Below are positions 1 through 64,000 of a stretch of 64,000 bases of DNA, in pieces; within the stretch, counting starts at the first letter, position 1; each line of letters starts with the position of its first letter. The notes beneath the pieces were generated by a model. That model worked only from the letters and a program-made list of their open reading frames with translations. It was not told where the DNA came from and did no database searches. A program made the translations under genes and the position numbers. The stretch spans positions 96,001 through 160,000 of the forward strand of contig JAZAMN010000008.1 in assembly GCA_036229005.1 (NCBI GenBank), given 5' to 3'. This stretch comes from Myxococcota bacterium. Its GTDB lineage: Bacteria > Myxococcota_A > UBA796 > CAJQPC01.

Positions 1-1062
1 GTCGGGGGGGAGGACCGCAAGCGAGGACAGGCCGGAGAGCGCCATGGCCTCGTCCAGCTCGTTGCGCAGCAGGCTGAGCACGTAGCCCACGCCAGCCGCA
101 CCGGCCCAGGCCAGGCCCCAGAGCACGGGGCGCCCGATCCAGACGGCCTCGGCGCCCAGGGCCAGGGCCTTGAGCACGTCGCTGCCGCGCCGGATCCCGC
201 CGTCCACGTGCAGGGTGAGGCTGTCGCCCACGGCCTGCTTGATCTCGTCCAGGGCCTGGGCGGTGGAGATGGCCCCGTCAAGCTGGCGGCCGCCGTGGTT
301 GGACACGACGACCCCCGCCACGCCGGCATCTCTGGCGATGCGCGCGTCCTGGGCGTGGAGAACGCCCTTGATCAGGATGGGCAGGTCGGTGACCGTCCGC
401 AGCCACTCCAGGTCCTGCCAGCCCAGGTTGGGCTCCAGCAGGCTGCCAAAGTAGGCGCCCAGGCCGGACTCGGCGGCCACCGGTGGCAGGGCCTCGCCCG
501 GGGTGCCCGTCAGGTTCGCGCAATGCAGGTGATCGGGCAGGTGGAATCCCCGGCGGATGTCGCCCTCCCTGGTGCCCAGGATGGGGGCGTCCACGGTGAG
601 CACCAGCGCGCTGCACCCCGCCGCCTGGGCGCGCTGGACCAGGGCCGCGGTCGCGCCCCGGTCCTTGTAGACGTAGAGCTGGAACCAGGTGGGCTGCTGG
701 CTCGCAGCGGCCACCTGCTCGACGGGCTGGTTGGAGAGGGTCGAGAGCACCATGGGCACCCCCGCCATCCCGCTGGCGCGGGCCGTGGCCAGCTCGCCGT
801 CGGCGTGGGCCATCCCCTGGAAGGCCATTGGGGCGACCACCAGCGGGCTGTCCTGCAGCCGCCCCAGCACCTTGCGGGCCACGCTGCGCTCCCCGACCTG
901 CGCCAGCATGCGGGGGCGCATGCGGATGCGCTGCCAAGCCCGGGGGGCGTCGTCCAGGGTGATGTGGTCCCGCGCGCCGTCGGCGTAGTAACCCCAGGCC
1001 ATGGGGGAGAGCTGCTGCTGGGCCAGCGCGCGGAGGTCGTGGAGGTTCAGGGGGGTGTCCAT
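1..1062 (-). CDS. FMN-dependent alpha-hydroxy acid oxidase/dehydrogenase (LldD/glycolate oxidase family), 3' end outside window
   Basis: Manual translation from ATG at 1062: MDTPLNLHDL...APMAFQGMAH...WFQLYVYKDR...LTVDAP...KGVL...VSNHGGRQLD...VDGGIRRGSDVLKALALGA, which are the family signature motifs. Confidence 0.95.
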   Translation of the reverse strand, partial: MDTPLNLHDLRALAQQQLSPMAWGYYADGARDHITLDDAPRAWQRIRMRPRMLAQVGERSVARKVLGRLQDSPLVVAPMAFQGMAHADGELATARASGMAGVPMVLSTLSNQPVEQVAAASQQPTWFQLYVYKDRGATAALVQRAQAAGCSALVLTVDAPILGTREGDIRRGFHLPDHLHCANLTGTPGEALPPVAAESGLGAYFGSLLEPNLGWQDLEWLRTVTDLPILIKGVLHAQDARIARDAGVAGVVVSNHGGRQLDGAISTAQALDEIKQAVGDSLTLHVDGGIRRGSDVLKALALGAEAVWIGRPVLWGLAWAGAAGVGYVLSLLRNELDEAMALSGLSSLAVLPPD

Positions 1063-1286
1063 CGGAGATCTATAGCGTTGTCCGGGGACTCTCGGGGGGC
1101 CGGGATTGGGTGTGTTGGAATGTGCTCAGGTGTATGGCTGGATGCACAGAGTTCTCAAAAGCTGATGGATGGCGGTTGCTTAGGGGTGTTGTACGGACTT
1201 TTCAGGGACCCTTTTGTACAGTACATGTGTGAGCTGTCTACCGAAGGTGTCATCCCAAGTGTCCGAAAACACGTTGGCTATAGAGT

Positions 1287-1302
1287 TGGCACGGGTCCTG
1301 CA
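1287..1302 (+). promoter_or_regulatory. sigma54 (RpoN) -24/-12 promoter
   Basis: TGGCACGGGTCCTGCA fits TGGCAC-N5-YTGCW with exact GG-N10-GC spacing; predicted TSS ~1313-1314 coincides with the start of the 5' strand of the long-range closing helix. Confidence 0.8.
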
Positions 1303-1313
1303 AACTACCCCTA

Positions 1314-2832
1314 TGACACCCGGCACAGTCCGGAGGTCAACCGAGAAAGACGCTCGGCACGTTCTTTGACGTTGACATCACTGATTGCAGATGGCCGCTG
1401 GGCCGGACTCCTGTCGGAGTCAGTCACTCGGGAGACCGGGAGACGGAAAGGAACCAGCGCCCTGGGATGCCTCTTCGGAGGGCCAGACCCAGGGGACCCA
1501 CCCAGCAAGACCAAGGCGACTTGGGCGAGCAGGGAGCGGGTCGGAGCACAGACGGAGCCTTCGGGCGACGAATGAGCCCCAGCCGGAGCGCACCGAGGTC
1601 CGCCTCGATGCCGCGAAAGGCGCGCTGCAGTCGGAAACAGAAGCCCATGGAAGAATCGAGCGGGCGCCCATCGGAAACGGTGGACGAACGCAACGGACTC
1701 TCTCAGCGGAGAAAAGCCTTGGAGTCGCGAGCAGGACAGCCCTCCGGCGGTCCAGCAGAAGCGCAGCCCTTCGGGGAGGCGCGGCAAGTCAGCCCACGTA
1801 CCTATGCGGAGGAACTGGCGAGAACGACAAGAAGGAAGCGCGGGTGCGGTGACGCATCAGCGGCTGCTGGAGAGGGAAAGTCTTTGAAGGGATCACGCTG
1901 TGGAAGCCAGCCGAAGGGGTCAAAGCGCGCAAGCGTCAAGACCAGGATGCTCTCAGAAGGAGCAGCCCAAGCGGAGGTGACGGGAACACAGCGAACCTCA
2001 TGACCGGTAGCAGGATGCAACAAGCCTGCAGCCCAGGTGCCCAGGCCGCCAGGGAGCTGAGAAAGCTCAAGGTGGCGCACGGCCGACCCGCTGGGGAAGG
2101 CACAAAGCATGGAAGAGCACGGCGAGCACAGCAATGTGCGCGGCGAGCGGTGACTGGAGACAGTCGCTGGGGTCAGGTAGGCGTCGAGGCCGACCAGACA
2201 CACGCCCAAGGCCATGTGGGAGCAAGCACCGCTCCGAGAAACCCGCTGGTGACAGCGAGGGTGGAACGGAGCTCGGGACACGACAAGGAAAGCCCCGGAG
2301 AGGGCGCTCAGAGCGGCGTTGGTGACAGCGCAGGCGGGGCGACCAGTAGGGACTGGAGCGGCGTGTCCGACGGAGATGTCGGTGGAGAGGCGGAAAAACC
2401 CTCGGGAGAAGGAGACGGCGAGCGGAAGCGACAGACCAAGCTCACAGGCAGGTCAGCAAACAGCACCTTGGTGTTGAGAGCGGGCAGGCTGCCGACTCAG
2501 GACGATTGGAAGAGTCTGAAAAGGCAGGCGCAGAAGGACAGAAGGACGCAGCAGACCAGAGGTTTCGGCCACTGGAACGCAGAGCGGACTGCGAGAGAAA
2601 CCTTGAAGGTCCCACCGATCCAGCATGTTGAACAGACATGGCGGTGAAGGCCAGGAAGGGACGCGGGAAAGAGCAACGACCCGCATCGCGGCCCAGGAAG
2701 GTCAACAGCAATGTTGAACGGCGACCTTGAGGTTCAGGCGAACCCCATATCAGGCGTACCGGCGCGCAAGCACCGGAGAGAGCCAAACGGTCCCGCATTC
2801 TCTGAAAGGAACCCTCCTTGGGCCGGGTGTCA
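1314..2832 (+). ncRNA. Candidate large (~1.5 kb) highly structured non-coding RNA, unknown class
   Basis: TGACACCCGGC (1314-1324) is the exact reverse complement of GCCGGGTGTCA (2822-2832); >20 hairpins, many with GNRA/UUCG loops; purine-rich + strand; no credible ORF; sigma54 promoter upstream and terminator downstream. Confidence 0.8.
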
Positions 2833-2879
2833 CCCTCCACCCCACTGGGACGGAGGGAGAAGGCAGACCTTGCCTTCAA

Positions 2880-2925
2880 CAACAAAGCCCCGAACCACCT
2901 TGGTGGTTCGGGGCTTTGTTGCGTT
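2880..2925. terminator. Intrinsic terminator, probably bidirectional (ncRNA on +, uvrB on -)
   Basis: Perfect 19-bp inverted repeat CAACAAAGCCCCGAACCAC-CTTG-GTGGTTCGGGGCTTTGTTG, giving a T-rich tail on either strand. Confidence 0.85.
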
Positions 2926-2976
2926 TGGGACTCAGGATCAAGGATCCAGAGCGCTCCTTGAGTCCTTCCCCGCGAC

Positions 2977-4992
<2,016 letters not shown>

Positions 4993-5105
4993 CGCCAGCC
5001 CCTAACAGATGTTCAGTGCGCGGGCATCCAGGCGGATGTGGGACGGCGGAAGGGTCCCATCGCCGGGCTCGGACCATAGGCTGCGGCCCACCCCCGGGAG
5101 GCTCC

Positions 5106-6401
5106 ATGCTCGCTGTGATCGCCCTGTTGATGACCCCCCTCGCCTCCGCGGACTGGCGCGACACCAACGTCGGAGACTGGGGCGCCAGCGACTGGAGAGA
5201 GGCCGGCGCGGAGTGGCCGCAGGAGGTCGACGCGTCCTGGGAGGCGCTGCAGGTCCTCGCTGAGCGACTGGAGGGGCTCAAGGAGGACACCGGGGCTCCG
5301 GGGTGGGCCGAGCAGGCCCAGGCGCTGCGGGCAGACCTCGAAGCCCACGCGCAGGCGCGCTTCCACTGGGGCTACAACACGCAGGTCATCGGAGAGGACC
5401 GGGGCGCAGAGCACCTGGACGCCGAGACCCACGCCCGCGTGCAGCAGGCGCAGGCCAGGCAGGCCGAGCTGGAGGCGCTCTTCTACACCCTGGACACAAC
5501 GCTCCATGCGCTCTGGCTCCAGCACCTGGTCGACAGCGAGGCGTCCGACCGCTCCGAGCGGGTGATGGCGGCCGGCGACCTGCTCGGGGCCATCGGCTCC
5601 TTCGACCGACAGCCCGGCTACCCCTTCGACGAGCAGGCCGTGCTCCTGGGCCTCCAGCACAACGAGGGGAACGCTGCCTACGCGGCCACCGCCGAGCTCT
5701 GCCTGGAGCTCTGCACCGACCCGCAGGCGCTGGAGCTCTCCCAGCAGCTCCTGGAGATCGCCGCCGACCCCCTCCAGAACGGCGGCATGGTCGTCTACAC
5801 GGGCGACGAGGCGCACGAGATGCAAGGCATCAACGACGACCCCGAGCGCGGTCCCCTGGTGCGTTACAGCGGAGACATCTCCCTGCGCCGCCTGCCCAGC
5901 GCCCCCGCCAACCAGCTCCAGACCCGGGTGGATCTGCGCCTGGGCCGCAAGCGCGTGGGCGTGTTCGTGGGCGGGCGCTACCAGAAGGGTCTCCAGGAGG
6001 CCAGCAGCGGCTTCGCGGCGCAGGGCGGGCTCAGCCTGGACGTGGTCGCCCACCAACGCCTCCAGCTCTGGGCCAACGTGGGCTTGAGCTACGACGGCTT
6101 CGGGGCCACCGACGCGCCCGAGTACCACCAGGTGCGCGATCTGGGCCTGGTCGCCCCCGTGACGCTGGCCCTCCCGCTCGGCGACAAGCTCACTCTGTCC
6201 TGGTCCGCCGAGCCCCGCTGGACCCGCTCCCCCGACCGCGTCAACGACCAGCTCAGCGGCCTGGACGAGCTCCGGACCGGGCCCCGCCTGCAACTCGACG
6301 CCTTCGGGGACCTGGGCCTGGTGATCGCCGGGGAGCGCATGTGGGTCCCCACGGGCACCGTCAACGCCGTCAGCGTCGGGCTCTGCAGCGTCTCTCGCTG
6401 A
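5106..6401 (+). CDS. Secreted/outer-membrane hypothetical protein (helical N-half, beta-rich C-half)
   Basis: GGAGG upstream of ATG 5106; signal peptide MLAVIALLMTPLASA; host-like codon bias. Confidence 0.7.
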   Translation: MLAVIALLMTPLASADWRDTNVGDWGASDWREAGAEWPQEVDASWEALQVLAERLEGLKEDTGAPGWAEQAQALRADLEAHAQARFHWGYNTQVIGEDRGAEHLDAETHARVQQAQARQAELEALFYTLDTTLHALWLQHLVDSEASDRSERVMAAGDLLGAIGSFDRQPGYPFDEQAVLLGLQHNEGNAAYAATAELCLELCTDPQALELSQQLLEIAADPLQNGGMVVYTGDEAHEMQGINDDPERGPLVRYSGDISLRRLPSAPANQLQTRVDLRLGRKRVGVFVGGRYQKGLQEASSGFAAQGGLSLDVVAHQRLQLWANVGLSYDGFGATDAPEYHQVRDLGLVAPVTLALPLGDKLTLSWSAEPRWTRSPDRVNDQLSGLDELRTGPRLQLDAFGDLGLVIAGERMWVPTGTVNAVSVGLCSVSR

Positions 6402-7148
6402 TCAGGGGGCCACCTGCTGCATCAGCCACAGCATCTCCCGCCCGATCTCCTCGCTCTTGGCCAGGTAGGTCGCGGTCTCGTCCGGGCTGCCGTCGCTGGC
6501 CTTGGGGTCCAGGTAGGGCAGGGACACGCGCAGCTCGGCCCCAGGCACGTAGGGGCAGCTCGCGTCCGCCTCCGAGCACACCATCACCGCCGCGAAGCCC
6601 TGGCTGGGGTTGTAGGCGTCGCCGAAGGTCTTTGAGAAGCCCCGCAGGTCCGGCAGCGCAGGCCCCAGGCTCGTCGCGTACACGGTGTTCTGCGACCCGA
6701 TGACCTCGCCGGTGGACGTGATGTGCATTCCGTGGGTCTGCAGGGCCCTCACTGCCCGAGGGTTGAACGCAGTGGCCTCCGTACCACCCGACCAGCTCTC
6801 CACCCCTTGGACCCCAAGCTGCTCGGCGGCCGCCTGAGCCCAGAGCTGCCCCATGTGGCTGCGGCGGGAGTTGTGCGTGCAGACGAACAGCAGGTGCGCA
6901 GGCTCTCCAGCGGCCTGCTTCTCGGCGATCCAGCCGGCCAGCTCACCCAGGGTCTCGCGGCGCTCGGCGCTCAGGGTGTCGGGGGCGTCCAGAGCGGACC
7001 AGCCATTCAGGGTCGCGGCCAGCTCGGGGTGCAGAGGAGAGGTCATCGGGGCCTCCAAAGCTGGGGCCTGCACCGCCTGGTCTGGCGGGGCCTCCACCAC
7101 CTGAGGGGACTTCGGCGCGCAAGCGAGGACAAGCTGGAGCAGGTTCAT
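6402..7148 (-). CDS. LMW protein-tyrosine phosphatase/arsenate reductase-like protein with lipoprotein-like N-terminus
   Basis: P-loop FVCTHNSRRS, SGGTEATAFNPRA, CSEADASCP, YLDPK; N-terminus MNLLQLVLAC. Confidence 0.85.
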   Translation of the reverse strand: MNLLQLVLACAPKSPQVVEAPPDQAVQAPALEAPMTSPLHPELAATLNGWSALDAPDTLSAERRETLGELAGWIAEKQAAGEPAHLLFVCTHNSRRSHMGQLWAQAAAEQLGVQGVESWSGGTEATAFNPRAVRALQTHGMHITSTGEVIGSQNTVYATSLGPALPDLRGFSKTFGDAYNPSQGFAAVMVCSEADASCPYVPGAELRVSLPYLDPKASDGSPDETATYLAKSEEIGREMLWLMQQVAP

Positions 7149-7214
7149 CCGCCACTCCTATTCCTGCCGTCGTGACGCCCAGGTGGCGCGGTGGGGGCGA
7201 CTGCGAGTGTCGGG

Positions 7215-9053
7215 TCAGGCGGAGACTTCGTCCCGCGGCTCGATCACCCCGCGCCACAGCTCCTTCTGGAAGAAGAGCTCGACGGCGGCGTCCTCCACGT
7301 GGCCCTCGTCTGCCTCCGCGCGCAGGATGCTGTAGGCCCGGGACAGGCTCATGGCGGCCTTGTAGGGGCGATCGCTGGCGACCAGGGCGTCGAAGATGTC
7401 GGCGATGGTCATCAGGCGGGCGCCGTAGGGGATCTGCTGACCGCGCAGCCCCAGGGGATAGCCGGTGCCGTCCAGCTTCTCGTGGTGGGCGTGGGCCAGC
7501 TCGGGCACCCGCTTGAGGTCGCGGGTCCAGGGGATCACCTTGAGGAAGTTGTAGGTGTGGACCACGTGCATCTCGATGGCCTTGCGCTCTTCGGGATCCA
7601 AGCTGCCGCGGGGGATGCACAGGCGGGAGACGTCGCGCTTGCTGACCACGGGGGCGCCCAGCGACTCGATCACCCAGCGCTCCTGGATCACCTTGAGGCG
7701 GTCGACGTCCTTGTCCGTGAAGCGGTAGGCGGGCCGGTTCATGGTCTGGATCAGCGCCAGGTCGGCGTCGAGCTCGTCCAGGGCGATCTTGAGGCCGGCG
7801 CCGTCCTCTTCGGAGCGCATGCGCAGGACCTCCAGGCGGGACTGCATGGCGGCCAGCTTGAAGCGGCCCTCGATGCGCTCGAGCTCCCAGGGGTAGAGCT
7901 TGTCGGCCTTGAGGAGGATCTGCTCGGGGACGCCGACTTTCCCAAAGTCGTGGAGCAAGCTGGCATAATGCAGCTCTTCAAGCTCCTTTCCGGAGAAGCT
8001 CAGGTGGCGGAAGTCGGGCTCGTCGCTGCGGCTGACCTGCTCGGCCAGGCGGCGGGTGAGCTCGGCCACGCGGTTGCTGTGGCCGGCCGTGGCGGGATCG
8101 CGGGCCTCGATGACGGAGACGGAGGCGCGGATGAAGCCGTCGAAGAGGTTGCGGATGTCCTGGTAGAGCTTGTGGTTCTGCAGGGCGACCGCGGCCTGGG
8201 AGGCGATCGAGCGGGCCAGGTCGGCGTCGCGCTCGGTGAAGGGCAGCACGCGGTCGAAGCTGGCCAGCGGGACGCCCGGCACCGTCTTGCGGTTGTAGAG
8301 CCCGAGCACGCCCAGCACCTCGCCGTCCCGGTCGAGCATGGGGACGAGGAGCACGGAGCGGGTGTGGTAGCCCAACTTCTTGTCGTTGCGGTGGTTGGGC
8401 CGGTAGGGCGCATCGGGGGGCAGCGAGGCCAGGTCGTCCACGCGCAGGAGCTGGCCCCGGTTGGCCACGAAGCCGGCCAGGGAGCTGTCGTCGATGGGGA
8501 TGCGCTCGCGGTTGGGCTCGAAGGTGACCGTGTCGTTCTGGGCCGCGGCGAAGCGCAGGGTCTGGTCGTCTTCGACCAGGTAGACGGAGCCGCCGTCGGC
8601 GCGCAGGGCCCGGCGGGAGTGGGTCACGATCCGGTGCAGCAGATCGCTGGTCTCGGTCATGGCCGAGAGGCTGGCCCCGATCTCGTTCAGGATGTGGACG
8701 GTCTCGCGCTCCTCCCGGACCTGGGAGCGCAGGGACTCGAAGGCGACCAGGTTGCGGAGGGCGCGGGGCAGGCGCAGCTCTACGTCCTCTGGGGGGACCA
8801 CCTCGAAGCAGGCGAGGTCCTGGCGCGGTGAGATGGCGATCACGGTGTCGCCCAGCGCTTGCTGGACCATCATCACGCGGGTGAGATCCACCACCAGGAT
8901 CCGGCCGGCGACGTCTGCGGGGCTGGCGACGTCCACGGGCACGAAGCTGGCCCCAGCGCGCTCGGTCGCCTGTCGGGCGATCGCCGCGTAGGGGCTGCTC
9001 GCGGGGACCATCGCGACCTCGACGCGAGGCCGATCCAGGGAGGGAGTGCTCAT
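7215..9053 (-). CDS. GAF + HD-GYP cyclic-dinucleotide phosphodiesterase
   Basis: GAF region, then HSNRVA, LLHDFGKVG, HHEKLDGTGYP, ADIFDAL, RPYK; start moved to ATG 9053. Confidence 0.92.
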   Translation of the reverse strand: MSTPSLDRPRVEVAMVPASSPYAAIARQATERAGASFVPVDVASPADVAGRILVVDLTRVMMVQQALGDTVIAISPRQDLACFEVVPPEDVELRLPRALRNLVAFESLRSQVREERETVHILNEIGASLSAMTETSDLLHRIVTHSRRALRADGGSVYLVEDDQTLRFAAAQNDTVTFEPNRERIPIDDSSLAGFVANRGQLLRVDDLASLPPDAPYRPNHRNDKKLGYHTRSVLLVPMLDRDGEVLGVLGLYNRKTVPGVPLASFDRVLPFTERDADLARSIASQAAVALQNHKLYQDIRNLFDGFIRASVSVIEARDPATAGHSNRVAELTRRLAEQVSRSDEPDFRHLSFSGKELEELHYASLLHDFGKVGVPEQILLKADKLYPWELERIEGRFKLAAMQSRLEVLRMRSEEDGAGLKIALDELDADLALIQTMNRPAYRFTDKDVDRLKVIQERWVIESLGAPVVSKRDVSRLCIPRGSLDPEERKAIEMHVVHTYNFLKVIPWTRDLKRVPELAHAHHEKLDGTGYPLGLRGQQIPYGARLMTIADIFDALVASDRPYKAAMSLSRAYSILRAEADEGHVEDAAVELFFQKELWRGVIEPRDEVSA

Positions 9054-9165
9054 GGGCCGCTCAAGGGTAGCACCGGCAGCCAGAGTCTGCCCGCGGGCGG
9101 GAGTAGGCCCCAGAGCAGCGACGGCCGGCGCAGGGCCGACCGTCGAAGGCGCAGGGGCTTTTTGG

Positions 9166-9576
9166 TCAGCGCCGGCTGTTGCCGGTGCCGACCTTGGTGT
9201 TGCCGGTGGAGCCGCTGGAGCCGGTGGAGCCCGAGCCACGCCGACCGCTGCTTCCGCCGACGGCGGAGTTGTCGGTCTTGACGGTCCCAGAGGGCTTGGA
9301 GCGGGTGGTGGTCTTCTTGACCTCCTCGGTGGCCTCCTCGGCGGCCTCTTCGACCTCCTCAGCGGCCTCCTCAGCGGCCTCGGCGGCCTCGGCGGCGGCC
9401 TTCTCAGCCTCGGCGGCGGCCTCGGCGGCGGCCTTCTCGGCCTCGGCAGCGGCCTCGGCGGCCGCCTCCTGCACGTCGGGGAGCACCACCACCTCGGGCT
9501 CGGTGACCTCGCCACCGCAGGCCAGCGCGAGGGCAGCGCCGATCACGGCGAGGGGGGCGAGAACAGAACGCTTCAT
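9166..9576 (-). CDS. Ala/Glu-rich low-complexity lipoprotein
   Basis: Lipobox LALAC, EAAAEAEK repeats, Gly/Ser tail, GGAGG upstream. Confidence 0.75.
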   Translation of the reverse strand: MKRSVLAPLAVIGAALALACGGEVTEPEVVVLPDVQEAAAEAAAEAEKAAAEAAAEAEKAAAEAAEAAEEAAEEVEEAAEEATEEVKKTTTRSKPSGTVKTDNSAVGGSSGRRGSGSTGSSGSTGNTKVGTGNSRR

Positions 9577-9715
9577 CGATTCCTCCAGGACCAGGCAGAG
9601 AAGTGCCGGTCAAGTACTTGGACGGTGTACCGCGGCGTGAGGTTCCAAGGCAAGCGCATGCCGCTTTCGCGGGTGACATCGCGGCAACAGCCTGTCACCG
9701 CGATCGGCCCAATGC

Positions 9716-9744
9716 TTGCACTCAAAGCCCGGTGTGCTTAGACG
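9716..9744 (+). promoter_or_regulatory. Possible sigma70 promoter for fusA
   Basis: TTGCAC-N17-TAGACG upstream of AGGAGG and the GTG start. Confidence 0.35.
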
Positions 9745-9780
9745 GGCGCCCCATCCCTCAAACCAAAGCAGGAGGACGCG

Positions 9781-11862
<2,082 letters not shown>

Positions 11863-11897
11863 TTGAAGCCGAGGTCTTTTTCGCCCTCAGAAACAAG

Positions 11898-11928
11898 AAG
11901 ACCGGTCTCCACGGAGGCCGGTCTTTCT
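11898..11928 (+). terminator. Hairpin/intrinsic terminator after fusA
   Basis: AAGACCGGTCTCC-AC-GGAGGCCGGTCTT followed by TCT. Confidence 0.6.
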
Positions 11929-11944
11929 GCATGGAGACTCCGAG

Positions 11945-13174
11945 ATGTACACGAGCAACGACCGCAGCCCTCTGCGCGCATTCGAAGCCTCCACCCGCGG
12001 CGGACTGGCCGCCTCTGAGACCGGCGTAGTCGTCGGTCCCACCGGGGTGGGCAAGTCCCAGCTTCTGATCCACCTGGCCCTGGCGCGGCTGCTCGAAGAC
12101 GAGCAGGTGCTGCACATCAGCCTGGAGGACAGCGCTCCCCACATCCACAACCGCTACGCCGAGATCCTGGACGGCGTCTGCAAGCACGGCAACCTGCTCG
12201 GCCGCGAGCGGGAGCAGGCTCTGGTGCGCGCCGAGCGCAACCGCCAGATCTTGAGCATGCTGGACAAGCAGGGCGTCGGCGAGATCCGCGCCGCCCTGGA
12301 CTTTGCCCGCGACTTCATGCACATGCAGCCCAGCCTGCTGGTGGTCGAGGGCCTGGACGCCCAGGACGCCCAGGGTCTTCAGGTGCTGCGTGGCCTGGCC
12401 ACCGAGCGCCAGCTCGGGGTGTGGATCAGCACCTCCGGCCCCGTGGAGACCGGCGATTTCGACACCGTGGTCGAGCTCTCCCCCCAGGACCAGAAGGTCG
12501 AGCTGCGGGTCCGCAAGGTCCACGGCCGCCCCCTGTCCGAGCCCAGCGGCCTGCGCCTGGATCCCCGCACCATGCTCGTGGGCGCGGAGGACAGCTGGGA
12601 CCCCAACACGGCCCCCGCCTCGCCCAGCAGCGACGCCTGCACCCTCTACTCGGGGGGCGCGCCCGGCGCCGAGGCCTGCTTCGGCGAGAACGCCGACCGC
12701 TACGACCTGAGCGAGGTGAACTTCACCTTTGACGGCCACAAGCAGGCCCGCACCGACAACTCCCAGCTCCTCAGCCCCCGGGAGCTGGCCGCCGGCGACG
12801 TCTCGTTGGTCTACGTGTCCAAGCGCCTGGGCCGCAGCTACTCCGAGGGCAGCATGATCCGCAAGGTCCTGCAGTCCCTCTGGCACCAGGTCAGCCGCGC
12901 CGGCCAGGTGTTCGTGGTGGGCGCCATCCAGTCCGACGGCACCGTCACCGGCGGCACCGGCTGGTCCGTGGAGCTGGCCCGCATGTGGCACAAGAAGCTG
13001 TGGGTCTACGATCAGGAGCAGCGCGGCTGGTTCCACTGGTCCGGCGAGCGCTGGGTCGAGGGCGTGCCGGTCATCGAGAGCCAGCACTTCTGCGGCACGG
13101 GCACCCGCTCCCTGAACGAGGCGGGCCGCAAGGCCATCGCCTCGCTGTTCGACCGCAGCTTCGGCCAGCGCTGA
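11945..13174 (+). CDS. RecA/KaiC-like P-loop ATPase fused to a SLOG-like domain
   Basis: Walker A GPTGVGKS, Walker B-like LLVVEG; C-terminal LYSGGAPGAE...GGTGWSVELA motifs. Confidence 0.75.
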   Translation: MYTSNDRSPLRAFEASTRGGLAASETGVVVGPTGVGKSQLLIHLALARLLEDEQVLHISLEDSAPHIHNRYAEILDGVCKHGNLLGREREQALVRAERNRQILSMLDKQGVGEIRAALDFARDFMHMQPSLLVVEGLDAQDAQGLQVLRGLATERQLGVWISTSGPVETGDFDTVVELSPQDQKVELRVRKVHGRPLSEPSGLRLDPRTMLVGAEDSWDPNTAPASPSSDACTLYSGGAPGAEACFGENADRYDLSEVNFTFDGHKQARTDNSQLLSPRELAAGDVSLVYVSKRLGRSYSEGSMIRKVLQSLWHQVSRAGQVFVVGAIQSDGTVTGGTGWSVELARMWHKKLWVYDQEQRGWFHWSGERWVEGVPVIESQHFCGTGTRSLNEAGRKAIASLFDRSFGQR

Positions 13175-13206
13175 AGGGGACCAGCGCTGAAGGGGACCAG
13201 CGCTGA
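13165..13206. repeat. 16-bp tandem repeat (~2.6 copies) at a convergent gene junction
   Basis: CCAGCGCTGAAGGGGA x2 plus CCAGCGCTGA. Confidence 0.8.
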
Positions 13207-13215
13207 GTCCGACGC

Positions 13216-15459
13216 TCAGCCGCAGAGGTCCCCGATCAGCTCCCGCAGCTCCTGCATGTCCGGGGGCTTGTGGAGCAGCGCCTGCGCCTGGGACAGGTCG
13301 GCCTCCGGCTCCAGGTAGCCGGTGAGGATCACCACGGGCAGCTCCGGGTAGCGCTCCTTGAGGTGGCCCAGCAGCTCCTCGCCGGACATGATGGGCATGG
13401 AGAGGTCCAGCACCGCCAGGTCCAGATCGGTCTGCTTTGCGAGCTGGAGGGCCTCCAGACCTCCCTCGGCCTCCGTGACCTGGTGGCCCCAGCGCGTCAG
13501 GTAGCGGCGGATCGCCCGACGGACCAGGGGCTGATCGTCGACCAGGAGGATGCGGAATCCCTCGGTCTCGTTTTCCTGGCTGGGGGCCCTGGGCGCCTTG
13601 ATCCGAGGCGTCGCGCCGGGCAGCTCGGCCACGAAGCTCGCCCCAGTGGGGGAGTTCTCCACCCGCAGCGTGCCCCCGTGGTCCCGCATGATCGACATGG
13701 CCGTGGCCAGCCCCAGCCCCGTGCCCTGCCCCTCGGGTTTGGTGGTCAGGAAGGGCTGCCCCAGGTTCTCGAGGATGCTCTCGGGGAGCCCGGGCCCGTT
13801 GTCCTCAACCCTCAGAGACCAGCGGCCCTCGGCACCCGCTGACAGTCGGATGCGTATGCGAGGTGCGGCGTGGCCCACGAGCGCATCCCGCGCGTTGAAC
13901 ACCAGGGTGAGCAGCACCTGCTGGAGCAGGGAGGCCTGTCCAGACACAGGGGCGCTGGGCACGCAGTCGACCTCGAGGGCGAGCTGGGTGGGCAGGCTGG
14001 TGCGCACCACGCTCACGGTCTGCTGGACCACCTTCGCCAGGTCCATGGGCTCCAGGTTGAGCTCCGGGCCCTGGCTGGCGATGAAGAGCATCTGGGATAC
14101 CAGCTCCTGGGCCCCCTTCGCGGCGGTCAGCGCGTCCTCCAGGTCCTCGGTACGCCCGCCCTCCAGCGCGGACTGGATGTTCGGGATGATCGCGGTGAGC
14201 GCGTTGTTGAAGTTGTGGGCGATGCCCGCGACCATCTCGGTCAGGGCTTCGCGGCGCTGGCTCTGGCGGAGCTGGGCCTCCAGCCGGCGGCTCTCGGTGA
14301 TGTCCAGGATCACGCCGTTCCAGTAGACCTGGTCGCCCTCCCGCCGGGGGCGGGCGCGCGCCTGCAGCCAGCGAACGGGCTCGCCTGGCTCGGAGAGGCT
14401 GAACTTCACGTCCAACTGGCCCTCGCCCTTGCGCAGCGTCTCTTGGATGCTCGCGGCCTGCTCCTTGGGGAGGTGCCCGAACTCCACGGGCCGCGGGCAG
14501 TCGGAGGCCGGTCGGCCCAGGATCTCCACGGAGCCCTTGGAGAGGTAGCGGTAGTGCGGCGTGGGGAAGGTGGCGAGCTTGAACACGATCCCAGGGACCG
14601 AGTTCACGATGCCTTGGAACTGGTCCTGGCTGCGCTCGAGCTCGAGCTGGGCGCGGTGGGCCTCGGTGATGTCGGTGAAGGTGACCACGGCCCGGCGCTC
14701 CATCCCGTCCATGGGCGGGAGCAGGACGGCGTTGGTGCTCACGCAGCGGGCGTGGGGCCCCTCGCGCACCCAGAGCACCTGATCGCGGACCGGCTGGCCC
14801 GTCGAGATCACCCGCACCGAGGGGATCTCGTGCCGGGCCAGCTTGCGGCCGTCGGCGTCCCGGAAGGCTAACATGGGGTCCAGGTTGTAGCGGCCCTCCA
14901 TCTCGTCTCGGGTCAGGCCCAGGGTCTGGCAGGCGGCGGGGTTGGCGCGCAGCACCTCGCCCTTGTCGGAGACCACGACCACGCCCTCGCTCATGGCCTC
15001 GATGATGGCCTCGAAGAGGGTCTCGGTGGCGCTGACGTGGTCCAGGGGAGCGGTGGGTTGCTGCGCCTGGTCGGCCTGCCCGGGCTCGGTGCGGTTGAAG
15101 GTGAGCACGCAGCCCTGGACGCTTCCGTCCTGGGCCAGGATGGGCAAGGCGCTGGAGCGGAGCCAGAAGAGCCCGTCCCGGTGGGGGTGGGGGTGGCCGA
15201 TGACCTTGCTGTGGGTGGCCAGGCCCTGGGTGAGGGCCTTGTGGATGATGCGCTCCTCCATCGGGAGCTCCTGGCCATCGATCCCATAGGCGCGCATGCT
15301 GGCCAGCGGCTGGTAGCCGGTCGGGGCGCTCATCAGGTGGGCGATCGCGCGGGCCTGGCTGTTCCCCATGATCAGCGCACCCTGTGGATCCAGGATGGCG
15401 ACGCCGATGTCCACGAGCTCAAGGAGAGGCTCGAGCGCTGTGAGGGTCGGTTCAGTCAC
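13216..15459 (-). CDS. Multi-PAS hybrid sensor histidine kinase/response regulator
   Basis: PAS domains, H-box AGIAHNFNN, NARDA, DNGPG, GTGLGL, receiver LLVDD...DLSMP. Confidence 0.95.
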   Translation of the reverse strand: MTEPTLTALEPLLELVDIGVAILDPQGALIMGNSQARAIAHLMSAPTGYQPLASMRAYGIDGQELPMEERIIHKALTQGLATHSKVIGHPHPHRDGLFWLRSSALPILAQDGSVQGCVLTFNRTEPGQADQAQQPTAPLDHVSATETLFEAIIEAMSEGVVVVSDKGEVLRANPAACQTLGLTRDEMEGRYNLDPMLAFRDADGRKLARHEIPSVRVISTGQPVRDQVLWVREGPHARCVSTNAVLLPPMDGMERRAVVTFTDITEAHRAQLELERSQDQFQGIVNSVPGIVFKLATFPTPHYRYLSKGSVEILGRPASDCPRPVEFGHLPKEQAASIQETLRKGEGQLDVKFSLSEPGEPVRWLQARARPRREGDQVYWNGVILDITESRRLEAQLRQSQRREALTEMVAGIAHNFNNALTAIIPNIQSALEGGRTEDLEDALTAAKGAQELVSQMLFIASQGPELNLEPMDLAKVVQQTVSVVRTSLPTQLALEVDCVPSAPVSGQASLLQQVLLTLVFNARDALVGHAAPRIRIRLSAGAEGRWSLRVEDNGPGLPESILENLGQPFLTTKPEGQGTGLGLATAMSIMRDHGGTLRVENSPTGASFVAELPGATPRIKAPRAPSQENETEGFRILLVDDQPLVRRAIRRYLTRWGHQVTEAEGGLEALQLAKQTDLDLAVLDLSMPIMSGEELLGHLKERYPELPVVILTGYLEPEADLSQAQALLHKPPDMQELRELIGDLCG

Positions 15460-15520
15460 GGGCTGATCAAAGCCGAATGCAAGCCATCTTTCAACGGCAA
15501 ACGGCCGATTTCATGAGATT

Positions 15521-16690
15521 TCAACCTGGACTCGAGGCAGCCAGCTTCGCGGTGCGGAGCTCGCCCTGGGGCCGGATCAGCCAGCGCGAGGGGTGCGGGC
15601 GTGCAGGGTTGGTGCCGGGTCTGTGCAGCCAGTCGGTGTCCTCGCCGCGGATCCAGGCGGCCAGCGCCTGCCCCACACCCACCGAGCAGGTCACCCCGAA
15701 GCCCCCCAACCCCGCAGCCCACCAGAGGTCGGGGCGCTCGGGGTCCGCGCCCAGCACGGGGCGGCGGTCCGGGGCGAAGGTGCGCAGGCCGGTCCAGCCT
15801 CGGCGGGGCTGCAGGTCGGCCAGCGCGGGCATGTAGCGCTGGAGCTTCTCGGCCAGCAGGTCGGTGGTGCGCTCGGGCAGGGGGCCCTGGGTCTCCAGAG
15901 CCTGGGGGTCGGGGTAGTCCAGGGCCTCGTCGCAGGCGCTGACCAGCACGCCCTCACCCTCGGGGCGGATGTAGAGGCCGATGTCGTCGATCCAGGTCCA
16001 GGGGTGGTCCCGGGTGACGAGGGGGTGGGGGGCGGCGTACATCAGGGCCCTCCTCACCGGCACCAGAGGGCGGCGCAGGCCCGCGCGGCGGGCCAGATCC
16101 CAGGACCATGCCCCGCCAGCGAGGACCGTGGTCTGCGCCTCGATGACCTCGCCGGTGGACAGGGTGACGGCGCCTGCTGTGAGCCCAGTGACCCGGGCGT
16201 TGCACCGCAGGGTGCCCCCCATGCGCCGCAGACCCGTCAGGAACCCCTGCAAGAGCCCGTGAGGGTCGACGACGCGCTCCTGGGGCAGGTGCCACGCGCT
16301 GACGATGGGCGCGCCGCGGAGGGCGGGGGCGATGGCGGCGGGGTCGCGCACCGCGTGGAGCTCCAGGCCCTTGGCGGCCAGGTGGGCGGCGGCGTCGTGC
16401 AGGTGCTCGGGGTCGGAGTGCAGGGCCATGACGGCCCCGGTGACCCGGGAGGGGTTGTGCTCCCAGTCGGCGGGCAGGGGGCCGGACAGGAAGTCGTGGG
16501 TGCGGACGGCCAGGGCGCGCTCGTAGGGGTCTTCGCCCATGCGGCGCAGCATGCCGGCGTTCTGGGCGCTGGCCTGGCTGCCGGGGGTGGGGCCCTGCTC
16601 CAGGACCAGGACGCGGTGGGTGGGGGCCAGGTGCCAGGCGACGCTGAGGCCCGCCAGCCCGCCGCCGACCACCACGACCTGTGGGCTCAT
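15521..16690 (-). CDS. FAD-dependent oxidoreductase (DAO/DadA/sarcosine oxidase-like)
   Basis: VVVVGGGLAG, ASAQNAG, WTGLRTFAPDRRPVLG, GGFG; ATGA overlap with psd stop. Confidence 0.9.
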   Translation of the reverse strand: MSPQVVVVGGGLAGLSVAWHLAPTHRVLVLEQGPTPGSQASAQNAGMLRRMGEDPYERALAVRTHDFLSGPLPADWEHNPSRVTGAVMALHSDPEHLHDAAAHLAAKGLELHAVRDPAAIAPALRGAPIVSAWHLPQERVVDPHGLLQGFLTGLRRMGGTLRCNARVTGLTAGAVTLSTGEVIEAQTTVLAGGAWSWDLARRAGLRRPLVPVRRALMYAAPHPLVTRDHPWTWIDDIGLYIRPEGEGVLVSACDEALDYPDPQALETQGPLPERTTDLLAEKLQRYMPALADLQPRRGWTGLRTFAPDRRPVLGADPERPDLWWAAGLGGFGVTCSVGVGQALAAWIRGEDTDWLHRPGTNPARPHPSRWLIRPQGELRTAKLAASSPG

Positions 16691-17517
16691 GCGATGGGCC
16701 GCAGGGTGCCGATGCGCTGTCCGACCTTGACCTTCTGGTCCTTCTCGAGCTCCCAGTCCACGCTGCCCTTCTCCATGCACAGGATGACGGTGCTGCCCAG
16801 GTTGAAGCGGCCGGCTTCGTCCCCGCGGCGCACGGGCTGGGGCGGGTCGCAGTCCAGCTTGGACTCCACGCCGTCGGTGTTCGTGACCACGGGGCCGTGC
16901 TCACAGGTCATGCGGCCCACCCCGTAGGCGGCCACCAGCACCATGGCGATGCGGCCGTGGGCCTGGGTGTCGACGAAGAGGGTGAGGCGCTCGTTGACGG
17001 CGAACAGGCCGGGGACCTTGCGGGTGGCGGCCTCGAACACGGGCCAGAACTGGCCGGGCAGGTAGTGGTAGCCGGCGACCTGGCCGTCCGCGCAGTGGTG
17101 CACCCGGTGGTAGTCCTGGGGGCTCAGGTAGAGGATGGCGAAGTGGCCGCCCTTGTAGCGCTCGTCGCCGCCCACGAGCTGGGTGACGTCGAAGTCCATG
17201 CCAGCGGACTCGGGCAGGTGGCCGTCCGGCTTGACGTCGCCGAAGGCGTAGACCCGGCTGTCGCTGGGGCTGACCAGAGCCTCTGGCGTGGGGTCGATGG
17301 GGCGCATGCCCGGCTTGAGGGGCCGGACGAAGAACTCCTGCAGGGAGGGGTAGTCGTCGATCCCGCCGACCATCTCGTCGGTGTTGACCTGATACTTACC
17401 GGCGTACCAGCGGATGATGTGGCGGGAGAGTCCGCTGCGGCCAACCACGCCTTGAAGCTTGGATCCCAAGCGCTTGGGGACCAGGGAGAGGAGGGTGACG
17501 ATCAGGGAGTCGTTCAT
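16687..17517 (-). CDS. psd: Phosphatidylserine decarboxylase proenzyme
   Basis: FFVRPLK, SPSD, YLSPQDYHRVH, NER, FNLGSTVI self-cleavage motif. Confidence 0.95.
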   Translation of the reverse strand: MNDSLIVTLLSLVPKRLGSKLQGVVGRSGLSRHIIRWYAGKYQVNTDEMVGGIDDYPSLQEFFVRPLKPGMRPIDPTPEALVSPSDSRVYAFGDVKPDGHLPESAGMDFDVTQLVGGDERYKGGHFAILYLSPQDYHRVHHCADGQVAGYHYLPGQFWPVFEAATRKVPGLFAVNERLTLFVDTQAHGRIAMVLVAAYGVGRMTCEHGPVVTNTDGVESKLDCDPPQPVRRGDEAGRFNLGSTVILCMEKGSVDWELEKDQKVKVGQRIGTLRPIA

Positions 17518-17581
17518 AGGCCGGGCTCCTAACCCGGAAGCGGGGCGGTAGTCTCACCTCCAGTTCACTGGAGTCTCCGTC

Positions 17582-20131
17582 GTGAAGGACCGCTTCCTGC
17601 CCGTTCTGCTCCTGTCCCAGGCCTCCGTGGCCGCGCTGGGGCTGCTCGCAGTCGCACTCGTCCCCGAGCCCCCGGCCCCCCGCGTAGAGCGCAGCACCCT
17701 GCCGATGCCGATGATGCCGGCGCCCACGGAGAACTGGCTGGGCCCCGACGCCGAGTCGCAGAACAAGATCGCCCGCAAGGCCTGGATGAATGACTGGGCG
17801 CACCGCTCCCCGCCGGACGTGGACTGGAAGGAGATCGAGCGGGACAACGGCCTGGCGCAGATCGAGAAGCGCAACGCTCTGGCCCGGGGAGCCCCCCCGC
17901 CGCCGCTGCCCGAGGGCCAGTGGGAAGAGCGCGGCTCGGACAACCAGGCCGGCCGCATGCACGTGGCCACCCACGGCCCGGACGGGATGCTCTACGCGGG
18001 CTCCTCCAAGGGCGGCGTCTGGCGCGCGGACCTGGACGGCCAGGGCTGGGAGGAGCTGGGCGACAACCTCTACGGCGGCGCGCACTGGCTGGAGGTCCTG
18101 GACGACGGGCGCATCCTGGCCGCCACCGACGGCGGGCTGGTCCACACCAGCGACGACGACGGCCTGACCTGGGAGGCCGCCACCGGTCTGGACAACCTGG
18201 CCGGGGTGCGGCGCCTGGAGCAGGACCGCAGCGGGGGGCTCTACATGGTGGTCGCCCAGTGGATCTGGACCGACCAGTGGGACATCGAGCAGTTCCTGGT
18301 CCGCAGCGACGACGGCGGCTCGAGCTGGGACCGCCTGCGGCAGCTCTCCGGTCAGGGCAGCGATGTGTTCGTGGCGCTGCAGGGCGACCCCGAGCGGCTC
18401 TACCTGGTCGATGGCGCTGCGCTGTGGACCAGCAGCGACGGCGGCGAGAGCTGGGTTGAGGGCCCCCGCCTGCCCGGGGGGGACCTGCGCATCGCCGGCA
18501 GCGAGGCCTCCGAGCACCCGACCCTCTACGTCACCGCGAGCGACGCCAGCGAGGTCTGGGTCAGCCAGGACGGCGGCGACAGCTTCACCAAGTCCCCCGT
18601 CGTGTTGGACGACTACTGGGGCACCCTGGAGGCCTCCCAGGTCGACCCGGCGCTGTTCGCCTGGGGCGGGGTGCACGTGCATGTGACCCGCGACGCCGGC
18701 CAGAGCTTCGGCATCGTCAACCGCTGGGAGGACTACTACGGTGACGTGCGCAACAAGCTCCACGCCGACATCCCCGGCCTGGACGCGGTGCTCGACGAGC
18801 GCGGTGAGGAGGTCTGGTACATCTCCACCGACGGCGGCCTCTACCGCAGCGAAGACGGCCTGCAGAGCGTGGAGAACCTGAGCCTGCAGGGCCTGCGCGT
18901 CTCGCAGTACTACGACACCCTCACCTCGAACGTGGACCCCGACCACGTCCACGCGGGCGCCCAGGACCAGGGCTACCAGACCACCCAGGGCGTCTCTCAG
19001 GACGACGGTGTGCTGGGCTTCGAGCAGGTCTTGAGTGGGGACTATGGTCACCTGACCTCGGGCGACGGGTCCCACCACCTGGTCTTCTCGGTCTACCCCA
19101 CCTTCATGCTGGTGGCCCAAGGCGAGGACAGCGTCAGCCTGGGCTACGTCGGCTTCCCGCCGCTGGCCAAGAGCTACGGGTGGCTGCCGGCTCTGGCCGC
19201 CGACCCCCTGGACCCCGAGGCCGTGCTCTTCCTGGCCGACAAGCTCTACCGCTACGACTACAGCACCCAGTCGGGCACCTTCGAGGCCACCCTCCACAGC
19301 CAGCAGAACTTCCAGCAGAGCTCCGGTGAGTACCTGGCCGCCCTGGCCTTCGCGCCCAGCGACCCGCGGGTGGCGGTGGGTGTGACCTCCTACGGGCGCG
19401 TGTTCACCTCGGCGGACGGCGCCCTGACCTGGGAGCGCGCCCAGGACGAGGTGCTCTACGGCCACTACTTCTACGGCCACGCGCTGATCATCGACCGGGA
19501 CGACCCCCAGACGGTCTACGTGGGCGGCGCGGGCTACGGCGGCGACCCCGTCTTTGTGAGCCGCGACGGCGGCGACACCTGGAGCTCGATGTCCGAGGGC
19601 ATGCCCACCACCACGGTCTACGGCATGGCCCAGGCCCAGGATGGCAGCGGGCGGCTCTTCGCGGCCACGGAGCAGACCGCCTACGTCTACGACCCCGAGC
19701 AGGGCGCCTGGGAGGACCTGACCGGGAACGAGGCGCCCGTGACCACCTACTGGTCCGTGGAGATCCTGGCCCACGAGAACACCGCGCGCTTTGGCACCTA
19801 CGGCCGCGGCATCTGGGACTACCGCATGGAGACCCCGGCCTGCTACCCGGTGGTGGACGCCGACGACGACGGCTTGGACTGCCTGAGCGACTGCGACGAC
19901 AGCGACGCGGCCGCTGGCCTGCCGGGCGAGGAGATCTGCGGCGACGGCATCGACCAGGACTGCGACGGCGCCGACCTGGAGTGCGCCGACACCGGCGAAG
20001 AGGGCGGCATCGGACCCCGGGGCAACTGCGGCTGCAGCGCCCAGCCTGACCTCGCTGGTGGGATCCCGTGGCTGGTGGGTGTGCTGGTGCTGCTGGGGTT
20101 CCGGCGGTGTGGGCGGCGTGAGGAGGGCTGA
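17582..20131 (+). CDS. Secreted BNR/Asp-box beta-propeller protein with Cys/Asp metal-binding repeat and MYXO-CTERM-like sorting tail
   Basis: Repeated SxDGGxxW, HADI, AGAQDQG, TYGRGIW, DCDD...EICGDGIDQDCDG, CGCSA + TM + RR. Confidence 0.85.
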   Translation: MKDRFLPVLLLSQASVAALGLLAVALVPEPPAPRVERSTLPMPMMPAPTENWLGPDAESQNKIARKAWMNDWAHRSPPDVDWKEIERDNGLAQIEKRNALARGAPPPPLPEGQWEERGSDNQAGRMHVATHGPDGMLYAGSSKGGVWRADLDGQGWEELGDNLYGGAHWLEVLDDGRILAATDGGLVHTSDDDGLTWEAATGLDNLAGVRRLEQDRSGGLYMVVAQWIWTDQWDIEQFLVRSDDGGSSWDRLRQLSGQGSDVFVALQGDPERLYLVDGAALWTSSDGGESWVEGPRLPGGDLRIAGSEASEHPTLYVTASDASEVWVSQDGGDSFTKSPVVLDDYWGTLEASQVDPALFAWGGVHVHVTRDAGQSFGIVNRWEDYYGDVRNKLHADIPGLDAVLDERGEEVWYISTDGGLYRSEDGLQSVENLSLQGLRVSQYYDTLTSNVDPDHVHAGAQDQGYQTTQGVSQDDGVLGFEQVLSGDYGHLTSGDGSHHLVFSVYPTFMLVAQGEDSVSLGYVGFPPLAKSYGWLPALAADPLDPEAVLFLADKLYRYDYSTQSGTFEATLHSQQNFQQSSGEYLAALAFAPSDPRVAVGVTSYGRVFTSADGALTWERAQDEVLYGHYFYGHALIIDRDDPQTVYVGGAGYGGDPVFVSRDGGDTWSSMSEGMPTTTVYGMAQAQDGSGRLFAATEQTAYVYDPEQGAWEDLTGNEAPVTTYWSVEILAHENTARFGTYGRGIWDYRMETPACYPVVDADDDGLDCLSDCDDSDAAAGLPGEEICGDGIDQDCDGADLECADTGEEGGIGPRGNCGCSAQPDLAGGIPWLVGVLVLLGFRRCGRREEG

Positions 20132-20152
20132 GATCTGCTCGGCCCCCTGAGC

Positions 20153-20611
20153 TCAAGCCTTGGCGGGGCCTTGCTGTGAGAGCCGTCGGGCTCCGGCCTG
20201 GAGCCGGCTCAAGGTCCCGCTGAGCTGCTCGCGCTCGGGCTCGCTCAGCTCGGAGGTCACCGCGTCGATCCAGGCGCGGTTGAAGGCGGCGATCTCCTGG
20301 AGCAGGGGCTGGGCGCTCTCGGTGGGGTGGAGGCGCTTGACGCGTCGGTCCGCGGGGCTGCGGCGCTCCTGGATGAGGCCCTTGAGGCGGAGGCGCTTGA
20401 GGCCGCGGGCGACGGCGGCGCGGTCCACGACGAGCTGGGCGGCGAGCTGGTGCTGGGTGGTGCCGGGCTGGGCCCCGACGTTCGCGAGCAGGATCCCCTC
20501 GGTGTAGGAGAGCTCGTGGACCGCCAGCGCGGCGCTGAACTGGGCCAGGAAGCTCCGGTTCAGGACGCCGAAGGCGCGCAGTAGCTGGGTGTCGTCCTGG
20601 GCGCGGGTCAT
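20153..20611 (-). CDS. MarR family transcriptional regulator
   Basis: wHTH with DRAAVARGLKRL...DRRVKRL; ATGA overlap with upstream hydrolase. Confidence 0.9.
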   Translation of the reverse strand: MTRAQDDTQLLRAFGVLNRSFLAQFSAALAVHELSYTEGILLANVGAQPGTTQHQLAAQLVVDRAAVARGLKRLRLKGLIQERRSPADRRVKRLHPTESAQPLLQEIAAFNRAWIDAVTSELSEPEREQLSGTLSRLQAGARRLSQQGPAKA

Positions 20612-21675
20612 GGGCGGTCGAAGGCCTCCTGGAGGACGCGGATGAAGGTCTCGGGGCTGTCCAGGTGGACCACGTGCTCGGCGTCAACCCGCTGGTAGCT
20701 CCCGTCGGAGAGCAGCGCCACGGCGCGGGCGGCGTCGGCGTCGTCCAGGGCGCCGTTGAGGGTGCCGTCGTCCAGGACCTCGAAGTTGGCGTGCAGCAGG
20801 AGGGTGGGGGCGCTGACCTTGGCCAGTGCCTGGGCCTGATCGAAGCCCGCGCTCCAGCTCCCGTCGTAGAACGCGGCGCCAAAGTGGGGGTCGTAGACGG
20901 CGAGGCCTCGGATCAGCAGCCGGATGGTGTCGGGCAGGGCGGTCAGCTCCAGGGGCTCTCCGGGGTGGTCCTCGCGGTAGCGCTGGATGCGGTGGACGAG
21001 CAGGCTGTAGCCGAGCTTGCCGACCTGCTTCTCGATGAAGGGCCGGTTGTCTTCCAGCCAGTAGGAGAGGAAGTCGGTCTCCCCGCTGGAGAGGAAGTCG
21101 TGGCAGGTGGTGAAGCTCCGGTAGGCCACGGTCTGCTTGGATCGCGGCAGCTCCGAGGTGAACAGGGGCGGGTCCTCCAGCACGACAGCGCGCACCCACT
21201 GGGGGGATTCGGCGGCGAGCCACAGCGAGAGCAGCGCGCCCGAGGAGTTCCCGGAGAGGTAGACGGGCTCCCCGATCACGTGCTCGATGAAGGCGCTCAG
21301 GTCCTGCCCGATGTCCCCGGCGTTCAGCCGCTCTGGCGGGGCCTGGGTGTCGCCGTGGCCGTGGTAGGAGACGGCGAAGACGTGGAAGGACTGGGAGAGC
21401 TCCGGGAGCACGCGGCTGTAGCTGAACCAGTCCATGTGTTGGGCGTGCAGGAGCAGCAGCGGCGGGCCGTTGTCGGGGCCCTCGGCGTAGCGCAGGGTCG
21501 TCTCTCCGACCTGGACCTGCATCTCCACGACGCCGGCCTCCGCGAGGGTCGCGTGCCAGGGGTCGCGGTGCTCGGCGTGGAGGTCTCCGGGATCGACCAA
21601 CTCGGGGGTGCCGACCTGGGGGGCGCAGGCGAACAGGACGCCGAGGGAACAGAGGGTCGCGGTGGACATGTGCAC
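20608..21675 (-). CDS. Alpha/beta hydrolase lipoprotein
   Basis: LLLLH, GHG, GNSSG nucleophile, EDPP, HVVH; lipobox LFAC. Confidence 0.88.
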   Translation of the reverse strand: MHMSTATLCSLGVLFACAPQVGTPELVDPGDLHAEHRDPWHATLAEAGVVEMQVQVGETTLRYAEGPDNGPPLLLLHAQHMDWFSYSRVLPELSQSFHVFAVSYHGHGDTQAPPERLNAGDIGQDLSAFIEHVIGEPVYLSGNSSGALLSLWLAAESPQWVRAVVLEDPPLFTSELPRSKQTVAYRSFTTCHDFLSSGETDFLSYWLEDNRPFIEKQVGKLGYSLLVHRIQRYREDHPGEPLELTALPDTIRLLIRGLAVYDPHFGAAFYDGSWSAGFDQAQALAKVSAPTLLLHANFEVLDDGTLNGALDDADAARAVALLSDGSYQRVDAEHVVHLDSPETFIRVLQEAFDRP

Positions 21676-21692
21676 TCCAGAAAGGTGACTCA

Positions 21693-21706
21693 GTCATGTT
21701 AATGAC
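21693..21706. promoter_or_regulatory. Palindrome, candidate MarR operator
   Basis: GTCAT-GTTA-ATGAC just upstream of the hydrolase-marR operon. Confidence 0.45.
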
Positions 21707-21797
21707 AGGCCTCGGGATCTGCAAGCCCCCTCGGCCCCCCTCGGGAAAATGGTAGGGAGAAGGGGTGAAGGGACGCACCCTGTCCGCTGGAGTCTCC

Positions 21798-23765
21798 ATG
21801 CTGCTGCTGCTCGCCTTGGCCTGCGCCAAGGACACCCCCGCTGACGACACCGGCCGCGACTGGTCCTGCCAGCTCGACGCCAGCGCGGAGCACGACTACG
21901 CGCCGGAGCTGGGCTGCCTGGAGGACTTCGAGCTGCTCGCCGCGGCGCCTCTGGATGCGTCCATTCCGGGGGCCCGGTCCGCCAAGACGGTGGTGGACCG
22001 CGCAGACGATGGGACGCTCTACTTCCAGAACTCGGCGCTCTACCCCATCCACTGGGACTTCACGTCGGCCCACCTGAGCGGGAACGGGCTGCCCCTGGTG
22101 CCGGAGCTGGGGACCTTCAACGCGACGGAGTACACCTCGCCGGACCGGCGCTTTGTGCTGGGGGCCATCACCTTCTACGAGGGGCCGGGGGTGTGGGCCT
22201 ACGAGATCGCGCCCTACGACACGGCCACGCCGGAGATGGTGGAGCTGGCCTTTGACAGCATCCGCAAGCACGCCTGGATGGGGAGCGCGCTGCACTTCCA
22301 CCCGGGCTCCGAGGCGGTCGAGGCCGTGGCCGCCCAGCTCCCGGACGACATCCCCATCGTCAGCACCCAGGAGCTGTTCGCGGGCATCGACTACCAGCCC
22401 CTGAACCTGGGGGAGACCGTCGCCCTGCTGGCCTTCTACACCGCGGACGAGGTCGACGGCACCTACGTCAACCCCCGCGAGCTGGTGGTCCTGGACAGCG
22501 TGCCCAACGACATCTCGGTGGTCTCGGGCATCATCACGGGCACCTTCCAGACGCCGCTCTCGCACATCAACGTGCTCTCCCAGAACCGCGGGACGCCCAA
22601 CATGGGCCTGCGCGATGCTTACGACAACGCGGAGCTGCGCGCGCTCGAGGGCAAGTGGGTGCACCTGACGGTCGAGGCCAACGGCTGGTCCGTCCAGGAG
22701 GTCAGCGCCGAGGAGGCCGACGCCTGGTGGGAGGAGAACCGCCCCGAGCCGCTGGAGATCGGGGAGATGGACACGTCCATCACCGCGCTCACCGACACCC
22801 AGGACATCCTGGACCTGGAGACCTACAGCCTGGCCGATGCGCTCTCCCTGATGGTCCCCGCCTTTGGGGGAAAGGCCGCGCACTACTCCGGCCTCTCGCA
22901 GATGGAGGACTTCCCGGCGCCCCCCGCGTTCGCCGTCCCCATCGCCCACTACGACAAGCACCTGCGGGACAACGGCATCTGGGATCTGGTCGCCGAGACC
23001 CTGGCCGACCCCACCTTCCAGGACGACCCGACCACGCGTCAGGCCAGCCTGGAGCTCATTCAGCAGGCGATCCTGGACGCGCCCGTCGACCCCCAGCTCC
23101 TCGCCGACGTCGAGGCCAAGATCGTGGACGGCCCCTACGGCACCACGCGCATGCGCTTCCGCTCGTCCACCAACGCGGAAGACCTGGGCGCCTTCACCGG
23201 GGCCGGGCTCTACACCTCCAAGACCGGCGACCCCCTGGACGAGGACAAGCCCGTCGCCGACGCCATGCGCACCGTCTGGGCCAGCGTCTGGAGCCTGCGC
23301 GCCTTCGAGGAGCGCGAGTACTGGGGCATCGACCACACCCGCGTCGGCATGGCCCTGCTCTGCCACCGCAGCTTCCCGGACGAGGAGGCCAACGGCGTCG
23401 CCATCACCGCCAACCTCTTCGACCCCAGCGGCCTGGAGCCGGCGTTCTACGTGAACGTCCAGTACGGCGGCGAGTCCGTCGTGCAGCCCCGCCCGGGCGT
23501 GATCTCCGACCAGTACCTGCACTACTTCGACCTGCCCAACCAGCCGGTGGTCTACCTGGCGCACTCCAACCTCATCCCCTCCGACCAGACCGTGCTCACG
23601 GACCGGGAGATCTACGACCTGGGGGTCGCGCTCAAGGCCGTGCACCAGTTCTTCGCGCCGGCCTACGGCGACTCCGCGTTCTACGCGATGGACACGGAGT
23701 TCAAGTTCGACGAGGGCCAGCTCTACCTCAAGCAGGCCCGGCCCTACCCCGGCCGGGGCGAGTGA
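21798..23765 (+). CDS. Lipoprotein with C-terminal PEP/pyruvate-binding (PPDK_N-like ATP-grasp) domain
   Basis: MLLLLALAC; SHINVLS; FGGKAAHY, RFRSSTNAEDL, FTGAGLYTS, VWASVW, DTEFK, KQARPY. Confidence 0.85.
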   Translation: MLLLLALACAKDTPADDTGRDWSCQLDASAEHDYAPELGCLEDFELLAAAPLDASIPGARSAKTVVDRADDGTLYFQNSALYPIHWDFTSAHLSGNGLPLVPELGTFNATEYTSPDRRFVLGAITFYEGPGVWAYEIAPYDTATPEMVELAFDSIRKHAWMGSALHFHPGSEAVEAVAAQLPDDIPIVSTQELFAGIDYQPLNLGETVALLAFYTADEVDGTYVNPRELVVLDSVPNDISVVSGIITGTFQTPLSHINVLSQNRGTPNMGLRDAYDNAELRALEGKWVHLTVEANGWSVQEVSAEEADAWWEENRPEPLEIGEMDTSITALTDTQDILDLETYSLADALSLMVPAFGGKAAHYSGLSQMEDFPAPPAFAVPIAHYDKHLRDNGIWDLVAETLADPTFQDDPTTRQASLELIQQAILDAPVDPQLLADVEAKIVDGPYGTTRMRFRSSTNAEDLGAFTGAGLYTSKTGDPLDEDKPVADAMRTVWASVWSLRAFEEREYWGIDHTRVGMALLCHRSFPDEEANGVAITANLFDPSGLEPAFYVNVQYGGESVVQPRPGVISDQYLHYFDLPNQPVVYLAHSNLIPSDQTVLTDREIYDLGVALKAVHQFFAPAYGDSAFYAMDTEFKFDEGQLYLKQARPYPGRGE

Positions 23766-23797
23766 GTCCGGCGCGCTTTCTGTAGAGTGGGGCGAAG

Positions 23798-24604
23798 TTG
23801 ACCTCAGTCCTTGCCAATGACGACCCCACCGCGCTGCCTCTGGGCGCCGAGGACTGGGTCAGGGACTTTGAGCGCGCCAGCGAGGAGCTGCTGGCCGCCC
23901 GCCTGCTCACGCGCCGCATAGACTACAAGTACCTGATCTCCTTGGGAGATCTGCCGGGGCTGCTGGCGTCGCTGCGGGGGGAGCACGCGGTGCTGTCCAG
24001 CGGCCGGGCCTGGGCGGGCTATCGCACGCGCTACTACGACACGGACGGGCTGCGCAGCTTCCACGACCACCGGCGCGGGGTGCCCCGCCGCTTCAAGCTG
24101 CGCCACCGGGACTACCTGGACCGCCAGGTGCGCTTCTTCGAGGTCAAGCACAACACGAACCGGGGCGGCACCCGAAAAGTGCGGCTGGAGCGGCCGTTCA
24201 CGGACGGGTTTCCTCGCTTGGGCCCGGAGTGCTTCGAGCTGCTGCGCGCCGAGCTGCCCGGCGGTGTGGACCCGCTGTGCGCAACGGTAGACAACCACTT
24301 CTTCCGCCTGAGCCTGCTGGGGATCCGGGCCGTCGAGCGGGTGACGGTGGACATCGGGATGCGCCTTTGGGCGCGGGGGATGGAGGCCCGCCTGCCGGCG
24401 CTGGCCATCGTCGAGGTGAAGACCGCCGCGCCGCGTCACCTGAGCCCCACGCTGAACGCCCTGACCCGCGCCGGGATGCGCCCGGGGGGCATGTCCAAGT
24501 ATTGTGCCGCCTTGGCCCTGCTCAGTGAGCAGCCCGCCTGGTTCCCCAAGCTGCGCCGGCGCATCGCCGCCTTGAGCCCCCTGGAGGTGCGCCCTGCACG
24601 TTGA
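23798..24604 (+). CDS. VTC (polyphosphate polymerase) domain protein
   Basis: RIDYKY, YYDT, RFKLRHRDY, FFEVK, ERVTVD, IVEVK, SKYC. Confidence 0.88.
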   Translation: MTSVLANDDPTALPLGAEDWVRDFERASEELLAARLLTRRIDYKYLISLGDLPGLLASLRGEHAVLSSGRAWAGYRTRYYDTDGLRSFHDHRRGVPRRFKLRHRDYLDRQVRFFEVKHNTNRGGTRKVRLERPFTDGFPRLGPECFELLRAELPGGVDPLCATVDNHFFRLSLLGIRAVERVTVDIGMRLWARGMEARLPALAIVEVKTAAPRHLSPTLNALTRAGMRPGGMSKYCAALALLSEQPAWFPKLRRRIAALSPLEVRPAR

Positions 24605-24620
24605 GCTGCCCCCTGGCCTG

Positions 24621-25175
24621 TTGATGCACCTGGGCCTGAACCTGCTCGCCGCGCTGGCGCTGATCCTGGGGGTCTACCGCTCCTTTCGGGACGACGGAAA
24701 GGCGGCGTTCACCTTGGCGATGCTGAACCTGGTGACCTTCTGCCTGGCGACCCTGCTGGCGCGGGTGAGCATCGATCTGGGGGTGAGCCTGGGGCTGTTC
24801 GCGATCTTCGGGATCTTGCGGTATCGGACCTCGGCCCTGGATATCGGCGACCTGACCTACGTGTTCGTGGTGATCGGGCTGGCGGTGATCAACGGCATCG
24901 CTGTCGGGGACGCGACGCTCTTTGAGCTTGCGCTGCTCAACGGACTGATCGTGCTCGCCGCGCTGGTGTTGGAGCTGCTGCGCTCCCGCTCGGTTCGCCC
25001 CACGATGCCGCTGCGCTACGACCGCCTGGACCTGCTGCCCCCGGGGCGTCGGACTGAGCTGCTGGCCGACCTGAGCGAGCGCCTGGGTGTGCGCTGCGTG
25101 GGCGTTCGCGTGGAGTCGGTGAACCTGTTGATGTCCACCGCGGAGCTGTCGGTCGAGCTGGAGGAGGGGCTGTGA
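24621..25175 (+). CDS. DUF4956 family membrane protein
   Basis: LGLFAIFGILRYRT, DLTYVF; an in-frame CTG at 24594 after GGAGG may be the true start. Confidence 0.85.
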   Translation: MMHLGLNLLAALALILGVYRSFRDDGKAAFTLAMLNLVTFCLATLLARVSIDLGVSLGLFAIFGILRYRTSALDIGDLTYVFVVIGLAVINGIAVGDATLFELALLNGLIVLAALVLELLRSRSVRPTMPLRYDRLDLLPPGRRTELLADLSERLGVRCVGVRVESVNLLMSTAELSVELEEGL

Positions 25176-25831
25176 GTCCCCTGTGGATCTGGGCCCACCT
25201 CTCGGGGGCGGCCTTGGCTGCGGAAGGCCACGAGCTTCAGATCTGGAACGAGGTGGGGGTGGAGCTGGACCTGCCCAAGCGCTGGGAGCTCCAGCTCAGC
25301 GAGTCCCTGCGCCTGGACCCCCTGGCGCCCCCCGCCGCCGATGAGCTGCTCACCGACCTGAGCCTGGGCTGGCGGCCGACCAAGAAGGCGCCCCTGGAGC
25401 TGAGCGCGGGTTTCCGCCAGGAGCTGCTGGGCGTGGGGAGCGGGGAGCTGGGAGCCGCCCAGCGGATCAACGTGGACCTGGGCTGGGAGATCGATCCGGG
25501 GCCCTTCGAGCTGGACATGCGCCTGCGCGGTCAGCAGCGGCCGCCCTGGAGCGAGGCCGAGGACTGGGCCGACCGGAACCCGACGCTACGCCTCAAGGGG
25601 GGGCTGGATCTCAAGCAGGACTGGGCGGTGGAGCCCGTGCTGGCCGTGGAGCCCTGGTGGCGCGCGGGGCAGGGCCTGCACAAGGTGCGCGTGGACGTGG
25701 GGGCCAAGGGAGATCTGGGCGACTGGGGGCTCAAGGTGCTCTACCGCTACGAGGAGCCGCTGTCCGACCCGACGGACCCTCGGCGGCACGTGGTGGCGCT
25801 GTCGGTGGAGCGTGGGGTGGAGCTGGATTGA
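25172..25831 (+). CDS. DUF2490-like outer-membrane beta-barrel protein
   Basis: Signal-like N-terminus, alternating beta strands, RLRGQQR/TLRLK; GTGA overlap with DUF4956 gene. Confidence 0.65.
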   Translation: MSPLWIWAHLSGAALAAEGHELQIWNEVGVELDLPKRWELQLSESLRLDPLAPPAADELLTDLSLGWRPTKKAPLELSAGFRQELLGVGSGELGAAQRINVDLGWEIDPGPFELDMRLRGQQRPPWSEAEDWADRNPTLRLKGGLDLKQDWAVEPVLAVEPWWRAGQGLHKVRVDVGAKGDLGDWGLKVLYRYEEPLSDPTDPRRHVVALSVERGVELD

Positions 25832-25834
25832 GGG

Positions 25835-26091
25835 GGCTACGGGGTGTGAGTGAGCGCGGGGTGGTGGCTACGGGGTCTGGGTGAGCGACTTCCTGAGGCT
25901 ACGCCTGACGGGTGAGCGATTTGGGGACCGTTTGGGCGGGATCTGGGGTCGAATGGGGGTGGAGAGCGCTGTTCTGGGGGTCTTTGGGGCCGAATCGGTG
26001 GGCCGATCGCTCACTGAGCATGGGTAGCCTCAGCGAAGCGCTCATTGAGAGGGCGTAGCCTGGGGGTTGCGCTCATTGGGGGGGCGTAGCC
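25835..26091. repeat. Inverted 31-bp-period array A
   Basis: GGCTAC-N9-GTGAGCG at 25835, 25866, 25897; inverted CGCTCA(C/T)-N9-GTAGCC at 26008, 26039, 26070. Confidence 0.8.
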
Positions 26092-26616
26092 GCGGGTGCG
26101 GTAGGTCGGCCTCCCTGAGCGCGGGCTTCGTCGCGGAGCTCGGGGGCCGCCGGGTGGGCTTTGGCACGATGGTCCCCTTCGATGAGAACCCGGGGCTGCA
26201 GCTCTTCGCCAACCAGTTCCGGAGGCTCGACGCCAAGGCCAGAGCCTGGGCTTCGATCGCCTCTTGGATGTGCAGGGGCCGCGCGCGCAGCAGGCTCTGA
26301 TGCTGCTGCCGCTCGGGACCAAGGCCGAAGCGCTCGGGCTGGGGTGGCAGCTCGCCAGGCTGCGCTGGCTGGCCGCGTTCTATGGTCGGCCGCTCTCGAC
26401 GCTGCTGGTGACGCTGCTGGTTTTGGTGGGGTACGGCATCGGCCTCGCAGGCGGTGTCACCTGGGTCTGGCTTCACCTCCTCGAGTGATCGCAACCACCC
26501 GAGGCCCGCTTGGCGACGCCCCATCGGCCGCGCGGCGTCCGCATCGTGGACCGGGTGCGGGCGTCGTCGCGGAACCTCCGCGACAACCCGCTGTCCCACC
26601 CGACAGTGAGGCCCCC

Positions 26617-27501
26617 ATGTTCCTGCTCCTGCTTGGCTGCATGCCCGAGTCCCAGTGGCTCGCCGATCCCGGGCTGATCGAGCTCACCGAGCTGCAGGCC
26701 CGGCCGCTCCCAGGTGTCGTTGGCGCGCGCTTCACACCCGATGGGGACGACCTGGACCTCAGCGGATTCTCCTTCGTCACCCATGGCGTTGTCGAGCACG
26801 ACAGCGAGCAGGCGCGCTTGGCGGTCGACATCCAGGGGCTCCGCCTGCTCCTCTGGTTCGACCTCCAGGACCTCACCCCCGGCGCCTGGGCGCCCTTCAC
26901 CCTCGAGGGTCCCGAGCACGCCGTCCACCACCCAGGCGGCGCCCCTACGTTCGACGGCAGCGGCCTCTCCGAGCTCTGGTACGTCGATGCCCAGGAGCCG
27001 CTGCTGTTCACCCACGCCTTCCCTCGGGAGGAGCCGCTGCTGACCGCACCAGACGGCGAGCTCCTCACCCTCTTGAACCCGCGGATGCTCTGCGGCTGCT
27101 CCGTCTCCTGCCGCCCAAGCGAGGACACCCTGGCCAACCCCATCGGCCCCTCTCGGGACGGCTACCGACCCGTGGAGACCGAGGACCCCGTCACCGGACT
27201 GCGATTCGAAGGCTGGGTCCGCGCCGAGGCCCTGGAGCGCCGAAGCCGGCCGACCACCACCCACGCCCGGAACAAGGTCTTCCAACCCGGGGCGCACTTG
27301 CAGGGATGGAGTCCCCTCCAGGCCCTGCTCGCGGGCAACCCCGCCATCCAGCCCGGCGAGCCCCTCTACGACGCGGAGGGAGAGCTGGCCGCCGTCGCCC
27401 TCTCGGAGCTCTACGTGGACTGGGGAGAGCCCGAAGGAGACGGTTGGATCCCCCTGCATTTTGGTGGGTCTGAGCTCACCCTCTATCTCCCGCCGGAGTA
27501 G
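26617..27501 (+). CDS. Hypothetical lipoprotein
   Basis: GAGG upstream, MFLLLLGC start, plausible codon usage. Confidence 0.6.
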   Translation: MFLLLLGCMPESQWLADPGLIELTELQARPLPGVVGARFTPDGDDLDLSGFSFVTHGVVEHDSEQARLAVDIQGLRLLLWFDLQDLTPGAWAPFTLEGPEHAVHHPGGAPTFDGSGLSELWYVDAQEPLLFTHAFPREEPLLTAPDGELLTLLNPRMLCGCSVSCRPSEDTLANPIGPSRDGYRPVETEDPVTGLRFEGWVRAEALERRSRPTTTHARNKVFQPGAHLQGWSPLQALLAGNPAIQPGEPLYDAEGELAAVALSELYVDWGEPEGDGWIPLHFGGSELTLYLPPE

Positions 27502-27505
27502 CCCC

Positions 27506-28171
27506 TCAGCCCTCAGCTCGCCGCACCATCTCCCCGATCCACGCCGGCGCATAAGGCGAGGTGCAGCCCTTGCTGACCGGGTAGTCGCGGTAGACGCCCA
27601 GGGCCTCGCCGATGGCCAGGGCGCGGGCGCGGTGCTCGGGGAGGTTGATGCCGATCTGCGCCAGGGTGTTGTTCATGGTCCACTGGACTGGCGCCGGGGC
27701 GCTGCCCATCTCGGCTTCGATGCGGTCCAGGAGCGCGTCCGTCTCCAAGCCCTCGGGGGCCTTCTGGGCGCGCTGGGCGCTCAGGTGCCAGCCGGCGCGG
27801 GCCACCCAGGGGTGGGCGCTGTCCATCCAGGTCTGCCGGCGCTGCTCGCGTTGGGGGTGCTTGCCCACCAGGTAGTTGTTCAGCCAACTGGCCACCTGCT
27901 CGCAGTCGCAGCTCTGCAGCATGGCCTCCAGCGCCTCCAGGCTGCGGTCCTTGGGGCGGACGATCAGGATGGCCAGCAGGCGGGCGTCCAGGTTGCCGGT
28001 GGCCCAGAGCTGCTCGGCCAGCTCGGGCTCGCGCTTGATCTCCTTGGCCAGCTTGCGGATCGCGCCCAGGGGCACGCCGAACTGCGCCTGGGCGCCGCCG
28101 CGGATCTTGACGTTGAGCATCTTGGGGTCCGCCAGGGACTCCAGGCGGGCGAGGGACTGGGAGAGGGTCAT
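27506..28171 (-). CDS. DNA alkylation repair protein (AlkD-like HEAT repeat)
   Basis: FGVPLGAIRKLAK, LWATGNLDAR, VQWTMN, GCTSPYAPAWI. Confidence 0.88.
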   Translation of the reverse strand: MTLSQSLARLESLADPKMLNVKIRGGAQAQFGVPLGAIRKLAKEIKREPELAEQLWATGNLDARLLAILIVRPKDRSLEALEAMLQSCDCEQVASWLNNYLVGKHPQREQRRQTWMDSAHPWVARAGWHLSAQRAQKAPEGLETDALLDRIEAEMGSAPAPVQWTMNNTLAQIGINLPEHRARALAIGEALGVYRDYPVSKGCTSPYAPAWIGEMVRRAEG

Positions 28172-28177
28172 GGGGCC

Positions 28178-29197
28178 TCAGTGCTCGTGGCGGTGGTGCA
28201 GGTCGGGGCTGTGGGCGTGGCTGTGCGCCTTGGGGGCGTGGGCGTGCTCGTGGCTGTGCCAGCCGGCCACCGGCGGGTCGTGGGTGTGGTCGTGGTGGTC
28301 GTCGTCGTGGCGGTGCCGGTGGGTGTGGGTCAGGGCGTGGTGGTGGTGGTCGTGGGCGTGCTGCTGGGCGAAGAGCAGGGCCAAGGAGCCGATGAGCACG
28401 CCGCCGGCGGCCAGGTGCTGCCAGAGGAGGGCCTCGCTGAGCAGGAGCAGGCTGGCGATGGCGCCCAGGAAGGGGGCGGTGGAGAAGGCGAGCTGGCTGC
28501 GGGTGGCGCCGAGCTGCTGGGCGCCGGTGATGTAGAGGACCAGGGACAGGCCGTAGCCGACCGCGCCGATGCCCAGGAGCAGGGCGACGGTGCTCCAGGC
28601 GGGGAGCTGCTGGGAGAAGAGCAGGCCCAGGCCCAGGTTCACGCTGCCGGCGACGGCGCCCTTGGCGAAGGTGGACTGGGCGGGGGTGAAGCGGTCGATC
28701 GTGGCGGTGAGGTTGTTGTCCAGGCCCCAGCACAGGCAGGCGGCGGCGACCAGGGCAGCGGCGGGCGCGGCGGAGAAGCCGTCCTCGGCGGCCAGGAGCA
28801 CGCCGCCGGCCAGGACGCCGGCGCAGGCGAGCCACTCCCAGCGGCCCATGTTCTCCTTGAAGAAGAGCACCGCGAGCACGGCCGTGGCGACGGTCTCCAG
28901 GTTGAGCCACAGGCTGATCGAGGCGCCGGAGCCCAGGGTCATGGCGGTCACCAGGGCGGCCGGTCCGAGCACGCCGCCAAAGAGCACGGCGCCGCCCAGG
29001 CGAGCCCACTCCTTGCGCGGGGGGCGCAGGTCCTGCTCGGGCTTGGGGCGGGCGAAGGGCAGGGCCCCCAACGCGGCGCCCAGGTAGAGCAGGCCGGCCA
29101 CGACCAGGGGCCCGGACTGGGGAAGCAGGGCCTTGGTCGCGGGCACCGTCAGCCCGAAGAGCAGGGCGGCGGCCAGGCATTGGATCAGGGGCAGCAT
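28178..29197 (-). CDS. DMT/EamA transporter with His-rich C-terminal tail
   Basis: ~10 TM segments, AGLLYLGA, LNLE, WGLDNN, GATR; HAHDHHH...PDLHHRHEH tail. Confidence 0.9.
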   Translation of the reverse strand: MLPLIQCLAAALLFGLTVPATKALLPQSGPLVVAGLLYLGAALGALPFARPKPEQDLRPPRKEWARLGGAVLFGGVLGPAALVTAMTLGSGASISLWLNLETVATAVLAVLFFKENMGRWEWLACAGVLAGGVLLAAEDGFSAAPAAALVAAACLCWGLDNNLTATIDRFTPAQSTFAKGAVAGSVNLGLGLLFSQQLPAWSTVALLLGIGAVGYGLSLVLYITGAQQLGATRSQLAFSTAPFLGAIASLLLLSEALLWQHLAAGGVLIGSLALLFAQQHAHDHHHHALTHTHRHRHDDDHHDHTHDPPVAGWHSHEHAHAPKAHSHAHSPDLHHRHEH

Positions 29198-29265
29198 GTC
29201 CTCGCCTTAGCCGATTGGTGTCAGGGTGTGTGCGCACCGGGGGGCCTGGGAGATAGGGGCGGGGC

Positions 29266-30363
29266 ATGGGAAGCACCACTGGCCGTCTCTTCACTCTGAC
29301 CACCTTCGGCGAGAGCCACGGGGGCGGCCTGGGCGCCGTGATCCAGGGCTGTCCTCCGGGCATTGCGCTGGATGTCGCCGCGATCCAACGAGACCTGGAC
29401 CGGCGCCGTCCGGGGCAGTCCAGCCTGAGCACGCAGCGCAAGGAGGCCGACCAGGTCGAGATCTTGAGCGGCGTGTTCGAGGGGCGCACCCTGGGCTCGC
29501 CGATCGGGATGGTGATTCGGAACAAGGACGCGGACCCGCGGGCGTATGCGCCCTTCAAGCACCTGTATCGACCCAGCCACGCCGACTACACCACGGACGC
29601 CCGGTACGGGCTGAGGGCTTGGGCAGGGGGAGGGAGGTCCTCGGCGCGCGAGACCGCCGCCCGTGTCGCTGGGGGTGCCGTAGCCAAGCAGGTCCTCGCC
29701 GCTCTGGGTGCCGGCGAGGTCATCGCTTGGGTCGACCGCGTCGGCGACATCCAGGCCGATGTGGACCCTCTGACGCTGACCCTGGAGCAGGTCGAGGCCA
29801 ACGCCGTGCGCTGCCCGGACCCGCAGGCCGCCGCCGCGATGGAGGCCCGCATCAAGCAGGTGCGCTCCAAGGGCGACAGCATCGGCGGGGTCGTGCGCTG
29901 CGTGGCGCGCGGGGTGCCGGCTGGGCTGGGCGACCCGGTGTTCGACAAGCTGGAGGCCGAGCTGGCCAAGGCCATGCTTTCGCTTCCGGCGGCCAAGGGC
30001 TTCGAGTCGGGGGCGGGCTTCGCCGCGGCGTCGATGCTGGGCAGCGAGCACAACGACCCCTTCGAGCCCGACGGGCAGGGCGGCGTGCGCACCCGGACCA
30101 ACCACTCCGGCGGGATCCAGGGGGGCATCTCGAACGGGATGCCCATCACGCTCTCCGTGGCCTTCAAGCCCGTGGCGACCATCTTCACGCCCCAGGACAC
30201 GGTGGACCAGGACGGCAACGCGGCAGTCATCAAGCCGCGCGGCCGCCACGACCCCTGCCCGGTGCCGCGGGCGGTGCCGATGGTGGAGGCGGGCGTGGCC
30301 TTGGTGTTGGCGGACCACCTGCTGCGCCTGCGGGGGCAGACGGGGAGGCTGGGGCCGGCGTAG
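29266..30363 (+). CDS. aroC: Chorismate synthase
   Basis: [48 protein letters not shown]. Confidence 0.99.
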
Positions 30364-30605
30364 GCGGGTTCGCGCGCTCGGAGACCGGCGATGACGGGGT
30401 GGGACGCAGGCCGGCGGGAGGTTCGCGGCGACCGAAGACCGGGAACCGGCGATGACACTGGAGGTGGCGTTGATGGGGTGGTGGCAGCCTGCAGGATGGG
30501 CGGCTCGGGGAGGGCCCGCGACTGGGGCACGGAGGGCGTTGGCGGCCCGGGCCGGCGTGATGCCTGAGATCTGACCTCTGAGACCTGACTCCCGACCCCG
30601 TCACC

Positions 30606-30906
30606 GCGCAATTGGGGTCGAACGCAACAAGGCCCCGCGCAATTGGGGTCGAACGCAACAAGGCCCCGCGCAAGTGGGGTCGAACGCAACGAGCCACTGC
30701 GCAAGTGGGGTCGAACGCAACGAGCCACTGCGCAAGTGGCTCTGAACGCAACGAGCCACTGCGCAAGTGGCTCTGAACGCAACGAGCTGCCCTGAGTCCA
30801 GCGACTTCCGGGGCCCTGCTGTTGCGTTCGCCAGGACTTGCGCAGCCCGCTGTTGCGTTCGCCAGGACTTGCGCAGCCCGCTGTTGCGTTCACCCGCCCT
30901 TGCGCG
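30606..30906. repeat. Inverted 31-bp-period array B
   Basis: Six units GCGCAA(T/G)TGG...GAACGCAAC (30606-~30787), ~30-bp spacer, three inverted units GTTGCGTTC...TTGCGC. Confidence 0.9.
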
Positions 30907-30909
30907 CCC

Positions 30910-31581
30910 TCACCCCATCCAGGCCAGCCCCTCGCGCAGCGCCTCGCGTCCGCCCTGCTCGACGATCTCGCCGTGGTTCATCACCAGGCGGTCCCACTCC
31001 AGCTCGGTGAGGGCCCGGGCCGCCTGTACAAAGGCGGCGAAGTCCTCCTTCACGAACACCCACTTGAGGCTGCGCGAGGCCGACAGGCACTGGTGACAGC
31101 CCACCAGGCGCATCACCCAGGGCGTGGCCCAGCCGCGGGTCTGCCGCAGGTTGAACACCAGGTCGGTGACCACCAGGGTGCCGCTCGCGGGGTGCAGGAA
31201 CACGGTCTCGTTGAGCTTGGGGCCGCTGGGCAAGGGGATGGCCCGGAGCCCCGGCACGTCGAACCCGGCGTCCAACACCCGGTCGACCCCCAGGCCGGTC
31301 TTCTCGCGCAGGCCGGGCGCGCCCCAGAGCACGGCGTCGGGGAAGGCGGCCTTGGCGTCGGCTGCGTAGAGGTGGTGGACCAGGTTGGGCGCGACGATGT
31401 GGCCCACCTCTCCGAGCTCCGCGAGCTGCGCCCGCGCCCCTTCATCCAGCGGGACCGGGCTGTGCAGCACCAGCGAGGCGTCCGCAGCGCGGAGCACCGT
31501 CATGCGCCCCGAGAAGCAGACGCCGCCGGGCATCCAGGTGTCGTGCGGCAGCTCCCAGAGCCCCTCGTTGATGCGCTCCAT
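30910..31581 (-). CDS. DUF4336-like (metallo-beta-lactamase fold) protein
   Basis: RMTV, LHSPV, APNLVHHLY, ETVFLHPASGTLVVTDL, MNHG. Confidence 0.82.
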   Translation of the reverse strand: MERINEGLWELPHDTWMPGGVCFSGRMTVLRAADASLVLHSPVPLDEGARAQLAELGEVGHIVAPNLVHHLYAADAKAAFPDAVLWGAPGLREKTGLGVDRVLDAGFDVPGLRAIPLPSGPKLNETVFLHPASGTLVVTDLVFNLRQTRGWATPWVMRLVGCHQCLSASRSLKWVFVKEDFAAFVQAARALTELEWDRLVMNHGEIVEQGGREALREGLAWMG

Positions 31582-31593
31582 GTGGACCTCAAG

Positions 31594-31657
31594 TTGGTCA
31601 AGTAAGCCTTGCCAATTTTGGTCAGGTATACTTGACCAAAGCTGGAATGGTCAAGTG
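31594..31657. promoter_or_regulatory. Candidate MarR operator array in divergent promoter
   Basis: TTTGGTCAGGTATACTTGACCAAA (31617-31640) near-perfect palindrome; related TGGTCAAG...CTTGCCA at 31595-31614 and half-site TGGTCAAG at 31648. Confidence 0.7.
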
Positions 31658-32119
31658 AGCCGTATAAAAAATCCCCAGGACCTGGAAGACGCCAAGGCCG
31701 CCAGCCTGGGCCAGGTGTTGTTCCGCAGCGCCCGCCTGCTCAACGACATGGGCGTGGAGCGGCTGCAGCGTGACGCGCCCCAGGTACGTCGGGCGCACAC
31801 CCGCCTGCTGCCGCACCTGGACTTCCGGGGGATCCGCCTGACGGAGCTCGCGGCCCGTCTGGAGGTCAGCAAGCAGGCCGCCGGCCAGCTGGTCGATGAG
31901 CTGCAGCAGATGGGCATGGTCGAGCGCGTGCCCGACCCCAGCGATGGCCGCGCGCGGCTGATCCGCTTCTCGCAGGCGGGACACCAAGGCCTGCTGCGGG
32001 GCCTGGGGGAGCTGCGCGCCCTGGAGGCCGAGCTGGCTCAGGAGGTCGGCGCGGAGCGCATGGCCCGGCTGCACCAGGACCTCAGCGTGCTGCTGGCGGC
32101 CCTGGAGGCGCGCCGCTGA
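31655..32119 (+). CDS. MarR family transcriptional regulator
   Basis: GIRLTELAARLEVSKQAAGQLVDEL...PDPSDGRAR; GTG start inferred. Confidence 0.88.
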   Translation: MSRIKNPQDLEDAKAASLGQVLFRSARLLNDMGVERLQRDAPQVRRAHTRLLPHLDFRGIRLTELAARLEVSKQAAGQLVDELQQMGMVERVPDPSDGRARLIRFSQAGHQGLLRGLGELRALEAELAQEVGAERMARLHQDLSVLLAALEARR

Positions 32120-32179
32120 CCCGTCCGTCGCTGGCCCGCCCGCCGCTGTCCCACCCCAAAGAACGCAGCCCCAGGGGAC

Positions 32180-33124
32180 TCAGCCCCCCAGCTCCCGCGC
32201 CTGCTGTACCCAGCGGTCCCGGAAGATCCGTCCCGGGAAGGTGCCGAGCTGCGCCGCGAGCCAGGCGGCCTCGGCGGCCTCCAGGCGGGCGAGCTGGTGG
32301 AAGTGGTAGATGCCCAGCTTGTTCAAGGTGGCGCTGAGCACGGGTCCGATGCCCTTGATGCGCTTGAGGTCGTCGGGCAGCCCCTGGGGAGCCTCCAGCA
32401 GCCACTCGGGGGCGATGGCTTCGCCCGCCGTGGAGAGCAGCTCGGTGTGCTGGGCCAACAGCTCCTGGTGGGCGGTCTCCAGCTCCTCCAGGCGGCTGCG
32501 GGCGGCCTGGAGCTGCTGGTCGACGCCGCCGCTGTCCTTCATCAGCTCGAGCTGGGTGGGCCTGCTGGCCGGCAGGTCCTGCTCGCGCCGCAGCGCCGCC
32601 ATCTCCAGGCGCAGCGCCTCCAGCTCCTGCTCCAGCTCGTTGCGCCGCTGCCGGGACTCCCCCAGCTTGAGCTCCAGGGTCGCCGCCTTGGCCTGGGACA
32701 CCTGCAGCTCCACCGGCGAGGGCCCCAGCGTGGGGCGGGGCTGGCTCTGGGCCTCGTGCAGCTCCACCTGGCTGATGTGGAGCTGCTCCCGCACCGAGCC
32801 CAGCTCCATGGTCAGGGCCGCCACGCGCTTGACCAGCTCCTCGTCCTCGTCGGCGTCGGGCTCCGCGACCGGGCGCGAGAGCTCCAGGGCCGCCAGATCG
32901 GCCTCCGCCTTCTGCTGCAAGGTCCGGGCCGCCGCCGCCTGCTGCTGGGTCTGGGCCAAGGCGGCGCGGGTGGCCTCCAGCTCGGCCTGACGGCGCCGCT
33001 CCTGCTCGTGCAGGCCGGTGGTCTCCTCTTCCGAGGTGAGCTTGCGCATCATCCAGCCGATGGCGGCGCCCACCACCACGGCCAGGAAGATCCACAGGGA
33101 GATGTGCAGCAGCAGGAAGCTCAC
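32180..33124 (-). CDS. Membrane-anchored coiled-coil protein with C-terminal helix-hairpin-helix (COG3743-like) domain
   Basis: N-terminal TM, long coiled coil, PDDLKRIKGIGP...LGIYHFHQLA...RDRWVQQA. Confidence 0.8.
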   Translation of the reverse strand: MSFLLLHISLWIFLAVVVGAAIGWMMRKLTSEEETTGLHEQERRRQAELEATRAALAQTQQQAAAARTLQQKAEADLAALELSRPVAEPDADEDEELVKRVAALTMELGSVREQLHISQVELHEAQSQPRPTLGPSPVELQVSQAKAATLELKLGESRQRRNELEQELEALRLEMAALRREQDLPASRPTQLELMKDSGGVDQQLQAARSRLEELETAHQELLAQHTELLSTAGEAIAPEWLLEAPQGLPDDLKRIKGIGPVLSATLNKLGIYHFHQLARLEAAEAAWLAAQLGTFPGRIFRDRWVQQARELGG

Positions 33125-34506
33125 GGCGTGGACTCCAACAGGGTGAAGACGATGCGGCGGTTGTCGGCGCGGCCCGCGGCGCTGCGGTTCGAGGCCACGG
33201 GCTGGGCCTCCCCGAAGCCCTGGGCCTCCATGCGCTCAGGCGGGATGCCCAGCTCCACCATGCGGCCCCGCACCGCCGCCGCCCGGCGCTCGGACAGCCT
33301 CAGGTTGGCGGCGTCGTCCCCCACGGAGTCGGTGTGGCCCTCGATGCGCAGGGCGGGCCCCGGGCAGGCCTGCAGCGTGTCCGCCAGCCGCACCAGGTCG
33401 ATGTCGCTGACCGGCGCGATCTCCGCGCTCGCGCTCAGGAAGCGGATGGGCTCGCCCACCAGCATGGCGTTCAAGCGCGCCTGGCAGTCGCGGGTGCTCA
33501 GGGCCACCGGCAGCTCCACGCTGGGCGAGAGCCCCGCGCAGCGATCCAGCGGCAGCTCCTCCACCACCGCGGCCGTGGGGACCGCACCTTGGATGCTCAG
33601 CGTGTCGCCCACCTGCCGGATCACCCCCGCCTGGATCTCCGGCAGCAGGGGCAGCAGCGCCGCCGCGCAGTCCGAGTGGTCGGGGAGCCCCGCCTGACCG
33701 GCGACCACCAGCTCGTCCTGGACCTGCCCCGCGCCCCAGAGCTCCGCCGCCGCCGTCACCACCCGCGAGTGCGCCTGCAGGTCCGGGACCGCGCCGTAGA
33801 GCCGCACGCCGTCTCCGTGCGCCCCCCGCGTCCGGGTGATCACCAGGCTCATGTCCTGCGCCGACCAGTCCCGCCGCAGGGCGACGATCAGCTCCAGCTC
33901 GGGCAGCGCGGTCTCCAGCGCCCGGCGGGTCTCCCCCACGCTGTCCAGGTCCGGGGCCTGTCCGCGCAGGCTCAGGCGGCCCGGCACCGCCTCGGCCTCC
34001 CCACCTCGAAAGCGCGCCACGTAGGGGAGCGACGCGCGCAGCGGGGCGCTCAGGTCCGGCACCCCGTCCACCACCTGCAGGCGGTCGACCACCTGGGCCT
34101 CGCCGAGGATCTCCGCGGCGGACTGGATCAAGGCCAGCCTGACCTCGCTGGTGGGCACGAGTCCAGAGATCTCCACGCGCCCTGTGGGGAGCTTTTGAGC
34201 GGTGAGCCGATGGTGCTCGGGCAGGATCGGGTCCACCTCCAGTGCATCCTTCACCACGCGCACACCCTTGAGCTCCCGGGTGACGGCGAGGGCCTGCGTA
34301 CGCGCATCCTCACTCTGCAGGGTGCCGCTCAGGGTCAGATCGCGCCCGTCCACGGCGACCCCCACACCGGTCACCTGCGCCTGGGCCAAGGCCTGCCCGG
34401 CGCGCTCCTGCAGGTCGGCCTCGATCAGCGGGCCCTGGATCTGCCAGGCCAGCACGCTCAAGAGCGCGGCGGCGGCCAGGGCGATGAGGCTGAGGGTGAA
34501 ACGCAC
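33121..34506 (-). CDS. BON-repeat + OmpA C-terminal domain protein (ArfA-like)
   Basis: VDGRDLTLSG BON repeats; IEGHTDSVGD..NLRLSERRAAAV...NRRI. Confidence 0.9.
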   Translation of the reverse strand: MRFTLSLIALAAAALLSVLAWQIQGPLIEADLQERAGQALAQAQVTGVGVAVDGRDLTLSGTLQSEDARTQALAVTRELKGVRVVKDALEVDPILPEHHRLTAQKLPTGRVEISGLVPTSEVRLALIQSAAEILGEAQVVDRLQVVDGVPDLSAPLRASLPYVARFRGGEAEAVPGRLSLRGQAPDLDSVGETRRALETALPELELIVALRRDWSAQDMSLVITRTRGAHGDGVRLYGAVPDLQAHSRVVTAAAELWGAGQVQDELVVAGQAGLPDHSDCAAALLPLLPEIQAGVIRQVGDTLSIQGAVPTAAVVEELPLDRCAGLSPSVELPVALSTRDCQARLNAMLVGEPIRFLSASAEIAPVSDIDLVRLADTLQACPGPALRIEGHTDSVGDDAANLRLSERRAAAVRGRMVELGIPPERMEAQGFGEAQPVASNRSAAGRADNRRIVFTLLESTP

Positions 34507-34566
34507 GCTCTGTACCTACCACCTTGGGCGGCCGGGTGCCTTGGGGTGAGTCCCGCAGAGGGAGGC

Positions 34567-35196
34567 TCAGAATCGGCCGACGACGCCGAGCTGACCGGGG
34601 CCCAGGACTGGCGCGAGCTCGAGGCCCCGCGGCGGGGTGGGCGCGGAGACCAGGCTGACCGGGAGGCCGAGCTCCTGGGCGAGCGCCGCGTTGTGCTGGT
34701 CGACGAGCTGTTCGAGCTGCTCGGCGGTCCACCAGTGGGTGTAGTCGTTGGCGCGGTGGGTGGCCTGGGTCTGGATGCGGTAGCCGCCGCCCACGAGCAC
34801 CAGCCCGCCGACCACCAGGCCGACGCCGGTGACGCGCATGATCTGGGCGTAGTCGTTGTTGGTGTAGCCGCTTGCCAGCAGGGGGACGATGTTGGCGCCC
34901 ACCAGCGCGGAGACGCCGCCCACCAGGTAGAAGCTGTTGACCACGCTGCGCGAGAGGCGGGCGTCGTAGTCGATGCGCTGCCAGGTCCACCAGTCGTCGG
35001 CGCGCCGGGCGAAGGTGTCGGGGGGCAGGGGGCGGCCGCGGCCGTCGAGCACCGCCACGGACCCGCCGTTGAGCTGCAGGTGCAGGGCGTTCTTGTCGTA
35101 GTCGGCCTGCCGCGCGGCCTGTCGGGGGCTGGGCGCGGGGGCCTCGGAGGCCAGGGCGGCGGAGAGGGTGCAGAGCCAGATCACGGGCACCATCAT
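34567..35196 (-). CDS. Hypothetical secreted/membrane protein
   Basis: Signal peptide, two hydrophobic segments, terminal GVVGRF. Confidence 0.6.
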   Translation of the reverse strand: MMVPVIWLCTLSAALASEAPAPSPRQAARQADYDKNALHLQLNGGSVAVLDGRGRPLPPDTFARRADDWWTWQRIDYDARLSRSVVNSFYLVGGVSALVGANIVPLLASGYTNNDYAQIMRVTGVGLVVGGLVLVGGGYRIQTQATHRANDYTHWWTAEQLEQLVDQHNAALAQELGLPVSLVSAPTPPRGLELAPVLGPGQLGVVGRF

Positions 35197-35253
35197 CGCA
35201 GCTTTCTGCCCGCCCCGCAGGATGCACAGGCCCCCGCGGGGTAGCTTTCAGAC

Positions 35254-36258
35254 ATGCCTGACAAGACCAAGATCGCCCTCGCCCTGGGCGCCCTGAGCCT
35301 GCCGCTGCTGGCCCTGGGGAGCACGGGCTTTGCCACCGCCCCCGACCTGGACGCCGGGGACTCCGTGCGCCTGCTGCTGCTCGGGGACACAGGTCAGCTC
35401 CCGGTGGACGGCGACCCCCACAAGATGGACGCCTCCCAGCGGGCGCGGCTGCGGGCGGCCCTGGGTGCGCAGGACGCCGACGCGATCGTGGATCTGGGCG
35501 ACCTCTTCTACAACAAGGCCCCCAAGTGCGGCCGCGGCGAGAGCCCCGAGGGCGCGGGCGGCAAGCTGGACGCGCACCTGTACGACCACGTGGGCGGCCT
35601 GGATCTGCCGGTCTACATGGTGCTCGGCAACCACGACGTGGGCCCCATCGGCGAGTGGGCCAAGCGCAAGCTGCTGGGCCGCCGCACGGGCAAGCGCTCC
35701 AAGGCCCGCGAGCGCTGCTACCGGCTCTACGCGCAGCAGCGCCCCGGCGAGATGATCTTCCCCGGCGAGGCCTACGGCGTGGACCTGGGCCCGGCGCGCC
35801 TGGGGCTGCTGCACACCTCGGCGCCCGAGCGCACCTGGCCGGCCGACGAGCTCAAGGCCTGGCTGGCCGAGGACCCCGACGACTGGCAGATCCTGGGCGG
35901 CCACCACGTGCTCTACGAGGTCTGCGACAAGACGGACGAGGACTTCGTGCTGCCCTGGCTGCAGGAAAACGAGCTCCAGCCGGACCTGTGGATCAACGGC
36001 CACGCCCACCTGCTGCAGCTCAGCGTGGTCGCGGGGGTGCCGGCGGTGACCTCGGGCGCGGGCTCCAAGCTCCGGGAGTTCCCCGACTGTGATCCCACGG
36101 CCCACGAGGGCGTCGAGTTCGGCGTCTCCCAGTATGGCTTCGCCGTGCTCGACATCACCCCGGAGACCCTGCGCGTGAGCTTCCGCGACATCGACGGAGG
36201 CGAGCTCCACTGCTGGCAGCGCGGCCGCGACAACCCCCAGGGCGAGGCCTGCCAGTGA
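35254..36258 (+). CDS. Secreted calcineurin-like metallophosphoesterase (acid phosphatase-like)
   Basis: GDTG, GDLFY, GNHD, GHH, GHAH motifs. Confidence 0.9.
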   Translation: MPDKTKIALALGALSLPLLALGSTGFATAPDLDAGDSVRLLLLGDTGQLPVDGDPHKMDASQRARLRAALGAQDADAIVDLGDLFYNKAPKCGRGESPEGAGGKLDAHLYDHVGGLDLPVYMVLGNHDVGPIGEWAKRKLLGRRTGKRSKARERCYRLYAQQRPGEMIFPGEAYGVDLGPARLGLLHTSAPERTWPADELKAWLAEDPDDWQILGGHHVLYEVCDKTDEDFVLPWLQENELQPDLWINGHAHLLQLSVVAGVPAVTSGAGSKLREFPDCDPTAHEGVEFGVSQYGFAVLDITPETLRVSFRDIDGGELHCWQRGRDNPQGEACQ

Positions 36259-37475
36259 GCGCGCTTCAAGGCATCAAGGTCCTGGAGCTCGGCCAGCTCA
36301 TCGCCGGGCCCTTCGCGGGCACCCTGCTGGGCTACTTCGGCGCCGAGGTCGTCAAGGTCGAGTCCCCCCAGGGCGACCCCATCCGCTCCTGGCGCACCAT
36401 GCAGGGCGACACCAGCCTGTGGTGGCGCACGATCTCCCGCAACAAGCGCCTGCTCAGCCTGGACCTGCGCACCGAGGCCGGCCGCCAGATCGTCCGGGAG
36501 CTGGCCGCCCAGGCCGACGTGCTCATCGAGAACTTCCGCCCCGGCCGCATGGAGCAGTGGGGCCTGGGACCCGATGCGCTCGCCGAGATCAACCCCCGCC
36601 TGGTGGTCTGCCGGGTCTCCGGGTACGGCCAGACTGGGCCCATGCGCCAGCGCCCCGGGTACGCCGCTGTGGCCGAAGCCGTCGGGGGCCTGCGCTACCT
36701 GACCGGCGACCCCGACGGCCCCAGCAAGCGCGCCAACCTCTCCATCGGGGACACCGTCGCCGGCATGCACGCCGCCATCGGGATCCTGCTCGCCCTGCTC
36801 CACCGCGAGCGCGGCGGCCCCGCCCAGGTCGTGGACGTCAGCCTGGTCGAGTCCGTGCTGACCCTGCTTGAGGCCACCCTGGTCGAGGCGAGTGTCGGCG
36901 TTGTACGCCAGCCTTCGGGCGGCACCATCACCGGCCTGGCCCCCACCGGCGGCTACCCCTGCGCCGACGGCGAGGTCGTCATCGGCGCCAACGGCGAATC
37001 CGTCTTCCGCCGCCTCTGCGCCGCCATGGGCAAGCCCCAGCTTGGCGACGACCCCCGCTTTGTCGACAACCCCGCCCGCGTCGCCCACCGCTGGGAGCTC
37101 GACGCCGAGATCGCCGCCTGGACCCGCACCCTCAGCGTCTCCGACTGCGTGGACCAGCTCGCCGCCGCCGGTGTCCCTGCCGGGCCCGTCCAGGACGCCG
37201 CCCAGATCTTGGCCCACCCCCAGCTCGTGGCCCGCGACTTCTTCCCCGAGATCCACGTCGGCGGCCAGCCCATCGTCCTCCCCGAGCTCGCCCCCAGGAT
37301 GGAGAAGACGCCGGGTGCCACGCGATTTGTGGGTGGACCGCTCGGGGCCGACTCCGCCGCGGTGCTCTGTGACTGGCTGGGCATCGGCGAGGACAGGCTG
37401 GCGGAGTTGGTGGGTGCGGGGGTTGTGGGCTCTCACCCGAAGAAGCTCGACCGCACCGGCCCCTCCCAGAACTGA
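36255..37475 (+). CDS. CaiB/BaiF class III CoA-transferase
   Basis: IAGPF, GAEVVKVE, RNKR, DVLIENFRPG, SGYGQTGP. Confidence 0.95.
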   Translation: MSALQGIKVLELGQLIAGPFAGTLLGYFGAEVVKVESPQGDPIRSWRTMQGDTSLWWRTISRNKRLLSLDLRTEAGRQIVRELAAQADVLIENFRPGRMEQWGLGPDALAEINPRLVVCRVSGYGQTGPMRQRPGYAAVAEAVGGLRYLTGDPDGPSKRANLSIGDTVAGMHAAIGILLALLHRERGGPAQVVDVSLVESVLTLLEATLVEASVGVVRQPSGGTITGLAPTGGYPCADGEVVIGANGESVFRRLCAAMGKPQLGDDPRFVDNPARVAHRWELDAEIAAWTRTLSVSDCVDQLAAAGVPAGPVQDAAQILAHPQLVARDFFPEIHVGGQPIVLPELAPRMEKTPGATRFVGGPLGADSAAVLCDWLGIGEDRLAELVGAGVVGSHPKKLDRTGPSQN

Positions 37476-38665
37476 TCCGAGGGCCGCGGAGACACCCTGG
37501 CCACGAAGGCCTCGAAGTGCTGCTGGGTATCGCCAGGGGCGATGCCGTCGGGCTCGGGTGAGGCCTCCAGGATCTGCCGCGCCCAAGCCTCCGGAGGCTC
37601 CGTCGAGGCCTCTCGCCGAGCGGCCTGGCCGTCTTCACCCACCCGCATCCCGGGCTCCCACGGAGCCGTGTTGGTCTGGGCCAGCAGGCCGACCCAGTGC
37701 GGGACGATGCCCGGCGGATCCCGCCAGCGCAGGACCCGGGCGAACAACGGCTGATCGGGCGGCCGCTGCGTGCAGTGGGCCAGATCGTAGGCGACCACCA
37801 GGCCCTCGGCGCCGCTGGAGGCCGGGCGCAGAGGGAGGCCCAGCAGCTCGGCCAGGACCATCCCGACCACCTGGCTGCCGTGGTCGGGCAGCGCCAGGAT
37901 CTGCTGGGGGAGCTGGCCAGTCTGCTTGAGGATCTCTGCGAGGCGCAGCAGGTCCCGGTGGATGGCCTCCGGAGAGTCCTGGGTGAAGGCGTAGCGGCCA
38001 TTCATGCCCTCGTCGAAGCCGTAGGGCGACAGGTGCAGCAGCACGCAGCCGTTGAGCGCGTACTGCCAGGCGCGTAGGTCCCGCTGGTCGGACCCCAGGC
38101 TGTCCAGACGCTGGAGCATGGCGCTCACCCGATCCCGGGCGGCGGTCTGGTCTCGGTCCTGAGGGACCAGCTGTGCGTGGTGCTCTCGGGCCGTCTCCAC
38201 CAGGCCGCTCAACAGGGCGTTGAGGGACAGCAGGTAGCGCAGCCAGAAGTCCTCCAGCGCCTGGGGCGCCGCCGCCAAAGTCTCCACGACTTCGGCGTGC
38301 TGACCGGAGCGCTCCAGTGCCGCCGCCAGCTCGCCCAGCAGGACCTTCTCGGAGGGGTGGTCCTGCAGCGCCCGCCGCAGGAAGGGCACCGCCACCGCGG
38401 GCAGCCCCACGTGCACAAGCCCCCAGCCCAGGTCGTAGAGGGCCTGGCCGCTCATGGCCTGCAGCGCCCGCGCCGGCTGCTCCAGCTCGGTCAGGGACAT
38501 CGTCTGGCCGATACCGGCCAGCAGCTCCGCGATGCCCAGCAGCTCGGCGTCCGCGGGCTGAGGCCCCCGAGCCACCCAGCGCAGGGTGCGCGCCGCCTCC
38601 TGAGGGTCTCCGGCCGCCAGCTGCGCCCGCGCATCGTCCAGGGTGGGTGTCTGTCCCCCGCTCAT
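37433..38665 (-). CDS. TPR-containing hypothetical protein
   Basis: AGGAG upstream of ATG 38665; helical repeats, LHLSPYGFDEGMNGRYAF. Confidence 0.7.
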   Translation of the reverse strand: MSGGQTPTLDDARAQLAAGDPQEAARTLRWVARGPQPADAELLGIAELLAGIGQTMSLTELEQPARALQAMSGQALYDLGWGLVHVGLPAVAVPFLRRALQDHPSEKVLLGELAAALERSGQHAEVVETLAAAPQALEDFWLRYLLSLNALLSGLVETAREHHAQLVPQDRDQTAARDRVSAMLQRLDSLGSDQRDLRAWQYALNGCVLLHLSPYGFDEGMNGRYAFTQDSPEAIHRDLLRLAEILKQTGQLPQQILALPDHGSQVVGMVLAELLGLPLRPASSGAEGLVVAYDLAHCTQRPPDQPLFARVLRWRDPPGIVPHWVGLLAQTNTAPWEPGMRVGEDGQAARREASTEPPEAWARQILEASPEPDGIAPGDTQQHFEAFVARVSPRPSDQFWEGPVRSSFFG

Positions 38666-38735
38666 TGTCGACTCCTGTGTGCCGGGAGCTTTGTGCACCA
38701 GGAGGGGGAGGTCAACCGCCCCGAGGGGAGTTGGC

Positions 38736-39005
38736 GGGCATCCACCCCTGAACGCCCGCTTGAGCCGGGCATCCACCCCTGAACGCCCGCTTGAGCGGGG
38801 CATCCACCCCTGAACGCCCGACTGCTGGAGAGCGGGTCTTCGCGGCCAACGGGATTTCAGTCACTTCGCGCCCTGCCCGCCCGACAGAGGGGACTTTGGA
38901 GCCCAGATTTCTGGCCGAGGCGGGCGTTCGACCCCAGATGCCCGGCCGAGGCGGGCGTTCGACCCCGGATGCCCGGCCGAGGCGGGCGTTCGACCCCGGA
39001 TGCCC
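38736..39005. repeat. Inverted 31-bp-period array C
   Basis: GGGCATCCACCCCTGAACGCCCG at 38736, 38767, 38798; ~92-bp spacer; three inverted units GGCCGAGGCGGGCGTTCGACCCC(A/G)GATGCCC. Confidence 0.9.
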
Positions 39006-39053
39006 GGTGCTTGCGGTGCTCGGTTGGCTGCCCGTGGGGCGCGGTGCGTGGCA

Positions 39054-39272
39054 TCAGCTCCCGTTGACGCTGTCCCAGTACCCGCCCCAGTAGTCGTAGT
39101 AGTTCTCGTCGGTGTTGGAGGTCACCCAGTCCTCCGGGCCACTCTCGAGCAGCTCGGGGTGGTTCTGTTCCATCCAGGAGATGAAGTCGGGGAGCCCGAC
39201 CTCTCCGCTGCCGCGGCCGAGCTGCAGCAGGGTGCTCCGCGCGCGGGGGGTGTGTCGGCGGGTGTAGCTCAT
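39054..39272 (-). CDS. Small hypothetical protein (72 aa, acidic/aromatic C-terminus)
   Basis: ATGA overlap with upstream gene, GGAG upstream, GC3-biased codons. Confidence 0.55.
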   Translation of the reverse strand: MSYTRRHTPRARSTLLQLGRGSGEVGLPDFISWMEQNHPELLESGPEDWVTSNTDENYYDYWGGYWDSVNGS

Positions 39273-39799
39273 GGTCGGACCCTCTCCAGGGTGGAGAAGG
39301 GGCCCGCTGGCTTGAGGCGCCACTGCTCCGGGCTGCCCTCGTTCAGGACCTCCAGGGTCAGCTCCCAGCCGGCATCGCCTTGGACCGCCAGTCCGCTCTC
39401 CAGGCTCTGGTGGCGGCTGTGCTCCCTGAGCAGTTCAAAGGCCAGCGCTGGGACCTCCTGAGCGGAGAGCTGGGGCTCGGTCGCCAGGACCTCGCTGGTT
39501 CCCTGGGCATGACCGCTGGTGATCCAGGTGCCGGAGGCCCCATCCACGAGGGCCACGCTCATGGGTTGGGACGTGCCGAGAGGGACCAGCAGGTAGAGGC
39601 TGTGGTGCACCAGCTCGGGCGCCTTGTCCGACGGCCGAAGGACGTAGGAGTCCTCCGACTCGGTCCAATGGGCCAGCTCCAGATCTTGGGTGCGTTCCAC
39701 GGCTGCGCGCACCTGGGCGTGATTGGGCGTGGGCGTCTCCGGCGCCTGGGACGGCGCGCACACGCACCCCCCAAGCTGAGCGAGCAGGACAGTCAGCAC
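39269..39799 (-). CDS. Hypothetical lipoprotein
   Basis: MLTVLLAQLGGC; coupled to downstream small ORF. Confidence 0.55.
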   Translation of the reverse strand: MLTVLLAQLGGCVCAPSQAPETPTPNHAQVRAAVERTQDLELAHWTESEDSYVLRPSDKAPELVHHSLYLLVPLGTSQPMSVALVDGASGTWITSGHAQGTSEVLATEPQLSAQEVPALAFELLREHSRHQSLESGLAVQGDAGWELTLEVLNEGSPEQWRLKPAGPFSTLERVRP

Positions 39800-40007
39800 C
39801 CCCCTGTTCTAGCGGCTGCCCGGGTCTCTGTCACGGGGTGGTGAAGCTGCCGGGCTGCGGGGGAGCTGCTCAGCCAGCGGTTGATCCTCTCGCTGAAAGG
39901 CACGTTGGACCCTCGATGCGCGGTGGGACGCCCGTTGGACCGGCCCCGAGCTCCCCACTCAGCCCGCAGGCTCCAGGTACTGGATCCGTCCATCACAGCG
40001 GGCCCCC

Positions 40008-41117
40008 TCAAGGCCCACTCACCCGAACCCGCCGCGTCCCCTCCAAAGTGATCGGCCACCGCCACCCCGCCGCCTGCGCCAACACACACGCCTCCGCCGC
40101 CGGCGTCGCATTCCCCCCCACCACGCGGGGGTTCTCGCTCTCGCCATAGCGCAGGTCAACCGCCACGATGACCTCGCCGGGGGCGTCAAAGCAGGAGCGG
40201 GCCTGGGCGCGGTAGTAGGCCAGGTGGTGGGCCAGCTGACCCTGGAGGTCCTCGGCCCCTCCCTCCTCCCAAGAGGGCAGCTCGACGGGGTCCACAGGCC
40301 GCAAGAACTCGGTGGCGGGTGGGCTCAGGGTCCACTCCAGGGCGCCGGTGAGCGCGGGGTCCAGCTGCCAACCCAGGGCCTTCTGGGCCAGGCAGGCGTC
40401 GCCCCAGGCGGCGACCACGCGACCCTGCCGCAGGACGACGTCCAGGGTGGCGGGGCCGTCCTGCAGGCACGCGGCGATCTGATTGTCCCGAGGCGCCCGG
40501 CCCTCGGGAAGCGCCCCCCTCGACACCGCGACCACGGCCTGCGCCTCCAGGTCGGGGACGGCCCGCCAGGTGAGCGGGGGCAGCAGCTCCTCGCCGAGGG
40601 ACTGGTCTGCCGAGGTGTCCCGCATGGCGTGGGTGCTGAGCGTTGTGCCCTGCAGCTCCAGGCCAAAGACCAGCACGCCCTCTCCTGAACCCTGGACGTC
40701 CGAGCCCTGGGCCTGCTCCATCAGCTCGCCCTGAAGCCCGGCGATCCACGCACTCAGGGCCGGGTCGGGGAGGGTCGGCTGCGCGCCGTACAAGGTCGCG
40801 GGCGCCGGCAGGATGAGCAGGGGCCAGGAGAGGTCCGCGGTGACCGTCGGCTCGATGGCCCACCCCCGGGCCGCCTTGCGCACGCAGCGCTCCAGATCAC
40901 CGTCGTCCACCGTCGAGGTCAACAGTCTGGGGAACCAGACCCGCCCCATTCGTGCACGAAAGCCGAGTTCAAACGCCCAGAAAGAACCGTCCGCGTGCTG
41001 CGCGTGACAGGCCGCCAGGTCCTGGGCCTGCTCGCCGACCAGCATGGCCAGAGGCTCGGCCTGGGGCGGGGACAGCAGCTCGCTGGCCCCCAACAACGCC
41101 AGCAGCAAGGGGGTCAA
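40008..41117 (-). CDS. Protein with repeated AgmX/PglI-like (TonB_C-like) domains
   Basis: TTG start overlapping upstream stop; LAACH...LERCVRKAARGW and ARSCF...AEACVLAQAAGWRWP Cys-pair patterns. Confidence 0.6.
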   Translation of the reverse strand: MTPLLLALLGASELLSPPQAEPLAMLVGEQAQDLAACHAQHADGSFWAFELGFRARMGRVWFPRLLTSTVDDGDLERCVRKAARGWAIEPTVTADLSWPLLILPAPATLYGAQPTLPDPALSAWIAGLQGELMEQAQGSDVQGSGEGVLVFGLELQGTTLSTHAMRDTSADQSLGEELLPPLTWRAVPDLEAQAVVAVSRGALPEGRAPRDNQIAACLQDGPATLDVVLRQGRVVAAWGDACLAQKALGWQLDPALTGALEWTLSPPATEFLRPVDPVELPSWEEGGAEDLQGQLAHHLAYYRAQARSCFDAPGEVIVAVDLRYGESENPRVVGGNATPAAEACVLAQAAGWRWPITLEGTRRVRVSGP

Positions 41118-41845
41118 GCGCGCTTGTTGCCCTGCCACCACCGGGCCTTGGGCAGCTCGGTGATCAGCACTTTGAGGTGGTCCTTGCCGACGGGCCAGGA
41201 CAGGGCCTTGGACTCGCCGCCGACGCGCTGGCCCTCGATGGTGGCCAGCTCGGCGATGGGCCAGCCGCGCTGGAGGGCCCGGATGCTGATCTGGTACTCG
41301 ATGGGGAAGCGCTTGACGGTGGTCTCCAGCGCCAGCAGGTCGGCCCGCCGCAGGGCGCGGAAGCCGTTGATGGTGTCGGTCACGAAGGGCTGGCCGTCGT
41401 TGAAGCAGACGTTCGCGATGCGCGTGAGGGCGCGGTTGGCCCAGGCGCGCGGCCGGAAGGGGGAGACGTCCTCTTCGTTGACGGAGCCTTCGGCAAAGCG
41501 GCTGGCGATGGCCACGCGGGCGCCACCCAGCAGCAGGTCGTCCAGGCGCTCGATGTCGGCGGGATCTTCGTTGCCGTCGGGGGAGTAGAAGACCATGCGC
41601 TCGGCGCTGGAGGCCTCTGCCGCGACGCGGAAGGCGACGCCGCGCCCGGGGATGGACTGGTCCAGGATGGGGATGCCGCGCTCGGTCAGGAACTCCCGGC
41701 TGCCGTCGGTGGAGCCGCCGTCCACGGCGACGACCTCGGAGAAGCGGTCCAGGGGGAGCGCATCCCAGCAGTCTCTCAGGCCATTGATCTCGTTGAGCAC
41801 CAAGAGGACCAGACAGCAATCGCGCACCGGGGTTTCCGTGCTCAT
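41114..41845 (-). CDS. GT2 family glycosyltransferase (DPM/GtrB-like)
   Basis: LNE, VDGGSTDGS, PDGNEDP, ASRF, TDTINGFRA. Confidence 0.9.
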   Translation of the reverse strand: MSTETPVRDCCLVLLVLNEINGLRDCWDALPLDRFSEVVAVDGGSTDGSREFLTERGIPILDQSIPGRGVAFRVAAEASSAERMVFYSPDGNEDPADIERLDDLLLGGARVAIASRFAEGSVNEEDVSPFRPRAWANRALTRIANVCFNDGQPFVTDTINGFRALRRADLLALETTVKRFPIEYQISIRALQRGWPIAELATIEGQRVGGESKALSWPVGKDHLKVLITELPKARWWQGNKRA

Positions 41846-42804
41846 GGGACCAAGCCCTCCTGGATCAGCCAGTCCGCGACCAGCTCGGCGATGGCGCGGT
41901 TGCCCGCGGCGTTGGCGTGACCGGGGTCCTGGGGCGCAAAGTACAGCCGCTCCCCGGCGCGCACCCGCTGGGCGATGGTCTCGCTGGGGTCAAGGTGCGG
42001 GATGCCCTTGTCCTGGGCCTCCAGGCGCAGCAGGCGGCGGTGCTCTTCGGTGTAGCCGGCGACCTCCAGCGGGTAGCCAAAGTGGGCGATCTCCCCGCCC
42101 CCGGCCTGCACCTTGGCCCTCAGCGCGCGCAGGTTCTCCAGGTAGTCGGCGCCCGGCACGCGGCGGGTGTTGCCGTGCTCCTTGGCCCGGGTCTGGACAG
42201 CCCCCAGGCTGGTCTGCAGCACCTGGTAGAGCCGCCACTTGTAGAGCACGTTGCTCTTGAGAAAGTCCGCTTCGCCCTGCATGACGGCCTGGGACTTGTC
42301 GGAGTAGGCGACCTCCCGGGCGTCCTGGACCACGAAGCCGGCCAGGGCCAGGTCGATGTCCATGTCGGCCAGCTCCTGGTCCCACAGCCACAGGCCCTGG
42401 AAGCTGGTGTAGCCGGGCTGCCCGGCGTTGATGACCTGCACGTCGTGCCCGCGCTCGCGCAGGATGGCCTGGAGCTGCGCGGGGTAGGTCTCGCTGTCGG
42501 CCACGCCCCAGCCAAAGGTGGTCGAGCAGCCCATGGCGGCGATGCGGAAGCTGCCGGGGCTGTCGTGGTGCGGGGGCCGGAAGCCGTGGTCGTCGGTGGA
42601 GACCGGGAAGCTGACGCCGAGCTCCTTGTGGGTCATCGGCTCGTCGACCAGGTTGTCCTCGACTTGCCAGTAGACCTTGTTGTGCTCGAAGACCGGGCGC
42701 TCGTCCTGGGTGGGCAACCCGAGCACGCGCAGCAAGACCTCGGTCCCCCCAAAGAAGAGGACCAGGACCAGCAGCGAGAAGCCCAGCCGCTTGGCGTGCT
42801 TCAC
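41842..42804 (-). CDS. SGNH/GDSL-like membrane-anchored esterase/acetyltransferase
   Basis: MGCSTTFGWG, INAGQPGY, DPGHANAAG. Confidence 0.85.
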   Translation of the reverse strand: MKHAKRLGFSLLVLVLFFGGTEVLLRVLGLPTQDERPVFEHNKVYWQVEDNLVDEPMTHKELGVSFPVSTDDHGFRPPHHDSPGSFRIAAMGCSTTFGWGVADSETYPAQLQAILRERGHDVQVINAGQPGYTSFQGLWLWDQELADMDIDLALAGFVVQDAREVAYSDKSQAVMQGEADFLKSNVLYKWRLYQVLQTSLGAVQTRAKEHGNTRRVPGADYLENLRALRAKVQAGGGEIAHFGYPLEVAGYTEEHRRLLRLEAQDKGIPHLDPSETIAQRVRAGERLYFAPQDPGHANAAGNRAIAELVADWLIQEGLVP

Positions 42805-42808
42805 CGCG

Positions 42809-43627
42809 TCAGTTGGCCGGGCTGATGGTGATGCCCGCGTGGTCGGTGATGCTGCCCGACTGGAAGTAGACGTTGTCGTAGTAGGTCGCGTCGTTGATGG
42901 CGACCATCACGCGCCCGTGGGCGATGGGCGTGTAGACCGTCTCGGAGCCGATGGGGAAGAGCTCCTCGGCGCCGTCCTCGGAGACGAAGCGGCCGATCAG
43001 CATGCCGGCGGCGCAGCCCTCGAGCTTGCAGGGGGCGTCGTCCGCGGGGGACTCGCCCAGGCCCTCGACCGTCATCCAGTCGCCCTGCTCGGAGATGCGG
43101 TACTTGTCCTGGGTGGTGCCCTCGATGCGGATGGCGTCGCCCGCGCACACGTTGACGCTGAACTGCCAGCCCGCGCCGATGTCCAGGTAGTCGAACATGG
43201 TGGCGGTCAGGGGGTTCAGGCACTCACCGGCGGTGAGCTGCTCGGGGAGCTGGCCCAGCCAGGACTTCCACGCGTCGGCTGCGGCGCCCACGCCCATGAC
43301 CTGCTTGCAGTGCTCCAGGTTCTTCTGGGCGACGGCCTCGATGCTGTCGGGGCGGCCGAGCAGGGTGGTCTCCACGTCCTCGACGTAGTTGGGGGGGAAG
43401 CTGATGCCGTCCTCCCGCGCGCCGCTCCACTGGGACTTCATCTGCTCCAGGGCCTCCTGGCGGGCCAGGCGCCTGGCCGAGGTGCCCTCCGTGCTCTGCA
43501 CCTGCTCGAAGTCGGGCGGGAAGTAGCACTGGCCCTTCCAGCCCTCCTCCGCGTGCCAGCCGACGGGCGGCGGCGCGGGCTCGGTGTTCTTGTCTCCGCA
43601 GGCGACGAAGAGGGAGAAGAGCAGCAT
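42809..43627 (-). CDS. Hypothetical lipoprotein
   Basis: GGAGG + MLLFSLFVAC; beta-rich C-terminus (GMLIGRF, AIND). Confidence 0.7.
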   Translation of the reverse strand: MLLFSLFVACGDKNTEPAPPPVGWHAEEGWKGQCYFPPDFEQVQSTEGTSARRLARQEALEQMKSQWSGAREDGISFPPNYVEDVETTLLGRPDSIEAVAQKNLEHCKQVMGVGAAADAWKSWLGQLPEQLTAGECLNPLTATMFDYLDIGAGWQFSVNVCAGDAIRIEGTTQDKYRISEQGDWMTVEGLGESPADDAPCKLEGCAAGMLIGRFVSEDGAEELFPIGSETVYTPIAHGRVMVAINDATYYDNVYFQSGSITDHAGITISPAN

Positions 43628-43719
43628 GAGGACCTCCAGGGTGGGGACCTTATCCCAGCGGGCCGGTGGGCACACGCGGTGGGTCTGTACTCTGGGCGCC
43701 AGCGAGGAGCTGCTGGCGC

Positions 43720-44337
43720 TCACCAGCCCCCTTGGAACAGGACCCGGGGCCCGCTCCAGGCGTCTTCGTTGGTCCATTGTTGGGCCACCAGCAGGCGTCC
43801 GCTGTCGGAGCCTCCGCTCACCAGGGCGTGGATTCCGTACCAGTCCGGGCGGTCGCTGGTGCTGTCCAGGGCGTACTGAGCCTGCCGCTGCGCCAATATC
43901 CACTCCCTGGCTTGAGGGTCCGGGGAGTCGTCGGGTCCGGATGTGAACCCCAGCTCGAAGTGAGGAGCGTCAGGCGTGCCAGAGAGCTGACCGAGGCCCT
44001 GGATGCGGAAGGGGGCCTCGTCCGCGAGGGTGAGCGCCAGCTGTACGGGGACCACCAGACGCTCCTGGCAGTCGTGCGCCGAGGTCACCAGCTCCGGGGT
44101 GGCGGAGAGCTCGCCGATGTGCAGGACGGGCTCGAAGGAGATGCCCGCGGGGGGACCCCATTCCTCGCTCCAGGCGACCGGCAGAGGCAGGGTCTCAGGC
44201 AGGGCGGCGTGGAGTTGTTGGGCCGAGAAGCCCAGGGAGGACACCTCCTCCTGTCCCAGCACCTCCGAGCTGCCTGGGCACGCAGGCTCTGGGGCCGGGG
44301 GGAAGCCTGGGCTGCAGGCGAGCAGGAGCCACATCAT
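43720..44337 (-). CDS. Hypothetical lipoprotein
   Basis: MMWLLLAC; ATGA overlap with upstream gene. Confidence 0.65.
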   Translation of the reverse strand: MMWLLLACSPGFPPAPEPACPGSSEVLGQEEVSSLGFSAQQLHAALPETLPLPVAWSEEWGPPAGISFEPVLHIGELSATPELVTSAHDCQERLVVPVQLALTLADEAPFRIQGLGQLSGTPDAPHFELGFTSGPDDSPDPQAREWILAQRQAQYALDSTSDRPDWYGIHALVSGGSDSGRLLVAQQWTNEDAWSGPRVLFQGGW

Positions 44338-44963
44338 GGCGCCTCCCGGCTGACCACCAGCCCTTGGAGGTTGGCGCTCGCGATGCGCTCAGGGCTGCCC
44401 AGCCAGTAGACGGAGAGCTGACCGATGTCGGCGCTCCCTTCGAGGGTCAGCCCCACCCCGTAGCGTTCGTTGTCTCGGTCTGGGAACGCGGTCTCGTAGG
44501 CAGAGCTGTACCCCGTCTCCTGGTCGTCGGAGAAGAAGAGGGTCCAGTCTTCCGGGCGGGGGCCAAAGACGCGGATCTCGCCATCGGCGTCGACGGTCTG
44601 TTGGACACTGTCCCCGTGACCGCTCTCCCAGATCCCCCCGTTGTCCAGGGCCAGGGTCCAGGAGAAGGGCACGGACAGGTGCTCGCCACAGTCCCAGGAC
44701 TCCCGGAGCATGGGGGGCGCGTTGGACTCCAGCGTGAGGGTCCACCCGGTGCCCCACTCGGCGCCAGGGTGCTCGGAGACCGCCGCCAGCCCGCCGATCG
44801 CTGCGTAGCGCGTGGTGCCTTCCCAGTGGTCCACCACCTGTTGGGCGGTGCCCCCTTGGAAGGGGGTGTCCCAGCCCGTCTCGGTCGCGGAGAAGTCGCA
44901 GTCCCAGGGGGGCTCAGAGCGCTCCTGGATCCAAGCGCAGGACGAGAGGAGTAGGAGCGTCAT
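44334..44963 (-). CDS. Hypothetical lipoprotein
   Basis: GAGG + MTLLLLSSC. Confidence 0.65.
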   Translation of the reverse strand: MTLLLLSSCAWIQERSEPPWDCDFSATETGWDTPFQGGTAQQVVDHWEGTTRYAAIGGLAAVSEHPGAEWGTGWTLTLESNAPPMLRESWDCGEHLSVPFSWTLALDNGGIWESGHGDSVQQTVDADGEIRVFGPRPEDWTLFFSDDQETGYSSAYETAFPDRDNERYGVGLTLEGSADIGQLSVYWLGSPERIASANLQGLVVSREAP

Positions 44964-44973
44964 TGGGTACCCT

Positions 44974-46497
44974 CTAGTCCGCCTCGGGCAGGGCAGCACA
45001 CTGGGAAATGATCTCGCTTCTCCACTCTGCGATTCGGGGCCCCCGCATGTGGGTAATGCCCCAGCTATCGTAGTAGGCACTGGACACAACGGCCGTAACG
45101 AATCTGGTACCGCCAGGGCTTCTCCCGTCCCAGAACACCGGTCCGCCGGAGTCGGCTGAGCCAAACATCAGGTCGAATGCGATACTCTCCCGGTATACGG
45201 CGTCAACGAAGACATCACCGTCTTCGCGGTGGTAGAGGGCTCGCCCGTGGCTTCCGCCCTGATCCCCTTTGGCATATCGGAAGTTGTCGCACTTCTCGTC
45301 CCAAACTGGGTCGGTCTCTTCCACGATGGGATTGTTCTCGCCTCCGACGGTCTGGCACTGATTCAGGGGACCCGCCAAGACAGGGGCAGCGAGGAGCTCT
45401 GGTTCGAAAACGGGATCGAATAGGTCTTCCCACTGCGACAACACCATGATGGTTGCTTCGGTTTGGTCCGTGGAGATCAGCGGGGCCTGCAACCGGATAA
45501 GCGCCCAGTCTCGCCAGGGGAGGGTTGTATCTCCGAAGGCGTAGTCACTTGGATCGATCGAGATTGCGTGTTGTGAGTTGACGCATGCGCCATTCATGCC
45601 ACGCAGGTTTCCGCGGGTACACCATTCCTGGTGAGTCATGTCCTGACGGACCTCTCGACCATCTCGAAGACCGAGTACGCAATGACGTGCTGTCAGCAAG
45701 ACATCGGGTTCGATCAGAACGCCGGAGCAGTAGTCGTCTGTGGCTACTGCGTCAGTCTCCTCCGGAACGACCTGACTGGGTTGCTGGATTTTGGTGTACC
45801 AACTTGAAGATGGAGATGCCAGATCGCCTCGGAATCGGCTCGTGATGAAGACACCGTCGTGCTGCGGATACTGGTGCCACCAAGTGTCGTACTGGGCTCC
45901 GGGGGCCAGCAGGCCGCTGGTCAACCATCCTGGAGCGAACCGGAGGTACTCCCAACTGTCTCCCGGACCGAACCCGGGCTCTGCCGGATACGAGGAGGCG
46001 ACGGGTCCCTCCACGTCTGAGGGATGGGTGGCGTTGTAGTCCTGTACCACTTGGTTCACCTTGGAGAGGTCCACAGCTACGGCCTTGAAAAGGTGCCCGT
46101 CAGCATCCCACATCTCGCTCTTTAGAAGGAGATCGTGGGAAGATGGACGCGCCGGGGGGATGACTGTCTCGTCCATGATCAAACGACCTTGGGGGACCAA
46201 CTCATCCACGAACACCGCTGGGCCGACGTACTCCCAGGTGATTGGGCCCAACTCTATCTGCTCTCCAAGTTGGTAGCGATCGGCCGTTGACAGAGTGTAA
46301 GTACCGTCAGCGTTGTAGATCCGGTTGCTCTCGTCGACAGGGTCTGGTTGTCCGGTGTCGGAATGTAGGTCGGAGACCTGCCAACCCGTGTCGAATTCGC
46401 TCTCGGCACTGCCCGATGAAGCTACGATAAGCCCCGTCACCGCCGTCATGGCTGCGACCGCAAGTGCCGAGAAATCACCGATGAGGTTTCTGCCCAC
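44974..46497 (-). CDS. Secreted trypsin-like (S1) serine protease
   Basis: CSGVLI...LTARHC, DWALIRL, ADSGGP catalytic triad; atypical lower-GC codon usage; GTG start inferred. Confidence 0.8.
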   Translation of the reverse strand: MGRNLIGDFSALAVAAMTAVTGLIVASSGSAESEFDTGWQVSDLHSDTGQPDPVDESNRIYNADGTYTLSTADRYQLGEQIELGPITWEYVGPAVFVDELVPQGRLIMDETVIPPARPSSHDLLLKSEMWDADGHLFKAVAVDLSKVNQVVQDYNATHPSDVEGPVASSYPAEPGFGPGDSWEYLRFAPGWLTSGLLAPGAQYDTWWHQYPQHDGVFITSRFRGDLASPSSSWYTKIQQPSQVVPEETDAVATDDYCSGVLIEPDVLLTARHCVLGLRDGREVRQDMTHQEWCTRGNLRGMNGACVNSQHAISIDPSDYAFGDTTLPWRDWALIRLQAPLISTDQTEATIMVLSQWEDLFDPVFEPELLAAPVLAGPLNQCQTVGGENNPIVEETDPVWDEKCDNFRYAKGDQGGSHGRALYHREDGDVFVDAVYRESIAFDLMFGSADSGGPVFWDGRSPGGTRFVTAVVSSAYYDSWGITHMRGPRIAEWRSEIISQCAALPEAD

Positions 46498-46572
46498 CTT
46501 GCCCCCTTCGTTCGCTTTGGATGTAGGGACTGTTTCACGTCGGAGGCAGGCTGTCCGGCACACCCCAGAGCA

Positions 46573-46620
46573 CAAAAGGCCCCCGGGCAAGCGCCCGAGA
46601 GCCTCTCGATGCCGGGGCCT
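46573..46620 (-). terminator. Intrinsic terminator after atpE
   Basis: AGGCCCCGGCA...TGCCCGGGGGCCT stem followed by TTTGTG on the minus strand. Confidence 0.55.
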
Positions 46621-46639
46621 GGCCCCGAAGGCCGGGAGC

Positions 46640-46957
46640 TTAGAGCTTGCCCAGGGCCAGGAAGCCGAAGCCGAAGGTGAAGAGCACCAGGGTCTCGATG
46701 AAGACCAGGGCGATCAGCATCGGGGTCTGGATCTTGCCAGCAGCCTGGGGGTTGCGAGCGATGCCCTCGAGGGCGGCGGAAGCAGCGCGGCCCTGGCCCA
46801 TGCCACAGATGGCAGCAGCCAGACCCATGCCGAGCATGGCGCCGACGACGCCCAGGCCAGCGCCGGAGCCGCCAGCAGCGTCCTCAGCGAGGGCGGGGGA
46901 GGAGATGAGGAAGAGGCCGAGCATGGTGGCGGCGACCTTCAGGGACTTGGACTGCAT
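46640..46957 (-). CDS. atpE: ATP synthase F0 subunit c
   Basis: GMGLAA..CGMGQG, IARNP, FIETL. Confidence 0.95.
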   Translation of the reverse strand: MQSKSLKVAATMLGLFLISSPALAEDAAGGSGAGLGVVGAMLGMGLAAAICGMGQGRAASAALEGIARNPQAAGKIQTPMLIALVFIETLVLFTFGFGFLALGKL

Positions 46958-47023
46958 GGTGTCTCCAAGGGCAGGCTCAGCCAGGCTGAGCAGTAAGAAA
47001 GGGGTTGAGAGAAGAAAGGGGAA

Positions 47024-47791
47024 TCAGTGGTGGTCGCCGTCGCCGACCGCCAGGGCGATGTAGACGACGGTGAGCAGCATGAAGACGAAGGCCTGGACGA
47101 AGGACACGAAGGCGCCGAGTCCGACGAAGAACGCGGGGGCCAGGATGCCGTGGGTCAGGTAGCTGGACACGCCCAGGAGCAGGTGGTCGGCGAACATGTT
47201 GATGTAGAGCCGGACCGACAGGGTCATGGGGCGCAGGAGCACGGAGAAGAGCTCGACCGCGAAGATGAAGGGCGCCAGGGCCAGCATGGGACCGGCCATG
47301 TGGGCCAGGTAGGCCTTGAGCCCGATCTCCTTGATGCCGGCGTAGTTGAACATCACGAACACCACCAGGGCCACGGCCATGTTGGTGCTGATGACGCCGG
47401 TGCTGGCCAGGAAGCCGGGGACGAGGCCCAGCAGGTTGGAGACCAGGATGTAGGTGAAGACGCTGCCGAAGAGCGGGAAGTAGCGGGTCGCCAGGTCCCG
47501 GCTGTTCAGGACGTTCTCGGCGAAGCTCAGCAGGCCGTCCACCAGCATCTCACCGGCGTTGCGGGGGCCCAGACCGGTGTCGGGCACGTACTGCTGGTTG
47601 CCACCCTTGGCGATGGCCTTGTTCAGGCCGGCGCGGGCCATCAGGGCGAACACGGCGATGATGGCGAACACCAGCCAGGCGGTGGGGATCGCGTAGGCGC
47701 CGACGGCCTCGTCGTGGCCGACGTGCAGGGGCTCAAGGACGCTGCCGTCTTCGAAGCCGGGGAGGAGGTAGAACCAGGAGTAGTTGTACAT
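47024..47791 (-). CDS. atpB: ATP synthase F0 subunit a
   Basis: NLLGLVPG, RPMTLSVRLYINM, FVQAFVFMLL; ATG 47791. Confidence 0.95.
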   Translation of the reverse strand: MYNYSWFYLLPGFEDGSVLEPLHVGHDEAVGAYAIPTAWLVFAIIAVFALMARAGLNKAIAKGGNQQYVPDTGLGPRNAGEMLVDGLLSFAENVLNSRDLATRYFPLFGSVFTYILVSNLLGLVPGFLASTGVISTNMAVALVVFVMFNYAGIKEIGLKAYLAHMAGPMLALAPFIFAVELFSVLLRPMTLSVRLYINMFADHLLLGVSSYLTHGILAPAFFVGLGAFVSFVQAFVFMLLTVVYIALAVGDGDHH

Positions 47792-47792
47792 C

Positions 47793-48194
47793 TCAGGCCT
47801 CCTGGGCCGGGTCGGGGACAACGAAGAGGGAGGTGACGGAGCGCAGGCTCAGCGCGGCGACCACGCTGGCGAGTCCGCCCATGATCCAGATCCCGTTCAG
47901 GAGCTGGAAGAGCCCAAAGAGCAGGACCGCGGAGAGCAGGGTCTTGACCAGCAGTCCGGCGATCATGGGGCCGGCAGCGGGGGTCTCGGAGCCCTCCGGG
48001 GCGGCCGCGATGGCGGTCATGCGCTTGACCACCTGGGCGATGAGGAAGAGGTTCCCCAGGCCGAGCAGCCCACCGGAGAGCACCGCGAGCGCGGGCGTCT
48101 GCAGACCCTGCCAGCCACCGTAGATGGCTGCGCCCACGACGAACAGAGCCATCACGATGGCGCTGTCTCGGAAGATGGTCTGGGTGTTGAGCAT
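47793..48194 (-). CDS. atpI: ATP synthase subunit I-like membrane protein
   Basis: Four hydrophobic segments, directly upstream of atpB. Confidence 0.7.
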   Translation of the reverse strand: MLNTQTIFRDSAIVMALFVVGAAIYGGWQGLQTPALAVLSGGLLGLGNLFLIAQVVKRMTAIAAAPEGSETPAAGPMIAGLLVKTLLSAVLLFGLFQLLNGIWIMGGLASVVAALSLRSVTSLFVVPDPAQEA

Positions 48195-48304
48195 CGGGAC
48201 GCTGAGGGGCTCCAGGAGGGTCGCTTTGAGACCCCCCTCTCAAGGAGGGGGCGTGAGGTAGCACGGGGGCTTGTGGCCGTCAACAGCGCGGCCCCGGGCC
48301 GGGA

Positions 48305-49570
48305 TCAGCTCTGGTGGAGGACCTGGTCCAGGGCCTCGGTCATGGCGGTCGCGATCCGCTCCAGATCGGCGTCTTCCAGGGTCAAGGGGAGGAAGGCGGC
48401 CTCATACTGCGAGCAGGGCAGGTACACCCCCCGGTCCAGGCAGGCCCGGTGCCACTTGCCGAAGGCCTCCAGGTCGCACGAGGCCACCTGATCCACCCGC
48501 GTGGGGGCGCTGTCCCGGAAGAACACGGTGATCATGCTGCCTACCCGGCTCAGGGAGAGCCCGTAGCGGGCGATCGCGGGCTGCAGGCGGGCCTCCAGGC
48601 CAGCGCCGATCTCCTCCAGCCGCTCGTAGGTGCCGGGGGCCCGGAGCTGGGCCAGGGTGGCGCGTCCAGCCGCCACCGCCAGGGGGTTTCCGCTCAGGGT
48701 GCCGGCCTGGTAGATGCTGCCCACGGGGGAGAGCTGCTGCATCAGCTCGGCCTTGCCGCCGAAGGCCGCCAGGGGCAGGCCGCCGCCGATGATCTTGCCC
48801 ATGCAGACCAGATCCGGGGTCACGCCGAAGCGCTCGCCGGCGCCGCCGTAGGCCAGGCGGAAGCCGGTCATCACCTCGTCGAAGATCAGGATCGTCCCGG
48901 TCTCGTTGCAGACTCGGCGCAGACCCTCCAGGTAGCCGGGCTCGGGGGGGATGCAGCCCATGTTGCCGGCCACGGGCTCCAGGATCACGGCGGCCACGGG
49001 CTGCCGGCGCAGGTGCGCTTCGACCGCGGCCAGGTCGTTGTAGGGCGCGGTGAGGGTGGCGGGCGCCAGGATGCCGGGGCTGGAGGGGCTGCCGAAGGTG
49101 GCCAGGCCGCTGCCAGCGGACACCAGCACGCTGTCGTGGGCGCCGTGGTAGTTGCCGTCCAGCTTGACGATGGGCTCCCGGCCGGTGGCCCCGCGCGCCA
49201 GGCGGATGGCGTGCATGGTGGCCTCGGTGCCGGAGCTGACCATGCGGACCTGCTCGACGGCGGGCACGGCGTCGATGATCTCCTGGGCGAACTCGACCTC
49301 GGCGGCGGTGGGCGCGCCGTAGGAGGTCCCGAGCTCGAGCTGCGCGGCGATGGCGGCCTTCACGGCGGGGTGGCCGTGGCCCAGGATCATGGGGCCCCAG
49401 CTCCCGACCAGGTCGGTGTACTGCTTGCCCTCCACGTCCCAGAGGAAGTGGCCCTGGGCCTTCGCGATGAAGGGCGGGTCCCCGACCACGGCCTTGAAGG
49501 CCCGCACAGGGCTGTTCACGCCGCCGGGGATGAGGGTCTTGGCGCGCTCGAAGATCTCGGTGTTCCGCAC
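48305..49570 (-). CDS. hemL: Glutamate-1-semialdehyde 2,1-aminomutase
   Basis: IPGGVNSPVRAF, SGTEATM, YHG, EPVAGNMG, FDEVMTGFR, GKIIGGGLP, YQAGTLSGNP; AGGAGG + GTG. Confidence 0.98.
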   Translation of the reverse strand: MRNTEIFERAKTLIPGGVNSPVRAFKAVVGDPPFIAKAQGHFLWDVEGKQYTDLVGSWGPMILGHGHPAVKAAIAAQLELGTSYGAPTAAEVEFAQEIIDAVPAVEQVRMVSSGTEATMHAIRLARGATGREPIVKLDGNYHGAHDSVLVSAGSGLATFGSPSSPGILAPATLTAPYNDLAAVEAHLRRQPVAAVILEPVAGNMGCIPPEPGYLEGLRRVCNETGTILIFDEVMTGFRLAYGGAGERFGVTPDLVCMGKIIGGGLPLAAFGGKAELMQQLSPVGSIYQAGTLSGNPLAVAAGRATLAQLRAPGTYERLEEIGAGLEARLQPAIARYGLSLSRVGSMITVFFRDSAPTRVDQVASCDLEAFGKWHRACLDRGVYLPCSQYEAAFLPLTLEDADLERIATAMTEALDQVLHQS

Positions 49571-49596
49571 GGGGGGCCTCCTGACTGCCGCCGGGT

Positions 49597-51645
49597 CTAA
49601 CCCCCCGGTGCAGGCGAGGACACGCTGGCGGCCTTGATCTGGGCATCCAGAGCCTGCAGGCGCGGGTCCTCCGGCCGCAGGGCCAGGTAGGGCGCGAGCA
49701 CCTGGGCGGCCTGCCCGGGCGCTCCGGTGGCCAGCAGCGCGCGGACCTGGCCGTCCACATAGACCAGGTTGTCCGGGCGCGCGGCCCGCAGAGCGGCCAG
49801 AGGCTGGAGGGCGTCGGCGGGGCGGCCGAGCTGGGTGTAGGTCCACCACTGGCCCTCCAGGGCGGGCAGGTGGCCGGGGTAGCGGGCGAGCTCGGCGTCC
49901 AGCAGGGCCAGGGCGGCTTGGGGGTTGCCGCCGGCGGCGACGGCCTGGGACAGGCGGGTGCGCACCCCCACGGGCGGATCCCCGGCGGCGGCGGACTGCT
50001 CCAGGTAGGGCAGCGCGGCCGCGGTGTTCCCGTCCCGGGCCAGCATCAGGCCAAAGTAGCCGGCGACGCGGGCGTGCTCGGGGTCCTGGGCCAGGATCTG
50101 CTGGGCACGCACGGCAGCCCCGAGGCGGTCCCCGGCGGCGAGCAGGGCCTGGACCTGCAGCTCGCTGGCCAAGCGGTCGCTGGGGTCCAGGGCGGAGGCC
50201 TGCTCAGCCAGGGCCAAGGCCTGGGTGTGGTCGCCCATTCGGCCGTGGAGGCTGGCCAGGCGGGCGTGCAGCCGGGCGTCGGAGGGGTGGTGCTCGAGGG
50301 CGATCCAGCCGGCCTCCCGCGCGGCGGCGCTGCGTCCGGCGCGGGAGAGGGCGTCCATGAGGCGGGCGTGGCCCTCGCGCAGCTCCGGCCACTGGGTGGT
50401 GACGGTGGCCAGGGCCTCCAGCTCCGCGCCCAGATCGTCGGCCATGCGGGCGGCGCTGGCCTGCTCCAGCAGGGCCAGGGCCTCCAGGTCGATCGGCGCC
50501 AGGGTGTCCTCGCCGGGGCCAGGGGGGCTCAGGTAGCCGAGGGCCAGCAGCGCGGCCTGGGTGGTGGGGTCCACAGCCTGGGGATGGGGCGGATCCCCTC
50601 GCTCCCCAAGCAAGACCTGGAGCTCGGCCAGTCGGGTGGGGTCCTGCAGAGGGGCGCCGTCGGGGACCTGGGTCAGGGTCGGGGCGTCGAGCACGGAGAG
50701 CCAGGCGCTGTCGTGGACCAGGGCGCGGTGGGGCTCCCAGCCGTAGCGCCAGGTGAGCTGCCAGGACTGCAGGCGCAGGGGGCGGGGGTTGCCGGGCTGG
50801 GGGGCGCCGTCGAGTTCGGCGGGGATGGGGAGCTGCAGGGCGCTGAGCAGGGTGGGCATCAGGTCCGCGAGGCCGACGGGCTGGGAGACCACCTGCTGGG
50901 GGACGCCGGGGCCGGCCATGACCCAGGGGACGCGCACCTGGGGGGGATCGACCAGCAGGCCGTGCTCCTGCTCCAGAGTGCCGTCGCCGAGGCCCTCGCC
51001 GTGGTCGCCGACGACGAGCCAGAGGGTGTCCGCGGGGCGCTCCCCGAGGCGCTGGACCAGGGCGGAAAGGGCGGCGTCCACCCGCTCAAGCTCGGCGTTG
51101 TAGCTGCCTTCGTAGGGGGCGTGGGGGTCGTAGAGGTGCACCCACAGGAACACGGGCTCGGGGTGCTCGTCCAGCAGGGCGAAGGCGGCGTCCAGGACCT
51201 GCGTGGCGCTGCGCTCCCGGCGCCAGGGGTTGTCGGCGGCCTGGGGTAGCTCGGCGTCCACGGCGGTGAAGCCCTGGTGCAGGCCGAACTGGGGGTGGGT
51301 GACGAAGGCGCCGATGGCGCTCAGGGGGGTCCAGCCGGCCTCGCCCAGGACCTCGCCCAGGGTGAGGACCTCGGGGGACAGGGGCGTGCCGTTGGCGTGG
51401 ACGCCGTGGTGCTGGGGCTCCAGGCCGCTGAGGATGCTGGCGTGGGCCGGGCCGGTCAGGGGGGTGGGGCTCAGGGCGAGCTCGAAGCGGGTGCCGCGGT
51501 CGGCCAGCGCCTGCAGCGCGGGGGTGGGGACGGGGCCGCCGTAGGGGCTCAGGCGATCCGCGCGGGTGGTGTCCCAGGTGACCAGGACCACGTCGGGCGT
51601 GGGGTCGCGCTGACAGGCCAGCGCGCTGAGCAGAAGCAGGCTCAC
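49597..51645 (-). CDS. Sulfatase-like hydrolase with C-terminal TPRs (lipoprotein)
   Basis: DTTRADRL, PLTGPAHASILSG, HLYDPHAPY, GDHGE; TPR tail; GTGA overlap. Confidence 0.88.
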   Translation of the reverse strand: MSLLLLSALACQRDPTPDVVLVTWDTTRADRLSPYGGPVPTPALQALADRGTRFELALSPTPLTGPAHASILSGLEPQHHGVHANGTPLSPEVLTLGEVLGEAGWTPLSAIGAFVTHPQFGLHQGFTAVDAELPQAADNPWRRERSATQVLDAAFALLDEHPEPVFLWVHLYDPHAPYEGSYNAELERVDAALSALVQRLGERPADTLWLVVGDHGEGLGDGTLEQEHGLLVDPPQVRVPWVMAGPGVPQQVVSQPVGLADLMPTLLSALQLPIPAELDGAPQPGNPRPLRLQSWQLTWRYGWEPHRALVHDSAWLSVLDAPTLTQVPDGAPLQDPTRLAELQVLLGERGDPPHPQAVDPTTQAALLALGYLSPPGPGEDTLAPIDLEALALLEQASAARMADDLGAELEALATVTTQWPELREGHARLMDALSRAGRSAAAREAGWIALEHHPSDARLHARLASLHGRMGDHTQALALAEQASALDPSDRLASELQVQALLAAGDRLGAAVRAQQILAQDPEHARVAGYFGLMLARDGNTAAALPYLEQSAAAGDPPVGVRTRLSQAVAAGGNPQAALALLDAELARYPGHLPALEGQWWTYTQLGRPADALQPLAALRAARPDNLVYVDGQVRALLATGAPGQAAQVLAPYLALRPEDPRLQALDAQIKAASVSSPAPGG

Positions 51646-52664
51646 AGTTGCTCCAGGCTGCGGAGGGGGCTCTCGTTCCAGGCGTCCCACTGGCGGGCCC
51701 ACCGCTGGGCCTCTTTGGCGTCGCCCATCGCCACGGCTGCGTACCAGAGCGAGGCCACCAGCTCCGGGTGGGGGCCCTGGTGCTCGGGGGCGTGGGCGGC
51801 GTGGAAGGCCAGGGCCTCTCGGGGCGCGCCCAGATCCACCAGCACGCGCATGTGCACGGCCTGCAGGTCGGGGTGGTGCGCCACCATGCCCTGGGCCTGC
51901 TCCAGCAGGTGGGCGGCGCCCTGGGGCCACCCGCTGCGGCGCAGGGACTCGGCGAGCAGGGCGCGGGCGCGGGGGTCCTGGGCGCGCTGGCGCAGGGCGC
52001 TTCGGGCGTGCTCGGCGGCGGCGGCGGGGTTGCCCAGGTCCAGCTCCAGGCGGGCCAGGGTGCGCTGGTTGGTGCGGTCCGCCTGGAGCTCGGGGGGGAG
52101 CGCGCGCAGCAGGGTGTCGCCGCGGTCGGTCTGTCCTCGCTCGAAGCAGAGGCGCGCCATGAGCAGGGGCAGCGTGGTGTTCAGCGGTGCATGGACCGCC
52201 ATGTGGTCGTGCAGCGCAGCCGCCTCCTCCTCCCGGCCGGCCCGGGCCAGGTACCACCAGGTCACGGCGCTGCGGTCGGGATCGCCCTTGCGCGCCAGCG
52301 CGTCGCTCTCCAGCATCCAGTCGGCGGCCTGGGACCACTGGTGCCAGCTCGCGTGGCAGCGGGCCATGGACTCGGCGAAGGCGGCGTCGTAGAGCTGCGG
52401 GAGCTCGGCCAGGCCGGGGACCCCGTCGGCGCAGTGGCCGGTGGCGATGCGCGCCCGCAGGTACAGGCCCGGGGCGGCGGGGTGTGTGTCGAGCAGGGCG
52501 GGGAGCAGGGTCAGGGCCTTGGCGTGGCCGCCTCTGCGCATCAGGTGCTGGACGCGCTGCAGCTCGGAGGGGCGCTCGCTCGGGAGTCTTGGGGGCGCGG
52601 TGGCCCGCAGTCTGGGCGCGGGGGCTTGTCCCAGGGACAGGGTGGAGAGCAGCAGGAGCAGCAT
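51642..52664 (-). CDS. Secreted TPR protein
   Basis: MLLLLLSTLSLG; TPR repeats (ARALLAESLRRSG). Confidence 0.7.
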   Translation of the reverse strand: MLLLLLSTLSLGQAPAPRLRATAPPRLPSERPSELQRVQHLMRRGGHAKALTLLPALLDTHPAAPGLYLRARIATGHCADGVPGLAELPQLYDAAFAESMARCHASWHQWSQAADWMLESDALARKGDPDRSAVTWWYLARAGREEEAAALHDHMAVHAPLNTTLPLLMARLCFERGQTDRGDTLLRALPPELQADRTNQRTLARLELDLGNPAAAAEHARSALRQRAQDPRARALLAESLRRSGWPQGAAHLLEQAQGMVAHHPDLQAVHMRVLVDLGAPREALAFHAAHAPEHQGPHPELVASLWYAAVAMGDAKEAQRWARQWDAWNESPLRSLEQL

Positions 52665-52747
52665 GGGGTTCAGGCTATCCCGCTGCTCTCCAGGTACGAC
52701 CGCCGGTGCGCGAGTTGGCTCGCTGGCGACCGGCGCCCGATCGAGGA

Positions 52748-52969
52748 CTACTCGACCAGGGGGTTGCCGTTGGCGTCCTTGAAGTCGCCCTTGATGATCT
52801 GGATGATGTCGATCAGCTGCCACACACCGCAGCCGCCGAAGGTGAGCAGCTGCAGGATGCCGGTGCCGATGTGCCCCGCGTAGATGCGGTGGATACCGGC
52901 GAAGCCGAACGCCAGGGGGGCGCCAGCCAGGATCAGGGCCATCTGCTTCTTCTTGCTCTCGTCGGACAT
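52748..52969 (-). CDS. TM2 domain protein
   Basis: GIHRIYAGH..TGILQLLTFGGCGVWQLIDII...DANG. Confidence 0.9.
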   Translation of the reverse strand: MSDESKKKQMALILAGAPLAFGFAGIHRIYAGHIGTGILQLLTFGGCGVWQLIDIIQIIKGDFKDANGNPLVE

Positions 52970-53033
52970 TGGACTCTCCTGTCTCGGTTGCGCTCGACAA
53001 CGCAGTCTGCACCCTTCCGCTTTCAGCTTGGGT

Positions 53034-53813
53034 TCATTTTTTTGTGGAGGGGGTGTTGTGCAGGTCCAGCCGCACGCGGAAGTCGATCTCGTCCCACAGC
53101 GGCCAGGGGTGTCGGGGGCGCACTCCGAGCGCGGTGCGCGCCGCGTGGGGGTCCCCGTTCCGGCGCATGCCCTCGGCCAGCAGGGCGCGGGCGGTGGGGT
53201 GCCGGGGGTGGCGGTTCAGGACGGCCTGGGCGTTGCGCTCCATGGCCAGGCGGTCGTCCAGGGCCAGGGCGATCTCGGCCTGCAGCAGGCGCACGCTCCA
53301 GTCCCGGCGCTGTCGGCGGGTCAGGCAGCGCAGCCAGTCCTGGGCGTCGTGGGGGCGGCCGTCCTCCAGGGCGATGCGGGCGCGGACCAGCAGGTAGCGG
53401 GGGTGCAGCGGATCCTGGCGCTCGATCCCGCGGGCGATGCGGGCGGCCTCCATCGGCTCGTCGGCGCGCCAGGTGTGGAGGAGCTGGTTTGCGCGGTGCT
53501 TGCGGGCCAGGTGCGGGTCCAGCTCGGCGTCCGCGGCGATCCCGGCCCAGAGCGCCGCGTGGGCGTCCAGTCCGCTCTGGGCGTAGCATTGGGACACCTG
53601 CTGGGCCTGCTCGGGGGTGGGCGGCCGGTCGATCCGGTCCGCGAGCATCCAGTCGGCGACCCAGCAGCGTCGGGCCCGCAGCGCCCGCTTGAGCTGCGTC
53701 TGCTCAGCCCTCTGCGCCCGCTCGGCCTCGGTCAAGCTGGCGGGCTCCGGGATCGCGTCCAGCTCCAGCGCGGCGGCTGGGGAGAGCAGCAAGGTGAGCA
53801 GCAGGCCGGTCAT
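53034..53813 (-). CDS. Secreted TPR protein
   Basis: Signal peptide; ADWML and ARALLAEGMRRNG shared with 51642-52664. Confidence 0.7.
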   Translation of the reverse strand: MTGLLLTLLLSPAAALELDAIPEPASLTEAERAQRAEQTQLKRALRARRCWVADWMLADRIDRPPTPEQAQQVSQCYAQSGLDAHAALWAGIAADAELDPHLARKHRANQLLHTWRADEPMEAARIARGIERQDPLHPRYLLVRARIALEDGRPHDAQDWLRCLTRRQRRDWSVRLLQAEIALALDDRLAMERNAQAVLNRHPRHPTARALLAEGMRRNGDPHAARTALGVRPRHPWPLWDEIDFRVRLDLHNTPSTKK

Positions 53814-53868
53814 GGGCGTCCCTGGGGACTCCAGTGTACGGCAGCATCGTCTCGCTATTTCGGGGCGA

Positions 53869-55965
53869 TCAAGCGTCGCTTCTGAGCAGCACCACCGCCG
53901 CTCCCGGGTCCAGGCGCCAGCCCTGCTCGTGCCGCTGGATCAGCTCCTTGAGCCCCAGCTTGCGCAGCCCGGACAGAGCCACCGCCAGCCGGTTCTTGGC
54001 CGCGCTGTACTGGATGCGCTCGCCGGGCCAGCCCGCTTCGATCAGGTCCTCGGCCTCCCGCACCATGTGGGGCCCCTGCTCGGCGGCTTGGGCCAGGGAG
54101 GTGAGGATCCGGGCGTGCGCAGCTTTGGGGAGCACCTCCTGGCGGGCTTGGCCCGGGAGCTGGATCCAGGCCCCCCCGGCGCCAACGAGGACACACTGGC
54201 CCGACCCCAGGGCGCGCCGCTCCAGCAGACGGAGCAGCAGGCGGGCGTCGTCGCTGCGGTCCGCGAGCTGCTCGATCAGCACGAGCCGGCGCCCCAGAGC
54301 GCTGGGCAGGTCGCCAGCCTCCCACTCCAGCACGGCGCGCCAGCCAGCCACGAGCTGGGCGGCCAGGGGGTCGCCGGCGGGCAAGGCGGCCTCGGCGCGG
54401 TCGTGGTGGGCGCGGGCGGCCTCCAGGTCGGCGCGCAGGGCGGCCACGGCGCTGCGGCGGGCGTGGCAGAGGGCGGCGGAGCCCGGGTCGCTGTCCCCCA
54501 GCAGGCGCAGGGCCTGCCGGTAGCGCTGGTCGGCGGCCTCCAGGTGGTCTTCGAGCAGCTCGGCGGCGCCCTGGTTGACCCGGGTGATGGCCAGGTAGCG
54601 GCGGTCCGGGGCGCGGGTCAGGCAGGCCACGGCGCGCTGGAAGGCGGCGCGGGCTTCGGGCACGCGGTCCAGCTCCAGCAGCAGGGCGCCCTGGTTGGAG
54701 TGCAGGATCCCGCGCACGCGGTCGTCCCCCAGGCGCAGGGTCTGGGCCTGGGCCTGCTGGTAGCCGGCCAGGGCGGCCTCGTGTCGGCCCAGGTCGTGGT
54801 CCAGGGCGGCCAGGTTCGCCAGGCACAGCGAGCGGGCGCGGCGCAGATCCAGGGCCTCCAGCTCGCTCAGGGCCTGCTGGTAGGCGGCGTGCGCGGGCTC
54901 GGAGTCCCGCAGGCGGTGGTGAGCCAGCGCCAGCTCCAGGCGGGCGATGGCGGCGTCGTGGGGCTCGGCGTTGGGCCCGTTGAGCGCCTGGGCCAGGGTG
55001 TCCGCGGCGGCGCGTCGGTCCCCCAGGCTCTGGTGGGCGCGGGCCGCGCAGCGGGCGCTCAAGACCGGCTGCAGAGGCGCGCTCTGCAGGCGCTCCAGCA
55101 GCCCCTGGGGGTCCTCTCCCGAGAGGCTCCAGGCCAGGAACTGCCAAGGTTGATCCGTGGTGATCTCCGGCCACAGTCCACAGCGGAACCACTGCTTGGA
55201 GCCGCCCTGGCTGTCCCAGCGGGCGATGCGCGCCTGGGCCTCGCTGCGCAGCCAGTCCAGGTAGGGGGCGCGGTCGGCGGCCTGCCAGTGCCGCAGGACC
55301 TCGGCGATCGCGGGCATCACCCGCAGCTCCCCGGGAGACTCCACGCGGGCCCAGCCGGTGGCCAACAGGCCGCCCAGGGCGGGGCCGTGGCCGCAGTGGT
55401 CCAGGCCGGCGCGCTGGGCGGGGCCGGGCAGGTGGCAGAGCAGGGAGAGCGCGGTGCGCTCGGCGTCGGTGAGGGCGCCCCAGGCCTCCCGCAGTCCGGG
55501 CCACTCGGGAATGGGGTCGGCCAGGATGGCCTCGATGCGGTGCTCGGGCCAGCGGCGGGCCGCCGCGACCAGGGCCGTGGGGTGGCCGTCCAGGCGGCGG
55601 AGCAGGGCGCGCAGGGCGGCGCTGTCCTGGAGGCCGGGGGTGAGCTGCAGGAAGAGCGCCAGGGCCGCGTCGCGCTCCAGAGGGGCGAGCTCCAGCACCT
55701 TCCAGCCCGGGCCGGGGCGGGGGCCGGCGGCGATCACGGGGTGCTTGAAGGCCGCGCTCGCCAGGCCCGCGGGCGCGTCGTCCACGCACACCAGGTTGTC
55801 GGTGGGCACGGCGTCCAGCCAGTCTTGGGGCCCGTCCAGCCAGAGCACCCCGCCGGGCCAGCGCTCGGCGGCCTGGCGCATCGCGTGGGTGCGGCCGCTG
55901 CCGGGCGCGCCCTTGAGCCACACGCCCAGGCCCTGGTGGAGGGCCGCCAGGATGTCCTCGGTCAC
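53869..55965 (-). CDS. Degenerate STAND-like ATPase + TPR + C-terminal wHTH regulator
   Basis: GAPGSGRT, LDGHPTAL (GxP), TPRs, LIEAGWPGERI..AAKNRLAVALSGLRKLGL. Confidence 0.75.
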   Translation of the reverse strand: MTEDILAALHQGLGVWLKGAPGSGRTHAMRQAAERWPGGVLWLDGPQDWLDAVPTDNLVCVDDAPAGLASAAFKHPVIAAGPRPGPGWKVLELAPLERDAALALFLQLTPGLQDSAALRALLRRLDGHPTALVAAARRWPEHRIEAILADPIPEWPGLREAWGALTDAERTALSLLCHLPGPAQRAGLDHCGHGPALGGLLATGWARVESPGELRVMPAIAEVLRHWQAADRAPYLDWLRSEAQARIARWDSQGGSKQWFRCGLWPEITTDQPWQFLAWSLSGEDPQGLLERLQSAPLQPVLSARCAARAHQSLGDRRAAADTLAQALNGPNAEPHDAAIARLELALAHHRLRDSEPAHAAYQQALSELEALDLRRARSLCLANLAALDHDLGRHEAALAGYQQAQAQTLRLGDDRVRGILHSNQGALLLELDRVPEARAAFQRAVACLTRAPDRRYLAITRVNQGAAELLEDHLEAADQRYRQALRLLGDSDPGSAALCHARRSAVAALRADLEAARAHHDRAEAALPAGDPLAAQLVAGWRAVLEWEAGDLPSALGRRLVLIEQLADRSDDARLLLRLLERRALGSGQCVLVGAGGAWIQLPGQARQEVLPKAAHARILTSLAQAAEQGPHMVREAEDLIEAGWPGERIQYSAAKNRLAVALSGLRKLGLKELIQRHEQGWRLDPGAAVVLLRSDA

Positions 55966-56450
55966 GGCAGGCGCGTCATGGTGAAGGCGCGGTCGGGGTC
56001 GTCCAGGGGTTGGACCTGGATCTGCTGAGGGCCCCCGTCAAAGGGATCGATGGGCTCCACCTGCCTGAACTGCACCCCGTCGCACCAGGTGCCCGAGAGC
56101 TCCCCGTCGTGCAGGATGGCCCCGCTGCGGCAGCCATCGGGGGCCGCGTCGTAGAGCCCGCCGTCCTCGAAGGGGGTCAGGGTGCCCTGCATCAGCGTGT
56201 CCTCGCTGGTGAGCTCGAAGTCCTGCCCGTTGAGGGACAGGGTCCAGGTTCCGTCGGTGCTGGTCATGGTGTCGCTCTGGATCCAGGTCGACTCCTCCAC
56301 CTGCTCCCCCTGCCCACACAGGTAGCCCTGGCCGGAGGGGAGCAAGCCGATCACGCCCCAGTCGGGGAGCTCGGCCCACCCCGACCCATCCTGGGCGCAC
56401 GCGGACAGAAGGAGCATCAGGGCGACGGCGAGGACAGGCTTGCGCTTCAT
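55962..56450 (-). CDS. Hypothetical lipoprotein
   Basis: MKRKPVLAVALMLLLSAC lipobox. Confidence 0.75.
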   Translation of the reverse strand: MKRKPVLAVALMLLLSACAQDGSGWAELPDWGVIGLLPSGQGYLCGQGEQVEESTWIQSDTMTSTDGTWTLSLNGQDFELTSEDTLMQGTLTPFEDGGLYDAAPDGCRSGAILHDGELSGTWCDGVQFRQVEPIDPFDGGPQQIQVQPLDDPDRAFTMTRLP

Positions 56451-56492
56451 GACGCAGACTCTAGCCCCTGGCCGCCGCCCTTGCATGGAGGG

Positions 56493-58562
56493 TCAGTCGG
56501 CCCCGACGACGATGAGGGTGGCGACGGCCTCCGAGAAGTCCCGGGGAGCGGGCCAGTCGACCAGGGTCTCGTCGCTGTCGCTGTAGTAGTTGTAGGGGGT
56601 GAAGTAGTAGGTGCCGGGCTCGGAGGGGGCGTAGATGGCGAAGGACTCGCTGCCGGAGTGGGTGTTGGAGCCGGTCAGGGTGTCGATGTACTGGTAGTCG
56701 AAGTAGTCCTCACCGCCGGCGGGGCTGTGGGCCATCATGTAGACCTGCCAGTAGCAGCTCCCGCTGCAGGCCCCCATGTTGAAGTCCCAGTCGTAGTTGA
56801 GGGTCAGGGGGGTGTTGGGGACGGTGACGGCGATGTAGTGGCCGTTCTCGGCCCAGTGGGCGCCGCTGATCTGGAAGCTCCCGTTGTCACGCTCGTAGAG
56901 GTAGTCGCCGGCCTCGCGGCAGCCGTTCTCCAGGGGCACGGCGGGGTCGCTGCCCAGGTAGACCTCCAGGCTGTCGTCGATGCAGTCGCTGTCGCTGTCG
57001 GCGCTGTTGGGGTCGCTGCCCCAGGTGTGCACCTCCTCGCCGTCGGGGATGCCGTCGAGGTCGCTGTCGACGCTCAGGGGGTCGGACTTGGTCTGGTTGA
57101 CCTCCTCGCCGTCCAGCAGCCCGTCGCCGTCGCTGTCGGCCACCAACAGGTCGGTGCCGTAGGCCTTCTCCTGGCGGCGCCCCAGGCCGTCGCCGTCCTC
57201 GTCCTCCACGTAGATGAGCTGCAGCACGTCGCCGGACTTGAGCTCCAGCTTGCCGAAGTCGTAGTCGGCGGAGTCGGGGTTGTAGACGTCCACGGTCTGC
57301 ACCAGGCCGTCGGTGGAGATGTGGACGGTGGTCCAGTAGCCGTTCTTCTCGGGGTTGTTGGCGACGTCGCGGACGCTGAGCAGCTCGCGGTTCTCGTCCA
57401 TCTCGTAGGGCAGGTCCAGGATCTCCGTCATCGCGTCCCAGGCGGTGATGCGCAGGTTCTCGGAGTCGATGTTGGTGGCCACCTGGTAGCGCTCGGAGTC
57501 GAGCAGGGTGTCCTCGCCCTCGTAGTCGACGATGATCGTGGCGGTGCGGGCCATGATGTCGGTCTGGTTGTGGGTGAAGCTGCGGCCGTCCACGTCGGTC
57601 AGCTCGTAGGCGACCACGCGCAGGTGCAGGTTGGTGGAGTCCTCCAGCAGGGCCTGGGCGGTGCCGGTGTCCAGGCCGTCATTGAGGAAGACCATGGGGC
57701 CGTTGACCTGCCCGGGGCCGTAGCTGAACTCGGGGAAGGCGTTGAACTCGGTGTCGAAGTTCAGGTTGGCGACGGGGCTGAGCACCTGCTCGCGCCCGGG
57801 GGTGGACATGTAGGCGGAGAGCACCAGGTTGGAGAGGGTGTAGGCGATGTCGCCGGTGTTCTGGACGTCCACGGTGACGGCGATCACGCCGCCGCTGACG
57901 CTGGTGCCCTCGGACTGGGCCAGGGCCTCGGCCTCGGCGAAGCCCTCGCTGTTCTCCTGGGACTGCTCGGAGGACCAGGTGAAGCTGGTCTCGTTGGTGG
58001 TCGCCAGGGAGCTCTCGAAGCTGACGGTGGCCTCGACGCTGCCGGAGAAGCCGCCGGGGAAGCCGGCCGAGGCGCTGGTGGTGACCGACGCGCCGGTGGT
58101 CACGGCGAACTCGACGGAGTGGCTGTTGGTGGACTCCTTGCCGGTGGTCACGGTGTTGGAGGACTCGGTGCTGCGGGTGACCTCGACCACCTCTTCGGTG
58201 CCGGTGCTGGACTCGTAGAGCAGGGCCAGCGAGGGCGGGCTGGTGATGTCCACCTCGATGCGCGGGGTGTCCGCGATGCGGGGGTTGAACTTGAAGTTGT
58301 TGTTCTCGGGGGAGAAGCCCAGCTCGACCACCTCGCGGAAGTCGGAGAAGCCGTCGCCGTCGGTGTCGGCCAGGTGCAGGGCGGTGCCCAGCTCCAGCTC
58401 CTCGCAGTCGTCCAGGCCGTCGCCGTCGGTGTCGGTGCCGAACACGCAGCCGCCGGTGTCCTGGGGGCTGGTGTCCTCGACTACGGGCTCCGGCTCCACC
58501 TTGCAGGCGGTCAGGGCCAGGGCGCTCAGGGTGGTGAGGATGAGATTGCGGGCTGAAATCAT
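56493..58562 (-). CDS. Lipoprotein with Ca-binding DxDxDG repeats and binary-toxin B/protective-antigen-like domain
   Basis: GGAGG + MISARNLILTTLSALALTAC; DTDGDGFSDFREV, NPRIADTPRIEVD, Ser/Thr-rich amphipathic stretch, NTGDIAY. Confidence 0.75.
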   Translation of the reverse strand: MISARNLILTTLSALALTACKVEPEPVVEDTSPQDTGGCVFGTDTDGDGLDDCEELELGTALHLADTDGDGFSDFREVVELGFSPENNNFKFNPRIADTPRIEVDITSPPSLALLYESSTGTEEVVEVTRSTESSNTVTTGKESTNSHSVEFAVTTGASVTTSASAGFPGGFSGSVEATVSFESSLATTNETSFTWSSEQSQENSEGFAEAEALAQSEGTSVSGGVIAVTVDVQNTGDIAYTLSNLVLSAYMSTPGREQVLSPVANLNFDTEFNAFPEFSYGPGQVNGPMVFLNDGLDTGTAQALLEDSTNLHLRVVAYELTDVDGRSFTHNQTDIMARTATIIVDYEGEDTLLDSERYQVATNIDSENLRITAWDAMTEILDLPYEMDENRELLSVRDVANNPEKNGYWTTVHISTDGLVQTVDVYNPDSADYDFGKLELKSGDVLQLIYVEDEDGDGLGRRQEKAYGTDLLVADSDGDGLLDGEEVNQTKSDPLSVDSDLDGIPDGEEVHTWGSDPNSADSDSDCIDDSLEVYLGSDPAVPLENGCREAGDYLYERDNGSFQISGAHWAENGHYIAVTVPNTPLTLNYDWDFNMGACSGSCYWQVYMMAHSPAGGEDYFDYQYIDTLTGSNTHSGSESFAIYAPSEPGTYYFTPYNYYSDSDETLVDWPAPRDFSEAVATLIVVGAD

Positions 58563-58636
58563 GCTTGCCTCCTCCGCGGACTCAGCGGGTGAAGTCAAGC
58601 TATGGAGGGGCCCTTGGGACCGCGCCTTAAAGGCCC

Positions 58637-59584
58637 TTAAAGGGCCCGCGGGGGGAGCTGGATCGGGCAGGTCTGCATGCGGGTCTGGCCGGCGTGGGGC
58701 TCGCCGCGCTCCTGGGCGTCCATGGCCCGCAGGCACAGGGCGTCGGCGCGGGTGTTTCCGGGCTCGCCGGCGTGCCCCTTGACCCAGGTCCAGTGCACGC
58801 GGTGGCGGCTGAGGGCCTGGTCCAGGGCGATGATCAGGTCCTGGTTGGCGACAGGCTCGCCGTCCAGCTTCTTCCATCCGTAGCGCTTCCACTTGGCGCC
58901 CCATTTGGTCGCCACGTTGCGGACGTAGGTGGAGTCGACGCGCAGCTCGATGTGGGCGGGCCGGGAGAGGCTGTTCAGGGCGTGGATCACCGCCGAGAGC
59001 TCCATGCGGTTGTTGGTGCTGCCGGGCTCGCCGCCCCAGAGCTCCAGGGAGGCGCCGCTGCCGGCGTGCACGATCAGCGCGCCCCAGCCGCCGATCCCGT
59101 CGGGCTTGAGGCGGCAGCCGCCGTCGGTCCAGATCCACAGCTCGGTGGGCTGCAGAGGGGGCAGGTCCGGCAGCGGCGGGGGCTCGGCCTTGGCGTCGGG
59201 CTCGGGGGCGGCCTGGACGGCGGCCTCCTTGATGGGCGCGTAGAGCGGGTCTTTGCGGTCGATGTGCGCGCAGGCAAAGCGCAGGCGCTCGCGGTGCTGC
59301 TCCAGGGCCTGCACCAGGCGGCGGCTGGCGGGGGTGGTCTTGACGCGCTCGCCGGCGCCGACCTTGTCGATCACGCCGACGAATGCCTCGTTCCGGACGT
59401 AGAGCGTGACGGGGCCGTCGGGCAGGTGGGGGAGGGCCTGGACCAAGGCTTCGCAGAGCATGGCCCAGCTCCGCGCCCCAGGCCGGCCCCCGGAGTCCTG
59501 GGTGGTGAGGGTCCCTGCCTCGTACACCCCGAAAGCCCAACCTCCCTTGCCGGAGCCGGACAGGACCAGCGCCCGATCGCTCAA
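58637..59584 (-). CDS. rnhA: Ribonuclease HI with extra N-terminal RNase H-like domain
   Basis: WTDGGC, TNNRMEL, DSTYV, NQDL, WVKGHAG..GNTRAD; TTG start overlapping upstream stop. Confidence 0.88.
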   Translation of the reverse strand: MSDRALVLSGSGKGGWAFGVYEAGTLTTQDSGGRPGARSWAMLCEALVQALPHLPDGPVTLYVRNEAFVGVIDKVGAGERVKTTPASRRLVQALEQHRERLRFACAHIDRKDPLYAPIKEAAVQAAPEPDAKAEPPPLPDLPPLQPTELWIWTDGGCRLKPDGIGGWGALIVHAGSGASLELWGGEPGSTNNRMELSAVIHALNSLSRPAHIELRVDSTYVRNVATKWGAKWKRYGWKKLDGEPVANQDLIIALDQALSRHRVHWTWVKGHAGEPGNTRADALCLRAMDAQERGEPHAGQTRMQTCPIQLPPRAL

Positions 59585-60924
59585 CGCTTGCCCAGGCTGC
59601 CGTCTTGGGCGACGACCACGCCGCTGCTGGGGAAGTCCTCGCGGGAGAGCTTGCGGATCAGGTCGGTGGCCTTGTGGTCCGGGTCGGGCTCGGGGACGCC
59701 CTCGCCGATCTGCTTGGTGGGCAGGATCTGGCCGCCGACGAAGCGCCCCTGGCTGTCCAGCTCGACCTCGAGCACCAGGCCCACGCCCAGGTAGCCGCTC
59801 AGGTTGAAGCGCCCGTAGGTGGCGAAGTTGCCCAGGCTGTAGGCGATCAGGCGGTCGTTGTAGACCTCCATCGCCCGGGGGACGTGGGGGCCGTGGCCCA
59901 GCACCAGGTCCGCGCCGGCGTCGACGACCACGTGGGTGAACTTTCGCAGGTGACCGCGCTGCTCGCCGTAGAAGGTCTCCATCTGGTCGGGGACGTGCAG
60001 GGCCTTGGAGCCCTCGGCCCCGCCGTGGAAGCTGACGATGACGATGTCGTGGGTGGCGTCCAGGGCGCGCACCAGCTCGGCGGCGGTCTCGTGGTCGTTG
60101 ATGTAGTGGCAGCTCTTGGAGCTGTGGAAGCCCAGCATGGCGACCTTGAGGCCGTTCGACTCCACGCTGGCGATGGTCCCCGGGCGCCCGGAGTAGGCGA
60201 TGCCCAGGGCGTCCAGGGTGGACTCCGTCTCCAGGCGGCAGCTCTCGCCGAAGTCGCCCGCGTGGTTGTTGGCCGTGCTCGCCAGGTCCACGCCAGCCTG
60301 GGCCAGGTAGTCGCCGTAGCGGGTGGGGGAGCGGAAGGCGTAGCAGTTCCCGGAGCTGCCGCACTTGTTGGTGGACCCGCCATCACACAGCGGCCCCTCC
60401 AGGTTCACGAAGGTCAGGTCTGCGTCGGCCAGCATGTCCTGCACCGCCGTCAGCATGTCCTTGCCGTCGTTGGGGGGCAGCTTGCCCTTGGGGAAGTCCG
60501 TCCCCAGCATCACATCCCCCACGGCCCGCAGCCGCAGCGTGGTGCCCTCGGGCGCCTGCCCCTTGACCGTGTCCGGGGCGCCCGCGGCCGCCTTCGCGAC
60601 CATCGCCTCGGTCTCCAGGTGGCCCATGGCGGTGGGCAGGTACTGATCGACCTGGGGGTGGTCCGGCTGCAGCGCCTTGACCTGCTCCCAGGCGCTCACC
60701 GTCGCGTCCCAGTCGCCTTGGAGCCAGTGCGCCCAGCCCAGCTCCCAGTGGCACTCCGTCTTGGTCGGGGCCACGGCCACGCAGGCCGCGAGCTTGGCCT
60801 CGGCGTCTTCGGCCTCCTTGGCCTTGAGGGCCGCCACGCCGGCCTCGTAGAGCGCCTGGGGGTCGTCCTGGGCCTGGGTCTCGGCGGGTTGGGTCAGGCA
60901 GGCAAAGAGGAGGGAGAGGATCAT
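59581..60924 (-). CDS. CapA/PGA_cap family metallophosphatase-fold lipoprotein with N-terminal TPR
   Basis: VGDVMLG, NLEG, ANNHAGDFG, SFHGGAE, GHGPHV, YSLGNF; MILSLLFAC. Confidence 0.92.
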   Translation of the reverse strand: MILSLLFACLTQPAETQAQDDPQALYEAGVAALKAKEAEDAEAKLAACVAVAPTKTECHWELGWAHWLQGDWDATVSAWEQVKALQPDHPQVDQYLPTAMGHLETEAMVAKAAAGAPDTVKGQAPEGTTLRLRAVGDVMLGTDFPKGKLPPNDGKDMLTAVQDMLADADLTFVNLEGPLCDGGSTNKCGSSGNCYAFRSPTRYGDYLAQAGVDLASTANNHAGDFGESCRLETESTLDALGIAYSGRPGTIASVESNGLKVAMLGFHSSKSCHYINDHETAAELVRALDATHDIVIVSFHGGAEGSKALHVPDQMETFYGEQRGHLRKFTHVVVDAGADLVLGHGPHVPRAMEVYNDRLIAYSLGNFATYGRFNLSGYLGVGLVLEVELDSQGRFVGGQILPTKQIGEGVPEPDPDHKATDLIRKLSREDFPSSGVVVAQDGSLGKR

Positions 60925-61026
60925 GGAGCGTCCGGCTTGATCGGCGCACCTCCTAACACCTCGGCGGCCCCCCACCCTCCGCACTCTGCGGCGCCAGCGA
61001 GGTCATATTAGCGATGTCGCCCCGCG

Positions 61027-61506
61027 TCACCCGATCAGGGACTGACCGTGCAGCACCGCGAGGCTGCGCGCCTGGCCCGCCCAGTCCTCATCCTCGATGC
61101 GGGCCGGGGAGATCTCCATGCGGCTGGCCACCCAGGCGATGTCCTCGGCGTTGAGGGCGGCGAGCTGGTTGTAGCGGTGCACGCCCAGGTTGTTGAGCAT
61201 GCGCTGCGCCAGGGGGTCCACCCCCCGGATGGCCCCGAAGTCGTCGGGGTGCGCGCAGGGCCCGCTTGCCAGAAAGGAGGGGCGCGCCCCTTTGAGCCCG
61301 GCGATGACCCGCTGGGCCTGCGCCAGCTCGCGCTCCAGGTCCTGCTGTCTGGGCTGGGTGGTGGCTTGGGGTTCGGTGGCTTGGGGATTGGTGGCTTGAC
61401 TGCGCTGCGAGGCGCTCGCAGGGACCACCTCCCGGCGCAGCAGCCATCCAGCCATTCCCCCAGCGAGCAGCGCGACCAAGGCCCACAGTGCGGTCGTTCC
61501 CGGCAT
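61027..61506 (-). CDS. Membrane-anchored HhH (COG3743-like) protein
   Basis: TM, PDDFGAIRGVDP...LGVHRYNQLA...EDWAGQA. Confidence 0.75.
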   Translation of the reverse strand: MPGTTALWALVALLAGGMAGWLLRREVVPASASQRSQATNPQATEPQATTQPRQQDLERELAQAQRVIAGLKGARPSFLASGPCAHPDDFGAIRGVDPLAQRMLNNLGVHRYNQLAALNAEDIAWVASRMEISPARIEDEDWAGQARSLAVLHGQSLIG

Positions 61507-61721
61507 CCTGATTCCGTTTCTGTCCACAGCCAAGCTAGCTGGGCGGGGCCTGGGTGGCTCTGTCCCTCCTCTGTCCCCAGGTGAATGCGCGCGGGGGCCT
61601 GGGGATTGGGTCCGGGTTGGGGATCGTCCGTAGCGATCCATCGTGATCCTGGAACGCCGAAAATGGCGAAATGCCGCCTTGACCTGTCCACAGGGCGATC
61701 CATAGCTGTGGACAACCCTGC

Positions 61722-62264
61722 TCAGGTGTTCAGGATCCAGGGGAGGGCCAAAAGGGCGATCAGGCTGACCAGGGTGATGGACAGCTTGGAGGCGGTCCCC
61801 AAGGCTCGGGCTGCGGTGGCCCACAGAGCAGGTTTGAGGCTGTCTTTGTCCTGCTTTGCCTCAGGCCCGGTGGTCTCTCCCAGGAAGGTCCCGGCGAAGG
61901 TCCCCACGAACGCGCCGATCAGGCTGCCCAGCACGGGGAATGGGATGAGGATCCCCAGGATTCCACCAGCAATACCGCCAAGCAGGCCACCCCAGGCCCC
62001 GCGTTTGGAGCCGCCGCCCTTGCGCGCGCCGTAGCTGGCGGCGCCGAACTCGATGACCTCGCCGACGCCACCCAGCAGCGCGACGGTGATGAGCAGTCCC
62101 CAGCCAAAGGTGGTGTGCTCACCCTCTGGGAGCCAGGCCGAGTCGCTCACCTCCATGAGCAGGGCCAGCCCGAGCAGCACCCAGTGACCGGGGAGCCCCA
62201 GCGCGACGCCGACCAGACAGATCAGGCCGAGCAGGCCCAGGACCACAAAGAGGAAGATCTCCAT
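61722..62264 (-). CDS. DUF456 family membrane protein
   Basis: GLPG, GARKGGGSKRGAWGGLLG, GAFVGTFAG..GE. Confidence 0.88.
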   Translation of the reverse strand: MEIFLFVVLGLLGLICLVGVALGLPGHWVLLGLALLMEVSDSAWLPEGEHTTFGWGLLITVALLGGVGEVIEFGAASYGARKGGGSKRGAWGGLLGGIAGGILGILIPFPVLGSLIGAFVGTFAGTFLGETTGPEAKQDKDSLKPALWATAARALGTASKLSITLVSLIALLALPWILNT

Positions 62265-62300
62265 GGGGAGAAGGTAGGCGTGGCGGGGCTGGGGTCAAGG

Positions 62301-62598
62301 ATCTGGGGTCGAACGCCCGCGTTCTTGGGGCATCTGGGGTCGAACGCCCGCGTTCTTGGGGCATCTGGGGTCAAACGCCCGCGTTCTTGGGGCATCTGGG
62401 GTCGAACGCCCGATTTTCCCGATGAATGCGCCCTCTGAGACCTGAATCAGGCCGATTCTGGGGTGTTCGGGGCCAGATTCCCGCTGGAGCCGGGCGTTCA
62501 CCCCCAGATGCCCGCCGGAGCCGTGCGTTCACCCCCGGATGCCCGCCGGAGCCGTGCGTTCACCCCCAGATGCCCGCCGGAGCCGTGCGTTCACCCCC
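62301..62598. repeat. Inverted 31-bp-period array D
   Basis: Four units (GGGC)ATCTGGGGTCGAACGCCCGCGTTCTTG, ~73-bp spacer, four inverted units GGAGCCG(T/G)GCGTTCACCCCC(A/G)GATGCCCGCC. Confidence 0.9.
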
Positions 62599-62603
62599 CG
62601 TTG

Positions 62604-63941
62604 CTACTCCAGCGTCGCCAGCTCCACCCACTCGCGGGGGCTGTGGAGCTCCCCTGCGCGCATGACGCCCTGGATCTGTCCCCAGGCGGCGGGGTCCTGC
62701 AGGGGGTCGGCCTCCAGCAGCAGCAGGTCGGCTCGGTAGCCGGGGGCGATGCGGCCCACGCGGTCGTCGATGCCCAGCATCTGGGCGGGGTTCCAGGTGG
62801 CGGCGGCCATGAGCTCGGCGGGGTCCAGGCCGGCCTGGGTGAGCAGCTCGACCTCGCGCTGGGTGGTGACGCCGTGGAACTCGTACAGGAACACGGGCCA
62901 GTTGCCGGAGTCGCTGCCCAGGACGATGGGGACGCCGGCCTCGTGCAGGGTGGCGACGGAGTCCAGGGCGGTGCGGGTCTGGCCGCGCAGCATGCGCTTG
63001 AGGCCGAAGCTGCGGGCGGTCCAGTTGTGGACGACCGCGCCGCTGTGGGGGAGCACGCCCTGGGCGATCAGGTGTGCGGACTCCTTGCGCCAGTCCAGGT
63101 CCTGGGCCGCCTCCAGCTCGGCGGCGGGGATCATCCAGGCGAGGTCGGGGTCCTCGAAGCGCTCGGGCTCGCTGGCCCAGAGCATGTGGTCGAACACCGA
63201 GATGGTGCTGATGACGGGGATCCCCATGTCCACCAGCCGCGCGACGGTGGCCTTGTTGGGCTTGGTGGGCGGGTGGACCAGGCCGGAGACCCCCATGTCC
63301 AGGGCCTGGTTGGCCTCTTCATTGGAGATGGCGTGGGCGTAGAGGGGCCGGCCGCTGTCGATCAGCGCTTGCCGGACGGGCTCGGAGTAGAGCGGCCAGA
63401 CCTCGGTGAGCATGCCGGACTCGACGGTGATCTTGACGCCCAGGGGCTCAAAGGGGGCGAAGGCGGCGATCGCCGCGTCCACCTGCTCGGCCGAGGTGTA
63501 GCCGGGGAAGTGCGGGAGCACGACGGAGACGTAGCCGCCCTCGGGGGAGACCAGGGGGCCCAGCAGGTGGATGTCCGGGCTGGGGCTGGTCTGCGCCAGG
63601 GGCAGCATGCGCTGGGCGGCCTCCAGGGGGATGCCGGTGTCCAGCACGGTGGTCACGCCGTTTGCCAGGTAGGCCCCCAGGTGGTGTCTCCACAGCGCCA
63701 GCTCCTCTTCGGGCGAGGGCTGGATGTGTGCGCCGCTGGGGGTGAGCGCCAGGTGCACGTGCGCGTCGATCAGCCCGGGCGCCAGGGTCAGCCCACTGCA
63801 GTCCACGGTCTCCACCTCCAGGTCCGCGGGCGGGGCGCCGATGGCGGCGATCTGGCCGTCCTGGATCAGCACCGACTCCACGCTGCGGGAGCCGTCGATG
63901 TCGGCGATGGTGGGGTTGAGCAGGAGCAGTGCGGTGGACAT
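62604..63941 (-). CDS. Amidohydrolase family protein
   Basis: PGLIDAHVH, GVTTVLD, AHA, GSDSG, ATWNPA, GRIAPGYRADLLLL. Confidence 0.93.
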   Translation of the reverse strand: MSTALLLLNPTIADIDGSRSVESVLIQDGQIAAIGAPPADLEVETVDCSGLTLAPGLIDAHVHLALTPSGAHIQPSPEEELALWRHHLGAYLANGVTTVLDTGIPLEAAQRMLPLAQTSPSPDIHLLGPLVSPEGGYVSVVLPHFPGYTSAEQVDAAIAAFAPFEPLGVKITVESGMLTEVWPLYSEPVRQALIDSGRPLYAHAISNEEANQALDMGVSGLVHPPTKPNKATVARLVDMGIPVISTISVFDHMLWASEPERFEDPDLAWMIPAAELEAAQDLDWRKESAHLIAQGVLPHSGAVVHNWTARSFGLKRMLRGQTRTALDSVATLHEAGVPIVLGSDSGNWPVFLYEFHGVTTQREVELLTQAGLDPAELMAAATWNPAQMLGIDDRVGRIAPGYRADLLLLEADPLQDPAAWGQIQGVMRAGELHSPREWVELATLE

Positions 63942-64000
63942 CGGGCCCTCAACGGGGGAAGGGTGGACTGTCCCCTATCCCCGGAGACCCCCCATGCCCT

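Follow-up and report, generated by a model that had tools for sequence, protein, structure and literature searches.

Positions 1314-2832 (+ strand) of the window, by which we mean the whole 64,000-nucleotide stretch of DNA that was analysed, are a stand-alone structured RNA gene with a sigma54 promoter, a boxA-like element, paired ends and a terminator. The product, an RNA of about 1,520 nt, belongs to a family of RNAs of 1.1-3.3 kb on the chromosomes of two phyla, Myxococcota and Planctomycetota, and represents a class of bacterial RNA that has apparently not been described before, as large as an rRNA and built from repeats. That this class is real, expressed and structured we regard as close to certain. 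An earlier note, written from the sequence alone, had read the locus as a stand-alone structured RNA of the size of an rRNA; this reading is supported, and on each point that it had named as able to overturn it (transcription, conservation of an ORF, covariation and matches to known classes) the outcome spoke for it. What that note did not contain, and what is described below, are the paralogue and the family in two phyla and, within the RNA, its boxA-like element, its repeated 3x3-loop unit, its kissing loop and its T-loop-like loops.

The extent of the RNA was set by covariation, by contigs from RNA sequencing runs that reach from 1326 or 1350 to 2824, and by folding z scores of -3.4 and -2.2 for its two halves (20 shuffles each); the + strand of the region is 62% purine and 11% U. 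Both neighbouring genes lie outside the RNA element. The divergent upstream neighbour is an FMN-dependent alpha-hydroxy-acid oxidase gene (1-1041, - strand; Pfam FMN_dh, E 6e-128), which runs off the window and is not common to the other loci of the family, and the convergent neighbour is uvrB (2977-4992, - strand; Pfam UvrB domains). The 5' strand of the terminal helix P1 (1314-1324, + strand) is the exact reverse complement of 2822-2832, as had been pointed out before (all 18 of the 18 stretches quoted at the time lie where they were placed), and the helix is extended by 1332-1336/2813-2817. Across 41 RNAs the P1 duplex formed by a member's own ends has an energy of -21.6 kcal/mol against -12.1 kcal/mol with the ends of other members, a gap that is overstated because the 3' ends were picked partly by this same pairing; the own partner was the best of the 41 ends in 22 members, a P1 count that is likewise partly circular. 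The RNA proper ends at about 2832, in keeping with the length of about 1.5 kb proposed earlier, to which we add a trailer (2833-2921, + strand) with a 19-bp terminator-like hairpin (2880-2921). In homologues, too, P1 is followed by a terminator-like hairpin.

The sigma54 (-24/-12) promoter (1287-1302, + strand) was recognized by sequence, and an equivalent element lies upstream in 44/53 loci once duplicates are removed; of the others, four are truncated, three are chance matches, one has its start within the RNA, and one is a real member without the promoter. No sigma70 site was found in window positions 1000-3100. The claim of sigma54 transcription holds for this order but not throughout the family: among the more distant members several have sigma70-like promoters instead and others have sigma54 promoters. 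A family palindrome of 18 bp is found at about -87 and -200 in 36/40 promoters of this order. It falls below the score threshold in the window and in the paralogue, and these two copies have lost it; an imperfect 18-bp palindrome at 1131-1148 (+ strand) is a low-confidence candidate, by sequence, for an upstream activator site in the window. In a class-wide search with 30 loci inspected, all 13/13 cases of palindrome and promoter at fixed spacing lead into this RNA, and of the 30 best sites that the enhancer matrix gave in the host genome (G000), none lies next to a sigma54 promoter. IHF-like sites, scored by consensus, are present in 12/41 promoters against 2% of random stretches, which is suggestive only.

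Directly behind P1, a helix (1337-1341/1371-1375; element 1337-1375, + strand) encloses a hairpin (1341-1357) and, downstream of the hairpin, an unpaired boxA-like motif at 1361-1370. The motif is present in 39/41 genomic copies, 44-99 nt downstream of +1. Both assembled rRNA leaders of the host carry GGTCTTTGAAAAA, matching the boxA-like motif of the RNA, and the motif fits the B. subtilis and E. coli boxA consensus as given in the accessible text of PMC13753749. The host genome encodes NusB, and by its sequence the boxA-like element may act in antitermination.

That the locus is a protein-coding gene was rejected by the pattern of insertions and deletions: 4/55 indels against the paralogue and 61/424 in nine pairs of homologues are multiples of three, so no reading frame is kept, and it is base pairs, as predicted, rather than an ORF that covary and are conserved. 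The richness in tetraloop hairpins noted earlier was confirmed on counting, with 11 GNRA/UNCG hairpins (stem of at least 5 bp) on the + strand and 0 on the - strand. Dinucleotide shuffles of the region gave 0.5 +/- 0.7 such hairpins (0/500 reach 11), and the region ties for the top count among 25,290 intervals of 1.5 kb in the host genome (mean 0.56). The interval it ties with (count 10) is a Gly/Arg-rich coding repeat; elsewhere in the genome, two hairpin-rich intervals are coding repeats and one is a palindromic repeat array. Seven hairpins (starting at 1511, 1668, 1843, 2148, 2244, 2316 and 2702) are kept in the paralogue, 6/7 with compensatory changes. The individual hairpins listed earlier fared unevenly: those at 1511, 1668, 1843, 2244 and 2702 are among the kept ones, and the paralogue has not retained those at 1427-1440, 1767-1776 and 2561-2570. 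The hairpin at 2367-2382 has a competitor in the long-range helix 2003-2006/2380-2383, which covaries (z 13-21), and probably does not form in the folded RNA.

The BLASTN search for homologues that the earlier note had proposed returned a 73%-identical paralogue in the same genome (G000:C24) and matches in 17/61 genomes. When 185,579 genomes were searched with an exact pattern taken from the stretch of highest conservation, 49 loci were obtained, of which those with informative titles carry names such as Myxococcota or Deltaproteobacteria; the pattern matches L074, L088 and L089 were rejected as chance (16-23 bits). Covariance models built on the 111-nt central domain placed the family in 67/121 genomes of the class. 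In the phylum 36/151 genomes were matched, two of them (G082 and G072) by weak false matches in coding sequence, which leaves at most 34/151. In Planctomycetota (the phylum of G193) 16/101 genomes were matched, and all seven of the loci inspected there have the same order of elements. Up to six model matches occur per genome, and the genome counts are low estimates, because a contig end bears the promoter and 5' end of the RNA in four genomes without a model match. In a sample of Pseudomonadota, 3/151 genomes gave weak matches, every one of them in coding sequence. With three truncated loci left out and the 3' end placed manually in five cases, the 41 complete genomic copies measure 1,094 to 3,296 nt (median 1,476), and the variation in length sits in the arms between core helices, where large expansion segments occur.

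Covariation was calculated as mutual information with APC and sequence weighting (the sole corrections for phylogeny) on automatic alignments of 103 and 117 sequences, whose seed was an exact pattern spanning T-loop stem 1, so that conservation there is biased. In the set of 103 sequences (53% mean core identity), canonical pairs arranged in ladders make up 37/60 of the top covarying pairs. Within the central domain 99.7% of cells are paired and 9/14 pairs are compensatory, with 0/500 shuffles as high, and RNAalifold, run unaided on a broader set of 50 sequences, returned the same 14 pairs, 12 of them compensatory. The core so defined consists of three nested domains together with a variable 5' domain (1376-1636, + strand) of tetraloop-capped arms, in which unit M0 is degenerate in the window copy. 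Domain 1 (1644-1891, + strand; covariation z up to 20, pairs checked in the window, unaided fold in agreement) comprises unit M1 (1644-1654/1881-1891), a GNRA hairpin (1668-1683), unit M2 (1717-1727/1825-1835) and a GUGA hairpin (1843-1858). A variable arm (1896-1993, + strand), closed by helix 1896-1901/1988-1993 (z 10-14), leads to Domain 2 (1996-2390, + strand; covariation, pairs checked), whose unit M3 (1996-2006/2380-2390) encloses both T-loop-like hairpins, the kissing hairpin and lineage-specific arms.

T-loop-like hairpin 1 (2010-2029, + strand) has a closing A.G/G.A pair whose positions covary (2015/2024, MI 1.0) and shows U.A at positions 1 and 5 among its loop variants; in the distant members L266, L269, L298, L300 and L314 it is swapped for unrelated loops. 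The second T-loop-like loop (2058-2064), in which positions 1 and 5 covary as U.A/G.G (z 20.6), caps unit M4 (2045-2076, + strand), whose helices are 99-100% paired and are given by the same 14 RNAalifold pairs; one strand of M4 is shortened in the window copy. The two-pentaloop signature with a non-canonical 1-5 pair, typically U.A, which is part of the interdigitated T-loop motif as defined in the accessible text of PMC4810234, is present in the close family, and no covariation between the two loops could be separated from clade structure. The kissing loop (2089-2094, + strand) pairs at 2090-2092 with 2672-2674, spanning about 580 nt and joining domains 2 and 3, as judged by compensatory sets of loop and partner (helix z 12), with two compensatory changes between window and paralogue. 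Domain 3 (2400-2809, + strand; covariation, pairs checked) nests units M5 (2400-2410/2798-2809, deviant here), M6 (2516-2524/2745-2753), M7 (2536-2545/2725-2735, 2x3 here) and M8 (2601-2611/2649-2659) together with the hairpin that carries the kissing partner (2663-2684). About 70 positions of the RNA are near-invariant, unpaired AA steps and loop purines among them. Neither of the two conserved GNRA loops covaried with a helix above about z 6, and no loop-receptor pattern appeared; a search for covariation across domains gave nothing convincing, the top cross-half pairs lying in poorly aligned columns.

The M units are copies of one design, in which two helices of 4-5 bp flank a purine-rich 3x3 loop, about one helical turn in all and usually preceded by AA. 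In the loop, R-N-G stands opposite G-N-R, with outer pairs of either A.A or G.G that change in concert: the first loop pair is A.A in 41 and G.G in 47 of 101 sequences for M2, in 50 and 63 of 117 for M4 and in 43 and 31 of 98 for M8, with loop counts of M6 and M7 not used, these two units resting on covariation and on pairs checked in the window. One RNA holds up to nine copies, of which M0, M4, M5 and M7 are deviant in the window. In a blind search of 36 RNAs under 2 kb, strict units numbered 5.5 per RNA, compared with 0.2 for shuffled sequences. Domains 1 and 2 have a common order of elements (patterns in 23 and 16 of 41 RNAs), which suggests that they arose by internal duplication.

Evidence for transcription comes from twelve sequencing runs that contain at least half of the RNA's words. 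The evidence consists of contigs rather than raw reads, and gives neither strand, ends nor level; runs X14-X18, which have small word shares, were left out of contig placement. Contigs of environmental RNA runs from three studies (P2, P3 and P4) lie within 1326-2824 and none lies on 1-1200 or 2850-3200 of the window, so that, as the earlier note had proposed for a transcript, the element is covered and its flanks are not; contigs of the paralogue are likewise present in RNA runs. In run X7, contig depth was 1,479-3,498 on the RNA and 40-82 on host-like fusA pieces, figures that do not rank expression. A scan of 4/64 parts of the JGI collection gave 121 loci, from which about 2,400 stretches of the RNA are estimated in the whole collection. 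Among 80 contigs taken whole (1,022-2,709 nt), the boxA-like motif occurs in 61, and 59 of these have it within 70 nt of their start; the 3' motif occurs in 62, with 56 contigs stopping within 80 nt of it, and 1/80 includes the promoter. The conserved promoter would be part of a collapsed DNA repeat, and we therefore infer that these contigs come from RNA libraries. None of the 80 has terminal repeats such as a circular RNA would give.

Rfam 15 was searched with the locus (E <= 10), with 12 homologous loci at the cut-off and with 12 more at E <= 0.05, and only terminator-type hairpins were matched; as the earlier note had expected, nothing reached the cut-off for the locus or for homologous loci. 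The best score of the locus, 23 bits against a cut-off of 80 bits, was for the Myxococcus Pxr sRNA, yet only the 3' end and the terminator are aligned. GOLLD, ROOL and OLE were rejected for lack of a match to their Rfam covariance models. So were RNase P RNA (conserved regions I and V, which form P4, in 0/117 sequences), group I introns (no signature in 117 sequences) and group II introns (domain-5 pattern in only 2/117), each scored by motif and each without an Rfam match. The contigs hold no exons or splice joints, and the RNA has its own promoter and terminator. The host has an ordinary RNase P at a separate locus (227 bits) and also tmRNA. No earlier description was found in the full-text literature, as searched mostly outside subscription journals, although supplementary motif tables could list a fragment, and the main text of PMC11109978 mentions neither myxobacteria nor boxA; that the class is already described somewhere beyond this literature we consider quite unlikely.

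Several known systems are nonetheless instructive by comparison. GOLLD and ROOL are likewise large and ornate bacterial RNAs that stand alone, with kissing loops and with domains that vary; according to the accessible text of PMC12286853 and PMC12990946 they are abundant, of unknown function, and form RNA-only cages. They measure 550-833 nt and are found in phages, often near tRNA islands, whereas this RNA measures 1.1-3.3 kb, has no Rfam match, occurs in other phyla, lies on chromosomes away from phages and tRNA islands, and has the repeated 3x3-loop unit, the boxA-like element and a sigma54 enhancer; a cage is only predicted here. OLE (577 nt) is also a large chromosomal structured RNA, but the present RNA is two to five times longer, without an Rfam match and without a conserved adjacent partner gene, while OLE is linked to oapA. 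The rRNA operon, like this gene, carries a boxA-like element downstream of a 5' hairpin, has leader and trailer ends that pair, occurs in several copies per genome, contains expansion segments and is a place where assemblies break; in contrast, there is no rRNA homology, and in this order the promoter is of the sigma54 type. Two close T-loops, as in the T-loop-like pair here, are known from the RNase P specificity domain, T-box stem I and the L1 stalk, but this RNA has no catalytic-domain signatures, its loop 1 is not universal and interdigitation is putative. The repeat unit resembles the class-R2/IC3 GNRA receptors in setting a CCC/GGG helix beside a purine-rich internal loop in a GNRA-rich RNA. 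Those receptors have an asymmetric loop after CCC/GGG in the description given in PMC2275092, and the loops differ on comparison with the accessible parts of PMC2275092 and PMC11571812: that of the repeat unit is a symmetric 3x3 loop, CCC/GGG occurs only in some units, and loop-receptor covariation is absent.

We see a nearly even chance that the RNA packs itself into a modular scaffold or a homo-oligomeric particle or cage. A sigma54 activator with its own enhancer would switch the gene on, and the boxA-like element would load a Nus antitermination complex, as it does in the transcription of rRNA, and thereby allow an untranslated RNA of 1-3 kb to be finished. P1 would then close the RNA and the one-turn units would brace it, while AA steps, GNRA loops and T-loop-like loops may dock into C-G pairs beside the repeated loops by contacts of the A-minor type, within and perhaps between molecules, the kissing loop adding a further contact. 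The particle might serve as an abundant, non-essential scaffold or store. The precedent is that GOLLD and ROOL form their cages through A-minor contacts and kissing loops, as described in the accessible text of PMC12286853. The scaffold reading is weakened because the kissing loop is the one tertiary or intermolecular contact with support and docking shows no covariation, because M0, M4, M5 and M7 are deviant in the window copy, and because the repeated purine-rich loops equally resemble a protein-binding array; a cage of fixed symmetry fits poorly because length varies threefold.

The last resemblance leads to the rival that we rate as rather unlikely, a multivalent RNP or protein sponge whose repeated purine-rich loops bind many copies of one protein that is thereby sequestered or arrayed. 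The HIV Rev response element and CsrB array their ligands in this way; parallels can also be drawn to IHF and DnaA boxes. In favour of such a sponge are the similar loops, as many as nine, whose A.A/G.G swaps look isosteric, up to six matches per genome, an enhancer-plus-promoter design seen only before this RNA (13/13 fixed-spacing cases, 30 loci) and an ANGGA count of 21 against 12.9 in shuffles. CsrB/RsmZ sponges share the repeated motifs, but CsrA (PF02599) was not found in the 94%-complete host genome (G000), nor was a TROVE/Ro60 protein, and the GGA-like strands are base-paired here rather than shown in loops. A sponge would also have no need of the conserved kissing loop and the fixed nesting, and no neighbouring gene is common to the family loci (the largest cluster of flanking genes is a 2-oxoacid dehydrogenase-type gene at 9/41 loci, followed by Rho at 5).

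The T-loop-like pair would acquire a direct function if the loops interdigitated into a platform for the tRNA elbow, of the kind on which RNase P, T-boxes and the L1 stalk rely, and the RNA stored or protected tRNA or idle ribosomes; two adjacent loops with T-loop signatures, U.A in loop 1 and U.A/G.G covariation in loop 2, and the resemblance of loop 1 to a conserved region of the host's own RNase P point that way. Yet loop 1 is replaced in several distant members, covariation from loop to loop is not told from clade structure and a tRNA gene lies at only 1/55 loci, which makes the tRNA or ribosome binder very unlikely. We give slightly less credence to a new large trans-acting ribozyme with an invariant core as catalytic centre and arms as expansion segments, comparable to those of RNase P or group I/II introns: the roughly 70 near-invariant positions, the long-range pseudoknot and a size and complexity within the range of large ribozymes would fit, but conservation is spread, unfocused, over the repeated units, exons, splice joints, RNase P and group I signatures and Rfam intron or RNase P matches are absent, the group II pattern is confined to 2/117 sequences, and the host has its ordinary RNase P. 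A selfish or mobile RNA element spreading by copying we scarcely credit. Several copies per genome at unrelated places, a patchy distribution over two phyla and a window copy away from the site common to its relatives are what copying would leave; against this, 60 flanking proteins (scanned from 83 picked plus the window's two) include one IS66 transposase and no reverse transcriptase or nuclease, a 2-oxoacid dehydrogenase-type gene flanks 9 loci, enhancer and boxA are of host type, and the 80 contigs lack circular terminal repeats. By blastn, 50,697 phage and 72,556 plasmid records gave no match, and a second pattern search of a viral collection gave 0 matches; one contig of the viral collection is the whole RNA joined to unrelated sequence and is probably chimeric.

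Reviews put the largest structured RNAs of bacteria, other than those of the ribosome and of self-splicing introns, at 550-833 nt, and the large RNA assemblies listed span 255-833 nt (both from the accessible text of PMC12990946). This family is up to four times longer and common in environmental sequence collections, and yet absent from Rfam 15. A core that repeats one loop unit up to nine times is a design not found in the literature searched; it offers a natural test of how domain duplication shapes the evolution of large RNAs, and work on RNA structure gains a new building block from it, while the boxA-like element on a non-ribosomal RNA gene, with its gene-specific enhancer, gives direct handles on regulation. 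It is possible, at somewhat less than even probability, that the family is a third kind of rRNA-sized bacterial RNA machine, in which a multi-copy gene with the transcription mode of an rRNA operon yields a ribosome-scale particle with an activity of its own. Such a machine would be built from a repeated one-turn strut, with or without a repeated protein partner, and its activity in Myxococcota and Planctomycetota could be storage, a compartment or catalysis. The RNA also explains a class of unannotated contigs of 1-3 kb and at least one chimeric-looking entry of a viral collection.

The host genome (G000) carries a second copy of the family RNA, a paralogue at G000:C24:183751-185349 (locus L031:4752-6350) that is 73% identical to the copy in the window. 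The paralogue occupies a site common to same-genus relatives and adjoins a 2-oxoacid dehydrogenase-type gene; of the two host copies, the extra one is that of the window. The RNA-run contigs include both copies.

Tandem copies of the family RNA, spaced 1.6-3.6 kb apart, were observed in several genomes, the tandem and multi-locus cases being loci L058/L059, G502:C1:2186435 and 2188340, contig G514:C416, and contig G491:C1. Genome G491 has three loci, and there the central-domain model also gives two internal hits of lower strength, in line with the domain duplication within the family RNA. The 3' part is short in L056 and L060, extending about 345-375 nt beyond the central anchor, and domain 3 can therefore shrink. 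At L265 (G103:C87), the central domain of the copy is interrupted at a short direct repeat. The IMG/VR contig L099:1-4435 consists of a complete family RNA fused to other sequence, which may resemble an RNA-virus replicase gene, and is likely a chimeric assembly. Unrelated tails are also present on the contigs L100, L118, L142 and L158.

Upstream of the RNA, putative DnaA-box-like words recur at constant distances, around -64, -100 and -155 (loci L032, L033, L035-L037, L055, L056, L068, L072, L077, L082, L083, L229 and L243). In one lineage, rho is divergent from the RNA gene (L055, L068, L077, L078, L097 and L226); Rho is the terminator opposed by boxA antitermination. Downstream, three Planctomycetota loci (L281, L313 and L314) have the RNA followed on the same strand by a PTS EIIA-type gene, an identity confirmed by Pfam for L281 and read by eye for L313 and L314. 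Several short tandem-repeat arrays lie immediately 3' of the terminator at L033:5150-5740.

Elsewhere in the host genome, an ORF on the minus strand of G000:C4 (about 149,900-150,900, counted on that strand) resembles, on a by-eye reading, an RRM protein whose tail is a greatly extended Gly/Arg/Tyr repeat, and its product may be an RNA-binding protein. Sigma54 promoters with AT-rich IHF-like sites were found at two FliA/WhiG-like sigma factor genes (G000:C11:60843 and G000:C29, the latter on the minus strand). A palindromic repeat array with repeats of about 100 nt each lies at G000:C43:28150-28850, and the gene preceding it ends in an apparent Fis-type helix-turn-helix.
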